64,000 nucleotides of DNA, taken from Guillardia theta CCMP2712 (taxonomy: Eukaryota > Protista > Cryptophyta). Below, piece by piece: positions 1-64,000 of this stretch. The stretch is from contig NW_005434591.1 of assembly GCF_000315625.1 (NCBI RefSeq), positions 315,086-379,085 of the forward strand, in the 5' to 3' direction. The translations under genes were made by a program, and so were the position numbers. A model generated the notes under the pieces. The model searched no databases and was not told the origin of the DNA. It saw only the letters and a list, made by a program, of their open reading frames with translations. Positions within the stretch are counted from its first letter, which is position 1; each line of letters opens with the position of its first letter.

Positions 1-163
1 CTCCTCCTCCTCCTCCTCCTCCTCCTCCTCCTCCTCCTCGTTCTCCCCTTCTCTCCTCTACTCTGCTCTTTTTGTAGCCCGCCCTTGTTGACTGCTGTGC
101 GCTCCCATCCCTATCCTCCTGCTCTCCCTCCTCCCTCCTCTCTTCCCCGTGACGACCGCGCAG

Positions 164-3055
164 GGTACGAGAGGCTCAAGGGCAAGAAGACGCTCTGGCC
201 GTTTGGCTTCCATTGCACGGGCATGCCGATCCAGGCGGCAGCAGACAACTTGAGTGAGAGGGAGGAGGCGACTGAGGGATTAGGCTGAGCGCAGGGTGCA
301 GGACGTGACATCATCGGCATGTACCAGGAGATCTACGGAGGGGTGAGAGGAGGAGGATGTGGTGGTGACGGTGCTGACAGTCAGTCAGGAGGAGGAGAAG
401 GAGGCGGATGCTGAGGCTTCAAAGGAGGTGTGCTGCTGACCTGGGGGATGAAGTAGTGTTGAAGTTGATGTGCAGGAGGAGGAAGCAGAAATGGACCCGA
501 CCAAGTTCAAGGGCAAGAAGAGCAAGGCAGCTGCGAAGAAGGGCAAGGGAAACCAGTAAGTCGGCGGGGTGGGAGAAGCGGAAGGAGGGAAGGATGGAGG
601 GAAGAGAAGAGAAAAGAAACGGAGGAGTGAGGAGGAAGGGGAACGGGTAGCATGAGCAGCAGGAGGAGGAGGAGCAGGAGCAGGATCTGAGAGACTTTGA
701 CACGTTTGGTTCAGATGGCAGGTGTTGGAGTCGATGGACATTCCTAGAGAAACTATCCCTCGCTTCGTCGATCCTGTCTACTGGCTTCAAGTGAGTCCTC
801 CTCCTCCTCTTCCTCTCCTGTCCTTTTCTCCATCGTCCCCTCCTACTCATCTCTTCCTTCCCCTTCCTTCTCTTCGTTCCTTCTCTCTCCTCCTTTGCTT
901 GTTCCCTTCATGTTCACGACGGGCCTTTGCAGTACTTCCCTCCCATCGCCAAGCAGGACTTGATTGAGATGGGCGTGAAGGTGGGACAAGAGGAGTGGGA
1001 GGCGGAATGAAAGGGAGCGAGGGGAGCGGCAGAGACGGAGAGGAGCAGAGACAAGAACAGGAAGGAGAAGGGAGGAAAGGAAAGAAGTGGAGAGAGGGAG
1101 GAGGAGGGAAGGAGAGGAGAGGAGAGGGGGAGGAGAGGCGAGGGGGAAGGGAAGGACAGATTTGAAGGGGAAAGGAAATCATTTCGAGGGTTTAGGTGGA
1201 TTGGAGGAGGTCGTTCATTACCACCAACGTCAACCCCTACTACGATTCTTTCATTCAGTGGCAGTTCCACAAGCTCCGGTGACTTCAAACTTCTCCCGCT
1301 CCTCCTCCCGCTCCCTCCTTCCCCTTCCTCTCCTCCTCCCTCTCCGTCTTCCTACTTCCACTTCGTTTATCTCCCTCCCTCTCTCTCCCTCTCTCGCTCG
1401 TCTCCTCCTCTCCCTCCCTCCCGTGCTGCTCTCACACTCCCCCAGCAAGCTCGAGAAGGTTTCTTTCGGCAAGCGTTACTCCATCTTCTCCCCTATCGAC
1501 AACCAGATCTGTGCAGATCATGACAGAGCTACTGGTATGCTCCTCCTCCTCCTCCTCCTCCTCCTCCTCCTCCTCTCCTCCTCCCTCTCCTCTTCCTCCT
1601 CCCTCTTCCTCCTGCTCCTGCTCCTCCTCGTCCGTGTCACTGTCTTCCTTTTCATTTGCTCCCTGAACTTCTCCCTTTGCTATCCCCTCTGCTTTTCCTC
1701 ATTCTCCTCTTTCCTTTCTTGTTCCACCACCTCCTCCATTCTTCCCCGCTGCCTTTCTGTACCCCTCCTTCCTCCTCCTCTCCCTCGTCACCCCTGCTGT
1801 CTTGTAGGCGAAGGAGTTGGACCGCAGGAGTACGTCCTCATCAAGATGGAGATTCTTACCTTGCCCCCGGCGCTGCAGCAAGTTGATTCCACTTCCTCGT
1901 TACCATCCTGCTCCTCCTCCTGCTCTTGTTCCTCTCTCCTCCTCGTCCTCCTGCCTCCCTCTCCTCTTCCGCTTACTCGCACGCAGCTCGAGGGCAAGAA
2001 AGTTGTTCTCCTCGCCGCTACTCTCCGTCCCGAAACCATGTAAACCCCTCCTTCTCTCCTTCCTTCCTTCTCTTCCTCTTCCTCCACTCCCTTCTCTTCC
2101 TCTTCCTCCACTCTCTTCTCTTCTTCAGGCTGAAATTTCATCGCAGGTACGGGCAGACCAACTGCTGGGTCCTCCCCCACGAGAAAGATGGTGAACTACC
2201 AGAGACTTCCTACCCCCCACCCCTCTCTCTCCTCCCTCCTTCCTCCTTCTTCCTTAACCCCCCCTCCCCCTCCCTCCCTCCTCCTCCTCCTCCTCCTTCC
2301 TTCCTCCTCCTCTCCTCTCNNNNNNNNNNNNNNNNNNNNNNNNNNNNNNNNNNNNNNNNNNNNNNNNNNNNNNNNNNNNNNNNNNNNNNNNNNNNNNNNN
2401 NNNNNNNNNNNNNNNNNNNCCCTCCTCCCTCCTCCCCCCCTCCACCTCCTCCTCCTCTCCCTCATTTTCTCTTTTCTGGCGCTTGCCCCTCGCCCGCTTC
2501 TCCTTCATCTCCTCTTGCTGATCTTCTGACCTCCAGCCATCGTCGGGGAGCGGGCGGCAAGGAACATGGCCTTCCAGGGGCTGACGCCGGAGGTAACGAG
2601 GCAGCAGCGGGTTGAAAGAGCTCGTGACGTCCTGCTGGCAGTTCGGCGAGGTCAGGGAAGTGATGAGAGTGCGAGGAAGAGACCTGGTGGGACTCCCGCT
2701 CAGGTGAGCCCGTGCTAGCTTCCTCTTCCCTCTCCTCCTCCTCCTCCTCCTCCTCCTCCTCCTCCTCATCCTCCTCCTCCTCTTCCTCCCTCTTCCCCCA
2801 CCTGCTTCTCCTTTTCCTCCTTCCTATCTCCTCCCTTCCTCAAACCTCATTCATCGTTCCCTTCCCTCTCTTTCCTCTCCGTGTCTTCTTTTCTTTCTCA
2901 TCCTGTTCTCAGGGCTCCTCTCACCAAGTTGTGCCCCATCTACACCCTCCCCATGCTCACCATCTCCATGAAGAAGGGAACGGGTGTCGTGACCTCGGTA
3001 AGCGAGAAGGAGGAGAGGAAGAGGAAGTGAAGAAGGAGTGGAAGTGGAGATGGCA

Positions 3056-3088
<33 letters not shown>

Positions 3089-3133
3089 TGGCGGTGACTG
3101 TGATGGTGGCAGCTGTTGTTGTTGGTGGTGGGG

Positions 3134-3214
<81 letters not shown>

Positions 3215-5702
3215 TCTGGCAGGGAGTGACGTGGGGGGCAGGTGCCATCGGACGCGCCGGACGACTACCAGGCGCTGATGGACCTCAAGAACAAGCCGGC
3301 GCTGAGGGAGAAGTACGGGGTCAAGGACGAGTGGGTCCTGCCCTTCGACCTCATCCCCATCATCGAGATCCCCTACAAGCGCGACGACGCGCCGGAGGGA
3401 GCCGAGCCCGAGCTGACGGACCTGGCGGCTAAGGTGGCGTGCGAGGAGTACAAGGTGGCTTCACAGAATGACAAGGAGAAGCTGGTGCTTGCCAAGGCGA
3501 AGACGTACAAGCTCGGGTTCTACGAGGGGAAGATGACCATCGGAGACTTCAAGGGGATGCCCGTGCAAGAGGCGAAGAACAGGGTGAAGGCTCAGATGCT
3601 CGAGGAGAACAACGCGTACTCGTACGCTGAGCCGGAGAAGGAGGTGATGTCTCGGTCCGGCAACGAGTGTGTGGTGGCCCTGACGGATCAGTGGTACATC
3701 AAGTACGGAGAGGAGGAGTGGAGGAAGCAGGTGGAAGAGCATCTGCAGAAGGACCTCAACTGCTACTCAGACGACACCAAGTCCAAGTTCGAGGCAGCTC
3801 TGAGCTGGCTGGGGGAGTGGGGCTGCTCCAGGTCGTTCGGTCTGGGGACGCTGCTGCCATGGGACAAGCAGTTTGTGATCGAGTCTCTCTCTGACTCCAC
3901 CATCTACATGGCCTACTACACCTTCTGCCACATCCTCCACCAGGGCCCCTTCGACGGCTCCGTGCCCGGGCCCGCTGGCGTCGTCGCCAAGGATCTCACA
4001 GAGGAGGTCTGGGACTATATCCTGCTGGACGGGCCCCAGCCCAAGGACAGCAAGGTGCCGCAGGAGACGCTGGAGAGGATGAAGCAGGAGTTCAACTACT
4101 GGTACCCCGTCGACCTGCGCGTGTCCGGTAAGGATCTGATTCAGAACCACCTTACCTTCTTCCTCTACAACCATGCCGCCATCTTCCCCAAGAAGCACTG
4201 GCCCCGTTCCATCCGCACCAACGGCCACGTCCTGCTCAACAACGAGAAGATGTCAAAGTCGACCGGCAACTTCAAGACCCTCAAGCAGGCGATCGGCGAG
4301 TACTCGGCTGACGGCATGCGATTCGCGCTGGCGCTGGCGGGCGATGGCAACGAGGACGCAAACTTCGAGCATGACGTGGCGAACGCGGCGATCCTGAAAC
4401 TGACCAACGAGCTTCAGTTCGTGGAGAAGTCGCTGACTGAGCTGGACAAGATGAGGACGGGAGAGCTCGACCTCTTCATCGACAAGAATTTTGACAACGA
4501 GATCAATCGTCTTGTCAAGTCGGCGGACGAGTGCTACCGCCGCATGCAGTTCCGCGAGTCGGTCATCGAAGGCTGGGACAAGCTCCAGAACGCGCGGGAC
4601 AAGTACCGCGCCATGGCCGGGCCCATCGGCATGCACGCGGAGCTGATCAAGAAGTTCATCACGTGCCAGACGCTCGTGATCGCTCCCATCTGCCCTCACT
4701 ACTCCGAGTACGTGTGGGGGCTGCTGGGGCACAAGGAAAGCGTCATGGAGGCTCGCTGGCCGGAGGTGGGAGACGTCGACCCGCTGCTGGTGCGCATGAA
4801 CAGCTACTTTGACAAGACGCTGTCGGACATCCGAGCCAAGACCGACAAGGCGCGAGCCAAGAAGGCCGTGGCCAAGGCGACCGTCTACGTGGCCGACGAG
4901 TTCCTGGACTGGCAGCAGGCGGCGCTGAATGTGCTGAGGTCGGTGGTGGACAAGGGGGAGAGCTTCGGGAAGGACTTCAAGAAGAACATGATGAGCTTTC
5001 CCGAGCTCGCTCCCTTCAAGGCTCAGACTAAGGTCCTCATGCCCTTCGCCGCCTTCTCCATCGACGAGTTCGAGGCCCGTGGACCCGAGGCCTTCGAACT
5101 CAAGGTGAGGGGCGAGGAGGGAGCGGGGGAGGAAGGGCGAGGTAGTAGGGAGGGAGGGAGGGAGGGAGGGCGGAGGGCGGATGAGAGAAGACGGGTTTGC
5201 TGAGATACATGGCAGGTTCCTTACGATGAAGTTCGTCTCCTCACCGACAGCATCGAGTATCTCAAGGTTGCTTTCCTTCCACCTGCTCTCTCTCCTCCTC
5301 CCCTCCTCCATTTCCTTCTCCCTTCCCCGCCTTCTCCTCCTCTCCCCTCCCGTCCCCTTCCCTCTGCCTGACCCCAATTGCTCAGGGAGAGCTCAGCGTG
5401 GAGGAGATCGAGGTGACCAAGTGGCCTCCTTCAGACCCTGCCGTCCTCAAGAACCTGAGGTATGAATGTGCTCTCATCTCCTCTCGCTCCTCCTCTCCTC
5501 TCGCTCCTCCTCTCCTCCCGCTCCTCTCCTCCCGCTCCTTTCTGTAACCACTTGTTCTGCTCTCTCTCTCTCCCTGGTTGTACCCTGTTGTTCTCTCTTC
5601 TGCCTCCTTCCTGGTCTCGCTCTCGCGCTCTCCGTTTCCTCCTCACTTCATCGCAGCAACAATCCTGCTACTCCCGGCAAACCAGCAGTCAGCTTCTCAT
5701 GA
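164..5702 (+). CDS. LARS: Cytosolic leucyl-tRNA synthetase, multi-exon, 5' end upstream of the window
   Basis: Exons encode [74 protein letters not shown] and KMSKSTGNF (class I KMSKS). The long exon is about 3242-5105. The last exon ends [12 protein letters not shown] at 5702. Confidence 0.97.
2320..2419. other. Assembly gap (100 N) inside a CT-rich LeuRS region
   Basis: Run of N. Confidence 1.
3139..3213 (+). repeat. (CAG)25 microsatellite in a LeuRS intron
   Basis: Direct reading. It lies between the exon ending GVVTS and the exon starting VPSDAPDD. Confidence 0.95.
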
Positions 5703-5928
5703 CCTGAATAAACGTGCAAACGTCTCCTCTTGTCATGTTCTGTTGCCATCAGCTCATCTCATGCTCCTCCTCTCATCTCTCATCTCACGCTCTCTCACAA
5801 CGATTTCAAGTAATTGATGGTTTTGAATGTTTTAATCAAGATTTATCTTCTTGTTTCATGTCTCATGTTACAGTGAGGCAAGGAGAGTCCGCAGGGGCTC
5901 CTCCATGCAAAAAGTTTCGAGGTGAAAG

Positions 5929-7054
<1,126 letters not shown>

Positions 7055-7489
7055 GGTCTGCATAAAACATCCATGGTTAATGATATTCACCAGTATTCCA
7101 AGTACATATTCACACCAAACTGTGTATGTCCATCAAGACAACACAAGAATCTAACTAATTCAAGTACTGGATCGTTCGAGCGAATGAAGACAAATTCGGT
7201 CGCCTCTTGTGGATCTTCTCAAATATTGTGCATGTAAAATCACACCTAGTCCCCTTCCTCCAGTTGTAGAATCCACTATCTCAGTCTCACTGACTTGTTG
7301 ACATGGAACAATCGAGCTCAACTCTTGTTCTATCCTACTCCACCTTCTTCTTCTCTCCTCTCTTCTTCCTCTTCTCTTCTCTCCTTCTTCCTCTCCTCTC
7401 TCCTCTCTCTCCCTCCCCACACACACAGCCCATGTCGCATGCTCTCTTACATTCTCTTTCCCGCCAATTCGCTGCCCGACGCTTCTTAT

Positions 7490-8800
7490 ACCCTCACCCC
7501 CTCACCCTACCCCTACTCTCGAACCCCCACCCCCAAAATTTGAACCCTACCCATATGTTTTTTACCCCACCTGTCAGAGGAGCACATCCGACAAATTACT
7601 ACCGGTACTTGCTTTACACCCTACCCTGTATATAGAGAATTGTCCTCCCTCACCCATCAGAATACAACAATACAGACAGGTATGTCACCACTACTCTGCC
7701 TGCCCTACCCCTCATACATTTTCAATACCCACCCTAAAAACAGCATGCGGAATTTGCACACCCACCCTTTCACTTTCCCACTACCCTTCTGAATCAATGA
7801 ATTTCACCCCCACCCCACATTGCCACCCCTACCCCTTTTCCCGCCTTGTGGACGGGCTGAGCCTGAAAGCTCCACAGCTCCACTTTTCTCCACCCCTGCA
7901 ATCCGAGGGTCCTTCATGGACCCCACCCACAAACTTTCTATGTTTTCCTACGGTAATGGTAGGCTATTTGTACTACCCTACCCTATAACTTGTGGGATCC
8001 GAGGGGCTCTGCCATGGCGGGAGGCGCCCAGCGCGGCGGGATCCGTAACGTCTGAGTTGCGGCGCGGGAGAAACCGTTACTGAGTCAGCCTGCCAGTCAC
8101 AGTGACTAGCTGAGCCGAGTGCCCGGCCGGTCCGCCGAGTACCGTACCGTCGGCGGTGAGGGTACCGCACTGGTACGGCCCTAGTACTACGTACGGCGGT
8201 GGCTCGGACCGGGCGTAGTCGTTCAGTGACTGCCACGGTGGCCGGCAGGGGGCCTGACTCGCCTCAGTGAGGCCCGCCGGGCGCCGGGCGCCGGCCGCTG
8301 AGTGACGGCGCCGGGACAGACCGTTGACTCGGACCCACGCCGGGTCCGATCGCCGGCCCCCCCGGCTCCGGCGGCCCGCCGCCCGGCGGCGCGGCGGCCG
8401 CGGCGGGCCCGGCCCCGTTTACCGTAGTACTTTCTGAGTCAGTGACTCAGAACTTGAAAGTTAACCCGGCCGCCGGGCCCCGCCCGGAAAAGTTCCGAAG
8501 TTCAACCGGTTCTATGCGTTCACGGCTCCGACGCCGGGAGCGCGGGCCCTGGCACCGCCGGGCCGGGCCGTCTGTCACCGGCCCGGGTCAACTCAGTTGA
8601 CTTGAACAGTTCAACGGTTGACTCCGTTGACGCCCGGAGTCAGTGCCACTGACGGAAGTTGCTGAGGGGACTGAGCCTGGCCGGCCGGGCCAGGCTCTCA
8701 GGCCCGCCGCCCCGGGTCACCGGTCCGATCATCGCCCCGGGCCGGCCGGTTCAACGGTTCAACACGGTTTCAGTGCTGCCCTGGCAGGGCAACTGAACCT
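7490..8800. promoter_or_regulatory. Intergenic TACCC-rich tract (7490-8000) plus GC-rich palindrome/TGA(C/G)TCA island (8020-8800) upstream of PCNA
   Basis: Many TGAGTCA/TGACTC motifs, short GC palindromes and the inverted repeat TTCTGAGTCA-G-TGACTCAGAA at 8432-8452. The same motif vocabulary recurs at 22085-22460. Regulatory function is inferred. Confidence 0.4.
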
Positions 8801-9849
8801 GATAATAAGATTCATGAGGCATTGAAATTTTACTATGTTTTCACCTATATAGATAATTGCTGTCCTCAGTGTATCCTGAGGGCAAAGGGATTTTGAACCT
8901 CCTCCCCTTTGTCCTCTTGGCTCCTCCACCTCCACCTCCTCCTCCACCTCCTGCCCGTCCTCCATCTCTCCTCCTGCTCGTCCTCCATCTCTCCTCCTAC
9001 TTGTCCTCCTCCTTCTCTCTTTCTCCTCCTCCTCCTCCTCCATCTCCTTCCCTCGTCCTCCTCTTCTCTTGCCCTCCTTCCCTCCGTCTCCTTCTCACGT
9101 CCTCCTTCCCTTGTCCTCCTTCTGTCGTCCTCCTCCTTCACCACCACCACCACCTTGCTCTTCTCCTTTTCTCTCACACTACTACCTTCAACACTTTAAC
9201 CGTCGACACCATCATCTTTCCGTCATCCACCACCATTTTCTCTGCCGCCGCCACCACCTCCCCTGCTTGCCCCGCCTCCGCCTCCGCCTCCAGTTCTCCT
9301 CGTCTTGTTCCTCTTCTTGCCCTGGTCTAATACCTGGTCTGCCTGCCGCATTTCTTCCTCCAGCTACTCTTTCTCCTCCCCGACTTTTTTGTGTTGCGGC
9401 CATCGGATTCCCTTGCTGGTTATCATGTTCGAGCACGTAGGGAGCTGTTGATTCCTTGTATGGACGAGGACGGAGGAGGCCGGAGTTGCGAGGCTGGTGA
9501 TGAGAGGCTGGAGTGAGAGAAGATGAGAATGTCTCGACGCCACGTGGTGCAGATTCTGCAGGTGAGCTGCTGCTGAGTGAGCTTGTGGGGAGGACCTGAC
9601 TGACGAAACAAAGGGTCTGGTCTTGCTGTCCTTCCTTCTACTTGTGTCAGGTGAAGGATGTTGCATGTTCGCGTGAGATGTGAAGGGTCGACAAGGAGTC
9701 TTGTTGTAACAGACTCATTTTGATCTCGCATGTCAATCTGATGTCTCAACCTGATACATCAATCTGATATCTCAATCTGATGTGTATTCGATCTCAAAGT
9801 GATATTCCAATGGGATATTTCAATGTAACACCTGGTTCCAGCGGTTGAT

Positions 9850-12800
9850 CGTCATGTGATCGTCGGCTTTGAAGCTCTGGGGACGGTAAGGAGGAGGACT
9901 AAACTTGTGTGGAAATCTGAACATGCCGTGAAGATCCATGTCTATCAAACTTTCAACTTCTCCCTCCTCGCCGGAAGCTTTCAGTCATTGTCAGCCGGCG
10001 CGTCGCTACAAGTCAGCGTCAACGACAACATGTCAAGAGTCTTGTCGCTACTCCCGTTGTTGACATGGAGGTGAAGGCTGGGAGAAACCAACGTGAGGCT
10101 GTTGGACAGCTTCAAGCTCCAACTCCCTCAGGTACCCCCTGCTCCTGCTTCCGCTCCCGCTCCCGCTCCCGATCCCGCTCCTGCTCCTGCTCCTGCTCCT
10201 GCTCCTCGATCCTGCTTCCCAATCCTTCCTCTCCCTCCTCCTCCTCCCTCACTTATCTTACTTCTTCTCCTCACCCCACTTACCTGTTGCGCCATGCTCC
10301 TGCTTCATGCGGCTTCCCCTGTGACGTGACTTGGTGTGACTCGCAGAACTCCTGGCCGTCTGATGTAGCAGAGAATCCGTTGCTCATGGTGAGACATGCT
10401 CTCTGACATGCTGGGAGAGCTGACGCGTGCGGAAGGCCATCGACTCTGCCAGTTTACAGCAGATTCCTGCAGGATGCAAGCCGTTCGGACCTGTGAGGCT
10501 GAGAGGGGAGGAAAGGAGGAGGAAGCGAGGGGGGGCTGGGAAGGGGGAGGAGAGAGAAAGGGGGTATGGGGAGTATGCGAAGTGAGGGAAATAGGAGTTA
10601 GGGACAAGGAGGGAAGGGGAGTGGAGCGGAGAGGAGGGGCGGGGAGTGCTGGAAGTGACATGGCGCAGGTGTGGTTGATTTCTCCTGCTATTGGTCTGAA
10701 GGCTTCGGCTGTGGTCAACCTTCCACTCATCAAGTGAGTTTGTTCAAGGAGTGTCGGCACTGACCGTCTCATGCAGCTCGAGCTCACTCAATCTTCTCTT
10801 GGCGCCTTTCATGTATCCTCGACTTGTTCTTGTTCCGCACCTCCTCTTCCCTTCCCCTCTTTTCTTCCCTTCTCTTCCCTTCCCTCTCTTCTTCCCTCTC
10901 TTCTTCCCTTCCCTCCACCGTTCCCTTCTCCTCTTCCCTTCCCTTTCCTTCGTTTCCTTCCTTGTTCTCCCCCTCCTTGTCCCCAGCTTTCCTTCCTCGC
11001 TCGACTGAGAACGGACGTCAGGCTCTTGAATCGTTCCTCCGAATGGCAGAGGATCGGCGTGTGGCAGAATCAGGTTGCCCTCCAACCCCCCTCCTCTGAA
11101 CTTGCTGTACTCCTCCTCCTCTTCCTGCCGCTGCTGTTGCTCCTACACCTACTCCTACTCCTCCTCCTCCTCCTCCGCGTAATGCCTTCCATCCTCCAGT
11201 CATCCTCCGCCGTCTCTACGACTGCGGACGCTCTCGGAGTCTTTGGGGTGAATCTCCAGAGGGGTAGGAGGGAAGTTGACCCTCCTGCAGGTCTTCAGCA
11301 TCGACTCTCAGGTCGTTATCAGCGCCAACCCTCAAGACTCGACCAGCAACTCGCAGGTTGGAAAAGTCCTGCCCTTTCCCCTCCTCCTCCTCCTCCTNNN
11401 NNNNNNNNNNNNNNNNNNNNNNNNNNNNNNNNNNNNNNNNNNNNNNNNNNNNNNNNNNNNNNNNNNNNNNNNNNNNNNNNNNNNNNNNNNNNNNNNNNNN
11501 NNNNNNNNNNNNNNNNNNNNNNNNNNNNNNNNNNNNNNNNNNNNNNNNNNNNNNNNNNNNNNNNNNNNNNNNNNNNNNNNNNNNNNNNNNNNNNNNNNNN
11601 NNNNNNNNNNNNNNNNNNNNNNNNNNNNNNNNNNNNNNNNNNNNNNNNNNNNNNNNNNNNNNNNNNNNNNNNNNNNNNNNNNNNNNNNNNNNNNNNNNNN
11701 NNNNNNNNNNNNNNNNNNNNNNNNNNNNNNNNNNNNNNNNNNNNNNNNNNNNNNNNNNNNNNNNNNNNNNNNNNNNNNNNNNNNNNNNNNNNNNNNNNNN
11801 NNNNNNNNNNNNNNNNNNNNNNNNNNNNNNNNNNNNNNNNNNNNNNNNNNNNNNNNNNNNNNNNNNNNNNNNNNNNNNNNNNNNNNNNNNNNNNNNNNNN
11901 NNNNNNNNNNNNNNNNNNNNNNNNNNNNNNNNNNNNNNNNNNNNNNNNNNNNNNNNNNNNNNNNNNNNNNNNNNNNNNNNNNNNNNNNNNNNNNNNNNNN
12001 NNNNNNNNNNNNNGAGTCTTCTGATGATGAGAAGAAGGCTGAGGGATCGAGCGACACGTCGGAATCCTATCGACAATCCGAGGAGGAAGAGGAAGACGAC
12101 GAGGAGAGGAAGACAGACAGTGCGGAGAGAGTGATGAAGGACAAGAGAAAGAAGGAGGAACAGGAGCAGGAGGAGGAGGAGGACAGGAAGGGGAGGAATG
12201 ATGATAGTGATGATAAGGAGGAGGAGGAGGAGGAGGATGGGTGGGTTAACGATCAAAGCAAGGATCAGAAAGCTTCAGCATCGCAGAGGTGAAGTGGCTG
12301 GTGGACTTGACGTTGACGGCTGACGTGACCACAGGAGTGAATCCGACGACTCGTCCTCTCCTCCCTCCACTGACCGAGTCTCGTCTCGTCGTTCACTTGA
12401 GGGAGAGAAGGAGGAGGAGGGGGAGAAGGAGAAGGGAGAGGAAGGAGGAGGGGGCAAGAGAGAGGGAGACAGCAATGGCAGCCCTGCGGTCTCGGCTGAG
12501 GGCGAGAGGAGGGGAGAGGGAGGAGGAGGGCTCGACTCCTCCTTCAAGTAAGTTCTCCTCCTCTGATCCGATGACGGCTGCTGATACCTGCCTCTCAGCG
12601 AGTCCTCCCTGCTGGAACCAGCCGCTGTCAACATGGTGAGGATGGAGGAGGAGGAGACGGTGGCAGGAGGAGATGGAAGTTGGGCAGTGGGAGAAGAGAA
12701 AAGGGGAGGGGAGGGGGCGAGGAGGAGAGAACGGGAGGCTGATGGGGTCGCAGACTCGTCAGCCGTCTCCTCACACCCTGGAGATCGAGTCAACGTTGAC

Positions 12801-12971
12801 TCGCCTGCGGAAGACCCGCGAGTCGGCGCTCAACTTTCAGAGCAGGACGCGGCAGGACCTCTCAAGGGCGCATCAAGGTAGGGCAGAAGTGCTTGCCCGG
12901 CTCTCATGACGTGCTGTTAGGACATCTCGGTAGATGATGGAGATGTGATGGCTATCTTGGAGGTTTGGTGA
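9850..12971 (+). CDS. Hypothetical multi-exon gene with an acidic low-complexity C-terminal half; spans a gap, boundaries uncertain
   Basis: Short GT-AG-bounded open segments (LLDSFKLQLPQ, NSWPSDVAENPLLM, VWLISPAIGLKASAVVNLPLIK), an acidic exon at about 12014-12290, and a last exon DISVDDGDVMAILEVW-TGA. Confidence 0.35.
11398..12013. other. Assembly gap (616 N)
   Basis: Run of N. Confidence 1.
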
Positions 12972-13146
12972 GATTGTAATTTAGAGTCAGAGACTTTAAG
13001 TTCTCGATCTGATTGAAGATTTCTTAACTTTTTACATGTCGCCTGGTGTTGTTACAGGGTGCTAATCGATCTTGATGATGTCTTCTTTTGTTTGTTTCTC
13101 ATCCTTATCTCTTCACTTCTCGTTCTGATTCACTTGTTGCTTTCCT

Positions 13147-13221
13147 TTCTTCACATCTTGTCTTCATTTCTTCACATCTTGTCTTCATTTCTTCACATCT
13201 TGTCTTCATTTCTTCACATCT
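13147..13221 (+). repeat. 21-bp tandem repeat (TTCTTCACATCTTGTCTTCAT), about 3.5 copies
   Basis: Direct reading. Confidence 0.9.
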
Positions 13222-13245
13222 CAACACATTTCTTTACATCTGTTG

Positions 13246-16200
13246 TCAAGTCTTGCAGAACTCCTCGCACATGTCTGAGCATGAAGAGTTTGTCGTTTCA
13301 ACGGGAGTAGGACATCTTGCCGAGCAGCATTCCATGCAGCTTCTATTGTCCCGCTGCTGCTCCTTCTCGCACTCATCGACGAAGGCTGGAGCGTCCACCA
13401 GCACGAACCCCAGCTCTGACGTAGCTGACTCGTTCCTCCCTCCTCCTCCTCCGCACTGCGTGACGAGTGAGATGGTCGTGAATCGTCGGAGCATGACGGG
13501 GAGGAGGCAGAGTAGCATGTGATCTGATACGATCGAGCTGTTGGCGCACTCCAGCCTCCTGTGAGCATCGATGGCGATGCTGAAGGGGAGCGGGGAGGAG
13601 GAGAAGCCTTGCCCGAGAAGAGTCAGAGTCTGTCCTCCTTTGCAGGACGGCCTGGAAGGCGTCAGGTGGAGGAGAGCAGGAGCGTACAGGTAGCGCTTCC
13701 TGAACGTCCTCGACAGTCCGTCGATGCTGATGCTCACATCCGCTAACCCGATCTCCCCAGCAGGAGCCCGGCAGGTCAGGATGGTCTCCCCCGACGCCCT
13801 GACTTGCTTCACCTCCACCTGAACACACGCCTTCCCTCCCACCTCCACCCGAATGTTCTCCTGCTCCCCGTCCAAGTTCTTCCCGAAGATGCTGATCTCC
13901 TGTCCTCGTCCTCCCATGGCAGCGCAAGGCCTCACCTTGCTGAGGATCGGGACTGCCCCTGACCCCGACGAGCCGCGGAGGACGGCGAGCGCCAGGTCCC
14001 CGTCCCTTCCCTTCCTCGCCGCTCCCTCCGCGCTGTCCCATCGGAGGGAGAACCGGGAGGAGAGGTAGTTTCCCACCAGGTCCACGTCTCTTGGCCGCAG
14101 GCATCCCATGTAGTCCTTGCTGGCTGCTGTCCCCGACGAGCATCGGTACAGCAGCATCTCCAGCACCTCCCCCTGCCACCCCCTCCTCCCTGCCGCAGCC
14201 CCTCCCTCCTCCACCTGCTCCCCAGCAGCGCCCAGGAACAAGTTCGACAGGACGAGGTCTGACAAGTTCCTGCTGGGCACCTGCAGGACGAGGTTCTGGG
14301 GCCGAAGCCCACCGACGTACTTGTAGTAGAAGCCCCTGCTGCCGTCCAGCACCTGCACCTCCACTTGCCAGCTCTCCCCCACCGTCACCTCCTGCTCCCA
14401 CGGGTCAGCGATAGCTCGCGTGCTCACCAGCCCCTACCGACGACACGACGGCCCTCACGCACCGGTCGAGGTTCCCGGGCGTCGAGCCGTCCAGCTCGAC
14501 TCCAGCTCCCGAGCTCTCCGTCAGGCACTTGCAGCTTCCCTTCCTCGCGACAAGCTGGGGAGCAGCTGAGTATCCGAACCCGGAGTCAACCACCTTCACG
14601 TGCGAGCTGGCGGTCACAGAGGAGGAGAGGAGGAGGAGGCGCATGCCCTGCCCGTGCCCCCCGACCCCGAACAGCTCCTCCCCCTCCCGGCATCCCACCA
14701 GCCGCCCAGGCCCCACGTCGACGCCGACGACGCGGGTGACGGACTGCTGGGACGTCACGCGGCGATGGGAGGAGAGGGAGAGGAGGAGGAGGCGAGCTGA
14801 GGTGCCGACCAGCCTCGCTCCATGCGCGATCTTGGGGACCATGACAGCTTCTCTAAGGGAAGAGCCGCAGGAGAGGGAGGGAGGGTGCTGGAACGAGTAG
14901 CCCTTCCCGTGATCCAGGATGCGAACGCTTGCGACGGCTCCGTCGTCGTCAACCTCACAGGTCGCCTCCAGCCCCTTCCCCGTGCAAGGAGCCTCGCACA
15001 CAATCCTCATCCTCCCTTGCGCGTGTCCCATCCCTCCGTCCACAACCTCGACGGACGTGACTGTACCTTCCATCTTCCTCTCGCTGCCCTCGTAGACAAT
15101 CTCCACCTCCACCGCCTCGTCGCATCCCCTCCCGTGCGACTTGGCGTCCAAGAAGAAAACCTCAACCACCTTCCCCTGGTCGTTCACCCGCGTCCTCCCC
15201 GCCAGCCCTTCCCCCCTCGACCCCTCCACCAGCCTCACCTCTCCCTCCACGTAGTTGACCCCTCCCTCCACCACCTCCATCGTCGTCACGCTCCCGAGCT
15301 GCGAGGTCGTGGAGCACTCGGAGACGTCGATCGTTCTTCCCCCACAGTCAGGCGGGTAGCGGATGGCGAGCTCGAGGTTCCGGTCAGTCGTCAGCGCCTC
15401 CTCCTCCACCACCTCGACGCTCGCGATGCCTCCGCCCTCGTTGCACGAGTAGCTTCCTCTCACTCCCGCGGCAGTCAGGAAGGAGCCCGAGGGGAGGAAG
15501 CCCTCTCCTGCCCTCACCACCTCCACCCGCCGCATGGAGGGGTCTGACATGCTGACCTCGTGATAGAGCGCGAGCTGAGAGCCGTTGGCGGGCGACATGG
15601 TGGCGTCAATGCCGGCATGCAGGAAGTCGACTGTGCGGGAGGAGGCGCTGAAGGAGAGCAGGGAGCTGGGCTCGTAGATGAAGTAGGAGTCGACCCCAGG
15701 TGTGACGTCGGCCGAAAGTTGCTGGTCGAGAGTTGCCAGTCTACCGTTGACGAGGCTGCTGTGAGGAGAGGCCCCGTAGTGAGAGACGCGACGAGTCTCG
15801 CCGTTGATGAGGAGCGTCTTGCCGGCGATGCTGCCAGCGAGTAGAGGAGAGGACGCGCTCAGAGTCAGGTAGCGCCTCCCGTGCGACACCGTCCGGATCA
15901 CGAACTGACGGCCCTGCACGCTTGTCTCCTCGGGAAGACTTTGATTCAGTGTGACCGTCCCGTCCTCCTGCTGCTCTGTCACGGTTCTTGCGATGCGCTC
16001 GCCTCCTCCCAGCAAGATCTCCAGCACCATCCCGTTCAGCTCGTCTCCTCGCAACTTCTTCTCGAGCTGCAGCTTTAAGGTTGTGCTTCCCGCTTCCTCC
16101 TGCTGCAGGGTTCCTCGCAGCACTGTCTCGTGCTCTAGCACTCCCCTCGTCACTGGAGGGCGAGAGGGTTTGGTGACAGCAAAGAGGCAGAAGCTCGAGC

Positions 16201-17518
16201 GAGCATCGTCGGCGATGTCGTTGGCGTCAGAGGACGGCAGCTGCGTCTGCTCTCTGCTCCTCCTCCCTTCCTCCCATGGCTCATCCCCAACTTTGACGTC
16301 TCGCCTTCTCCTGTCGGCCTCCGAGAAATTCAGGAGGAAGCAGGAGGAGCTACCGGACATAGCGACGGAGAGCAGGAGGGAGTCTGGTCGCAGCAGAGAG
16401 TTGTTCGACACGAGCAACGTTGGCGGCTCCTCGAGCGTCCTGAACCGAGTTGACTCGTCCACCGGCCGGGAAACTTCCTCTACTATCGCCCAGCCCTCCT
16501 CTTCGTAGTGCACTACACGGCTCTCTTCCCAGTACCCCTCCCTCTCGAAGCTGATCCCTCGCCCCAGCACCTCCTCCTGCGTCCTCGCGCCGGGCTGGTG
16601 GATCTGAACCCGGAAGCGAGAGGTGACGTTAGGAGCACGGAGCACTCGCCCTGCAGAGGAGGGAAAGCTCAGGACCCGAGCTGCCGTCACAGTGAAAATC
16701 TTGTACGTCTCCTCCTGCTCGATCTCAAACTCGAAGGCCGAGGACAGGGAGAGTTTGTGCTCGCTCCTGCTGTACCTCACGATCGGTCGAGTGCTCTCTC
16801 GGACCTGCACACTCAACCCTACCAGGCTCTCCTCCTTCACCGGCAGACGTTCGCGAAGGATGAGATCGACTTGAGCCATGGCACTTGCTATCCTCCCAGC
16901 GAACAAGACATGGTAGGAAGCGCTTGTCCACTGCTTCAAGACTTGTTTCTCGGACACGGAGAACTCGCTATCAGAGGGCTTGTTCTTGTACTTGTTCTTT
17001 GACTTGTTCTTTGACTTGTTCCGATGGAATAAGTTGAATCTCTCGGTGATGGAGTATCCGTGCATGATCTTGTATCGAGTCACGTTGGCTTGCAGAGCTT
17101 CTGCAGCGAGGAAGGGCGAGTCGACCCAGACCTCTGCATCCCCGTCGTCCTGTACCTGCCGCTGACTCAGTCCCAGACCTCTAGCACAAGCGCTTCTCAC
17201 ATCCCCATCGCCATTGGCGTCACCTGTGTAGGCGGTTATGACCCTGCTCTCCCCTCCGATGATGATGGTGGCGCCCAGGTAAGCGTTCACGCTCCTCTCT
17301 GCCCTGCTGTCGAGCACGAGGCTCGTGGGCGATCGGATCCAAAGGATTTTCCCGCTTACAACCTGCATGGAGGGAGAAGGCTTGAGCCAGGCGGCGAGAG
17401 AGCAGGAGACGGAAGCATCGTAGAAGTCTCTCCTCGGGTCTCCATACTCCGTCATGATGCCCGCGCGGCTCCATGGCACGAGCAGCGCGAGCAGCGCGAG
17501 GGAGCGCCATGAAAGCAT
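13246..17518 (-). CDS. Large secreted protein with V-x-V-x-x-GGxGY beta repeats and C-terminal IPT/TIG domains
   Basis: Signal peptide MLSWRSLALLALLVPWSRAG. Repeats VEVVDGGMGH, VRILDHGKGY, VKVVDSGFGY, MEVVEGGVNY. IPT-like GGQEISIFGKNL and GGQTLTLLGQGF. A short GT-AG intron at about 14392-14427 joins the two long ORFs. Confidence 0.75.
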
Positions 17519-17679
17519 CCGGATCCGAAGGATGGAAGAATTCAACGACTCGTCAAACTAGTCAAAATCGAGTATGTGGGAGAGAGGGAGAGGGGGAGGG
17601 CCAGGGGTACCTATGCGAGAGGAGAGGGTCGTGGGAAGGGCAGAAACAGGACGAGAGAAGGACTAGAACAGACAGATGG

Positions 17680-17870
17680 GATAGAGAGAGAGGAGGATAG
17701 AGAGAGAGGAGGATAGAGAGAGAGGAGGATAGAGAGAGAGGAGGATAGAGAGAGAGGAGGATAGAGAGAGAGGAGGATAGAGAGAAGGAGAGGATAGAGA
17801 GAGAGGAGGATAGAGAGAGAGGAGGATAGAGAGAGAGGAGGATAGAGAGAAGGAGAGGATAGAGAGAAGG
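17680..17870 (+). repeat. About 14-bp purine-rich minisatellite (ATAGAGAGAGAGGAGG-like)
   Basis: Direct reading. Confidence 0.9.
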
Positions 17871-18214
17871 GAGGGGGGGGGGCTGGGGGGATTGAGAGTT
17901 GGAGATAGAAGGTGCAGTGAAGAGGGCAGAGCTTGCAAGAAATCTTGAATGGATGGAGAGATGATGGAATTTCAACACTGAGACTTTCTTGAATGTTCAT
18001 TACTCTGTCGCTATTTCAACAGGGGAAAAGTACACGTGGGACGCTGAGGTAGCCTCATTATGACAAGAGGAGCAGACCCGGATTGAGAAAGGAGGAGATC
18101 AAGTATCCCATGTGAACACCCTCGCTCTTTTCTCGTCTCTCCCTCACGTCTTCACTTGCAACATCGTCCATGATTGTATTAGAAGCCGCTATCGCGCCAT
18201 CAAGGGATTTCGTT

Positions 18215-19637
18215 TCACTTGCCTCCTCGCAAAGCTGCCAGTCGTCGTTCCAGTTCGTCCAAGGGCGGAGGGTCTTCTGTAGTTGACCCACCTGAGAGAG
18301 GATCAGGTAAGAAACAAACAGCAGGCGCGTCATGCTTGCCTTCTGTCTCGTCCAGATCAGGAGCGGACGGAGAGAAGGTCGGGGGCACGATCTGTCCCTT
18401 CACATGCTGCTTCGGATCCGGATCGCAATGGTGCTGGCAGGGCTGGTCGTAGGGAGGAGGAGGAGGAGGAGGAAGGCCCGGCTCTGCCTCTTTGGCCATC
18501 CCGTGACCGCAATGTGTACAAACGCCTCCGGCGGTTTGAGTATTGGGTGGAGGCCTGGACTGATTCCATCCATCCACCGCAGCTTTCACGTTCCCCTCCT
18601 CCCCGGATGCCCCACCGCTGACCTCATCGGCAGAGGGCACTGACGGCACGTACCCTTGAACCTGGAGGGGCGAGAAGACGGCAGGACATGTAAGTAAGGT
18701 GTTGAGTGAGCAGGTAGATCACAAGATAACCTCGAGCGGCAGCGATTCGTCGGTCCAGTTGATGTTGTACTGCTTCGCCACGGAAGAGAGAACATTGCTG
18801 AAGGAGCAGCCACACGATCATGATGGTCAGTGATGATCCCTTGCAGTACAAGCGAGCAGTACCTGACTTCTTGCTCTGTGGGACGTTTGTAACTCAAAAG
18901 ATGTACGATTCGAATGTTTCGCCCTTCATTCTGAGGATCATCCACCTAGCATGGGGTCACACCAGTGCAATCGCGCATGTTGTGGTTGATGACCACCTTC
19001 ATGGCCTCTTCGATTGCTTTGCGTCCGTATCTTGAAATGAATTGTTCCTTGACTTTTATCAATTCCTTGACATCCTCTCCAAGCCTGCAAATTAGAAGGA
19101 AAGGTTAACATCACGAGATTTCAAGTAGGAGCATCGATCTCTTGCCTTGGTGCCGCCCATATGAGTGTGAGAACCATTTCTTTGACGTCATCAGAAAGGC
19201 TTTTGAGCCATTCAGTTCGAGCAGGAGATAAAGCTTTCAACACTCACTGCTTTTCGCTCTCAACTAGTTGAAACCTCGCAAGCAACAGTTCACACTGCGA
19301 CATCAGCCTATCCAAACCATCCGCATAAGCCTCTTCCCGCACAACCTAGAGAAAATTCACGTTCTGACCACTTTGGGTCAAAGATTTGCAGAAGGTTTAC
19401 ATTCTCCGCTTGAATACGTGCTTGCTCTTCTTTGTTTTGAAGCAGCAGATCTTTTATTCTTCGTTTAGCTCCGTCAATGTATTGCAGCTTCTTGTTCCGC
19501 ACAAGCCTTTCGACACAAAGTCAAGAGCAGACACGCATGGATGATCGTCAATCAACTCACTGCATGCGCTGTATGGACAACTTGATGTTCGCTTTTGTTT
19601 TGGACTTGTCGAACCCGGAAAACAGAGAACCAATCAT
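18215..19637 (-). CDS. IST1: IST1 homolog (ESCRT-III-associated Vps4 regulator), multi-exon
   Basis: N-terminal FDKSKTKANIKLSIQRM..RNKK..RRIKDLLLQNKEEQARIQAE, later IVHLLSYKRPT, and C-terminal MIM-like LDELERRLAALRGGK. Confidence 0.88.
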
Positions 19638-20774
19638 TATCTCAAGCCTAACATACTGGTGAATTCATTCCCACTCAACCAAAACAACAAGAAGATGTCA
19701 TGACGACAAGTGCCATGATGAAGGAGGGAAACACAAGAATGATAAGAGACAAGAAAGAACGGCCAGGTCGATGCTACGGAAGAGATTTCGCCATAATGAA
19801 CTCAGTTTTGTGAATTCAAACTTCCTCAAGATTCTTGCTTTCTACAGCTCATGCATTCTTGGTCTTTCCCCGTAATCACGCCCTCCTTACACCCCCTTCC
19901 TTTCTCCCCTCTCCTCCGGGTTCGCTTCCTTCTTCGCTAATCTGCCATGAATTTGTTTAGAGAGGTTTTCGCACGGTTTTGAGGTCTTATTTCCAGCCTG
20001 TTTTCAACATTTTGTCCTTCATAATTTGAAAATTTAAGATCACAAATCCAACTTTTCCACCAAGAGCCTGTCAAATTCTGAAGAGCAATCCAGGTGTAGC
20101 ACAATTGTAACGGTTATTACTGTAACGATCTGAACGTTGTTCCGTAACGAACAAGGGTACCCGCCAGGGTGGGACCACACGCCTCGGGAAGGGGGTCATT
20201 CACAGTAGGATGTGGGGGTGGGGGTAAGGATCCTCCAAGGGTAGGTGGTGATTTGACATGATCATGAGGGGTGGTGCCTTGAAGTCGTGAATGGGTGGGT
20301 AGTATTATTTTCAAGAATTCACCACGGGTGGTATCAAGATGGGTGTAGTGTCACTATGAAGGATAGGGGTACTCTAGGTAGGTAAGGGTAGTTGTAATTG
20401 GGGTGGGAAAATTTTGAGGGGTGGGTGCTTCAAACCTCGCCGACATGGCGAACGGTAAGCTATGATGGAGGAGGCGAGGAGGAGAATGGGATGAAGAAGA
20501 AAGATCCAGCAGTGGTAGGAAGCGAATAATCACTGAGGTGGAAACGGATAGAAAGGTTAGGACAGATAGACGACGCTCTGATGTAGACTCATACGTGTCT
20601 ATATGAGAGATTCAAGTTCGTATATGAGAAAATTTTGGGGATTGCACTGGAAAGGATTCGAAGTATGAAGATAAAAAGATAGCTGTGAAACTTACGAATA
20701 TGTTCTCCTCATAGAAACACCTTCAGTCTCCATAATTTTGCCAAGTCTCACAACACTCATTGGGATTTGCACAG

Positions 20775-21996
20775 GTGTCCAAGAATTTTCAGCTCAAGCT
20801 GACCCACAGCGTTCCTGGACGTTGCAGGAGGAGAACGACTGGTTGCGAGCAGTAATATTCTGCATTTTCAATATTGAAGAGCAAAGATCCGCTCATGTTT
20901 TCGGTTTTATCCCAGGTTCTTCGGCTAGCAGAGGCGCATATCAAGCATGAGAAGGAGGAGCTGAAGTCTCTCAGAGTGAGGACTCTTGAAGAGGGGGTTT
21001 CATCTTACGCGCATGCAAGGTCGTCTTTGATAGGAGCAAGCAAGATGCTGAGCAGCATTACTTGGCATTGGAGGCAAGAGTTCGCGCAGCAGGTGTGTGA
21101 TGTAGTTCTACACGATTTCTCGAGTGTTGTTGGTTTGACTACACGTAATTGTTTTCCCTCTTCATTCGAACACCTTTGACCTTGTCAATTTTGTTTTTCA
21201 TCTTATCTGAACATGATTCTCCTACAGAGAAAGATAAGCAGGATTTTGAATTGAGGATCTTCCGGGAAAGAGAACAGGTAACAAGTGACTTGACTAAAAC
21301 CACCATATCACAAAGGATGTGACATCTCGAAATCAGATTAGAAGTTTGGAGGCTTCGCTGAATGATCTCAGGGCAAGGAGCGTCAGGACTCAGGTTGCCT
21401 CTACCGACGAGTGACTTGTTTGAGCTAACTTGTGCGATAGGAACTTGTACAGAAAGCGTACTCGGATGAGCAGGGTTTCCTTGAGAACGTTAGGAAGCTC
21501 AAAGCTTCCTTTGCAGGTCCTTGTTGTGCATTACACTGATCAATATCGCTCACACATTGCCTACAGGCGAAAAAGCGCGTTTGGAACAAGAAGTGTCTAG
21601 AGTTCGGGCTTCTTTGATGCAGGCAGATTTGATTTCTTCTTGTACGACCCCTCATTCATCAAGTGCAGGAGAGGCAGATGAGGGAGGAGGCAGTCCAGCG
21701 TGAGAGTGCGACTCTTGCCAGGTCCAGCTTGCAGAGGTGGAGATTGTTCCTGACACTGCAGTTGCAGATACAGAGCGACAGAGAGTCAGAATCGTATGTC
21801 CGCAAGCTATCAACCTGCGCTTTCATCCAGCTTCTCGGGACAACCCACTCTCTCCTCGAGCCTCTCTGGACAGGTGAATTTCAAACAGGTTTTGGTTGAC
21901 CTTCTCCCTAACCTGAGTTTCGCAAGCCTTCTTATTATGCGGCGGGTGCACTTCGATCCGAGCATCTGTACATGTGATCAACACGGCACTGCATGA
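20775..21996 (+). CDS. Hypothetical coiled-coil protein, multi-exon, start uncertain
   Basis: Spliceable exons LRLAEAHIKHEKEELKSLR, EKARLEQEVSRVRASLMQ, ERQMREEAVQRESATLARSSLQ. Confidence 0.5.
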
Positions 21997-22084
21997 AAAG
22001 TTGAAGTTTGCCAGTGCTTTTTCAGTTGTGAGCAAATGTCAATTGGGTGGGAGTGAGAACTAAAAGGTTGAACCGAATTTAAAA

Positions 22085-23040
22085 GCCGAAGCCTGTCACG
22101 TGTGGCACTTCGAATTCAGGACTACGTGGCCGGGCCGCGTAGCCCTGTAGTCAAGTTTCGAGGCTTACTCGGAACTTCGGAACTTAGTTCCGGCGTCACT
22201 GAGAGTCACTGAGTCACCTGCCGCCACGCGGCCCCCCGTCCCGTTGACTGACTGACTCAGTGAGCTCGTGGATGATTGGGCGGGCGGGCGACAACTTGCC
22301 ACTCCGGGAGCCTGCCCGGCCGCACCGGATGATCCACCGTATCCGTTGATTCACCCTCCTTATGATGCCAGACCGCGAGTGACCGTCATGCTGAGTCCGA
22401 TCACCTCCGAGGCAGCACTGGGGCACCCGGCGCACTTGCCAAGGGCACAGCTTTCAGTACGGTAAGGGGTAGGGTCATGATAAGGTACCCGGCTCTAGAA
22501 GGGGTCAAGTGGGTCAAGAGACGGGGTCATGGAAGTGACAAGTTACCATGTTGGTAATAACCCGGTGACCCGTGGTAGGGGGTAAAGAAGGGGTGTATAT
22601 CCCTGGCATATGGGCTCGTGATAGGAGGTAGGGGTCCTTGAGGCAGAGCAAAGACGTGGGTGGGTTGTGCGGGGATGTGGGGATAGGGTTCAAAGGTCGT
22701 CGGAGCAGAGGAAAAATGCTGGGATGAAAGCATGGCGACGATGAGAAGAGGAATGAAGAGAGAAGATGAGTGAGGAAGAGGAATGAAGAGAGAAGATGAG
22801 TGAGGAAGAGGAATGAAGAGAGAAGATGAGACTAGAGAAGAGGAATTGATACTAGAAAGAAGAGAAGAGATATGGGAAGATGAATGATGGGAAGAGAGAA
22901 ATGAAAAGAAAGAAATTGACGCCACAAACGAAGAAAGAAGAACGAAAAGAGAGAAAGGGAGAAAGAGAGTAGACTTGGGCGATGGCAGAGATCTACAATC
23001 AGAAACTTTGATGAACGAGAATGAATAGAGGAGCATGCAG
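22085..23040 (+). promoter_or_regulatory. GC/TGACTCA island, GGGTA tract and GA-rich tract (including a 30-bp repeat x3 at 22743-22830) upstream of the PDZ-kinase gene
   Basis: Same ordered composition as upstream of PCNA, in mirror orientation. Confidence 0.4.
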
Positions 23041-23259
23041 GAAACTGCGACTTGGGCAGCAGGTACAGATTCTTGCTTGCAATCAGATCATTAAATTTCG
23101 ACAAGGACAGACTGTACTTCAGCGTGATATGAGACTTGAAGTATGTTGACCTATTCTTCTGATTGATCTCTTGCGTTTGAAAGGAGGTGGGTGGAAGAAG
23201 AAGTTCGACCTCTGAGCTCGCTTGCCGTACGCTGCAAGGCCATGACAGTGTCAACAGGC

Positions 23260-26200
23260 ATCACATCTTGTGATTGATTGAACCTGACATTTGGTCTGAT
23301 CTAGCTTATATGCAATCTCAGTATCCCTTTGTGGGTATTGGTTGTGTAGTCGACAGAGACAACTATGGCAATGCAGTTGTGTCGGAGTTGATACAGGTGA
23401 GAGGCAGGAAGAGGTTTTTTTTGGTTCCTCCTCACTCCAAGTCAGGGCGGCCCTGCGGCGCTGAGTGGGCAGATCAATGCGGGTGACATCATCACAAGCA
23501 TTGATGGGCAGGCGGTGGCCTCGATCAGGCCCGACAACCTTCCCAACTGGATGCTGGGAGAGTCTGGAACCATGATCAGTCTTGGTATCAAGAGCTTCAA
23601 CTCGTCTCACTCGCGCATAGTCAAGTTGATCAGACAGCCCATTCAGGAATCCGGAAGGTCCTTCGCCTCTTTCAACCAGAATCTCGTCGGCATCGGGGCT
23701 GTCCTTGCATCGGACATCTACGGCAACCTGGTCGTCGCTCGGCTTCTCTATGGGGGTGCAGCAGCGTATTGCAAGCCCAACGATCTGTTTGGAGAAGACA
23801 AGCTGAAGAAAAACGACATTGTGGTCGCGATTGATGGAAGAGACGTGCGAGGACTGCAGCCCATCGATGTCCGCCCGATGCTGCTGGGTCCGGTGGGGAC
23901 GAATGTCACGCTCCTGATCAAGAGGGCCAAGTATGAGCAGGCAGTGGAGATTGTGTTGCGAAGGCGCCCGCAGGTGATGCAGACTGAGGTGGTTCCGGTG
24001 ATAGCGAACCAAGAGACTCTGAGGAAATCTGTCGCAAACATCCCGCACTCCCCCCCAAGGAAAGCTCAAGCTGTCGTTCCCAAGGAGCCTCCTCGCAACA
24101 TTCACCCGTTCCCACAACAAGCGGTTGGCGCCCCTGTGCCGGATCAGCAGTTTCAGGTCATGCAGGAAGTCCCTCGGATGGAAGCGTTTGAGGATCAGCG
24201 AGGCAAGATGGTGAAGGTTGGTGTAGGCCTTGTGCTGAGGGAGAGAGCTGATGGGAGCCATACGGTCAAACGTCTCAAGCCAGGACAAGCAGCTGCACAT
24301 TGCGGTCAGATCGAGCCTGGAGATCTCCTGACCCATGTAGATTCCCTGGACATTGCCAAGGGAGCTCCTTCATCGCTGCTTGCAGATCTGATTGCTGGCC
24401 CCCAAGGCAGCGTCGTGAACCTCACGTTCGAGAAGCCCGATGGAAGCAGGATCAGCATCAACCTTCTGAGAGGATCAGCCGATTATATCGCCGAAGTTCT
24501 TCGTCGAGAAGCCTCCAATAATGGGAGCGTGAATCAGTCTCCTCGTCTCGACAGTGGCAGGCAGGGGATGGAAGACATCCTTGCTGGAGCCGTCGGGGTC
24601 AGTTTGTCCCTAGATGAAGATTACGATACTCTCGTCACATCTCCCGAGCGCTTGCAAAGCTTCAACATCGAGTTCAAGTCGGATGTCGCCAACTCACTGA
24701 CGGTACACCCACGACGCATCCAGCTTGTCGGCCTGCAGCGCTCGCAAGGGATCATCGTTGACCTCAACATCCTTGTCGACGACGAGGATCAGCGGACGCC
24801 GCAGCATCTCGCGGCTGAATTGGCGGCTCAGGTCGCCGACGCCAAGAGTCCGCTCAGGAACGCTAGCAGCACTGGGCTGGTGCGGCGGGCGGATGTGCAT
24901 GTTGGACCCGTCTCTCCTCCCCCTAACGCTGCTGTTGTGTCGTCCCCGATTGTCAGTCAGAGTAACATGAAAGGAGTGGGGCTGGTGCTGCGCGAGAACG
25001 AGAACCGGCAGCAGGTGGTCCGCCGGCTGCTGCCTGATCAGGCAGCAGCCCAGAGCGGAATGATCCGCGCCGGAGACGTTTTGACGCATGTCAACGGCAT
25101 CCTAGTTCAAGATGTCCCCGTGTCAAGTCTGATCCTCGGGCCCGAGGGCACGACCGTCTTCCTACGGTTTGTGAGGCCGGAAGAGGACGGCATCACCTAC
25201 GACGTCGAGCTCATGCGAGGGACCCCACCCCACATGAACGGGGAAAGTTCGACAATGGAGAGTGTGAATGGCCTGAGGAAAGCTATGGCGCAGAAGGAGG
25301 CGAGGACTGGTGAGGGTACCAGCAAGGTCGGGCCCATGGCGCAGGCGGTCCCGCGAGTGATAGAGAAGCAGAGCAATTTCGAATCCGGAGTGACCAAGGA
25401 GGGAGTTCAGATCACTATCTCCCTCAAGAGCGACCCGCAACGATCTTGCGACGTCACGCTGCCTCAGACTTGGCCCGAGTTCCTGACCATCTCCTCGAAG
25501 CTGCTCAACACAGGTGAAGTGACTCGGGTATTCTCCATGGATGGAGTTCCGATCCTCGGGCTCCAGGACATCAACGCTGGAGACAGCCTCCTCATTCACT
25601 CGGCAGCGAAGGGACAGTTCGAGTCATGGTCATACGGGCTGGTGGTGAAGCGAAGGTACCTCCTGCGGGAGAAGTTGGGAGAGGGAGGGTTAGGAGTTGT
25701 CTGGTTAGCGATGGATAGCATAACAGGATTCGATGTCATCCTGAACGAGGAGGGAGATCAGAACGCGCTGGTAGTTCGCGATGCGATACTGATGGAAAAG
25801 GGCGTGGGGGCTGAGAGTGACAGGAGGAGGTTGCGAGAGGAGCGTTTCCTGCGCGAGATCAGCATCGTTGAGAACCTCAGGGATAAGCATGTCTGTGCAG
25901 CACTCGACCACGGGCTGCAGCAAGGAAGGATGTTTGTCGTGCTCGAATTCCTGCAGGGCCAGTCGCTTTCAGAGGCTCTCGCTGCTAAGGCTGTTCAGGT
26001 GACTCGCTACTGCGCCTGTCAATCTGCCCAGCTAATTAGGAGCAGGGAGAGGTGCTGACAGTCCAGCAAGTGCATCGTCTCGCTATTGAGCTGCTCCTGG
26101 GCCTGGAAATGGCCCACGAGAATGGCCTGCAGCACCTCAACGTCAACCCCGCAAACGTCTTCATCTCCAGCGACGGTCCAGCTCAGGCCGGGCTAGCGCG

Positions 26201-26972
26201 TCCACCTGACAATCACGCGCAGGTGTGAAGCTGCTGGGGCTCGGACTTGCCCTGTGGGAGCCAGAGATGATCCGAGACTCCTCCCTCCGCCTTCCGACAA
26301 AGGTGAACTGTTGAAGAGGCAGGAAGAGAAGGAGAGGGAAGGGGAGGAAGAGAAGAGGAAGGATGACGAACAAGAAGCAGAGGAGGGAGAGGGGGATTAG
26401 GAGGGGAAGCAGGAGAGGAGGAAGGGGGGGGGGGGGTGAGTTTAACGTAGCAGCAGGCGATGCCGCAGTACATGTCGCCCGAGCAGATCTCCGGGCACCT
26501 GACGGACCAGCGGTCGGACATCTTCTCTGTTGGGGTTCTCCTCTTCCAGTGCATATGCGGCAAGCTTCCCTTCAACGGCTCTGGTTTCGTCCAGATCGCC
26601 GAGTCCATCACCCAACATCAGATCGCAGATATCAAAGTCAGGCCTTCCCTCCCTCCCCCGATCTCCCCTTGAGCCTCTCCTGTCCTCTCCTGTCCTCTCC
26701 TCCTCTTTTCTTTTCATCCCTTCTCTCTTCTCCCCCCTCCTGACTTGGACCTCTGCCTCTCTGACCTCCTGATGAACCAGGAGTTCACAAGCTTTCCTGT
26801 CAGCCCCGATCTCAACCTCTGTGTGCTCAAGGCCCTCGCCAAGAACCCCGAGCAGAGGTCTACCCCTATGCCCGTCATCGTCTCGCTCAAAGTTACTTGC
26901 AGGTACAAGACGGTGAGGGAGATGCGAGAGGAGCTAGAGCGGATCGACCTTGAAGCAACCGCGATGATGTAG
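23260..26972 (+). CDS. Multi-PDZ protein with a KHA/DCX-like domain and a C-terminal Pkn-type Ser/Thr (pseudo)kinase; 5' end uncertain
   Basis: Four PDZ-like units (GIG/GVGLVL..GPxGTxV). RVFSMDGVPILGLQDINAGDSLLI. Kinase segments LGEGGLGVVW, HLNVNPANVF, PQYMSPEQ, RSDIFSVGVLLFQCICGKLPF, KALAKNPEQR. Confidence 0.85.
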
Positions 26973-27156
26973 TACTGACGACATCAACCAGCGATGTTGC
27001 GCTTGAAGCACTAGCACACATTTTTTGAATTTCTCCCTCAGTATTTCAAAGCTTCTTTTTCACTCCTTTACTTCTCAATCGACCTCAGTGCCCTCTTCCT
27101 CTGATCAGGGTCTCCTCCTCTCCTGCTCGTTTCCTTTATCCCTGTCTCGTCTTGTC

Positions 27157-27357
27157 TCCTCTCCTCTCCTCTCCTCTCCTCTCCTCTCCTCTCCTCTCCT
27201 CTCCTCTCCTCTCCTCTCCTCTCCTCTCCTCTCCTCTCCTCTCCTCTCCTCTCCTCTCCTCTCCTCTCCTCTCCTCTCCTCTCCTCCCCTCCCCTCCCCT
27301 CCCCTCCCCTCCTCCCCTCCTCCTCTCCTCTCCTCTCCTCTCCTCTCCTCTCCTCTC
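27157..27357 (+). repeat. (CTCCT)n microsatellite
   Basis: Direct reading. Confidence 0.95.
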
Positions 27358-27616
27358 CACTTGCTCTGAACTCGATGCGCTCTTTCAAGCAGCTCGGTTC
27401 CAAGTAGCGGTACAGGTGACTCTCGTAGTTCTTCTGTCTTGCGCTATGAATTGAGATTGAAATAGTTTATCAAGTGCCTCAAAGTAATTCCTATGTAAAT
27501 GATTGAGGCGGGCTTTAATTATCTACCCTGAGACCTTTGGGCTAAAATAGTTTACTTGTCAAACGCTTCTTGACGAGGAGGTAGAGGGCGAAAGGAGCGA
27601 GTGAGGCAAGAGGAGT

Positions 27617-27790
27617 GAGGAGAGGAGAGGAGAGGAGAGGAGAGGAGAGGAGAGGAGAGGAGAGGAGAGGAGAGGAGAGGAGAGGAGAGGAGAGGAGAGG
27701 AGAGGAGAGGAGAGGAGAGGAGAGGAGAGGAGAGGAGAGGAGAGGAGAGGAGAGGAGAGGAGAGGAGAGGAGAGGAGAGGAGAGGAGAGG
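27617..27790 (+). repeat. (GAGGA)n microsatellite, reverse complement of the 27157-27357 tract
   Basis: Direct reading. Confidence 0.95.
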
Positions 27791-27972
27791 AGGAGGAAAA
27801 GGACAGATGGAGTCAGTGAAGGTGTGATAAAGTGAAGAGAGTTTTAGAGACGGATGAATAGGATGTCTTTGCCCAAAACATTGCATGCAGTGAGAGTTTG
27901 CGCGAGTTAGGAGGGGAAGGTGAGTATACGTAGACGGATAGGCATTGGAGGACGAAGCAACTGCAAAGAAAG

Positions 27973-30040
27973 ATGACCATGAGATCGGATGTACTGCTAC
28001 CAATGCTTGCTGTAACAATGCACCTGCTCGTCGGAGCACAGTACGTGTCAGGAACAGGGTTGTGCGACCCTTGTCCGAGGGACTCGAATCAAACTTGTGT
28101 GTGTCCTCTCGACCAGCTCCTCCTCGATGGCTTGTGCTGCGACTGCAGCTCCTCCTCAACAGCCATGCTCCAGCCTGCCCTGGAGGTCCAGGGACAAGGC
28201 AACAACATCTCTCTTGTCATCAGCGTTTGGAACGTCTCCAACCATCCGGCAGTCAAGTGCGGAGGAAGTGACGCCTTGTGCGAGCCCTTCAGCGTCTTCT
28301 ACACGCTTGACGGCAGCACACCGCAAGCCAGCAGCTTCATCGCATGCGCGGATGGAGGATGGCAGGGCGATAGATGCATGAGTACCTGGCAAGACGTGAC
28401 GCTCAGGATGTGGGCCAGTGTGACTCTACGAGTGATTGTGATCAAGCAGGTAAGTTGCTATGTGCTCCTGCTCCTGCTCCTCTCTCCCTCCTACTCTCCC
28501 TCTTCCGCTTCCTCTGTGCTGAGCTGATTGAAGGGGCTGAATCCGGACACGTGCATGGCGTATGACTTCACGAGTAGAAGAACCTGCGACTCGCCATGGG
28601 AGAAGACGGTGAAGAAATTAGGAGGTTGAGCGTTCAGTGACTTGACCACAGCAAGACATCGCATTGAGCATCGAGAGTCCGTTGATCGCTGTCAACCAAT
28701 CGTCCGACGGGTTTGGTCCCAAGTTGGTGACCATAAGGTGACATGTATCTGTATGCTCGCATGCGCTGACCTAGCTTGTCCCTCCAGCACCAACATCCCT
28801 CATGAGGAGCTGGCGAGATTCAATGTGAGGGAGTTCTTGTTTGAGCTTGTGCTAACATTCTACCCCAAGCTCGCTATCAAGTACAAAATTTGCGACAGAC
28901 AGATCCTACAAGACAACGAGCTCGATTGCCGTACCAGCACGGACGATACTATTTACTCCCTCGACATGGTTCGTGTGGCTGATTGGTTGCTTCTCCCATG
29001 ATCTCCTCTCAGGAATTCATTGACGTCATGGTATGGAAGAAGCGCATTCAATGGACTTCGTATACAGTGAGTGCTTTGAGGAGGCGGGCTCGGGTAACGT
29101 CTCATGCGACTGCAGGAGCCGTTCAGGTTGACATCAACCGCGACAGTCTTGACCTTCATTGCGCATCAGGGCGGCTATGGCAGCTCAAGTGAGAAGCTCG
29201 TTCCTGCCAAGTCTTTATCGCACTGACTTGTCTTGTCTTGTCTTGTCTTGTCTTGTCTTGTCTTGTCTTGTCTTGTCTTGTCTTGTCTTGTCTTGTCTTG
29301 TCTTGTTGTATCTTGTCTGGCCTGGCCTGGTCTGCTCTTGTCGTGCAGTCTCCTCGCAAGTTGTTATCGTTCGCAACCTCGTCATATCCGACCCTCCTCC
29401 TGCTCGTCCGCTACCCCTTGGCTCCATCATATCCTTAACTTGCCAAGATCCACACACCAAGTTCTTTGAGTTCTCCATGCACACTCGTTCTGTGGCATCT
29501 TCCAGCTCAATCTCCAACAAGGTGGGAGGATGGTGGGAAGTTTGCGCTCCTCCTCACCTCTCCGTCAAGGCTATGCAGACCGTCGACTGCGTGCCCGGCG
29601 CGACCCCTCGGGTTGAGTTTCCGTTACCCTTCGTCGCGGATATGAACCTCACAGTCAAGGCGACGGATGCCCAGGGGAACGAGGTCTGTTGACTTGTTCT
29701 TTCTCACCCAACAGGTTTGATGGTCTTGATGACAGACGTGCGAGCAAACATTCTTCGAGTTCAAAAGTCCGGCGATCCAAGACAGGAACAACGACTTTTG
29801 TCCTCCCTTCTCGTCGTCAGTCAGATCGGCTCTCGTGTCTGAGTTCCAGGTGGAGTCCAGGAGGCGCGGGTCTTGCCAGGTAGACATTCTTGTGACGACT
29901 TTCTTCTCAGCAAGTGGGCAAGAGCCTTGAGAGCCTGAGAGGAGAAAACGACGTCAGATCCTTCATACAGGTGAATGGCTGCTGGAGGAGACGTCGATAA
30001 CCTGTTGGACAGGTTATGATCCGCAAGCAGATCTTGAATG
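27973..30040 (+). CDS. Secreted hypothetical protein with an Fn3-associated/chitobiase-like motif, multi-exon
   Basis: Signal peptide MRSDVLLPMLAVTMHLLVGA, Cys-rich N-terminus and VFYTLDGSTP motif. The 3' end is approximate. Confidence 0.5.
29226..29305 (+). repeat. (TCTTG)n intronic microsatellite
   Basis: Direct reading. Confidence 0.95.
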
Positions 30041-30224
30041 AGACGCAAGGCTGCGAGCTGCTGCAGTTGAGAGGGTTCAGATGTTGGTAAGCTCGTTGTT
30101 AACAACAAACACTTGCGAAACATGCGGACAATATGCACAGACATGCCAGCGAAGGGAATGCTTCAAAGTTTATCGCGTTGATTTCAATTTCTATCTTATT
30201 CGCGTCTCTCGTCTGAGGACAAAA

Positions 30225-32217
<1,993 letters not shown>

Positions 32218-32450
32218 TTCGTTCTGTAGTGACTTGGTTCAGCTATGATAACACTCACACGTACATGCATGGATATGATAATTGGTTTCAACTCGAGGAT
32301 TACTATTCTTGTCCCCTGCTTCTCCTCATAACTGTATTTTCCTGTCTCCTTCCATTCCCCACATCTCTTGCACTTTACCTCCTCACTCCATCCTCCTTCT
32401 TCATGCGCTCTCACCGTCCCCTCATTTCATCCTCTTTTCTTTTCACATGA

Positions 32451-33080
<630 letters not shown>

Positions 33081-33446
33081 TGACTTCTTCTCACCCCCTT
33101 TTGTTAGCAAAGTACCCCTTATTTGATTTGATATTTCACCCTACCCTATTCCCCACCCACCCATAGGAGAATACCAATATTTGACCACCCCTTGAATGCA
33201 CAGCAACCACCCCTTGCCATACTACAAGGCTGAAAGCTCCGAAAGGCTCCGACAGATCACAATGGTAGGACGGCGAGTGGGAGGGGGACGAGGAGGGGGA
33301 GGAGAGGGCACAGGGGCGAGGACAGGAGCGAACGAAGAAGAGAAGACTAGAGGAGCAAGTGACAGATTGCCTGCAGGAGACCAGAGAATGAATCGCTGGC
33401 TGATACAACTTACATCTCTCTTCGTTCTTTTCGCACGAAATTGTAT

Positions 33447-36332
33447 ATGATGCGGTTTTCGCAAGCAAAGCTTCTCAATTCATCGCAGACGCTCAGATTA
33501 TCTTGCTGTCTCCTAGCAACCATTCCAGTCACGTGGATGGTCGGCTTGAAATCAATTGGGAGGTATGGAGTGTGCATGTTTGAATGATTACGATGATACC
33601 CATCACAGATACATCATCCTCCCTTTCCTGGCGATCTCAGCATTTATCACGACTCAGAGCTCGTCGCTTTGATTCGTGTAACTTTATGCCGCTTCTTCTT
33701 CTCTCCTCTCACCTGGGGAGTCGCAGCACCCGACTGAGCGTGGCAGCCTTCACATTTTGGGGTCAAGTCACGGGAAGCATCAGATCCGAGCTGTTCTCAT
33801 GCCCGTCGACGACGAGACGAGGCAAGTGAACATCAGGCTGTCATCTCTGACGCCAGACAAGGTCATGGACTCGTACCATCACATATTACAGTGTCAACAA
33901 CGACCACGGAGAGTGGTTGGAGGGGGTCGGGTCGCTCAGAGATGTGATGGTTGCTCTCTTTATCTTCCGTTGTGAAGGTTGTTCAACAGTGCCCGTTGCG
34001 ACAAACCAGCTTGCTCAAGGTTCTTGATGATAAAATCGCGCAAGTTAGTTGGATTCTTGCTCCATCCGCCTCCTTCTGACGAGTATGATTGCAGCAAGAG
34101 CGAAGGCTTGATGAAATAAAAGCTAAGATCCTTCAAGTGTGTGGGTCAAGGTCTCCATGTAACGCACAGCTGATCATGATACTGACGGTCTATACCATCA
34201 CAGACCATTTGGGCATGGCAAGACAGATTCAGAGTGCGAACATGATGCTCGCAACTGCTCTAGGACGTGTTGCAAGTAGACTGTCAGATTGCAAGGCAAA
34301 CCATGACGATAAGTTGTGACAGGGTTTCCGGTACCTGCAGCAAGCAGAGCAGCACAATCGAGGAGCAGGAGCTGGTTGTTGCTCTTCACTCCAGCAGCTC
34401 CTGACCCCTCTGAACTCTTTTGCCAGCTCAACAACTACAGGATCGTAGAATTGTTGCACAGGTAATCCGTTCACTCAAGTCTTGCTTGACTAGCTCAGAG
34501 GATTCCACTCGCGCGAGCACTCGCTGTGGACGGCAGAGGACATGAAGTCAGACGCGTCCGCGAGCATCATATGGCACGGGAAGTAAGCTAGCTCGACTGA
34601 CCTCCATGTCTCTCATCTGGAACGACAGCCAGTTCATGGGGATGGAATCTGATTTTATTGAGCACTTCCTGGGAGGACTTTATAGGTCAGAGCGATTGTT
34701 GACCCCTGTCTTGGCGATGTCTGATCCAGAATTCTTCTGACAAACAAGATCTTCTATCAATGACACGAACTTCAATACCTTCGCTCCCAACGCAATCATC
34801 GTAGTGCAGGTGTTGGACCCTTGCTTGTTTCACCGGTTGTTCATGAGCAGCAGGAGACTTTTCCGGTTGTTGGCAAGCGAGAGTTTTGGGAGCCATTCGT
34901 AAGTTATCTGAAAGAGTTTAAAGTAGGCTCTTGAGATTATACGATGTGATAGTGATAAGCGAGCTCAGGCAATGGAGTTTTCTGTATCAGTGTTTCTTAC
35001 AAGTGACGAGAAGTATCTGGCGCCCTTCGATTGGGTCGACGACGTTGACCTCTACCTCCGAAACTGCTGGCATCCAGGTACTCTTCCCATCCCCTACATC
35101 CGGCTGGACTGATCACCAGCTGCTCCAGCGCTGGAGGAGATGAGAGAAAAAGTTGTCGCCCTTCCGTTCGGCTTCAAGTCAGGGTTCTACCTCCCGTAAG
35201 GCGTTGGATGCCCCACGACAAAGCTTTTGACTCTTTTTTATCCTCTGAGCTAGCTCCGAGCTGAGAAGACTGGGATCGGTCTCGCCCTCGTCTTGCAGGG
35301 GAATCTTGGGTAGGAAGTTTGTTTGGAACTTCATTGGGAATGCGAACTGCTCGACGTCACGTGAGAAGCTGGTGGAGGAGGTGAAGGCTAAAGCAGCTGG
35401 AGTGTTTGCTCTGATTTCCCTGCCTGTACCTTCATCAGATCTTCAAGCATGGAAAACCCCGCGAGCTCCAGGGGTTTTTGCATCTCACCCACACCTTCGA
35501 CGACCCTTTTCACGGCCTCGGAGTGCAGCAGTACCGGAGAGTCTTGGAGGATAGCGCCTTCACCTTCTGCCCCGAGGTCTCTCCTCCCCTTCCCGCCCCT
35601 TGGCTGACGGAGGAGGCAGGGAGTGCACGTGGAGAGCTACAGACTGACGGAGGCGATCGAGGTCAGCGAGATGTTGTGGGTGCTGGCGTGCTGTGATGGT
35701 GCGAGCAGAGCGGGTCAGTCCCGATAGTGACATGCAACTACTACTTCGACGTCTGCTCCTCCTCCTCTCCTCCCTTCTCTCATGCTGTCCTGCAGGGTCT
35801 CTTTGGAGATGCGCACGTCTTGCCGTGCGTCAACGACTGGTGAGTCTAGTGGGTGTTGCAGCGAGGTGAAAAAATGTAGGTCATGGGAGGAGCTTCAGGC
35901 GGTGATGGAGTCAGTCAAGCAGGTTTTTGCTTCCCCTTCCTCCCCTGCCCGTGTGTGAAGAGCTTGGTAGAGACTAGCAGGCGACCCCTGCTACCTGCAG
36001 TCTTGGTGGCACTCATGGAAGTTGTCGAAGAAGCGATGTAAGTGATCCTTGCTTATCTTGTGTCTCATATCTTGTGTGTCATAGTTTCCTCTCCCCGTTC
36101 CTCTGTACTATCCCTTTCACTTCGCATTGTGTCTTTCTCCTGTCCTCCTCTCCTTCGCCTTTATGCTCTTCTCTTCTTCCCTATCCTCTGCTTCGACTAT
36201 TCATTGCTTTTCATCTCTCCTTGGTTCCTTTCCTTGCCTCCTCTCATGATTTCCCAATCTTCCCTCAAATCTTCGTTGATGTTTTCAGCAGTCCTGCAGG
36301 AGAAGCTAGCAAGGAGAGGAAGAGTTGACTGA
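33447..36332 (+). CDS. Exostosin/GT47-family glycosyltransferase-like protein (RXYLT1-like), many short exons
   Basis: LPFGFKSGF, RKFVWNFIGNANCSTSREKL, YRRVLEDSAFTFCPE, ESYRLTEAIE, GSVPIV. Confidence 0.7.
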
Positions 36333-36390
36333 GATTTAATGTACATGAGTTTTGTGAGACATGCAAGTCCTGATACGATCTTGACTTCCC

Positions 36391-39300
36391 TCACACTTGG
36401 CACAAGAGGTTCTTAGCAAGGATCTCGTTTCCCCCTGCGTCTGACATGATCGCGAAGTCACCGTATGACGTGGATCGGACTCGTCCGGGAATCGGGCTCC
36501 ATGAGGAGGACACGTTGAGTTTGACGTCTCTCAGCTCGCCGCTCAGCAGGTCAATCACCCGAAGGTCTCGCCCGAAGTTGTCCAGCACGAGGAGCCCAGC
36601 TCGACTTGAGTTGAGGCACCTGCTGCCGAGGGCCCTCCAGAAGCTGACGCCAGCAGGATGGTTGACAGGGGAGGACGTGTTGAGCGTGGAGACTTCCAAG
36701 GATGTCAAGTTGAGCTTCCTAACCCTGCTGGCCTGGAACTCGATGACGAAAGCTGCTCCCTCCTCCTCCCAGACCGTCAGATCCCATGGGTTGGTAAACT
36801 GCGCTATCAACCCCACCCCATCCTGAAGCCCAGCGATGCCGGAGCCTGCGAGGGTGGTCACTGTGTTCTTCGACAGGTCAATCATGCGGACGGAGTGCCC
36901 GGAGAACTCAGCGACGAGCAGCTTGCTCCCCTGTGACGTCAGCGCGAGACTACAGGGGCCCGCAAAGGTGGCGGCAGCGGTGGAGCCATCCAGCTGACCG
37001 AAGGCCCCGGAGCCGGCGATCGTCGATACGGAGCAAGAAGACAAGTTGAGGCTCCTGATGCGGTTGTTCCAGAAGTCTGCGATCAAGACCAAGCTCTTGT
37101 CGATCCCCCAAACTACATCGATTGGCCCATCAAATTTTGCCATGGCGCAGGTTCCGTCCTCATACCCTGACCCGGATGTCCCGGCGACTGTTGTCACTTG
37201 CAGTAGGGGCACGAAGAGCAAGCGGATCAAGCTGTTCAAGTAGTCGGCGATGACGACATACTGGCTGTCAGCACTGACTGAAATTCCGACAGGATTGGAG
37301 AAGCTCGTGTCATTCCCGGCGCCGTCTTGAGAGCCTGTCCGATGGTTGCCCGCGAGAAGTGTCTGGAAGCCTTGACTGAAGCACGAGCTTCCTCCAGGAA
37401 GCGACCAAGTCCCTTGGTTACACTGCGAGCACAACGACTGTCCCAGGCTGTCGCTAAACGTGCCTGACGAACATGCTTGACACGCTGTTTGAGCGTAAGA
37501 GCCAGCAAAGAAGCCGGCTTGACACGCCGAGCATGCCTCAGGGCCCTGAGAGTCTCGGTAGCTGCCAGGGGAGCAAGGCATGCAGAATCCTGAGGCGTTG
37601 GACTGAGCGGAGAAGTTTGACTCATAACCTGAGATGCAAGTGCACGACGAGCGGCTCTCAGTTGATATCATCCCCGCCGGACAAGCTTGGCAAGCCGAGC
37701 TGCCTATGGCACCCTTGTAAGTGCCATCTGGACATTTGACGCAGACCAAGGAGTCAGCTGGGAGGATTTGACCCTCAAAGCCGATCGGGCAGGTGCACGA
37801 AGTTCTTGCCGCGTTCGCGATTTTGCCGGTCTCACACTCGGCACAGGACGCGTTTCCCCAGTCAGACTTGTACTGTGTGCCATTGCAGAGCGAGCAGTTG
37901 GGAAAGTCCTGAAACCCAGCGTCGCAAGCGCAGGCGTACAAGGACGTGCTTCCTGGCATCGAAGAAGCATTCATTGGGCACCTTTCACAGGCATGGTTTC
38001 CGATTCCATCCTTATATGTCCCCGTAGGACACGGGAGGCAAAGCATAGCGTCGGGATCAAAAGAGAATCCGGGAGCACAAAGACATTCGCGATAGCCCGG
38101 GGAGCTGCTGGAGTTGGCAGGGCAGGCAAGGCAAGAAGACGCTCCCGTGCTGTTGATGTAGGAGGAGTTGGGACAAGTCATGCACGATGAGGCGCCTGCC
38201 GCGTCTTGGAACGAGCCCGCCTCACATGGCGTGCAGCTCAAGCTGCCTTCACTAGCTGAATAACTTCCTTCCCTGCAGATATCGCACGAGCTTGAATCGA
38301 TGTGTCTAAAGCCTTGCTTACACTTGCAGTCAAGCTCACTAGTACTCGCCGCATTCGAAGTCATGTTCTCGGGGCAACTAAGACACAAGCCAGATCCATT
38401 CATCGGCTTGAACTTCCCGGACGGACAAGCATAACATACAAGCATGGGACCTGCCTGACCTGATCCCGAAGAATTGTTGCTCCATAACTCCTCTCCCGAG
38501 CTGTTTGAGCCGTTTGAGCTGTTTGAGCTGTTTGAGATGTTGTTGGTGCTGTTGTTGCCTACGACTTCTAGAGAGCTGTTTGAGCTGTTTGAGCTGTTTG
38601 AGATGTTGTTGGTGCTGTTGGTGCCTACGACTTCTAGAGAGCTGTTTGAGCTGTTGTTGGTGCTGTTATTCGAGCCAGCTTCGATGGCCATGGTACTGTT
38701 GCCTGTTAAGAGACTCGTGTTATTGAAGCAACAACAAGGCAGCAGGAACAACTACCTGGATTGGGGTTGTCGGTGTATCCCATGTCGCAGATGCAATCGG
38801 TGTAGTTGGTGCTCGCTTGGAGGGACGTGGAGCCGGAGGGGCAGAGCTCACATTCCTCGAGTCGACCTCTGGTCCAGCTGTACTTCCCCTTCTCACATGG
38901 CAAACAGCTCTCACTCCCATTGTTGGGCTTGTAGTATCCTGGTTGACACGCAACGCACCCTCCCGACGGCTCACTTTCATAACCTGCTATGCACACGCAT
39001 GCGCTCAAGTCAGCGCTGCCAGGAAGGGAGGTTTGGTTTGCCCTCGGACACGCAAGACATTGCGAAGGGCTGGAAGCAGCAGTGCCAGGACCATACTGTC
39101 CAGCGGCACAAAGTTGACAAGGCAGAGAGCCGTTAGACTCCTTGTATGTGCCAGCAGGGCATTGGACGCACGAGTCATTCAACCCGTAGAAGCCTGGCAA
39201 GCAGAAACATTGCTGGATACCCGTGCTTCCTGCCTCAGAAAGACTGTTGTCCATACAGTCCGTGCACTTAACAGCTGCGACGCTATTTCCATACTTTCCA

Positions 39301-42300
39301 GGGGGGCAGAGTAGACACTCCCCTTCTCCTACACTCCCCTTGTAGCTGCCAGCACTGCAAGCTGAACAAGACATGCCATCAGGACTGTAGCCTGCCAGAC
39401 AGACGCAGTATCGACGATCGAGAGAGGAGGTCATGTTTTCTGAACAGTTGAGACAAGCGATGGCTCCTGAGACGTTGACGTAGGAGAAATTCGAGCACTG
39501 AAGACATGAAGAGGCTCCGTCAGCATCTTGAAACGAGCCAGGGTCACAGCTCTGACAAGTGAGACTACCAGCAAGGGAAGCGAAGGAGCCTCGAGGGCAG
39601 GGAAAGCATTCCTCCTTGCCTGTGCTGTTCTTGAACTTCCCTGCCTCGCACAGGCTGCATGAGTTGTCGCTCGCGTTGATTTGATACCCAGCAACACACT
39701 GACATTGTTGAAGGTCACTGGCTCCAGCCGTTGACTCGGCATTGGCCGGGCATTGCGAACAGGTCGAGACTCCATGCTGAGAGTTTGTGTTGCTGAAATG
39801 ATTCGGAGGGCAGAGAGCGCAGGCAGAAGCAGCGCTGAGATTGGAGAAGCTGCCGTTGGGACAGAAGCTGCATTGAAAGTTCCCTACGTCCGCCTTGTAC
39901 TTGCCGGCTGTGCAGGCGATGCAGGAGCCTTGGATGGACTCGTGTCCAACGTCACAGAGGCAGAGGGTCGATTTCTCCGAGAGGGTCGTCGCATGTTCCG
40001 GGCATGCGAGACAAGAGGAGCTGTTTGAAGCGTCGCTATAGGTTGAGTTTGGACATGGAGTGCAGGGATCTGTGCCGACGCTGCTCTTGAAGGTCCCGGG
40101 CAAGCATGCAGTACAATTCGTTCCATTCAGCTCATATCCAGCTTGGCACGAGCAGTTGCCAGCAGAAGAGCTTCCAGCTTGCGACGACACATGTGCTCCG
40201 GTGCATTCAGAACAGAAGGATGCCCCGAGATCTTCGTTGTATGTCCCAGCAGGGCATGCCTGGCATGGAAAATTTCCAGCAGAGCTCTTGGAGAAGCCGG
40301 CAGAGCAAGGCGCACACTTTTGATCGTCACCTTTGGAGAAACCAGCTGCACAGGTACAGTTGTCTACAGACACACTAGCATTCAATGAGGTTGAGTTGGC
40401 CGGACATTCTACACATTCTTCATCACCTTGACTCTTGTAAGTACCAACTGGGCATGCAACGCAGTCGCTGGATGACGAGGATTCGGTAAGGGTGTGAAAC
40501 TTTCCTGGAGGGCATCTGATACAAGTTGTGGATCCGAGAGCCTCGGAGAATTTCCCTTGGCCGCATGGCAGACAGATCGACGAGTTGGTGCTGTTTGAAG
40601 TGAAGGTGTAGAACCCGGCTTTGCAGTTACACTGACCTGACCCCGGAGAGGAGGACCGATCGCTAGCACAATCGTCGCAGACAGAAGCTCCAGCACTTGT
40701 ACTGAACGTCCCAGCCACACAGGGAGTGCAGGAATACGCACCGGAGGCAGACAAGTTACTGTACTTGCCTGCTTCACATGCTGTGCACTCTTGCGATCCA
40801 TTCACAGGTTTGAAGGTTCCTGGAGGACAAGCACTGCAGTTCTGAGAAGCAAGCCCTGTGTATCCGGCAGAGCACACGCAGCTTTCAATCGCCTTGCTGC
40901 CTGGGACAGAGAATGAGTTCAGCGGACAAGCGACGCAGCGGGAGGAGGATGAAGAGGCTGTCTGACTGTTGTAAGTTCCTGCAGGGCACTGACTGCAGAC
41001 ACCCATGTCGAGACCCTCTTTGAACGTGCCTGGCTGGCATGCCATGCAGAAACCTGAGACATTACTTGTAAATCCAGGGGCACACAAGCAGTCTGCTGCC
41101 ATTCTTGAGCCCTCATCGCTTGTGTTTTGATTCGAACCACAAGCAAGACAGTCGGAGTCATCCGCTGACCATTTGTAGAATCCCTTGGGACAGAACATGC
41201 AAGTAGAGTTAGCGACGCCTTGCATTTCTCGTTGCCTTCCACTCCCGCAAGTCTCTAAGTGGGTCAGTGTCACAAGCGAGACATTTTCGCGGTCTAGTTC
41301 TGCTGAGAGACTGGCGTCAACTCGACCCGCATACGTTGAAGAGAAGTATCTTGGAACGAGAACAGAGAACGAAACATTCCTTTGCGAGTCAGATGCCGGC
41401 GATGCCATCCAATTTGTGAACATGTTCGACGACAAATCCCCTAGGCTGAGCAAAATTCTCTGAAACAAGAATTCCAAACCCGCATAGTTGACATCTTGGC
41501 CCAACGTCACCTTGTACTGAAGTTCCACGATGTCATTTGTACAGGCTGACCTTCCGCCTATCGCGTAAAAGTTCTCCTGGCAGGCTGTACAAAATGAAGA
41601 ACCTTCAAGACTGAACGAGCCAGGAGGGCATGTAGAGCAATTCTCCAACGAGCCTATGCTTTCCTTATACTTGCCCGCACCGCATGCTTGGCATCGCCCA
41701 TCGTCCTGCCGCAGGAATCCTCTCTTGCAGTCACAGGCACTGGCCGTGAGGGAGCCGAAGGGGCTGGTTCCATTAAATTGATCGCATGACTCGCAGACTC
41801 CATTGCCGCCCCCGTAGAAACCAGAGAAACAAACACAAAAGAAGGAGCCTGAGACAACAACGTCAGCTCACTGCCGTCTCGCTCCTAGACTACCTAAGGT
41901 GTTGTAGCAGAACGCGTCCTCTCCACATGGAGACTTTTCACACTCGTCAATATCCGAGCACAAGAACGAATCGCTTGTGCAGTAGCTGATAAACAAACTG
42001 CGATCAATTTGGGCATAGATCAACCTTAAATCACCTTTCAAACAGGCCTACAACAGGGTGACTGGCCATGTTGAGATTGGTCTGGTTGCCAAGTATGAAA
42101 ATGTTTTCCAACTCCGCATCCGTCAAGGACATATTGTAGATGTTCAAGTCCTGCATGGTATGGTGAGCCAAATCTCGTTAGATCCTCTCCTACCTTGATT
42201 TCTCCTACAAAGGATTGGGAGCCATCGAATGCATTTCCAACAATACTCCTTGTTCTGCGGACAGTCCTTGGCAATATCTGCTCAAGAAAGTCAAGGGAAA

Positions 42301-45300
42301 GAACGAATGAGTATGCGATACCGTGTGATTCTGAGTGCTTGGAAGCTGAGAACCGTTTACAAAGAAAACAACTTGTCCATTAGGGCGCAAAGTAACAACA
42401 TTCCAACTCCATTCATTGAGGCGAGCTGGAAATTCAGCAACAGCAATAAGTCCAGAGCAGCCGGCTTGAGGAATGACCTATCGGAAACAGATCTCAGTTG
42501 CGTGTTTCGATTAACATTCGACATGCGAACCTCGAAGGTCATTCGTCTCAGCGCGTCTAAAGATAGTCTGATAACATCACCCTGTTGCTGCGATTCCATC
42601 TCAAGAATGACCTGCTCAGACTCTTACAACGCGGACTACTGAAAGCAAAATGACCTGGTTGAAGCTAGAACAGTTCTTGCACTGGGAATGAGAAATGTTG
42701 CATGCAAGCGCAGTTTGATTCCGTTTCCACATCTGTAAGCCATCAGCATCATCATGATCCGACATAAGCCATCGGTCAGGCAGTCAAGTTTCAGACTTAC
42801 TGAGTTTGGATCGCTGCCTGTGGAAGCAACCACAAACTCTCCAAGAGCCTCGAGGTCGCAGGCTGACAGGTTCTGCTCATTGACCGTGGGCAACGGGAAG
42901 GGAAGAGGCTGTAGAAGAAAATCAGTAAAAACCTTCTTTCTTGCACGTGATACCTTGATCCTTAACGATATCGTGAGATCGCCTCCAATGTCTTGTGATA
43001 TGTTGAACCGATCACCACTGCTGTGAGTGTTCCCTTGGTAAGATGCATCCTGCAGTCCCATCAGATTGAAGTAAACAAGAAGTGATAATGATCACTTTAG
43101 AGCACTCAAATCCTGTTTTGCAAGCACAGTCTGACGCTCTTGTTGATCCAGCATCACTAAACAAAATCAGAAGGGAATGATAAACTTTCGAGATCTGGTT
43201 GTGCCTGAAAGACTTTTCCGGACAAGACCGGCATTGACCATCGTGGCTGTAGAAATTCTGATTACATCTACATTCGTATGACCCTGTAAGATTTCATAAG
43301 AAACCTTGAATTCAAAGTGAGTAAAATTATTGACCTGGCGTGTTTATGCACGTAGCATTCAAAGAACAAGCATTGCCGCCATCACATTCGTTAACATCTA
43401 CGCATGTTGTTTTGTTGTCTATCGACATCTCTGCCATGTATCCTCCCGCACAAGAACAATTCATCCATGATAAACTTCCCTCTGGTGAAATCAGTCCGCC
43501 CGGACATGGCGTGCAGGTGGGTCGCGATTCAACTGATGCCCAGAAATGATTTGCTGGGCAAGGCAGGCACGAGTCAAATCCCTGCGACAGTCCGTCAGAT
43601 CGCAAGCTCAGCATCGAGAAACATCGACGGTACCAGCGAGGAACTTTTTCTTACCCTCCCGTCATCGCACACGCAGTCAGATGGTGAGGAGCTTCCAGCT
43701 GCACTCGTCGACCCCACTGGGCAAGCGACGCAGTAACTCTGACCGGACGAGGAGAAGGTGCTTATGGGACATTGGGTGCAATTCAAAGCCCCGCTGCTAT
43801 TCGTGTATTTCCCACCCTCACACAGTTGACAAACGTCAAGCGTTGCCGGGTGATAGTTGTCATCCCCAAAGGTTCCGGGAGGGCAGGGGAGACACGACAG
43901 AGTCTCTTTCACCCAAAAGTACCCTGCTTCACAACAAGCAAGAGCATCAGGCCCAAAGGCAGGCCCTCCTGGACAGAGCTCAGAAACGTTGGCGGAACAT
44001 GCGGTAGCTCCAGGTGTCGACCATTTCCCAGCTTCGCAACCTGTGCAGACTGTCAGGTTGTCCGTTCTGAAAGTCCCAGCTGGACATTCGACACAAGCTT
44101 GCTCAGGAGAAGTAATGAGCCCCTGGTAACCGGCGTTGCAGGTGCAACGATCACTGCTATTCTGACTGGAAGATGCAAAAGGGCATTCCAAACAAGCCGA
44201 AGCCCCAACAGCAGGCGCGAACTTCCCTTCCAAACACATGAAGCAAAGGCCGTTTCCAAATTGACCAGCAGGACAGCAAATCTTAGATGAGATTTCCTGT
44301 TCAGAACAATTGTACAAGAATGAAGATTTGTTTCGAAATGGAATGCCTCTAACAAAGACCTCAAGTGCTTCTTGTCCAGGGATCTTCCAGGTTGGATCTA
44401 TTTCAACTGTATGCATGGGTGTTTCAACAATCAAGTATGCTTCTTTGACGTCAAGAACCACTCCGTCGTATTGGCCAAACGAAATCTTGAACAAGCTCCG
44501 ATCCATGGCCTGTGCGGGAATGCTGGAAATAGCAATTGATACAGCAGAACCTCCGGAGACAGGGCCAGAAGAAGGCAAGACACCCATAATTGACGGCCAT
44601 TGAAAGGCTGACAAAATACCGGCAGGTACAAAGTGTGCTCTGTTTATCGAGACTTCAATCTCAAGCGCAATAAGCTGTTCAGGACGGATATCAATCATGG
44701 GAAGGACTACGATTGCACTCTTTTCCGTTATGACAGTGCCAAACACATCAAAGTATGCTGAACGAATTTCGAGGCCCCCAAGATCTGCTCGAAAGTTTTC
44801 ACCTGTGAGTGTGATGGTCCTCGCAGAATCTTGTGATAAATCCACCGCAAAGTACGGAGGAGATGACATGTTCACAACTGGATCCAGGAAATAATCAAAG
44901 ATGTTTGCTTTCATCGGACTTTGTGCGAACAATACGTTGTGAATGATGACTCCAACTGTAATATTGTCAACTTGAATGAAATCATGAGACGGGACTGCAC
45001 AAACAACTTCATCTCGTGACTTCACTCGAGCGCTCACATTAACTTGGTCCCCAAATACACAGAGAAGAGTCCGATTTGACAATTCCTGATAGTCGTACAA
45101 ATTTAAATTTTCAATTTGAACTGACAAGTTGTATCCTCCAAAATAGTTGCCTCCACGAGGAAAAATGGAGATGATGTTGCAAGGGCAGCCCAGAAGAATC
45201 AGTTCTTTCTCTGAGCGTTCATAATTGGCGATCACATTCCGTGTCAAATTCGTCATTTTCACATATCTCTGAACAACACAGAAGTCGTTTACTATTCTTG

Positions 45301-45833
45301 TGACCGTCTGATTCATGTCTGTTGCAGAAATTGTTGAACTCTCCTTACTTGAAAGTATGTTGAGAACATATATGGAGTTTTCAGCAAAACAAGTAGACTG
45401 AAACTCATTGGAACAGACGAGCCCGAGCTGTTTTTCGTTCTCATCTGCATGCAACAATCTAGTTGCTCCCAGCAGCACGTGCGCTCGCTTGAGTTCCTAT
45501 GCTATCAAGTCAACCACATCAAACGACCTTGTTTCGGATGACAGGGTTTACTCACCTGCAATCTGATGTAGAGATTCGCATACGTCGATTCGTAACTTTG
45601 AAGGTTACAGCTAGCATGGAGTATGTTTTCAATGATAGCAAACTCACTGCGCACACTTGATAGCTGGCTCAGCACTGAGTTGTTCAGCCACGCTTGCTGG
45701 CACGAGGCTTCTTGCGCCTTTTGAGGGAACGTGACTGATGGATAAAATTGACAAACATGCTCACCTCTGCTAGACTGTACAGAGCAAAGAAGAAAACTAC
45801 TATGGCAACATGATATTGACGATCACTGAACAT
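36391..45833 (-). CDS. Giant secreted Cys-rich protein: IPT/TIG, ephrin-receptor-like (CxxCPxGxY) repeats, EGF-Ca, possible LamG-like segment, Asn/Ser-rich linker, C-terminal NHL beta-propeller
   Basis: Signal peptide MFSDRQYHVAIVVFFFALYSLAE. Long ORFs 43595-45478, 38706-41648 and 36391-38751. Dozens of CxxCPAGTY units, DVNECDGGNACSLNATCINTPG, and NHL units such as FSNPVGISV..IADYLNSLIR..VTTVAG. Confidence 0.88.
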
Positions 45834-46287
45834 TTGGTATGTGTTGATAGAATAATGCGGCAGTCAAGAATCTACATAGGATATTCGATTCGAGACTTGA
45901 GAGTTCCAATCTCTAGGTGGAAAGCGTCGTTACACAAGCGATGGTTTAACAGCTCATGGCTATCTGTCGAAACGATTAGATTAGCCTCAAAGTTTGGAGG
46001 ATGGCTTTCGGTTCATATCTAAATAGTGATTTTGCTACATACTTCTTCTTCTTCTATCCATCATCTCTTCTACTCTCATCCCCACTGCCTATCCTTTCAG
46101 CTGCCCCTGCTCTGCCCCATCCCATCACTTGCCTGCCCCTCCCCGGAGATATAGGAGGTCTCGACCTTTCACGTCAAAACACGCAACCCCATATACCACC
46201 TACCCCCCACCATTTTTAATTGTTTCTGGAACAAATAGTTACTCATTACGATTGGCTTATTTTATTTCGAGATCTTTGCAAATTGCC

Positions 46288-49200
46288 ATGGATGGCAGCG
46301 ACGTCGACTTCGAAGCAGATGCTGGTGAGCGATCAAGATAGAAGGAGGAGGAGGAGATGGAAGCAGCGGGGGGAGATGGAGGCAGGAGGAGGAGATGGAG
46401 GCAGGTGGAGGAGATGGCGGCAGGAGGAGATGGCGGGAGGAGGAGGAGAGGGAGGCAGGAGGAGATGGAGGAAGGAGGAGGAGGGAGAGGGAGGCGGGAG
46501 GAGGAGGATATGGCAGCAGGGGGGAGAGAGGCGGGAGGAGGCATGAGAGTGAGGCGGAGGAGGAGGATATGGCAGCAGGGGGGAGAGAGGCGGGAGGAGG
46601 CAGGAGATGGAGGCAGGAGAACGAGGAGATGCAGGCAGCAGGAATGGAGGCAGGAGGAGGAGGATATGGCAGCAGGAGGAGGAGAGGGAGGCAGGAGGAG
46701 GATATGGAGGCAAGAGCAGGATATGGAGGCAGGAGGAGGAAAAGGAGGCAGGAGGAGGAGGAAATGGAGGCAGGCAAGAGGTTGAGAGGGAGGCAGGAGG
46801 AAGAGGAGATGGAGGCAGGAGGAAGAGGAGATGGAGGCAGGCAAGAGGTTGAGAGGGAGGCAGGAGGAGGAGGAGATGGAGGCAGGAGGAAGAGGAGATG
46901 GAGGCAGGAGGAGGATATGGAGGCAGGAGGAGGAGGAGAGGGAAGCAGGCAGGAGGAAATGGGGGCAGGAGGAGGAGGAGATTGAGGTTTTAAAGGAGCA
47001 GCAGCAAGAGAGAAACGGTGGGATAAGAAAATCTCGCGACTATTGCATTTGCCCTACCTTGGCATTTTTATCTCACGCTTCCTGAGAAATACGTCTTAGA
47101 TCAATCATGGTGTTTGACATATGGAGTTGTATCTTCTTAGCTGATGATATTTAGGGTTTAGGATCATGAGTCTTACTTGCTGATAGGACCTGCTCACCAA
47201 GAAAGTGCGTCGAGCGGATCCAGTGTTGACTTCGAAGATGATTATGGCGATCAGCCTCATACAGGAGCTGTGCACCACAACGAAGACATGGTAGTTTTTC
47301 ATTCTTCTCTCCCAGATGTCCAGCGTGGGTCTGACAGAGCTCACAGGGTGAGGGCTCCATCGGCAATGCTGTCAACGATTCTCTGCACTTAGACCGCATG
47401 GTTGCATGGATAGCTTGCATTCAGATGGACCTGCAAGACGCATTGGAGGTTTGTTACAAGGCATCCAAACCTCTCTAGAATCTGACTGTTCTCCTCTATC
47501 AGGAGCACAAGAAGGAGGATCACAACGTGCGCGCACTGGTTCAGCAAATACAAGATCTTCGTGAGAATTTGGTTCCACGGCAAGTTCAAGCTTTAAACTG
47601 TTAATGCAAGGGGACGCCACAGTACGAGATTCATGGAGGCACCTTGAAACGAAGCAGAAGCATGCAGGTTTGTTTTCGAAGCATCATGCCAGCAAGCTTG
47701 TGAATGTTGCTCTGGGTCAGAGCGAATGGCAGAGCTCAATGAGAGGAAGAAATCCCTTCTAGAATTCAGGTAGGCGTCAACGACGCATGTCTAGATTTGA
47801 TAGTTTTTCTAGAATGTTATCAGAACTTGTTCCCAAGAATTCTGACGTCGTTTCGTCAAGACAGAGCGGTATTTCACTTCTTTCTTTGTTGATGTTACTC
47901 CTGCCATGATCATCCGTTGCTCAATCATTGGTTTAGTAGTCTAGATTCAGACTTACCATTTTAAGAACAACCCCCAACAAGACACATGCTTTGAACTGTG
48001 TTCTCATGAATTTCATGTTGAACCTAATTCGTTTCCAGACACCATGTCAGGTGTGAGGCGAGACAGTGATTCGGTAGAATCACCTCAAGTAAGAATACCA
48101 ATGTCCAGCATTTCCGAGACTTTGGTGCTTTTGCTTAGAACCCTCTTCTCTATTACTGATTGTTTCATTCTTTCTGCAGACTGCGTATCTTCCAATATCA
48201 AGAGAATCGGTTTACGCCGCGTTTGCTGGAGTTGGATCAAGTGAAATGCGAGATTGATTTGAGGGACAAGGTTGACCTCACAATCAGGTTCCCCCATATC
48301 GAATCACAACCAGGAAAACTTGGACTCAGAATCAACCGACAGCATCAGATCAAACAGGTTCAACCCTTTGTCACTACTATGAGTTAAAAACTGAATGACG
48401 ATGGCAAGGTCTGTGAAACCAATCAGTTGGGCGAATGAGGAGACAGATAGAAGAAAGGTGAATGGTTTAGCAAGTCAAATACAATTTGAGATTGTTCACC
48501 TTTGTTAGCATATCGACACGGTACTGAAGGGTGAGGAGATTGTAAAGGAAACCAAACCAGATATAGAGTTGGTGTACCCGGAAAAGATGGAACCCCTTGT
48601 TTCTCATGCTTCTGATCAGGTCACTTGATACTTTAGTTGGGCACAACTTAGGCTGCCAAACAGGTGGAAGACGGAGACAGAGGAAGCGAAGAAGAAATCT
48701 CGACTGACGAGGCACAATTCAGTGAAAGCAGCGAATCCATTGGGAGGACGAAGCACAACGATGTTCTAGAACGTTACAAGGAGCAAATCGCTCAACTTGT
48801 TACGGATGCCAAGTTCTTTCGAGAAGCAGGTTCCCTTTCAATCTCGTCGACCTTGATGGTTGACTATGTTGCAGGATGTGATGGCGAATCATTGCTCGAC
48901 GAGCTCATGCAGCAATGCAGTTTTCTCCCGGATGAACAGGCAGTCAAAGTAGTTGTGATATTGTTTGTAACGCTCTTGCAGCATTCCGTCCGAATCGCAC
49001 TGTCTGGCTTATTGTTTAGCCATGACAATGAGGAGTTACAGTCACAAGAGAAATCTCAGGACGAATAAAGTGGATCATGAGTCAGTCAAGTAAGATAGAA
49101 ATGACATGGAATTTTGATGTTCATGGAAATTGTACGATTGACACACCTTGGTCACTCTCTGTTGACCTGTCGACATTAAATAAGAAGAGCAGCAAGGAAC

Positions 49201-49830
49201 GTCTATCAGATGTGTACCTTGTCGAATATCCTTGTCCTCCAACGTTGTCTCTCCTCGTCTTGCCGCCGATACTTACACATTCACTCTCTATCATTCGAAC
49301 GATCCCCGTCACACTTGTTCTTGTTACGACCCTCTACACTTTCTCTTCTCTTTGTTTTCCTCCTTCTCTTCCTCACCTTCCATGCTCCTCGTCCTCTCTC
49401 CTCCACCAGCTCCTTCTCTTCCATGTACGCTTTCATCCTCCCCCTCACTTCCCTTCTTTGCAGATCCAGAGGTTGGAGTGCGGGAGCCGAGAGCGCAGCG
49501 AGGGTTCCAGGTGGAGGAGCATCAGCTTCTGAACATCTTGAGGCAGATGAGAGAGTACAAGAGCTTCGTGTACTACTTGTGCGAGCGAGACTCTGTCCGC
49601 AACCTCCTGCCGACCCTCCAGTCCAAGTTCGAGCTCGCGTCCAAGGCGCTGTCTCAGTTCCTGGAGCATCAGCGGAGGAACTTTCCTCGGCTTTACTTCG
49701 TGGAGGACAAGGACATTATTGAGATGCAGTACGCCTGCGTCAACAACCCCTCCTCCCTCCGCTACTACCTCCCGCTCATCTTTGAGGTGGCCGACCTGTC
49801 CTGGAGGGAGGAAAAGCCTTCTCAGGACGG
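46288..49830 (+). pseudogene. Dynein heavy chain-like gene fragment (DHC_N2 region), truncated before the motor domain
   Basis: The exon at about 49465-49830 encodes KALSQFLEHQRRNFPRLYFVEDKDIIEM, matching the LExKRxxFPRFYFL motif. No AAA modules follow. Linking it to the upstream exons from ATG 46288 is tentative. Confidence 0.6.
46340..46990 (+). repeat. Degenerate AGG/GGCAGGAGGA minisatellite (intronic)
   Basis: Direct reading. Confidence 0.85.
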
Positions 49831-49849
49831 GGAGGAGGAGAGAGGGGAC

Positions 49850-50340
49850 CCGCGCATGCAGCAGGTTCAGGTGCCGACAGGCGGGCCTGAGGCACCCGCA
49901 GGAAGGAAGGCAGTAGGGGGACCAGATCCGGCTCGTCCGCTTGATGGAGGGTATCATCCAGCCGACAGAACAGAGGAGGGGTCGAGAATGTCCAGGTCTG
50001 CTCACAGGGTAGAGGAGCGCTGCAATGTAAGAAGCTGGCCGTGGCGATGTAGTAGGCTGATACGCCATCCCCTCCTAGAGGTGTGAGTCCATCTCCTCCC
50101 TCCTGATATATAGGCGACGTCTGGCTCCCTGGCTTTTCCACACACACCGGGAATGAGCTGGTGCTGGACTTCACGGTGGTCTTCATGCCCACCATGGAGC
50201 TACGCTGATAACGGAGTGGGATGGATGCGTGCAGGAGGCGGTATATGGGGACCCTAATTGCCATCATCTGCGTGCTCGTCTGTTTCGGCAGCGTCGAGCT
50301 CGCATGGGTCTTGCCGTCCTCCTGATCGCTGATCCTCGTT
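49850..50340 (+). pseudogene. Possible decayed 3' fragment of an RLE-type (CRE-like) non-LTR retrotransposon
   Basis: Broken frames give FRCRQAGL, LDGGYH and IGDVWLPGFSTHTGNELVLDFTVVF, resembling the PD/GD..D(V/F)TV restriction-like endonuclease core. Several stops and frameshifts. Confidence 0.3.
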
Positions 50341-50512
50341 CCCCTGCTTGTCGTGGCCCATAGACTCGCTGGTGTGGTTGGAGTAGACTGAGGATTGCGC
50401 TGCCCGATCCCTTCTTGGGCGGACTCGGTGAGGCGGGTTTCGTTCGGTATCTCCCTCTAGCTTGCTCCTGTTTGTCCCTTCCACTTTTAAGTAAAACATC
50501 ATTACCGCTGCC

Positions 50513-51667
50513 ATGGCCAAGAGAGCTCGAGAGCTGGTCGAGGAAGAGACGAATGCAGCTGTAGAAGAAGAGGCTAGGGGGGTGCAAACAAACGTCAACA
50601 AAGTAGATCAAGCCATCACTGATGTAGAGCAAGAGATCAAGGGAGTACAGGACGAGATCAAGGGAGTACAGGACGAGATCAAGGGAGTACAGGACGAGAT
50701 CAAGGGAGTACAGGACGAGATCAAGGGAGTAGTGGACGAGATCAAGGGAGTAGATCAAGTCATGGCGGATGTAGAGCAAGAGATTAGCCAGGCACAAGAC
50801 CCCAATATGAAGGCTGACTTGATCATGAAACGAACGAAGCTTGAAGGTGAAAAGAATCGGCTTGCGGTCCGAGAGACACGTCTTCGAGATGACAAGAGAC
50901 AGCTTCGGAATGACAAGAGACAGCTTCGAGATAAAGAGGCAGGACTTCGAGATAAAGAGGCACGGCTTCGAGAGGAAACGAAGGAAAAGAAGCAGGCAGC
51001 CTTTACCTGGACAGAGTCAGAAGCTCGGCTTGACGGCATGGGCTTTTGCAAGGAGGACAAATACTTCCGTCTAGCTTGCTCTTACTTAAAGGGCACAAAT
51101 GTAAACAGCGGAGAGCATCTTCTTCTTGTGATGATCATTATCCTGGGTGTGGTTCATGTGTACATGCACATGACGTCCAGTCCGGTGAAGAGTATCACGC
51201 CGTTGCAAGACAACATCTGTCCCTTGCAGACGCGATACAATGATACTCTGTTGAGGCATTTTCCAGTGCCACCCAACATTACGGAGCCAGTCCAGCAGGA
51301 GCAAAAGCCGAGCCCCCAGAAGAACGATACCGTGCGGCCAACCCAGGATCAGAAGCAGCCAATCCAGGAGGAACAGAAGCCGCAGGCCCCCCCAAAGGAA
51401 GGGAATCAGTCTGAGACACGCCAGGAGGAGCAGAAGACTTCAACTGCAGATCACGAGAATGTGAACCAGAAAGAACAGAAATGGACTGTCTTCAGTTCGT
51501 TGCATCTTCCCCGCATCGACCTTGTTCGCCTGTCGGTCCCTGTCGGGACGCTTGCCATCGCAATCGCTTCTCGCGTCACCTACAACTCGATCATGCAGCG
51601 CCGTGCGTACTACAAGAAGCTGAATGATGATTTAGATGCGATCATCAACAGAAAGCCGTTGTGGTAA
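50513..51667 (+). CDS. Intronless, apparently chimeric ORF: heptad coiled-coil N-terminus fused to a TM / Q-E-P-rich / TM segment
   Basis: 21-bp repeat encoding IKGVQDE about x5 (50638-50750), LRDxxxxLR repeats, an abrupt change at about 51128 to MIIILGVVHVY, and AATAAA at 51688. Confidence 0.6.
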   Translation: MAKRARELVEEETNAAVEEEARGVQTNVNKVDQAITDVEQEIKGVQDEIKGVQDEIKGVQDEIKGVQDEIKGVVDEIKGVDQVMADVEQEISQAQDPNMKADLIMKRTKLEGEKNRLAVRETRLRDDKRQLRNDKRQLRDKEAGLRDKEARLREETKEKKQAAFTWTESEARLDGMGFCKEDKYFRLACSYLKGTNVNSGEHLLLVMIIILGVVHVYMHMTSSPVKSITPLQDNICPLQTRYNDTLLRHFPVPPNITEPVQQEQKPSPQKNDTVRPTQDQKQPIQEEQKPQAPPKEGNQSETRQEEQKTSTADHENVNQKEQKWTVFSSLHLPRIDLVRLSVPVGTLAIAIASRVTYNSIMQRRAYYKKLNDDLDAIINRKPLW

Positions 51668-51768
51668 ACCCGTTTTGCTAGTGTTGCAATAAAGTACGTT
51701 CAATATCTACTCCCGGTGAGCGCGATGTATAAAGGGGTGGTTGGCTGGGCGGTGGGGTGTGGTGGGAT

Positions 51769-53449
51769 ATGGGGGGTGGGGCACGGTGGGCGCTTGCCGG
51801 CTCCTGCCTCCTGGCGTGGCTCGGGGGCGTGTCGGGGCAGGGCTTCATGCCGGTCCACGGGAGCATCAACGTGATGCCCACGGCTGCGCTGCACTCGGCA
51901 TCGAGCGTGTCGTACGACTACGCCGCGCGGGTGTGGTCGATCCAGCTGACCTTCGACGCCGGGGTGGCAGGGGTGCCGTACGCGCCCTTCCTGCTCGACC
52001 AGCGGCGGGACACGGGGCCGAGCCTCAACTTCCTCTCGGAGGTGGCGCCGTGGTGCGGGCTGGTGCGCTCCTACTGCTGCTTCGAGGACCTCCTCAACGG
52101 CACGCTCTACTTCAACGACGCGCTGGCCTCCGCCGTCTCCGGGCTGGGCGCGTGCGCCTCGGCGCCGGGGGCGTGGGCCGCGGCGCTGGCCGACCCCTCG
52201 GCGTACGGCGGGGTCCGGCCCGCGGGCAACGTCACGTTCGACTTCGCGGGCAACACGCTGCGCATCCCGCACGAGCAGGCGCAGCTGTACGGGCGCGAGT
52301 ACCTGGACCAGAACAACAACTACGTCGTGGACCTCCGCTTCCTCGCGGTGTTCCAGTCGGCGGCGGCGGGGGTGCTGGAGCTCGCATGGGTGCCGTACCA
52401 GGCCGTGCTGCTCCGCGACATCGACGGGCTCTTCGGGCGCTCGTACGAGGACGTGCGGCAGTGCGTGGCGGCGCCCTACCCGAGCCCGGCCGACTCCTTC
52501 TGGCTGGCGCGCTACGCCTCCCCCGCCTCGGCGGACAAGGTGTGCGAGTGGTACTGCAACCTGGGGCGCTACAGCTTCCCGCTCCACGCGGCGCAGGCGG
52601 AGAGGCTGGCCGCCCGCGCGGGGCATCGCCGTGGGGTACAGCCTGTGGCTGCTGATGAACACGACGGAGCTGTCGCGGGCGCTGGGAGCGGACGTCGTGC
52701 CGCGCAACCTGACGATGGAGTCGGCGCCGACGGTGCCGGCCTGGCTGGACTCGGTGGCGGCCAACATGAGCGCGGGCATCGCGGAGCAGGTGGCGAGCAT
52801 CGCGGGGAGGGCGGTCGGGGTGCGGGCGCTGGCGGAGCTGCACAACACCCAGTACGCGCGGGAGTGGCGGGTCTACATGCACACGCTGAGGGCCGTGTAC
52901 GAGCGGCTGAACCCCGGCAGCGCCGTGGCGGGGCTCGAGACCGTGTTCCTGCGGGAGAGCGCCTCGCAGCCGTACGCGTTCCCGCCCTGGCTGCAGCAGA
53001 TGGGGGTGTTCGACCGGGAGGGCACGGTCGCGGTGGCGGACTACCCGGTCGCGAGGCGGTCGGGCCCGCGCGTGGGCCTGCAGCGGCGCGGCGGGCGGAG
53101 GCAGGCGCTGCCCGCGGCCCCCATCGACGCGGTGGCGATGGAGATGGTCGTCTTCCTCGACACGCAGGGGCTGACGGTGGGGGAGGTGGTCAACTCGATC
53201 TTCCAGGCGGGGGTGGCGATGGTGAACTCCACCTCGCTCCGGGGGCTGTGGGGGATGGACATCTTCGTGCGGGAGCTGACCGTGCGGGTGGAGCCCGTGG
53301 GGAGCCGGTTCCAGGGCGGCTTCCTGGTCTCCTTCCTCCTGCTCGGGGCCGCGGGGGCCGCGCTGGCGTGCCTGGGGTGCTACGCCCTGTCCGTCCCGCC
53401 CTACGAGCGCCTGCGCAGGGCTCCGGGCTCGTATGCAGACGCGGGTTGA
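51769..53449 (+). pseudogene. GC-rich intronless type I membrane glycoprotein gene with one frameshift at about 52600-52630
   Basis: TATAAA at 51728. Signal peptide MGGGARWALAGSCLLAWLGGVSG and a CEWYCNLG motif. Sensible protein continues in frame 52631-53449 and ends in TM GFLVSFLLLGAAGAALACLGCYAL. Confidence 0.65.
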
Positions 53450-53509
53450 AATTCCGAGCGTATTTAGGGCGGGAGGCCGCGCCGCACCCCATGGTTGCTG
53501 GCGGCCGGT

Positions 53510-53914
53510 ATGTCGTACAGGCAGTCCTCGAAGCAGGTGGAGCGCCACAAGCACGTGGGCGAGCTGGACAACCTTCATCGCTTTGAGAGCGAGGCCATCG
53601 TGACGACCGTCAACGAGATCGCCGAGGGGGGGCTGAGGCCGCGGACGCAGCTGCTGGACGCCGCGGACTGCCACACGCTGGTGCGGGCCACGCTGACGCT
53701 GGGCGGGGTGGGCGGCGGCGGGGAGGATGGGGCGGGGACCGTGCTGGCCTCGGCGATGATGAAGGTGCCCGTGGGCGTGCCGAGCGGGGCGGACGCGGCG
53801 ACCTCCGCGGCGCTGCTGTCGAAGATGCTCGGCCCCAACAGCGGCCTCTTCGCGGGGCACGAAGACGCGCGGACGGCGATGCTCCGGCACCTCCGCGGCC
53901 TGTTTAGGGTTTAG
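53510..53914 (+). pseudogene. GC-rich intronless ORF truncated by telomere addition
   Basis: MSYRQSSKQVERHKH... reads directly into CTG-TTTAGGG, and the stop is supplied by the telomeric repeat. TATTTA at 53461. Confidence 0.6.
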
Positions 53915-53958
53915 GGTTTAGGGTTTAGGGTTTAGGGTTTAGGGTTTAGGGTTTAGGG
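53903..53958 (+). repeat. Interstitial telomeric tract (TTTAGGG)8
   Basis: Direct reading. Confidence 0.98.
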
Positions 53959-55105
53959 GGCCCCTGACAGAGGCAGGGGCCCCTGACAGAGGCATGCTGC
54001 TCTGCGGCGCGTAGGGAGAGCGCAAGAGGACCGGAGGAAGCTGCGAGCAAGAGGTTTGTATAGTTCAAACAGCTTTCTAAGCATGGTACTACAGTATGAT
54101 GAGAGCGTTCGCAACCTGCTGTATCGGAGATCATGCCAATACACGCAGGGCGAGCGCTCTGGAGGCCACGTCGAAGAGGCCGCCGACCTCGTCGAGAGGG
54201 TGAAGAACTTCGCGAAGCGGTATCCTGGTAGTAGGACAGCTCATGCTTGCAGAGCTGAGGGGGGATGCACCCCCGACGCTATCGCTGAAGCCATCCGCTC
54301 AACATGTCGGCAGGCGAGACGCGACCTGTTTGAAGACTCTCTGAGGGAATGGAGCTCAGAGTCGAGAGCATGGTTTATACAACAGATGGAGGAGGCCAAG
54401 AAGCAGAATGTCGAGACATACATCGGCACAGAAGGCACCGAGGGGACCTCCTTCATCTCCATGACTCTCCTGGGCATCTCCTCGATGTATGTTCGACAAG
54501 AAGACAAGTTGAAATCGAAGCTTATGGAGCTAGGTCTCATGGTAGACTCAGTCGATGGCACCTTACAGACCTGAGATAGCACGAGCAGACGACATCTCAG
54601 TCACCGTCTCCTTCCTTCGGAATGAAGCAGCCATGGAGCTATGGGAAGGCAGGAGAGAATACTGCATAGACGGCAGATCGTTCAGAGCCACAGAGGTGAG
54701 CATTGCACATGACCGGTCCTTCAAGCTTCGAGCCAAGCGAGGACCTTGGGGCAAGGGAGGGAGCCTTGCCGAGCTATCACAGCTCTTAGCTCTTGGAGGA
54801 ATGTCGACGGCCGACATAGCTCAGATCTATCGATTTCAGCTGCTCTCGCAATCTCTTGCAGCCGCAGAGGTACAACCACTTGCGGGCATGCTCGTGCAGG
54901 GTCCTGGGGGCAAGTACTGGCACTCTCCAGCAAAAAGAGCTGGAGTGGGTGCTCAGCTCGCCTTCGACGGCAAGTTGCGAGCAGACCTTGGCCTCGTTCA
55001 GAGAGAGCGAGGCGATGGAGGGGGTACATCTCACTCTCATCAGCGACGACGCCAAGCTCAGAGAGACGTTTGCAGTCGAGCTCACAGCCGACACCTTCGT
55101 TCCTA
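53959..55105 (+). mobile_element. Telomere-associated element copy 1 (degenerate, 3'-truncated by piggyBac)
   Basis: About 2 copies of the 19-bp unit AGGGGCCCCTGACAGAGGC, a uORF at 53994 and ORF1 from 54083, clearly homologous to 60699-62846. Two deletion frameshifts at about 54553 and 54915. Homology ends at TADTFV. Confidence 0.85.
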
Positions 55106-55580
55106 GTGGCTAAGTGACACAAAGGTTTTTCGGGTTTTTGCCGTTTTCTCACGGGCAAACCTTTAGAGGGCATTAAAAGGTGGGGTGGGGGTGTATGTGT
55201 ACGGGTATATTTGTATTACAAATGTACCGGTTCCAAGCTCATTCGGGGGGGTAGGGGTACTCGTCTGCCGAAAAAATGGCGCGCGGGCATCCTCCAGGAG
55301 GTGGGTGCATAGCGTACTTGCCCGCCTTTGCCAGGATCCATTTGTCTTCACATGCACAGGACGTGATCATATTAGTGTAAATATGATTCAAAAAATCCAT
55401 TTTCTTATCCTTTCCATCAGTTTTTGTCCAATGAACACGGTTTGTGAAATCGCCAACTCGTCTTCGATGCAACTGAAATGAACATTCTTGCACAGACAAG
55501 CAGGTAACAACAGTCGAATATCGTTTAATGATATCAAAACTTATTTGATCATGCTTAAGATCTGTTAATTTGTTCTTCAA

Positions 55581-55764
55581 TTACGCAAAATTTTCCTTAC
55601 AGCAATGTCGTGAAAAACAGTTCCTTTGCGTTCCAGGACCACACAATCCAAAAGGGCGCTTCAATGGATCGTTTTTGCTGCACTGGTAACAGCAAAAGGA
55701 AGTCTTGCAACCATGTTTGTCCCTGCCACAGCATACCTTACACCTTACACGAGTTACTTTCGCT
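55581..55764 (-). pseudogene. Detached piggyBac C-terminal cysteine-rich domain
   Basis: Manual translation, absent from the ORF track: AKVTRVRCKVCCGRDKHGCKTSFCCYQCSKNDPLKRPFGLCGPGTQRNCFSRHCCKENFA-TAA, matching the RCxxC..KT..CxxC..LC..CF..H pattern. Confidence 0.85.
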
Positions 55765-58551
55765 CATAGCGTTGTCGCTCTCAACTGACCCCTCTGGTTT
55801 CCAATAGTTTTCTGTGGGGGTATCCTTCCACATATGTGAATAGCAAATGGCAGTTGGGGTCTGGGGTGGGTCAGACGGCTGGGAGCTGATTCAAATTGGT
55901 TGGGACCAGTTTAAGGGGGTAGGGTACTTCCTGGTAGCAAATAATTGTACCAACAGTACCATTTTTATGGTACACATAGAGTACTGTTAGGAAAACTTGT
56001 ACCAAAATAGTTTATGCGGTACCTCCCCTGTTCAAACTATGATGCTTTGGACCCACCTGTTTCCCAGTGAAAGTCCCTTCTCCGATGGGGTCAAGTTTTG
56101 GACCCTACCCTGCCTCCGACCAACATAGACCACCCTTGTAGATCAGAGGGAGCTCTCAAGCCTTGCCCCTTCCCTTCCCTGGTTGCATATCCAAGGTTAG
56201 CAAGTGAATGTTACGCAGACGTGACTCGTCTGCAGCAGGAGAGCTCAGACGAGGACAAGCAGAGGCAATCCTTGCAGAATCTGGTGTGAGCGCAGCAGTC
56301 TGAATACATCTCTGTGATTGCAAACACATGTAAAGAGGGTTGATCATCATAGATTTTAGCAGCTTGAATAAGGAGTACTCTGCACGGACCGTCCGCTAGT
56401 GGCGCTGTACGATGGATGACATTGACTCTCATGAGCAATAAGTAGGAAGTCATGAAGCATGTCACGGAGACAGCATGATCTATACTTATTTCATAGGAAT
56501 CTGCTGCAAAGAGTCGGGCTTGAGGGCGTTCTGAGCAATATGCAAGAGTATTGCCAAGGCATGTAAAGAGTTTCAAGGAATACCAGTGCATTCATCAAAT
56601 AGCAGTGATGAGGTACCACATGAAGGCATGACTTGCAAATTGATTGCATGTCGTGTTCCATTTGATGACTTACAATCAAGACGCTTTTGAGCGACAAAAC
56701 GATACCCCTTATAGCATTGTAAATCATATTTCATTTCCTTCACCTCGAGTCGAAGCAAGAAATTTTCAAGGTGCTGATATCTTTGTTTTGACTAGACTGA
56801 CATGGTATCAGGAGCAGTTAATTTATGATAGATCCGATTGAATCATGCAGACGAAAATGGACATACCCTTTTGAATAAATCTTTCTCCTCGAGTCTCATA
56901 CCTGAGCTTTCTTGCCTCTTCTTTGTAACCTAACATGTACAAAGCATTGGCATTTTCTTACACAAAGTAAACTGAGCCTGACCAGCTTCTCTTATTCGCT
57001 GCATTCTCGCCCTTCCATCATCCTGATCTTTTCCTCGCTTGACACCCTTGGGCCAATGCGAGTTGCATGCTGCGATATCATCAATTGCTTGGAACCAAGC
57101 GATAAGTGGAACAAAGCGCTCAGGTGCTATGCAGGCTGCAATGCATCGCCGGCATTCCAACCATATGGATAAGTTTGCCAACTTTGCGCTGCTCATATTA
57201 CTTGCAGCGAAAGTCAACCATTCCAGATGATAAGGACAATGTATGAGACTTGCGCAGAAGAATGTGCAAACACTTCCACACGACGGTGAGTGTGCACGAT
57301 TCCACATACACAAGAATGCTGCGCAGAAGTATCTACCAATTTCTTGTCTAACCACTCTTTTGATGAATTAGCATCGACTTCTCTAACATGTACATCAGGT
57401 CATGCAGGCTCATGGAGAAATGATGATGTTGTTAGCAACAACTTGGCTTTGTTTTATTGAAGTACGTTAAAAACATCACCTAGGCCGCTACATATTCCCA
57501 TGTCCGCTTTGCAACAGTTCTGAACCACGTATCACCATAAAGTTGTACATCAATCGACTAGTCCGATAACATCTTCATGTAGAGCCTCAGTTTCAAGCAC
57601 AACGCGGTTTGGAGCGATACTGTGACTTGTTTGCCTGGTATGATTACATGTGACATGCTCCCTTAGACAATTGAAGAGTATTGTAGAAAATTCAGTCAAG
57701 CGGTGCACAGTTCAGCCTTTCTTTCTTACTATTCATCAAACATAGTGTATCAGACAGATGTCATTGTGTGGATCGACGCAAAATAAAGATGAACTCGAAG
57801 TTCTGTCTGAAAAATGACCCTTTGCAAGTACTGATGGATCGAGAGCAAGTTCTTGATGCTGTATCATTGAGAAGTAAAATAACAGTCATTTGCCAGTGCT
57901 ACACGACTCGTATCCATCAGCTTGAAATATGCACACCTGAGTTTCATTCCATGAATCATCTTTCCTCCCGCATTCAAACTGAGAAACTCAGTGCTTGTCA
58001 ACTCATGGGCATGGTTTCAGAGTTTGAATTTCCAGCAAGTTGAGGAAGGACAAGGCAGACAGAAGCGTCAAAGAAAGTTGAGGGTCATCAGGGAAGGTCT
58101 GACGAGAGTCTGAGCCTCATGAACAGGGAAGGATAGGGATGCGCAAGTGTGGAGGGCAGGGAGATGGGGAGGGAGACACCCTCTGCTAAATGTATTTTAA
58201 AAGGTACCCATTACAGTACCAGACCAAGACCTGTACCCCCCACCCCCCTGTCGCGTCCGTTGGGTTCGAATATTTGAAATACTACCACGCCTACCCATCA
58301 GTTTCTGGTACAAATCATTACTCCACTATACAAGCGCTATGTGACCCTATCCAAAGACAAATAGGAACGATTGTTTACTTATCTAAGCTCTCAATTACCC
58401 CCGATTGCCGTTGAACTTGCAGCGCTGGAAATGGATTTTCAAACCTTCCAATCCTTGGATTTTTTACTCACACACAATTTTGTACTGGGAAACGCCTGGA
58501 TCTGGTACAAATCCCAATTGTCAGCAAGTTCCTTGACCCGACAACGCTATG
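55765..58551. mobile_element. Unclassified 2787-bp insertion with 13-bp terminal inverted repeats
   Basis: CATAGCGTTGTCG at 55765-55777 and its reverse complement at 58539-58551, at the points where the transposase is split. No TSD seen. The interior is AT-richer with decayed minus-strand coding remnants. Confidence 0.7.
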
Positions 58552-58584
58552 GACGTCCTTGGAACGGCCCGTGTCGTCTTGTGC

Positions 58585-59730
58585 TCAGCCAAAAAATTGT
58601 TCACGGAAACAAGAAAATGTAGCATGCCTCTTTCTTTTCCGCGAAGGTCTCCCGCCTTCAAAGCTATTTGTCATCATCTGAACGGAAAGATCAGCAATGA
58701 ACGAAGAGTGATCAATATCTTCATCTGTTTCCTTGTACAAGCAGTAAACCTTGTAAGCGTCCACCTCAATCATGCCCATGATAGATGTCATCATTCTGAA
58801 AATCCAATTCTGTGTACGAACGCAGTCTTCGAGACCTAAACTGGATTGTCTCAGTTGATTGTGACGATCGATAACTCCTGCTGATGTGAAATATGACTTC
58901 ACCATAGCTGTTCTGGGAACCGTGAAGGTCCAAGGAACCCGCTCCTGAGTCTCTGGTACCGTCCTCATTCGACGCTTCACATGTGGATCTGTAGAGGTCG
59001 TGGTATTCCACGTGGAAATCAAGATCTTCTTCGGCAATCCACGGCGTCCAGGTTCATTCCAGGCATGAGCATACACGTATAAATCCTGTCCATTAACTTC
59101 GCGTACCAGCCTTGCAGTCTTCGTGGCTCCTCTGGGGGGGTGTGGCTCCCATGCTGCACCATTCAGGTAAGCTTTCGGGAACCCAGAATACGCTGTTTTG
59201 ACTAAACCCGTAAAAAAAGTGTTCCGTTCCAGAAGCGCGACGGCTGTTGAAAGTGAAGCAAACGCTGAGTCTCCGTATAGAATATGACCCTTCCCGAGGT
59301 AATTTTGCATGATGCGAAGAACCAGAGCTGTGTGCTTTGGATATTGAGAGTTGTATTGCCTGGTACCCATCTCCTCTTTGCCTTCTTGCAACTCCAGATG
59401 GAGCATGATCCCAAAAGTGCATTCAGCCAGATTCTTGTACTCGCTTCCCTTCCACCCTGTCACACGTCAAGATTCAAGCAATGAAACAACCAAATCTAAT
59501 CAGTACCTGCCGGCATGGATTCCATTTTCCCATTGATTCATCAATTGTCAATTCGCTTCCAGCTCGAACAGTTCGAAGCCTATTGCGATTGAACGCTTCG
59601 ATAAGAGGACGAATCTTGTCAAACCGTTGCCTAGACCCGTCGGCTTGAGGTGGCCACAGTTTCAAGTGTTTTTTCCACAGTTCAAACCGCCTACGCGATA
59701 CTCCAAAGCGGTTGCCGATGTCAAGTGGGG
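58585..59730 (-). pseudogene. piggyBac (DDE_Tnp_1_7-type) transposase core
   Basis: FGVSRRRFELW, FDKIRPLIEAFN, catalytic TIDESM, YGDSAFAS and VIDRHNQLRQ, plus W..R......IEVDAY. Short intron at about 59457-59506; the reading frame is broken there. Confidence 0.9.
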
Positions 59731-59731
59731 G

Positions 59732-59846
59732 AGGGTTTAGGGTTTAGGGTTTAGGGTTTAGGGTTTAGGGTTTAGGGTTTAGGGTTTAGGGTTTAGGGTT
59801 TAGGGTTTAGGGTTTAGGGTTTAGGGTTTAGGGTTTAGGGTTTAGG
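59732..59846 (+). repeat. Interstitial telomeric tract AGGG(TTTAGGG)15TTTAGG
   Basis: Direct reading. Confidence 0.98.
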
Positions 59847-60606
59847 AGGCGCCGTTATTTTCGGCAGGCGCCGTTATTTTCGGCAGGCGCCGTTATTTTC
59901 GGCAGGCGCCGTTATTTTCGGCAGGCGCCGTTATTTTCGGCAGGCGCCGTTATTTTCGGCAGGCGCCGTTATTTTCGGCAGGCGCCGTTATTTTCGGCAG
60001 GCGCCGTTATTTTCGGCAGGCGCCGTTATTTTCGGCAGGCGCCGTTATTTTCGGCAGGCGCCGTTATTTTCGGCAGGCGCCGTTATTTTCGGCAGGCGCC
60101 GTTATTTTCGGCAGGCGCCGTTATTTTCGGCAGGCGCCGTTATTTTCGGCAGGCGCCGTTATTTTCGGCAGGCGCCGTTATTTTCGGCAGGCGCCGTTAT
60201 TTTCGGCAGGCGCCGTTATTTTCGGCAGGCGCCGTTATTTTCGGCAGGCGCCGTTATTTTCGGCAGGCGCCGTTATTTTCGGCAGGCGCCGTTATTTTCG
60301 GCAGGCGCCGTTATTTTCGGCAGGCGCCGTTATTTTCGGCAGGCGCCGTTATTTTCGGCAGGCGCCGTTATTTTCGGCAGGCGCCGTTATTTTCGGCAGG
60401 CGCCGTTATTTTCGGCAGGCGCCGTTATTTTCGGCAGGCGCCGTTATTTTCGGCAGGCGCCGTTATTTTCGGCAGGCGCCGTTATTTTCGGCAGGCGCCG
60501 TTATTTTCGGCAGGCGCCGTTATTTTCGGCAGGCGCCGTTATTTTCGGCAGGCGCCGTTATTTTCGGCAGGCGCCGTTATTTTCGGCAGGCGCCGTTATT
60601 TTCGGC
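59847..60606 (+). repeat. Perfect tandem array: 40 x 19 bp AGGCGCCGTTATTTTCGGC
   Basis: 760 bp = 40 x 19, no variant unit seen, internal GCCG/CGGC stem. Confidence 0.97.
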
Positions 60607-60698
60607 AGCATGGCTCCTCGTCAGGTGTAGGGGAAGCCGCCAGGGCGCCAAGGAAGCTGCAAGCGAGAGGTTTGTATACTTCAAATAGCTTTCTAAGT

Positions 60699-62846
60699 AT
60701 GGTTCTTCAGTATGATGAAAATGTTCGCAACCTGCTGTATCGGAGATCATGCCAATACACGCAGAGCGGACTTGTGGATGCCTCTGTCCTCGAAGCTGAT
60801 CTCGTCGAGAGGGTGAAGAGCTTCGCGAAGCGTTATCCGAACAGCAGGACAGCCCAGGCTTGCAAGGCTGTGGAGGGATGCACCCCCGACGCTATCGCAG
60901 AAGCCATCCGCTCGACATGTCAGCAGGCACGACGTGAGTTTCTGCAAGAAGCGATGACTGGATGGAGTGACGCATCCAGAGAGTGGTTTATGCAGCAGAT
61001 TGAAGAAGCCAAGAAGGAGAAGGTTGAGACATACACCGCCTCAGCAGGCAACGAGGTGACTTCCTTCATCTCCATGACTCTCCTGGGCATCTCCTCGGTG
61101 TATGTCAACCATGAAGAAAAGCTGAAGAAGAAATTTGAAGAGATCGGACTGATCGTAGACTCAGTGCAAGAGAGTAAAGCAATCATGTGGAAGGCTCCGT
61201 ATAGACCCGAGATAGCGAGTGCTGAGGAGATCCCGGTGACTGTTTCCTTCCTCCGCAATGCACAAGCGGAGAAGCTCTGGCAGGGAAGAGAGGACTTCGC
61301 GATCGATGGTCGCAAGTTCACAGCTGTACATGTGAGCATCGTGCACGATCGATCTTTCAAGATTCGAGCCAAGAGAGGACCCTGGGGCAAAGGGGGCAGC
61401 TTGGCAGAGCTGACTCACCTGCTAACCTTGGGCGGCATGACAACGGCTGAGATAGCTGCCGTCTATCGCTATCAGCTGCTGCGCCAGTCCCTTGCAGCGG
61501 TCCAACTCCAGCCGCTGGCAGGCATGCTGGTCGCTGGGGCGCCAGGACAGCAAGTCCACAAAGGCTTAGGTCAGAAAGGCTTCATCGCTGTAGGGGCCAA
61601 CGTCATCTGGAGACAGAGGGAGGTGGAGTGGATCGTCTCCTCGAGCTGCCCAGAGGCGAATGATACAGCATTTCGAGCTTTCCGAGAGAGCGAAGCGATG
61701 GAGGGAGTACACCTGACTCTGTTCAGCGAGGACCCGAAGATCAGAGAGGCGCTCGCAGTCGAGTTGACAGCTGATCGCTTTGTGTCCAGAAATAAGTTGA
61801 AGAAGGCATCAAGGATGCAGAAGAAGGCAGGCGGCAAGGACGGCAAGGAGATCAAGATCATCATCAAGTCGACGGCAGCATCTGGTCGCTTCACGAGGAA
61901 GGAGATGGAGGGGCTGTGCAACGGCGGCAACACGTCTATCGCAAGAGTCAAGAGAGTCTTGTTGGAGATCGCTAACAGGCTCGAGATCAACGTTGAAGGC
62001 ATCGACATGGAGGAGGATTTGAACACCAAGTCCTGGAACGGGTCCAAGCTATGCATCCTCCTCGGCTCCACGGAGGATGCTCGACGCATGATGAAGGAGC
62101 TGCCCTTCTATCTCGAAGGCGCAGCAACCAAGCTCGAAGCAGTCGGCTTCGACAAGGAGCCTGACTCTGAGGCGGCTGGTCAGCGGGGCACCAGCGACGC
62201 AGCGCAGCGACAGGAGGAGAGCGAGGGAGAGTGGCTGGAGTTTACAGACCTGGAGAGGATCACAATGGAGGCAGCATCTCCGTCAAGCCAAGAGGACATG
62301 CAGCTCGTCAGCGAGCTGTCAGCAGTCATCGAAGATGCAGCTTCTTTGAACGAGGCGGGGACGAGCGAGCCGATCAAGCTGGTCCTGGACAAGGCCGTTG
62401 GCAACCTCCACGACACCTTCTACTCTCCGGGGAGCCTGGAGTTCATGTCGCTGGGAGAGTGGGCGAAGATGCCAGAGGAGCAGGGAGTTGGGCGCAACGT
62501 TCTCAAGGAGAAGCTGGGGAAGTGGCTGCAGAGCAAGCGCTGGACTCGCGTGCAAGGAGAGAGCAAGAAGGCAAGGAGGGGCAGCGCGTTCTCGCCACGG
62601 GCAACGGCAGCTGCTGAGCTTGAGCAGGAGGCGGAGAGCGACGACATAGAGCGTCGATCTCTTAGCTTCCTGTTCATAGCACTGAGTAAATTCGCAGAGA
62701 TGCATGTGCTGGCCTGCTCGCTGAAGGTGGACAAGAAGGACCGACTGCGGGTGGAGATGAGGGAAGATGACGAAGAAGAGGAAGACATGGAGGAAGAGCA
62801 AGGCGAGGGCGAGGAAGAAGACGGGGCGAGCCCGTACCGAGCTTGA
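60699..62846 (+). CDS. 715-aa ORF1/Gag-like protein with RRM-like segments and an acidic C-terminal tail
   Basis: Intact, intronless ORF. RRM-like pattern ISMTLLGI..EEKLKKKFEEIG..VTVSF..AQAEKLW..FAIDGRKFTAV and a second-like KLCILLGSTEDARRMMKELPF. No YxDD RT motif or endonuclease motif recognised. The fold call is inference. Confidence 0.8.
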   Translation: MVLQYDENVRNLLYRRSCQYTQSGLVDASVLEADLVERVKSFAKRYPNSRTAQACKAVEGCTPDAIAEAIRSTCQQARREFLQEAMTGWSDASREWFMQQIEEAKKEKVETYTASAGNEVTSFISMTLLGISSVYVNHEEKLKKKFEEIGLIVDSVQESKAIMWKAPYRPEIASAEEIPVTVSFLRNAQAEKLWQGREDFAIDGRKFTAVHVSIVHDRSFKIRAKRGPWGKGGSLAELTHLLTLGGMTTAEIAAVYRYQLLRQSLAAVQLQPLAGMLVAGAPGQQVHKGLGQKGFIAVGANVIWRQREVEWIVSSSCPEANDTAFRAFRESEAMEGVHLTLFSEDPKIREALAVELTADRFVSRNKLKKASRMQKKAGGKDGKEIKIIIKSTAASGRFTRKEMEGLCNGGNTSIARVKRVLLEIANRLEINVEGIDMEEDLNTKSWNGSKLCILLGSTEDARRMMKELPFYLEGAATKLEAVGFDKEPDSEAAGQRGTSDAAQRQEESEGEWLEFTDLERITMEAASPSSQEDMQLVSELSAVIEDAASLNEAGTSEPIKLVLDKAVGNLHDTFYSPGSLEFMSLGEWAKMPEEQGVGRNVLKEKLGKWLQSKRWTRVQGESKKARRGSAFSPRATAAAELEQEAESDDIERRSLSFLFIALSKFAEMHVLACSLKVDKKDRLRVEMREDDEEEEDMEEEQGEGEEEDGASPYRA

Positions 62847-62876
62847 GCTGAGCTCAAGGTAAGTAGAGAAGGTGGA

Positions 62877-63081
62877 GGCGACCGAAGGCCAAGGTGAGGA
62901 GAGGCAACTCTCCTGACTGAGGCTGAGGAAGCTGAATGGAGGAGGAGTAGGTGGCGACCGAAGGCCAAGGTGAGGAGAGGCAACTCTTCTGACTGAGGCT
63001 GAGGAAGCTGAATGGAGGTAGAGTAGGTGGTGACCGGCCAAGGTGAGGAGAGGCAACTCTTTTGACTGAGGCTGAGGAAGC
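62877..63081 (+). repeat. 76-bp tandem repeat (about 2.7 copies) in the 3' UTR with a GCAA-tetraloop hairpin
   Basis: Units start at 62877, 62953 and 63029. Stem is AGGAGAG-GCAA-CTCTYYT. Confidence 0.9.
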
Positions 63082-63157
63082 CAAGAGAAGACAGCAAAAG
63101 TAGAAAGTAGAAAATTGCAAACGCCCACAACGAGGCCGAGCAACATTCTAGCATTCT

Positions 63158-63188
63158 AATAAACTCACATAATAATAATAATAATAAT
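63158..63188 (+). terminator. AATAAA signal and (AAT)n tail of element copy 2
   Basis: AATAAACTCAC-AT(AAT)6 joined to AGGG(TTTAGGG)4. Confidence 0.75.
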
Positions 63189-63220
63189 AGGGTTTAGGGT
63201 TTAGGGTTTAGGGTTTAGGG
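63189..63220 (+). repeat. Interstitial telomeric tract AGGG(TTTAGGG)4
   Basis: Direct reading. Confidence 0.98.
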
Positions 63221-64000
63221 CTGGAGTAACAGACATGCTCTCCTCCCCTGCAGTTTGAGGGGATCCCTGCGAGCTAGGGTGCTGAACAGGATATTTTTCT
63301 GTGCAGAAACGGTTGTTTGATCATGTGGTATCTATCCAAAGAGGAAAGGAAACAGATTGCTCGTGTCCGAGTTTCCCAGTTCCTAAACAAGGACACGACA
63401 CCTTCAGCACCTTCGCTAGGAGAGCTGATCCGAAGATTGGAACACTTCGTCAGGCAGTACCCTCAGAGCAGGACAGGCAGAGCCTTGCAGTCCAAGGAAG
63501 TCTCGATGAACGCCTTAGCCGAAGCCATTCGACAGACCTGCAAACATGCTGAAGTCAGGAGCCAGGAGGATGCCATCAAAGAATGGGGGGAAGAAGGACA
63601 GTCGTGGTATGTCTCTGCATGGAACGCAGACAAACAGGAGGTACTAGACAAGAGTGCCTGCATCGATGCTTCAGGAGCGTCCCCCGAGAGTGGTAAACTG
63701 ATTACCATGGCTATCCTCGGAGTTCCTACCCAGTACATAAAACAAGTTGAGGTACTGTGTGAGAAGTTGAAGGATCAAGGACTCTTGGTGCACGAGGAGC
63801 AGGGCAAGAAATGCATCTCGTGGAGAGCCCCGATCAAGAAAGATTTGATTCCGACAGTGGATGAAATCCCAGTCGTGGCAACACTCCAATTGAACGACGC
63901 AGCAGAACTGCTGTGGAAAGGACAGACGAACTTCAGGATCGACGGAAAGATGATCCGCGCGGTGAACGCGCATTCGAAGCATCCTTGCTCCTCAAGATAA
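63221..64000 (+). mobile_element. Telomere-associated element copy 3 (divergent subfamily), continues beyond the window
   Basis: ORF from ATG 63323 aligns in register with copy 2 (YPxSRT, AxAEAIRxTC, IxMxxLG, WxAP, EIPV, LWxG..FxIDG). Its TAA at 63998-64000 looks like the result of a 1-bp deletion in a TCCTTCAAGATA (SFKI)-like site. Confidence 0.85.

What the first reader, a model, noticed from the sequence alone, without database searches (positions are those of the whole stretch)
53903..64000. Family of RT-less, ORF1-only elements embedded head-to-tail in TTTAGGG telomeric repeats
Seen: three homologous but diverged units start immediately after a TTTAGGG tract (53959, 59847, 63221), all sense towards the chromosome end. 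The complete unit has one 715-aa ORF, a structured 3' UTR, AATAAA and an (AAT)n tail fused to AGGG(TTTAGGG)n, with no RT or endonuclease. Known: telomere-specific non-LTR elements exist (Bombyx SART/TRAS, Magnaporthe MoTeR, Giardia Gil, and Drosophila HeT-A, which encodes only Gag). A tail joined to AGG on the G-strand is the SART-type polarity, opposite to HeT-A and Athena. Inference: this is a non-autonomous, telomere-targeted retroelement family that keeps its own RNA-binding ORF1 and borrows an RT in trans. The strong divergence of copy 3 implies several long-lived subfamilies. I do not recognise it as a described family.
Basis: partly seen in the sequence, partly recalled or inferred. Interest (0 to 1): 0.92.

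Follow-up and report, generated by a model that had tools for sequence, protein, structure and literature searches.

The report
Telomere-targeting LINEs with ORF1-only partner
The chromosome end in this window of the alga Guillardia theta is built from jumping genes that insert only into the telomere repeat. The commonest of them encodes just an RNA-binding-like protein and probably borrows the copying enzyme of larger relatives, one of which starts at the window's edge.

Summary
Three TTTAGGG tracts lie on the + strand, and each is followed at once by an element whose sense strand points to the contig end.

The genome is Guillardia theta CCMP2712. It holds at least 62 intact, 99-100% identical copies of the 715-aa ORF, almost all at contig ends. 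Their 3' ends join the telomere repeat in one register, through an (ATA)n tail of variable length. Some 5' ends are truncated.

- Copy 2 is a true RT-less, ORF1-only element.
- Copy 3 is the 5' end of an autonomous LINE. Elsewhere the same ORF1 is followed by a ~2500-aa ORF2 with a C48-like protease, an APE endonuclease, RT and a C-terminal CCHC/PD..E module, the cryptophyte 'Dualen' layout.
- Copy 1 is a decayed, 3'-truncated copy of a second ORF1-only family.

Autonomous and ORF1-only families share the last ~20 nt and the tail types. ORF1 models as tandem RRM-like domains and is under purifying selection (dN/dS about 0.15).

Orthologous elements in two outside contigs show the same telomere junctions. 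A TERT candidate is present.

I found no paper describing this. Two other first-stage notes on this genome flagged the same system.

The parts
51757..53902 (+). GC-rich (72%) open frame of unknown nature, cut off by telomere tract 1. This is the proximal boundary of the terminal array.
   Evidence: ORF list, composition, no Pfam hit, junction read.
53903..53958 (+). Telomere tract 1: 8 TTTAGGG units, G-strand on +.
53959..55125 (+). Copy 1, a decayed and 3'-truncated member of a second ORF1-only family (P0015 type). It has two 19-bp monomers, a leader, and ORF1 codons 1-372 in three frames.
   Evidence: tblastn of P0015: 94%, 87% and 91% identity in frames 2, 3 and 1. Monomers.
55126..59731 (-). 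Non-element, AT-rich DNA. It holds a piggyBac-like transposase remnant (58585-59463 and on to the junction) truncated by telomere tract 2, which I read as a healed break.
   Evidence: Pfam DDE_Tnp_1_7, E 5.9e-16, covering profile positions 155-343 only. Sequence read.
59732..59846 (+). Telomere tract 2: 16.4 units.
59847..60608 (+). 5' array of copy 2: 40 perfect copies of a 19-bp monomer. I infer a promoter or 5'-end module.
   Evidence: TRF score 1524. The same and at least 8 other monomer types follow telomere tracts in other loci.
60609..60698 (+). Unique 5' leader of copy 2.
   Evidence: Conserved in other copies.
60699..62846 (+). ORF1 of the RT-less element: 715 aa, modelled as tandem RRM-like domains.
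   Evidence: Translation. At least 62 intact copies. Fold matches. dN/dS 0.15.
62847..63168 (+). 3' UTR with 2.7 copies of a 76-bp repeat (62877-63081) and the terminal box shared by all families (63149-63163, including AATAAA at 63158-63163). This copy carries a private 75-nt deletion.
63169..63189 (+). (ATA)7 tail.
   Evidence: Tail length differs between copies.
63190..63220 (+).
63221..64000 (+). Copy 3, the 5' end of an autonomous Dualen-like LINE. It has a partial 20-bp monomer, a leader, and the first 225 codons of ORF1 from 63323. The contig end cuts it.
   Evidence: Identical ORF1 followed by a ~2500-aa ORF2 with APE and RT on C15, C64, C160, C82, C58, C231, C176 and C63.

Best explanation
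This chromosome end of Guillardia theta carries a head-to-tail array of telomere-specific non-LTR retrotransposons, separated by short tracts of telomerase repeats.

Two kinds of element coexist:
- Autonomous elements of about 10.2 kb. They run: 19-20-bp monomer array, ORF1 (~700 aa), ORF2 (~2500 aa), 3' UTR, triplet-repeat tail. ORF2 holds a C48-like protease, an APE endonuclease, RT and a C-terminal CCHC plus restriction-like motif.
- RT-less elements of 2.6-3.3 kb. They keep only the monomers, a diverged ORF1, a 3' UTR and the same 3' terminus.

Shown here:
- The anatomy of both kinds.
- One fixed orientation and one fixed register of insertion.
- Independent insertion events, seen as variable tails and 5' truncations.
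- Recent activity (99-100% identical copies).
- Purifying selection on ORF1.
- The same junctions in orthologous elements outside this genome.

Inferred mechanism:
1. The ORF2 protein nicks the C-strand of double-stranded telomere repeats at or next to TTT^AGGG.
2. It primes reverse transcription on the terminal UA-rich triplet tail. Slippage there would give the variable tail length.
3. The top strand is cut a few bases away, leaving the 5' junction TTTAG(G)|AGG.
4. The RT-less elements are copied in trans because they carry the same 3'-terminal box and tail. Their own multi-RRM ORF1 protein packages their RNA in cis.
For: Copy number and position. Searches found at least 62 full-length copies without stops, out of 666 first-look candidates. 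31 of 32 minus-strand copies lie within 25 kb of a contig start. Plus-strand copies lie at contig ends wherever the contig length is known.

3' junctions. Of 48 distinct 3' ends, about 46 are joined to the repeat as ..TA|GGG, with 1-10 tail triplets.

5' junctions. Of 83 tract ends, nearly all are followed by monomer arrays. Some copies are 5'-truncated inside a monomer or inside the ORF (L053).

Autonomous partners. ORF1 is followed by ORF2 on C15 and C64. ORF2 matches RVT_1 at 3e-35 and Exo_endo_phos at 5e-8. Peptidase_C48 scores above its cut-off in the ortholog P0096. A CCHC plus PD..E..K..KY block is invariant across four subfamilies. The RT matches R2 and L1 ORF2p in the PDB.

Shared 3' terminus. 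The terminal box and the tail types are shared between autonomous and RT-less families.

ORF1.
- It is homologous over its full length across all families and in a Hanusia phi transcript.
- The profile finds only 55 proteins among 1.84 billion.
- The model has mean pLDDT 69.6.
- Its best matches are multi-RRM proteins: Prp24 at E 5e-5, RRMs at Z 7-8.7 over residues 380-485, and all ten nearest Atlas clusters.

Selection. dN/dS is 0.15 for the RT-less ORF and 0.14-0.17 for the autonomous ORF1. Among young copies, 175 codon differences are synonymous and 72 non-synonymous.

Outside this genome. JGI contigs L067 and L068 (ORF1 84% identical to G. theta family 3) carry the same monomers, tail and telomere junctions. 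L068 also carries the 3' end of an RT-less element upstream.

Telomerase. A TERT candidate is present.
Against: - No transposition event, RNA end or nicking activity was observed.
- Target-site duplications cannot be read in a 7-bp repeat, so the two nick sites are inferred and ambiguous by 1-3 nt.
- The donor-recipient relation rests on shared 3' ends only.
- The ORF1 of the RT-less families is just 30-32% identical to that of either autonomous family.
- The restriction-like endonuclease is a motif-level call: its profile found nothing in the PDB. Pfam found no RNase H.
- The proposed 3' stem shows no covariation. It is missing from the window's own copy and from a mini-element in L009.
- The assembly is a draft, and some internal arrays (C72, C46, C8) may be misjoins or may be real.
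Confidence: 0.85

Rival explanations
1. Terminal addition followed by telomerase re-capping. The element is not inserted into double-stranded repeats. Instead the G-overhang (ending ..TTTAGG) primes second-strand synthesis on a free cDNA, adding the element at the very end. Telomerase then extends the ..TA tail with GGGTTTAGGG.
For: - A fixed register at both junctions could reflect telomerase template alignment and a preferred overhang end.
- Telomerase healing clearly occurs at this locus, at 53902 and 59731.
- A TERT candidate is present.
Against: - The autonomous elements encode one certain and one probable endonuclease, which end addition would not need.
- Tracts of only 2-4 units lie between elements. 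That fits cuts inside a tract better than elements being added onto telomeres 14-28 bp long.
- SART1, with the same polarity, inserts into the repeats rather than at the end (PMC7265360).
Confidence: 0.08
2. Y'-like subtelomeric repeats. The units are host or selfish subtelomeric genes that spread between chromosome ends by recombination or break-induced replication, carrying interstitial telomere tracts with them.
For: - Head-to-tail units separated by short telomere tracts resemble yeast Y' arrays.
- Near-identity of copies could also come from gene conversion.
Against: - Tail length, tract length, monomer number and neighbouring family differ from copy to copy.
- 5'-truncated and internally deleted copies each have their own telomere junction.
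- ORF1 is homologous to that of RT-bearing LINEs with the same 3' end.
Confidence: 0.04
3. The RT-less units are dead deletion derivatives with no requirement for their protein. Their ORF is intact only because the copies are young.
For: The copies are 99.1-99.8% identical, so intactness alone proves little.
Against: - dN/dS is 0.15 against a 92%-identical relative (L069), the same as for ORF1 of autonomous elements.
- Synonymous differences exceed non-synonymous ones, 175 to 72, among young copies.
- Two RT-less families about 60% identical both keep ~715-aa ORFs.
- The ORF is only 30-32% identical to the autonomous ORF1s, so the lineage is old.
Confidence: 0.03

Closest known systems
SART1 / TRAS1 of Bombyx mori (R1 clade, telomere-specific LINEs; PMC7265360)
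   Same: - Insertion into double-stranded telomerase-type repeats at one register.
- Sense strand on the G-strand, as in SART1 (site TT^AGG, against TTT^AGGG or TTTA^GGG here).
- Head-to-tail arrays, with telomerase still encoded.
- A stop/start overlap TAATG between ORF1 and ORF2 in family 3, which I recall from memory for SART1.
   Different: - ORF2 is about 2500 aa, with a C48-like protease and a C-terminal CCHC/restriction-like module.
- ORF1 has no CCHC knuckles and models as tandem RRMs.
- The tail is a triplet repeat, not poly(A).
- The 5' end is an array of 19-20-bp monomers.
- An abundant ORF1-only partner exists.
- The host is a cryptophyte.
HeT-A / TART / TAHRE of Drosophila (PMC2173066, PMC5537684)
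   Same: - A two-component telomeric system: the most abundant element encodes only the Gag/ORF1 protein and depends on the RT of telomeric relatives.
- Subfamilies turn over quickly.
   Different: - Polarity is opposite: Drosophila elements attach by their oligo(A) tail to the chromosome end.
- Drosophila has no telomerase repeats.
- They belong to the Jockey clade, and their Gag has zinc knuckles.
- Here the elements are embedded in TTTAGGG tracts and a TERT candidate is present.
Cryptophyte Dualen LINEs (Dualen-1_GCr, Dualen-5_CCu, and a 2543-aa Tara ORF; Lescot et al., PMC5029228)
   Same: - Domain order: C48 peptidase, APE, RT, CCHC, restriction-like endonuclease.
- ORF2 length of about 2500-2575 aa.
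- Cryptophyte hosts.
   Different: - That paper reports a SET domain and RNase H, which were not detected here.
- It mentions no ORF1, no telomere targeting and no non-autonomous partner.
- Membership by RT phylogeny could not be tested here.
HAL1 (half-L1) of mammals. Recalled from memory, not checked here.
   Same: A non-autonomous LINE derivative that retains only ORF1.
   Different: It derives from L1, has an ORF1 of the Transposase_22 type, is dispersed through the genome and is not telomeric.
Zepp (Chlorella), Tx1-1_ACar (anole), GilM/GilT (Giardia), MoTeR/FoTeR (fungi); listed in PMC10088271 and PMC12857005
   Same: Retroelements tied to telomere repeats in organisms that have telomerase.
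   Different: They belong to different clades and have different endonucleases (or none). None is reported with an ORF1-only partner or from Cryptista.

Membership tests
Non-LTR (LINE-type) retrotransposon, non-autonomous member | Defined 3' end with a simple-repeat or A-rich tail whose length differs between copies. | tested here: met
   Tails of 1-10 ATA (or CTA) units after an invariant terminal box, in 48 distinct ends.
Non-LTR (LINE-type) retrotransposon, non-autonomous member | Variable 5' truncation. | tested here: met
   5' ends fall inside monomers, at the leader (L004) and inside the ORF (L053), each directly after a telomere tract.
Non-LTR (LINE-type) retrotransposon, non-autonomous member | Related autonomous copies encode RT plus an endonuclease and share the 3' end. 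| tested here: met
   ORF2 has APE and RVT_1. The terminal box and tail types are shared.
Non-LTR (LINE-type) retrotransposon, non-autonomous member | Target-site duplication. | tested here: inconclusive
   The target is a 7-bp repeat. The junctions fit a 3-4-bp duplication but cannot prove one.
Telomere-specific LINE, SART-type | Insertion in telomere repeats at one register and in one orientation. | tested here: met
   About 46 of 48 3' ends are joined as ..TA|GGG. All copies run sense towards the contig end.
Telomere-specific LINE, SART-type | R1-clade architecture: ORF1 with CCHC knuckles and an ORF2 of about 1100 aa with APE and RT. | tested here: not met
   ORF1 has no Pfam hit and no CCHC. 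ORF2 is about 2500 aa with extra domains.
Dualen / RandI group | APE endonuclease N-terminal to the RT. | tested here: met
   Exo_endo_phos at residues 447-630 (33.4 bits, cut-off 24.5); RVT_1 at 1165-1418.
Dualen / RandI group | Restriction-like endonuclease with a CCHC finger C-terminal to the RT. | tested here: inconclusive
   A CCHC, AHN, PD, E and K..KY block is invariant in five sequences from four subfamilies. The profile found no PDB match. The reading of the motif rests on my memory of R2-type alignments.
Dualen / RandI group | RNase H domain. | tested here: not met
   No Pfam hit in ORF2 residues 1437-2236 or in the last 1000 residues. A divergent domain is not excluded.
Dualen / RandI group | C48 (Ulp1-like) peptidase, as in the cryptophyte Dualen of PMC5029228. 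| tested here: met
   26.5 bits (cut-off 20.7) in the ortholog P0096. 17.2 bits, below the cut-off, in the G. theta C15 copy.
Dualen / RandI group | RT groups with Dualen references in a phylogeny. | not testable with these tools
   No Repbase reference sequences were on hand. The nearest named relatives are only Hanusia phi and unnamed JGI proteins.
HeT-A-like element | Encodes Gag/ORF1 only and is telomeric. | tested here: met
   Copy 2 unit, 59847-63189, and at least 21 loci with the same 3.3-kb layout.
HeT-A-like element | Attached by its tail to the chromosome end (sense towards the centromere); Jockey-type Gag. | tested here: not met
   Polarity is opposite and the element is embedded in telomerase repeats. 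There is no Gag-type Pfam hit.

The most novel reading that the evidence does not exclude
The RT-less element may be more than a parasite of the autonomous LINEs. It could be a HeT-A-like working part of the chromosome end in an organism that still has telomerase. In that reading its multi-RRM protein directs element RNPs to telomeres, and the arrays buffer or heal eroded ends. The two endonucleases of the Dualen-type partner would divide the work, one cutting each strand of the telomere repeat.
Probability: 0.15. Interest if true: 0.85.

Novelty: new variant of a known kind. Interest (0 to 1): 0.68.

Why it matters
Telomere-specific LINEs are known from insects, one lizard, Chlorella, Giardia and some fungi. 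An ORF1-only telomeric partner is known essentially only from Drosophila.

Finding both together in a cryptophyte has three consequences:
- It shows that the two-component telomeric system evolved again, in a distant eukaryotic supergroup and alongside telomerase.
- It would be the first target-specific member of the dual-endonuclease LINE group, as far as I could find. That gives a defined 7-bp target on which to test what each endonuclease does.
- The many near-identical intact copies, the short shared 3' terminus and natural mini-elements give a compact system for asking how an RT recognises a non-autonomous RNA.

On the practical side, dozens of 'hypothetical protein' gene models of G. theta are these ORF1s, including the chimeric GUITHDRAFT_115379 in this window.

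Tried and rejected
- Pfam on the 715-aa ORF and on copy 3: no hit.
- ESM Atlas search by sequence features: no usable hit.
- First structure model from 5 sequences: too poor to use (pLDDT 48). The second, from 22 sequences, was usable.
- Word-indexed homolog search with the APE+RT segment: only two hits.
- Profile of the ORF2 C-terminus against the PDB: nothing.
- Pfam search for RNase H: nothing.
- RNAalifold on the 3' ends: an invariant stem without covariation in six sequences, and no structure once family 3 was added, because the alignment broke.
Later I only read them in sequences already fetched.
- The look-up of encoding contigs does not serve this genome.
- Supplements of PMC5029228 are not held.
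- Seven literature searches found no paper on telomeric retroelements in Guillardia or other cryptophytes. Repbase itself could not be searched.
- Considered and rejected: a host subtelomeric gene family, Y'-like recombinational spread, and dead deletion derivatives (see the rival explanations).
Full report
OBSERVATION

The last 10 kb of the window hold three perfect TTTAGGG tracts, at 53903-53958, 59732-59846 and 63190-63220. All have the G-strand on + (24 matches to two units against 0 expected). The window ends at the end of contig C83, so + runs towards a chromosome end.

Each tract is followed directly by an element.

Copy 2 (59847-63189) is complete:
- 40 perfect 19-bp monomers and a 90-nt leader.
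- One ORF of 715 aa (60699-62846).
- A 3' UTR with 2.7 copies of a 76-bp repeat.
- AATAAA at 63158-63163, then (ATA)7 fused to GGG of the next tract.

It has no Pfam domain and encodes no RT or endonuclease.

Three corrections are needed.
- Copy 1 is only the first 372 codons of a related ORF, in three frames, and it is 3'-truncated at about 55125.
- 55126-59731 is foreign AT-rich DNA. It includes a piggyBac-like transposase remnant on the minus strand that is cut off by tract 2.
- Copy 3 is cut by the contig end.

ORGANISM AND COPY NUMBER

All close homologs are 'hypothetical proteins' of Guillardia theta CCMP2712. There is also a 37%-identical transcript of Hanusia phi, and a 100%-identical transcript filed under a dinoflagellate, which I take for carry-over.

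In the 87-Mb assembly at least 62 full-length copies of the ORF are 99-100% identical at the protein level, and 60 of them have no stop (666 first-look candidates). At the DNA level, 29 sampled copies are 99.1-99.8% identical to the window's copy.

31 of 32 minus-strand copies lie within 25 kb of a contig start. Plus-strand copies lie at contig ends wherever the contig length is known. The sense strand therefore points to the end throughout.

JUNCTIONS

Among the 60 loci fetched there are 48 distinct 3' ends carrying the terminal box TAGCATTCTAATAAA. About 46 of them run into the telomere repeat in one register..TA|GGGTTTAGGG, through 1-10 triplets of ATA or CTA.

Of 83 distal tract ends, nearly all are followed by arrays of 19-20-bp monomers of at least nine sequence types. 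The commonest junction is TTTAGG|AGG.. or TTTAG|AGG...

Some copies start inside a monomer, at the leader (L004) or deep inside the ORF (L053). Tract lengths range from 2 to more than 70 units.

Different tails, tracts, monomer numbers and neighbours show that these are separate insertion events, not one duplicated block.

THE RT DONORS

The ORF1 fragment of copy 3 is 100% identical to ORF1s on other contigs. About 5 kb downstream of those lies RVT_1, inside an open frame of about 2500 aa.

One full element was read on C15 (L061/L062) and one on C64. In order it has:
- 20-bp monomers.
- ORF1 (701 aa).
- A stop, then an in-frame ATG 9 nt later.
- ORF2 (2500 aa).
- A 530-nt 3' UTR ending in the same terminal box, followed by (CTA)n and the telomere repeat.

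ORF2 contains the following:
- A weak Ulp1/C48 match. It scores above Pfam's cut-off in the ortholog P0096.
- An APE endonuclease (33 bits) and RT (122 bits).
- A C-terminal block, CCHC ... AHN ... PD ... E ... K..KY, that is invariant in four subfamilies.

From memory, I read that block as an R2-type restriction-like endonuclease. Its profile found nothing in the PDB, so this remains a motif-level call. The RT matches R2 (4.6e-23) and L1 ORF2p (1.2e-19).

A second autonomous family ('family 3', ORF1 43% identical to copy 3) has the same layout, with a TAATG stop/start overlap.

This is the domain order that Lescot et al. report for cryptophyte Dualen LINEs: C48, APE, RT, RNase H, CCHC, RLE, and a 2543-aa Tara ORF (PMC5029228). 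I did not detect RNase H or SET.

Copy 3 is therefore not RT-less. It is the 5' end of a probable RT donor.

WHAT THE FAMILIES SHARE

ORF1 aligns over its full length in all families, at 30-60% identity.

The last ~20 nt and the tail are shared and even shuffled between families:

| Family | 3' terminus |
|---|---|
| Copy-2 type (RT-less) | AATAAACTCAC(ATA)n |
| Family 3 (autonomous) | AATAAACTCAA(ATA)n |
| C15 type (autonomous) and one family-3 variant | AATAAAATCGA(CTA)n |
| Copy-1 type (RT-less) | AATAAACTCAA(CTA)n |

A closing stem, UUAGA(C)...(G)UCUAA, lies just 5' of AAUAAA. It encloses a family-specific hairpin in the minimum-energy fold of 8 of 8 ends from 5 families (z -2.6 to -3.6 in six of them).

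That stem is probably auxiliary at most:
- It never varies, so there is no covariation.
- The window's own copy lacks its 5' half through a private 75-nt deletion.
- A mini-element in L009 keeps only 1.4 monomers plus the last 27 nt and the tail.

The terminal box plus the tail is the better candidate for what the RT recognises.

THE ORF1 PROTEIN

A profile of the family finds only 55 proteins, all members or fragments, among 1.84 billion representatives.

The model built from 22 sequences has mean pLDDT 69.6. Three structure searches agree:
- Foldseek's best PDB hits are multi-RRM proteins: Prp24 at E 5e-5 with probability 1.0, then SFPQ/NONO, raver1 and PUF60.
- Residues 380-485 align to single RRMs at Z 7.2-8.7. 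Other ferredoxin-like folds score alongside them (MzrA 9.9, ACT domains).
- All ten nearest ESM-Atlas clusters by shape are multi-RRM families, at low TM (0.19-0.26).

I conclude that ORF1 is a tandem RRM-like protein and probably binds RNA. It has no CCHC knuckle and no coiled coil of the L1 type.

It is under purifying selection:
- dN/dS is 0.15 between the window's copy and a 92%-identical relative (L069).
- The ORF1 of family 3 gives 0.14-0.17 across G. theta and two outside contigs.
- Among the young copies, synonymous differences outnumber non-synonymous ones, 175 to 72 (shared variants are counted repeatedly).

OUTSIDE THIS GENOME

Two JGI contigs from different samples (L067 and L068) encode ORF1+ORF2 elements whose ORF1 is 84% identical to G. 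theta family 3 and to each other. Both show monomers at the 5' end, and AATAAACTCAA(ATA)n fused to the telomere repeat at the 3' end.

L068 begins with the 3' end of an RT-less element joined through three repeat units to the autonomous one. The two-component, telomere-embedded arrangement is therefore conserved in relatives.

MECHANISM (INFERRED)

The polarity is that of SART1, which inserts at TT^AGG in double-stranded repeats (PMC7265360).

Here the junctions fit two cuts:
- A C-strand nick at TTT^AGGG or TTTA^GGG. The terminal UA of the RNA tail pairs with the primer, and slippage gives the variable tails.
- A top-strand cut after TTTAG(G), which would leave a 3-4-bp duplication.

Which of the two nucleases makes which cut is unknown.

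The monomer arrays may supply a promoter, since every new copy lands behind telomere repeats. This is speculation.

A TERT candidate exists (PF12009, 51 bits), and perfect tracts separate the elements. Telomerase and elements therefore coexist, as in Bombyx and unlike Drosophila.

RIVALS

- End addition followed by telomerase re-capping could also fix both registers. It makes the endonucleases superfluous and fits the 2-4-unit tracts poorly.
- Y'-like recombinational spread is contradicted by the copy-specific tails and truncations.
- 'Dead deletion derivative' is contradicted by the selection on the ORF and the age of the lineage.

LITERATURE AND NOVELTY

A 2023 survey lists SART/TRAS, GilM/GilT, Zepp1, MoTeR1, Tx1-1_ACar, Athena and HeT-A/TART/TAHRE (PMC10088271). 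FoTeRs were added in 2025 (PMC12857005).

Seven searches found nothing on telomeric retroelements in cryptophytes. A 2025 cryptomonad genome paper even tabulates LINE/Dualen as expanded in all cryptophytes except G. theta (PMC12747079). Repbase could not be searched.

Two other first-stage notes on this genome describe the same system on other contigs (s1-433728 and s1-432739), so the scan has found it before.

I class it as a new variant of a known kind.

LIMITS

- 14 small runs guessed to be RNA hold 40-82% of the element's words, but none is on record as RNA.
- The assembly is a draft.

Noticed in passing
window 53510-55110: The annotated gene GUITHDRAFT_115379 (P0038) is a chimera. It joins the GC-rich frame ending at 53902 to the decayed copy 1, with the telomere tract treated as an intron.
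   Followed up: partly
window 58585-59731 (minus strand): A piggyBac-like transposase remnant (DDE_Tnp_1_7, C-terminal part only) runs up to telomere tract 2 and is cut off there. The GC-rich frame at 53902 ends the same way. Both look like chromosome breaks healed by telomerase and then colonised by elements.
   Followed up: partly
window, between about 63115 and 63116: Copy 2 of the window has a private 75-nt deletion in its 3' UTR compared with 31 other sampled copies. The deletion removes the 5' half of the conserved terminal stem.
   Followed up: yes
L009, reverse strand, about 4297-4400 (G000:C321): A mini-element lies between two telomere tracts: 1.4 monomers of family 3 joined directly to the last 27 nt of the RT-less 3' UTR plus its tail. 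It is a natural hint at the minimal cis requirements, or a template-switch product.
   Followed up: no
L054, L067, L068 (ORF1/ORF2 junction); L061:3289-3303: Family 3 has overlapping stop and start codons (TAATG) between ORF1 and ORF2. In the C15 type a single stop and 9 nt separate the two ORFs in the same frame, and one copy on C17 shows a 3139-aa open frame, a possible fusion.
   Followed up: partly
G000:C72, about 435-457 kb; also C46:485 kb, C8:1.17-1.19 Mb, C60: Arrays of these elements lie far from contig ends. On C72, minus-strand copies are followed by plus-strand copies. They may be old end-to-end fusions or scaffold misjoins. They could not be fetched.
   Followed up: no
L014 (G000:C4:1275.9 kb): One copy has its tail replaced, right after AATAAA, by unrelated sequence that ends in a T-run. 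This is possibly another retroelement inserted in reverse.
   Followed up: no
window 50633-50973: Several 21-bp tandem repeats lie just proximal to the GC-rich frame. Their nature is unknown.
   Followed up: no
G000:C21:562211-562372: The single Telomerase_RBD match (51 bits) is the candidate TERT gene.
   Followed up: no

Follow-up and report, generated by a model that had tools for sequence, protein, structure and literature searches.

Organization of the scaffold end

The stretch of the Guillardia theta CCMP2712 genome analyzed here (64,000 nt, referred to as the window) ends where its scaffold ends. Three mobile-element copies lie in its distal part together with tracts of telomeric heptamers, and their features are listed in Table 1. 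Copy 1 is a 5'-truncated member of what we call family 1, copy 2 belongs to family 2, and copy 3 is the 5' part of an autonomous LINE. Copies 1 and 2 are about 74–82% identical to each other across the first ~1.2 kb.

Table 1. Positions of the element copies, their parts and the telomeric tracts in the window.
Feature	Position	Strand	Remarks
Telomeric heptamers x8 fused to unique GC-rich sequence	53902..53958	+	Innermost edge of terminal element array
Family-1 leader (copy 1), 5'-truncated, 2 units of 19 nt	53957..53994	+	TRF, x2.0
Family-1 5' UTR and frameshifted ORF1 remnant, later interrupted or 3'-truncated	53995..55106	+	
uORF of copy 1	53995..54015		
Telomeric heptamers x16.4, upstream flank of copy 2, joined to non-element sequence	59732..59846	+	
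Family-2 19-nt 5' leader AGGCGCCGTTATTTTCGGC, 40 perfect tandem copies	59847..60606	+	TRF, sequence reading
Rest of family-2 5' UTR: AGC (60607–60609), then uORF	60607..60698	+	
Family-2 uORF, 6 codons	60610..60630	+	From ATG at 60610
ORF1 of copy 2, 715 aa	60699..62846	+	
76-bp tandem repeat x2.7 in 3' UTR of copy 2	62877..63081	+	
3' terminus of copy 2: conserved end CTAATAAACTCA, then (TAA)n tail	63156..63187	+	
Telomeric heptamers x4.7 separating copy 2 from copy 3	63188..63220	+	
Autonomous LINE (copy 3), 5' part: leader, uORF, ORF1 start	63221..64000	+	Cut by scaffold end
Partial leader unit of copy 3	63221..63234	+	6 nt lost
uORF of copy 3	63235..63258		

A block of ~4.6 kb with a higher AT content separates the truncated family-1 element from the telomeric tract that follows, and it contains the remnant of a piggyBac-like DDE transposase (58585–59463, minus strand; PF13843, E = 6e-16). 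The non-telomeric part of the window also holds long pentanucleotide and purine-rich simple repeats, perfect or nearly so, at 32636–32978, 27155–27797 and 46343–46987; one example among them is (CTCTG)x68.6, with 100% identity.

The 40-unit array and its reliability

Copy 2 begins with a long array of one 19-nt unit. TRF reported a repeat of period 19 at 59847–60608, comprising 40.1 copies of AGGCGCCGTTATTTTCGGC with 100% matches and no indels, and reading of the sequence agreed with TRF on 40 whole units. The 40 flawless copies claimed in the original prediction are thus present in the assembly. The start of the predicted span was also correct, but its end, at 60612, is the G of the ATG and takes in six bases (AGCATG) beyond the last unit. 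As had been proposed, the AG that follows the unit repeats the unit's own first two bases. The prediction had further assigned about two leader units to copy 1 and one to copy 3; TRF bore out the former, but the unit of copy 3 is only partial.

The biggest arrays in the assembly, which we take to be of the Sanger era, are all about 0.6–0.85 kb long, and runs of N adjoin several of them (L077, L101, L111 and L089). Because the largest arrays are so alike in size and several lie next to N runs, the assembly may cap or mis-size them, and the size of the long arrays, including the count of 40, may be affected. The tandem array as such is genuine, since 31-mers spanning from one unit into the next are present in independent public runs, from a 2011 study and a 2025 run (only two sampled words), and since reiterated leaders also occur in two independent assemblies, a Logan contig (L114) and a metagenome contig (L115). 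For RNA with two or more units, a query of sequencing runs with array sequence alone gave too weak a signal to use: one run of guessed RNA type held half of only two sampled words. The 40-unit array is uniform and has no junction signature of its own, so that the evidence from junctions described below comes from other arrays.

Family-2 copies across the genome

The junction between the family-2 leader and the element body occurs 95 times in the 87-Mb genome, whereas a reversed control pattern occurs 0 times, which rules out chance as an explanation. The 95 5' ends are strictly oriented: 51 lie on the plus strand, all toward right scaffold ends, and 44 on the minus strand, all toward left ends. 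The family-2 copies point outward and adjoin telomeric tracts both upstream and downstream.

The 5' regions L009–L094 were examined, and unit counts were scored for 85 copies. A single unit was found in 37 copies and 2–11 units in 29, while nine copies were 5'-truncated and had no unit. Longer arrays comprised seven copies with 15–19 units and one copy each with 24, 36 and 40 units. Whole-unit counts therefore vary from 0 to 40 among the loci, with no one fixed array length, and they reach at least 42 in the autonomous LINE, which removes the significance that had been attached to a count of exactly 40. The long arrays differ from one another in upstream flank and in the length of the telomeric tract, which indicates that they are separate insertions. 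The duplicated ends among the examined loci were trivial duplicates with equal unit numbers (L049/L078/L088 and L069/L083).

The view that the array repeats the 5'-terminal segment of the element was confirmed by the recurrence of the leader/body junction and by the lack of any unlinked satellite in the examined 5' regions. Nearly all examined arrays abut an element body, and a free satellite or minisatellite was ruled out on this ground. The few arrays that are body-less or internally deleted (L038, L103, L110 and L023) sit within the same terminal element arrays, and the unit-dimer matches, among the matches listed, are all near scaffold ends.

Reiterated leaders in other families

Reiteration is common to at least five further leader sequences of 19–21 nt, and the unit starts at the element's first base in every case. 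The canonical family-1 leader has 20 or 21 nt, begins ACCGGG and forms arrays of 17–24 units (L095, L102 and L104); its full-length 20-nt form at other loci is ACCGGGCCCCTGACAGAGGC, and the leader of copy 1 is a 5'-truncated version of it joined to telomeric AGGG. The autonomous LINE has the 20-nt leader AGGCCGCTGGAGTAACAGAC, present in 5'-truncated form in copy 3 and in arrays of 29, 21 and at least 42 units at other ends. A variant of family 2, family 2b, has arrays of 10–11 units. Two more leaders are known from body-less arrays under a telomeric cap (L110 and L103). Three units with two junction types are found in L114, and L115 carries another 20-nt leader seven times in front of an element with ORF1 and ORF2. 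The expectation that unrelated leader sequences would behave alike thus held for families 1, 2 and 2b, the autonomous LINE, L110, L103 and L115.

The architecture of the leader is kept across families and consists of an A, a GC-rich near-palindrome, an AT-rich stretch, G(G/A)C, and then A..ATG with a uORF. This uORF has 6–7 codons and opens at an ATG right after the leader in every family (in family 2, 3 nt after it; in L115, at ~3521). The more specific rule that all leaders have the form AGG...G(G/A)C did not survive the comparison, because family 1 begins ACC and the AGG(G) start of copies 1 and 3 is largely the end of the telomeric repeat. The mini-hairpins that had been proposed for the leaders were compared with shuffled sequence and showed no advantage in folding (z from -1.6 to +0.6), and a conserved leader hairpin was rejected on the basis of this comparison. 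An Rfam E-value scan of 53000–64000 gave nothing relevant, R2/HDV-like self-cleaving ribozymes at the 5' end included.

Junctions between units

We counted 17 substitutions in 407 family-2 unit cores of 16 nt each (0.26% per base), and 67 of 330 family-2 junctions (20%) were non-canonical, that is, not AGG. In most of the variant junctions the sequence reads on past the leader by A, AG, AGC, AGCATG or AGCATGG and restarts at base 1–3, giving units of 20–26 nt; a few contain 1–3 unexplained bases. Units of 37, 56 and 61 nt are rarer in family 2. The points of re-entry downstream are +19 to +26, +37, +56 or +61. Microhomology at the junctions amounts to 0–2 nt and in one case to 6 nt, and it is this identity, GGCGCC at +2..7 and +55..60, that accounts for the 61-nt unit (L019). 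In the window the same two segments (60589–60594 and 60642–60647) can pair with each other in the predicted fold of the 5' UTR (z = -2.2). The canonical 19-nt junction has AG in common between +1/+2 and +20/+21, and in family 1 and the autonomous LINE just an A is shared at the junction point.

Several junction types occur within one array in L026, L080, L114 and L115; the array of L115 has four among its seven units. In the long family-1 arrays one odd junction, AG before ACC, returns at irregular spacings, and runs of variant junctions are also found, such as AGGG eleven times. The left edge is unit base 1, beside the telomeric tract, in about two thirds of the arrays, compared with 1 in 19 expected from random truncation. 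Left edges are therefore mostly phase-locked and unit counts variable, as the original prediction had anticipated. In four arrays the first unit beside the telomeric tract is incomplete and reduced to C, GC or GGC. Compared with a geometric model, the array lengths show an excess of single units (37, with 15 expected) and of arrays of at least 15 units (10, with 3 expected), and array length varies by element sub-lineage (Kruskal-Wallis p = 0.006).

Two chimeric structures were also observed. At L023 (G000:C29:715169-717423) an 11-unit array is joined to the final ~90 nt of the 3' UTR, which makes a mini-element, and at L009 (G000:C4:1271780-1273600) a 15-unit array is fused to an internal site of the 3' UTR, with no telomeric tract and with +20..+84 deleted.

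The autonomous partner and the shared 3' end

The autonomous LINE at L113 has an ORF1 of 701 aa and an ORF2 of 2500 aa. Pfam assigned to ORF2 an APE domain (PF03372, residues 447–630) and a reverse transcriptase (RT) domain (PF00078, RVT_1, residues 1165–1418), and about 13 near-identical RT matches were found at scaffold ends. The nearest solved structures to this RT are R2 RTs, with an E value of 3e-23 as against 5e-16 for L1 ORF2p. The R2 enzymes are the classic template-jumping RTs. Toward the C-terminus of ORF2 (~2298–2400) a CCHC-like motif at 2298 is followed by PD...E, motifs that stand in a region with no PDB or Pfam match and make it a candidate restriction-like endonuclease beside the N-terminal APE. 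These features bear on the Dualen/RandI clade, which is defined by APE plus a restriction-like endonuclease, the first recognized here by Pfam and the second represented by candidate motifs. A related ORF2 in L115 gave a weak match to Peptidase_C48.

A Pfam search of ORF1 of copy 2 identified no domain. Its close relatives are many and all are hypothetical proteins of Guillardia theta CCMP2712; further relatives come from the transcriptome of Hanusia phi (37% identity). An entry filed under the Heterocapsa arctica transcriptome (P0013, EukProt) is 100% identical to part of ORF1 and is probably Guillardia contamination. The matches in these two transcriptomes suggest that ORF1 is expressed.

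The 3' UTRs of different families close with CTAATAAACTCA and a short-repeat tail. The tails after CTAATAAACTCA are family-specific and consist of (TAA)n, (TAC)n or (TA)n, as seen in L010, L012, L013, L077 and at 63170–63187 of the window. Because this terminus is held in common, the families apparently share one mobilizing RT. The common end is presumably recognized by the RT of the autonomous element, and the partners would be mobilized thereby. The sense strand of the elements is the G-rich strand, so that insertion needs a nick in the C-rich strand, which fits the endonuclease(s) in ORF2. The system thus combines fixed orientation in telomeric tracts, an autonomous member with RT and endonuclease, and a shared 3' end, as expected of telomere-targeted LINEs, and copy 2 is a full-length, ORF1-only, non-autonomous member of it.

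Probable breakage and healing of element-bearing telomeres

Telomeric repeats are joined straight to unique sequence or to the middle of an ORF at 53901/53902 and 59731/59732 of the window and at L062, L101, L108 and L109, and 3'-truncated elements and body-less arrays lie under telomeric caps at L038, L062, L101, L103 and L108–L110. Taken together, these structures suggest that chromosome ends repeatedly break or erode, are healed by telomerase and then receive new insertions, a pattern similar to that of MoTeR arrays (PMC7367193). The body-less arrays L038 (G000:C134:170585-172405), L103 and L110 have telomeric flanks and end at G-rich unit positions, as would be expected for telomerase healing inside the array. 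Long runs of variant telomeric repeats were also seen, of the TTTCGGG type at L110 (G000:C173:294-1320), of the GGGGTTA type at L036 and of an alternating TTGAGGG type at L079.

Origin and growth of the arrays

We favor, with moderate confidence, the view that the 40-unit array is a reiterated 5' leader that was founded by RT template switching at the RNA 5' end and expanded later by slippage. During target-primed reverse transcription (TPRT), the RT would reach the free 5' end of the RNA, jump back to a position just past the leader and copy the leader anew. Re-entry would be mostly at +20, where the AG at +20/+21 matches the one at +1/+2; entry at +20 to +26 or farther downstream would be less frequent. 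A mirror-image slip when second-strand synthesis starts would yield an identical product. Once two or more units are present, homology-driven slippage would lengthen and shorten the arrays, acting either on multi-unit RNA in reverse transcription or on DNA through replication slippage or unequal exchange at the telomere. Growth of this second kind would give long homogeneous arrays such as the 40-unit array, whose perfection fits either substrate.

In at least six leaders of unrelated sequence the duplication always has element base 1 as its left edge, which points to a process that sees this base as a free end. Such an end might be the RNA 5' end in first-strand synthesis or the cDNA 3' end at the start of the second strand. 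The variable points of re-entry, the minimal microhomology, the extra bases and the chimeras L023 and L009 fit template switching by the element's RT. In turn, the over-dispersion of array lengths, their dependence on sub-lineage and the runs of like junctions suggest that a rare founding duplication was followed by easier, homology-driven expansion. The telomerase-like re-copying put forward in the original prediction therefore agrees with the data as far as re-copying by RT as the origin is concerned, but a single run of 40 units is not supported, since lengths are over-dispersed and variant junctions come in runs. Re-copying is also demanding, because a hybrid of 19–21 bp has to be unwound and realigned on only 0–2 nt, and we found no conserved hairpin that could help.

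Read strictly, the original prediction would have all 40 units made in one integration by processive, telomerase-like addition, with the RNA 5' end as the boundary and realignment on the AG at +20/+21. The sequence is compatible with telomerase-like synthesis, given this AG identity, the perfect array and the conserved unit phase, including the excess of left edges at unit base 1; processivity itself is a property that cannot be read from a genome. The odd family-1 junction at irregular spacings would look like the repeated stochastic error of one process, and the partial units at some array starts like an aborted last round. However, a constant-probability process does not predict over-dispersed lengths, and the homogeneous junction runs and sub-lineage-dependent lengths fit inheritance plus slippage. 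Moreover, we know of no precedent among LINE RTs for realigning on 1–2 nt after a 19-bp hybrid. For these reasons we consider synthesis of the whole array in one pass unlikely. Processes at the DNA level only would act in the unstable chromatin of telomeres, through slippage during replication, unequal exchange between sister chromatids or break-induced replication, and have precedents in the (TTTGGG)n tracts at MoTeR 5' ends (PMC7367193) and in the 5'-biased VNTRs of FoTeRs (PMC12857005). The homogeneity of the long arrays, the signs of breakage and healing (telomere-capped body-less arrays and 3'-truncated elements) and the second VNTR, of 76 bp, in the 3' UTR are also in line with them. Length variation of the MoTeR 5' short repeats, seen in long reads, has been attributed to replication slippage (PMC7367193), and on this precedent DNA-level processes alone could have produced most of the 39 extra units. 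They leave unexplained, however, why the duplicated segment of at least six unrelated leaders starts exactly at element base 1, as well as the read-on junction variants and the mixed junction types in short arrays. Dinucleotide microhomology of the AG...AG type occurs throughout the element, yet the terminal segment alone is reiterated. As the sole origin of the arrays, DNA-level processes thus seem to us quite improbable.

The units could also serve to promote or initiate transcription, in the manner of the mouse L1 monomers, a role that is compatible with any origin, including one by RT. Upstream units would drive starts at the downstream C|A junction, and multi-unit copies would be the transcribed masters. 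An internal promoter is needed because the upstream flank consists of telomeric repeats only, and all unit junctions are pyrimidine-purine (C|A) steps. In family 2 a TTATTTT lies ~30 nt upstream of the start of the next-but-one unit, although this TATA-like spacing is limited to that family. The conserved leader architecture and the effect of sub-lineage on array length can be read in the same way, whereas known LINE promoter monomers are ten times as long, and the 37 of 85 scored copies with a single unit speak against such a role. We regard it as a possibility that we do not expect to hold. It is rather doubtful, and we suggest it tentatively, that the R2-like RT has a repeat-addition mode in which realignment on 1–2 nt allows the terminal 19–21 nt to be re-copied up to 40 or more times per integration, regenerating the promoter/initiator array. 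If true, a retrotransposon that resides in telomeres would itself have a telomerase-like activity at its 5' end, one that would offset the erosion of the array by transcription.

Relation to known systems

How LINE 5' ends are defined and preserved is poorly understood, as is the origin of 5' tandem units like the L1 monomers. In the junctions described here, dozens of distinct re-entry events at the 5' end of the RNA appear to be preserved, across several families. Because the events are many and span several families that apparently share one RT, they offer a natural system for the study of template switching at the end of TPRT, with a bearing on the relation of retrotransposon RTs to telomerase. 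Our analysis also documents a telomere-targeted LINE system in a cryptophyte; a limited search of the literature yielded no description of reiterated 19–21-nt 5' leaders or of telomeric LINEs in Guillardia.

The closest known case is that of MoTeR1 and MoTeR2 of Magnaporthe oryzae and the FoTeRs of Fusarium oxysporum. Like the Guillardia elements, these are non-LTR elements embedded in telomeric repeats in fixed orientation, with an autonomous member and a non-autonomous partner that has the same termini, a short tandem repeat of variable number at the extreme 5' end, and de novo telomere addition that caps truncated copies (PMC7367193, PMC12857005). The MoTeR 5' repeats are telomere-like hexamers, TTCGGG(TTTGGG)n, whereas the Guillardia units are 19–21 nt long, family-specific and unrelated to the telomeric heptamer. 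The RT of MoTeR is of the CRE/SLACS clade, and its only nuclease is a restriction-like endonuclease, in contrast to the APE domain and R2-like RT found here. Slippage during replication is held responsible for the length variation in MoTeR, whereas the junction spectrum in Guillardia points to RT template switching for the founding events. Guillardia thus adds long family-specific units and junction signatures of RT switching to what is seen in the MoTeR/FoTeR case.

The bacterial DRT2 RT copies a short RNA segment repeatedly, with jumps from the 5' to the 3' boundary, and so produces concatemeric DNA (PMC12039810). Repeated copying of one short template, as in DRT2 and telomerase, is what we propose for Guillardia, where its processivity would be putative. 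DRT2 and telomerase are dedicated ribonucleoproteins with structured boundaries, whereas the boundary in Guillardia would be the RNA 5' end.

SART1 and TRAS1 of Bombyx mori depend on an endonuclease to insert into telomeric repeats (cited in PMC7367193), and they share with the Guillardia elements the telomeric target, the strict orientation and a sense strand confined to a particular strand of the telomere. Their 3' end is poly(A), in contrast to the (TAA)n, (TAC)n or (TA)n tails found here, and to our knowledge no reiterated 5' leader arrays have been described for them. Mouse L1 also has a variable count of tandem 5' units upstream of ORF1, but its monomers are about 200 bp long and have proven promoter activity, whereas the Guillardia units are 19–21 nt long and their promoter role is putative. 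Tails of the (TAA)n type are also present in the Drosophila I factor, for which Chaboissier et al., in 2000, reportedly proposed that the 3' (TAA)n arises by reiterative copying of the RNA terminus and drew a comparison with telomerase. The I factor repeat is 3 nt long and lies at the 3' end, where RT initiates, whereas the repeat in Guillardia is 19–21 nt long, lies at the 5' end and, as proposed here, would be formed at termination.
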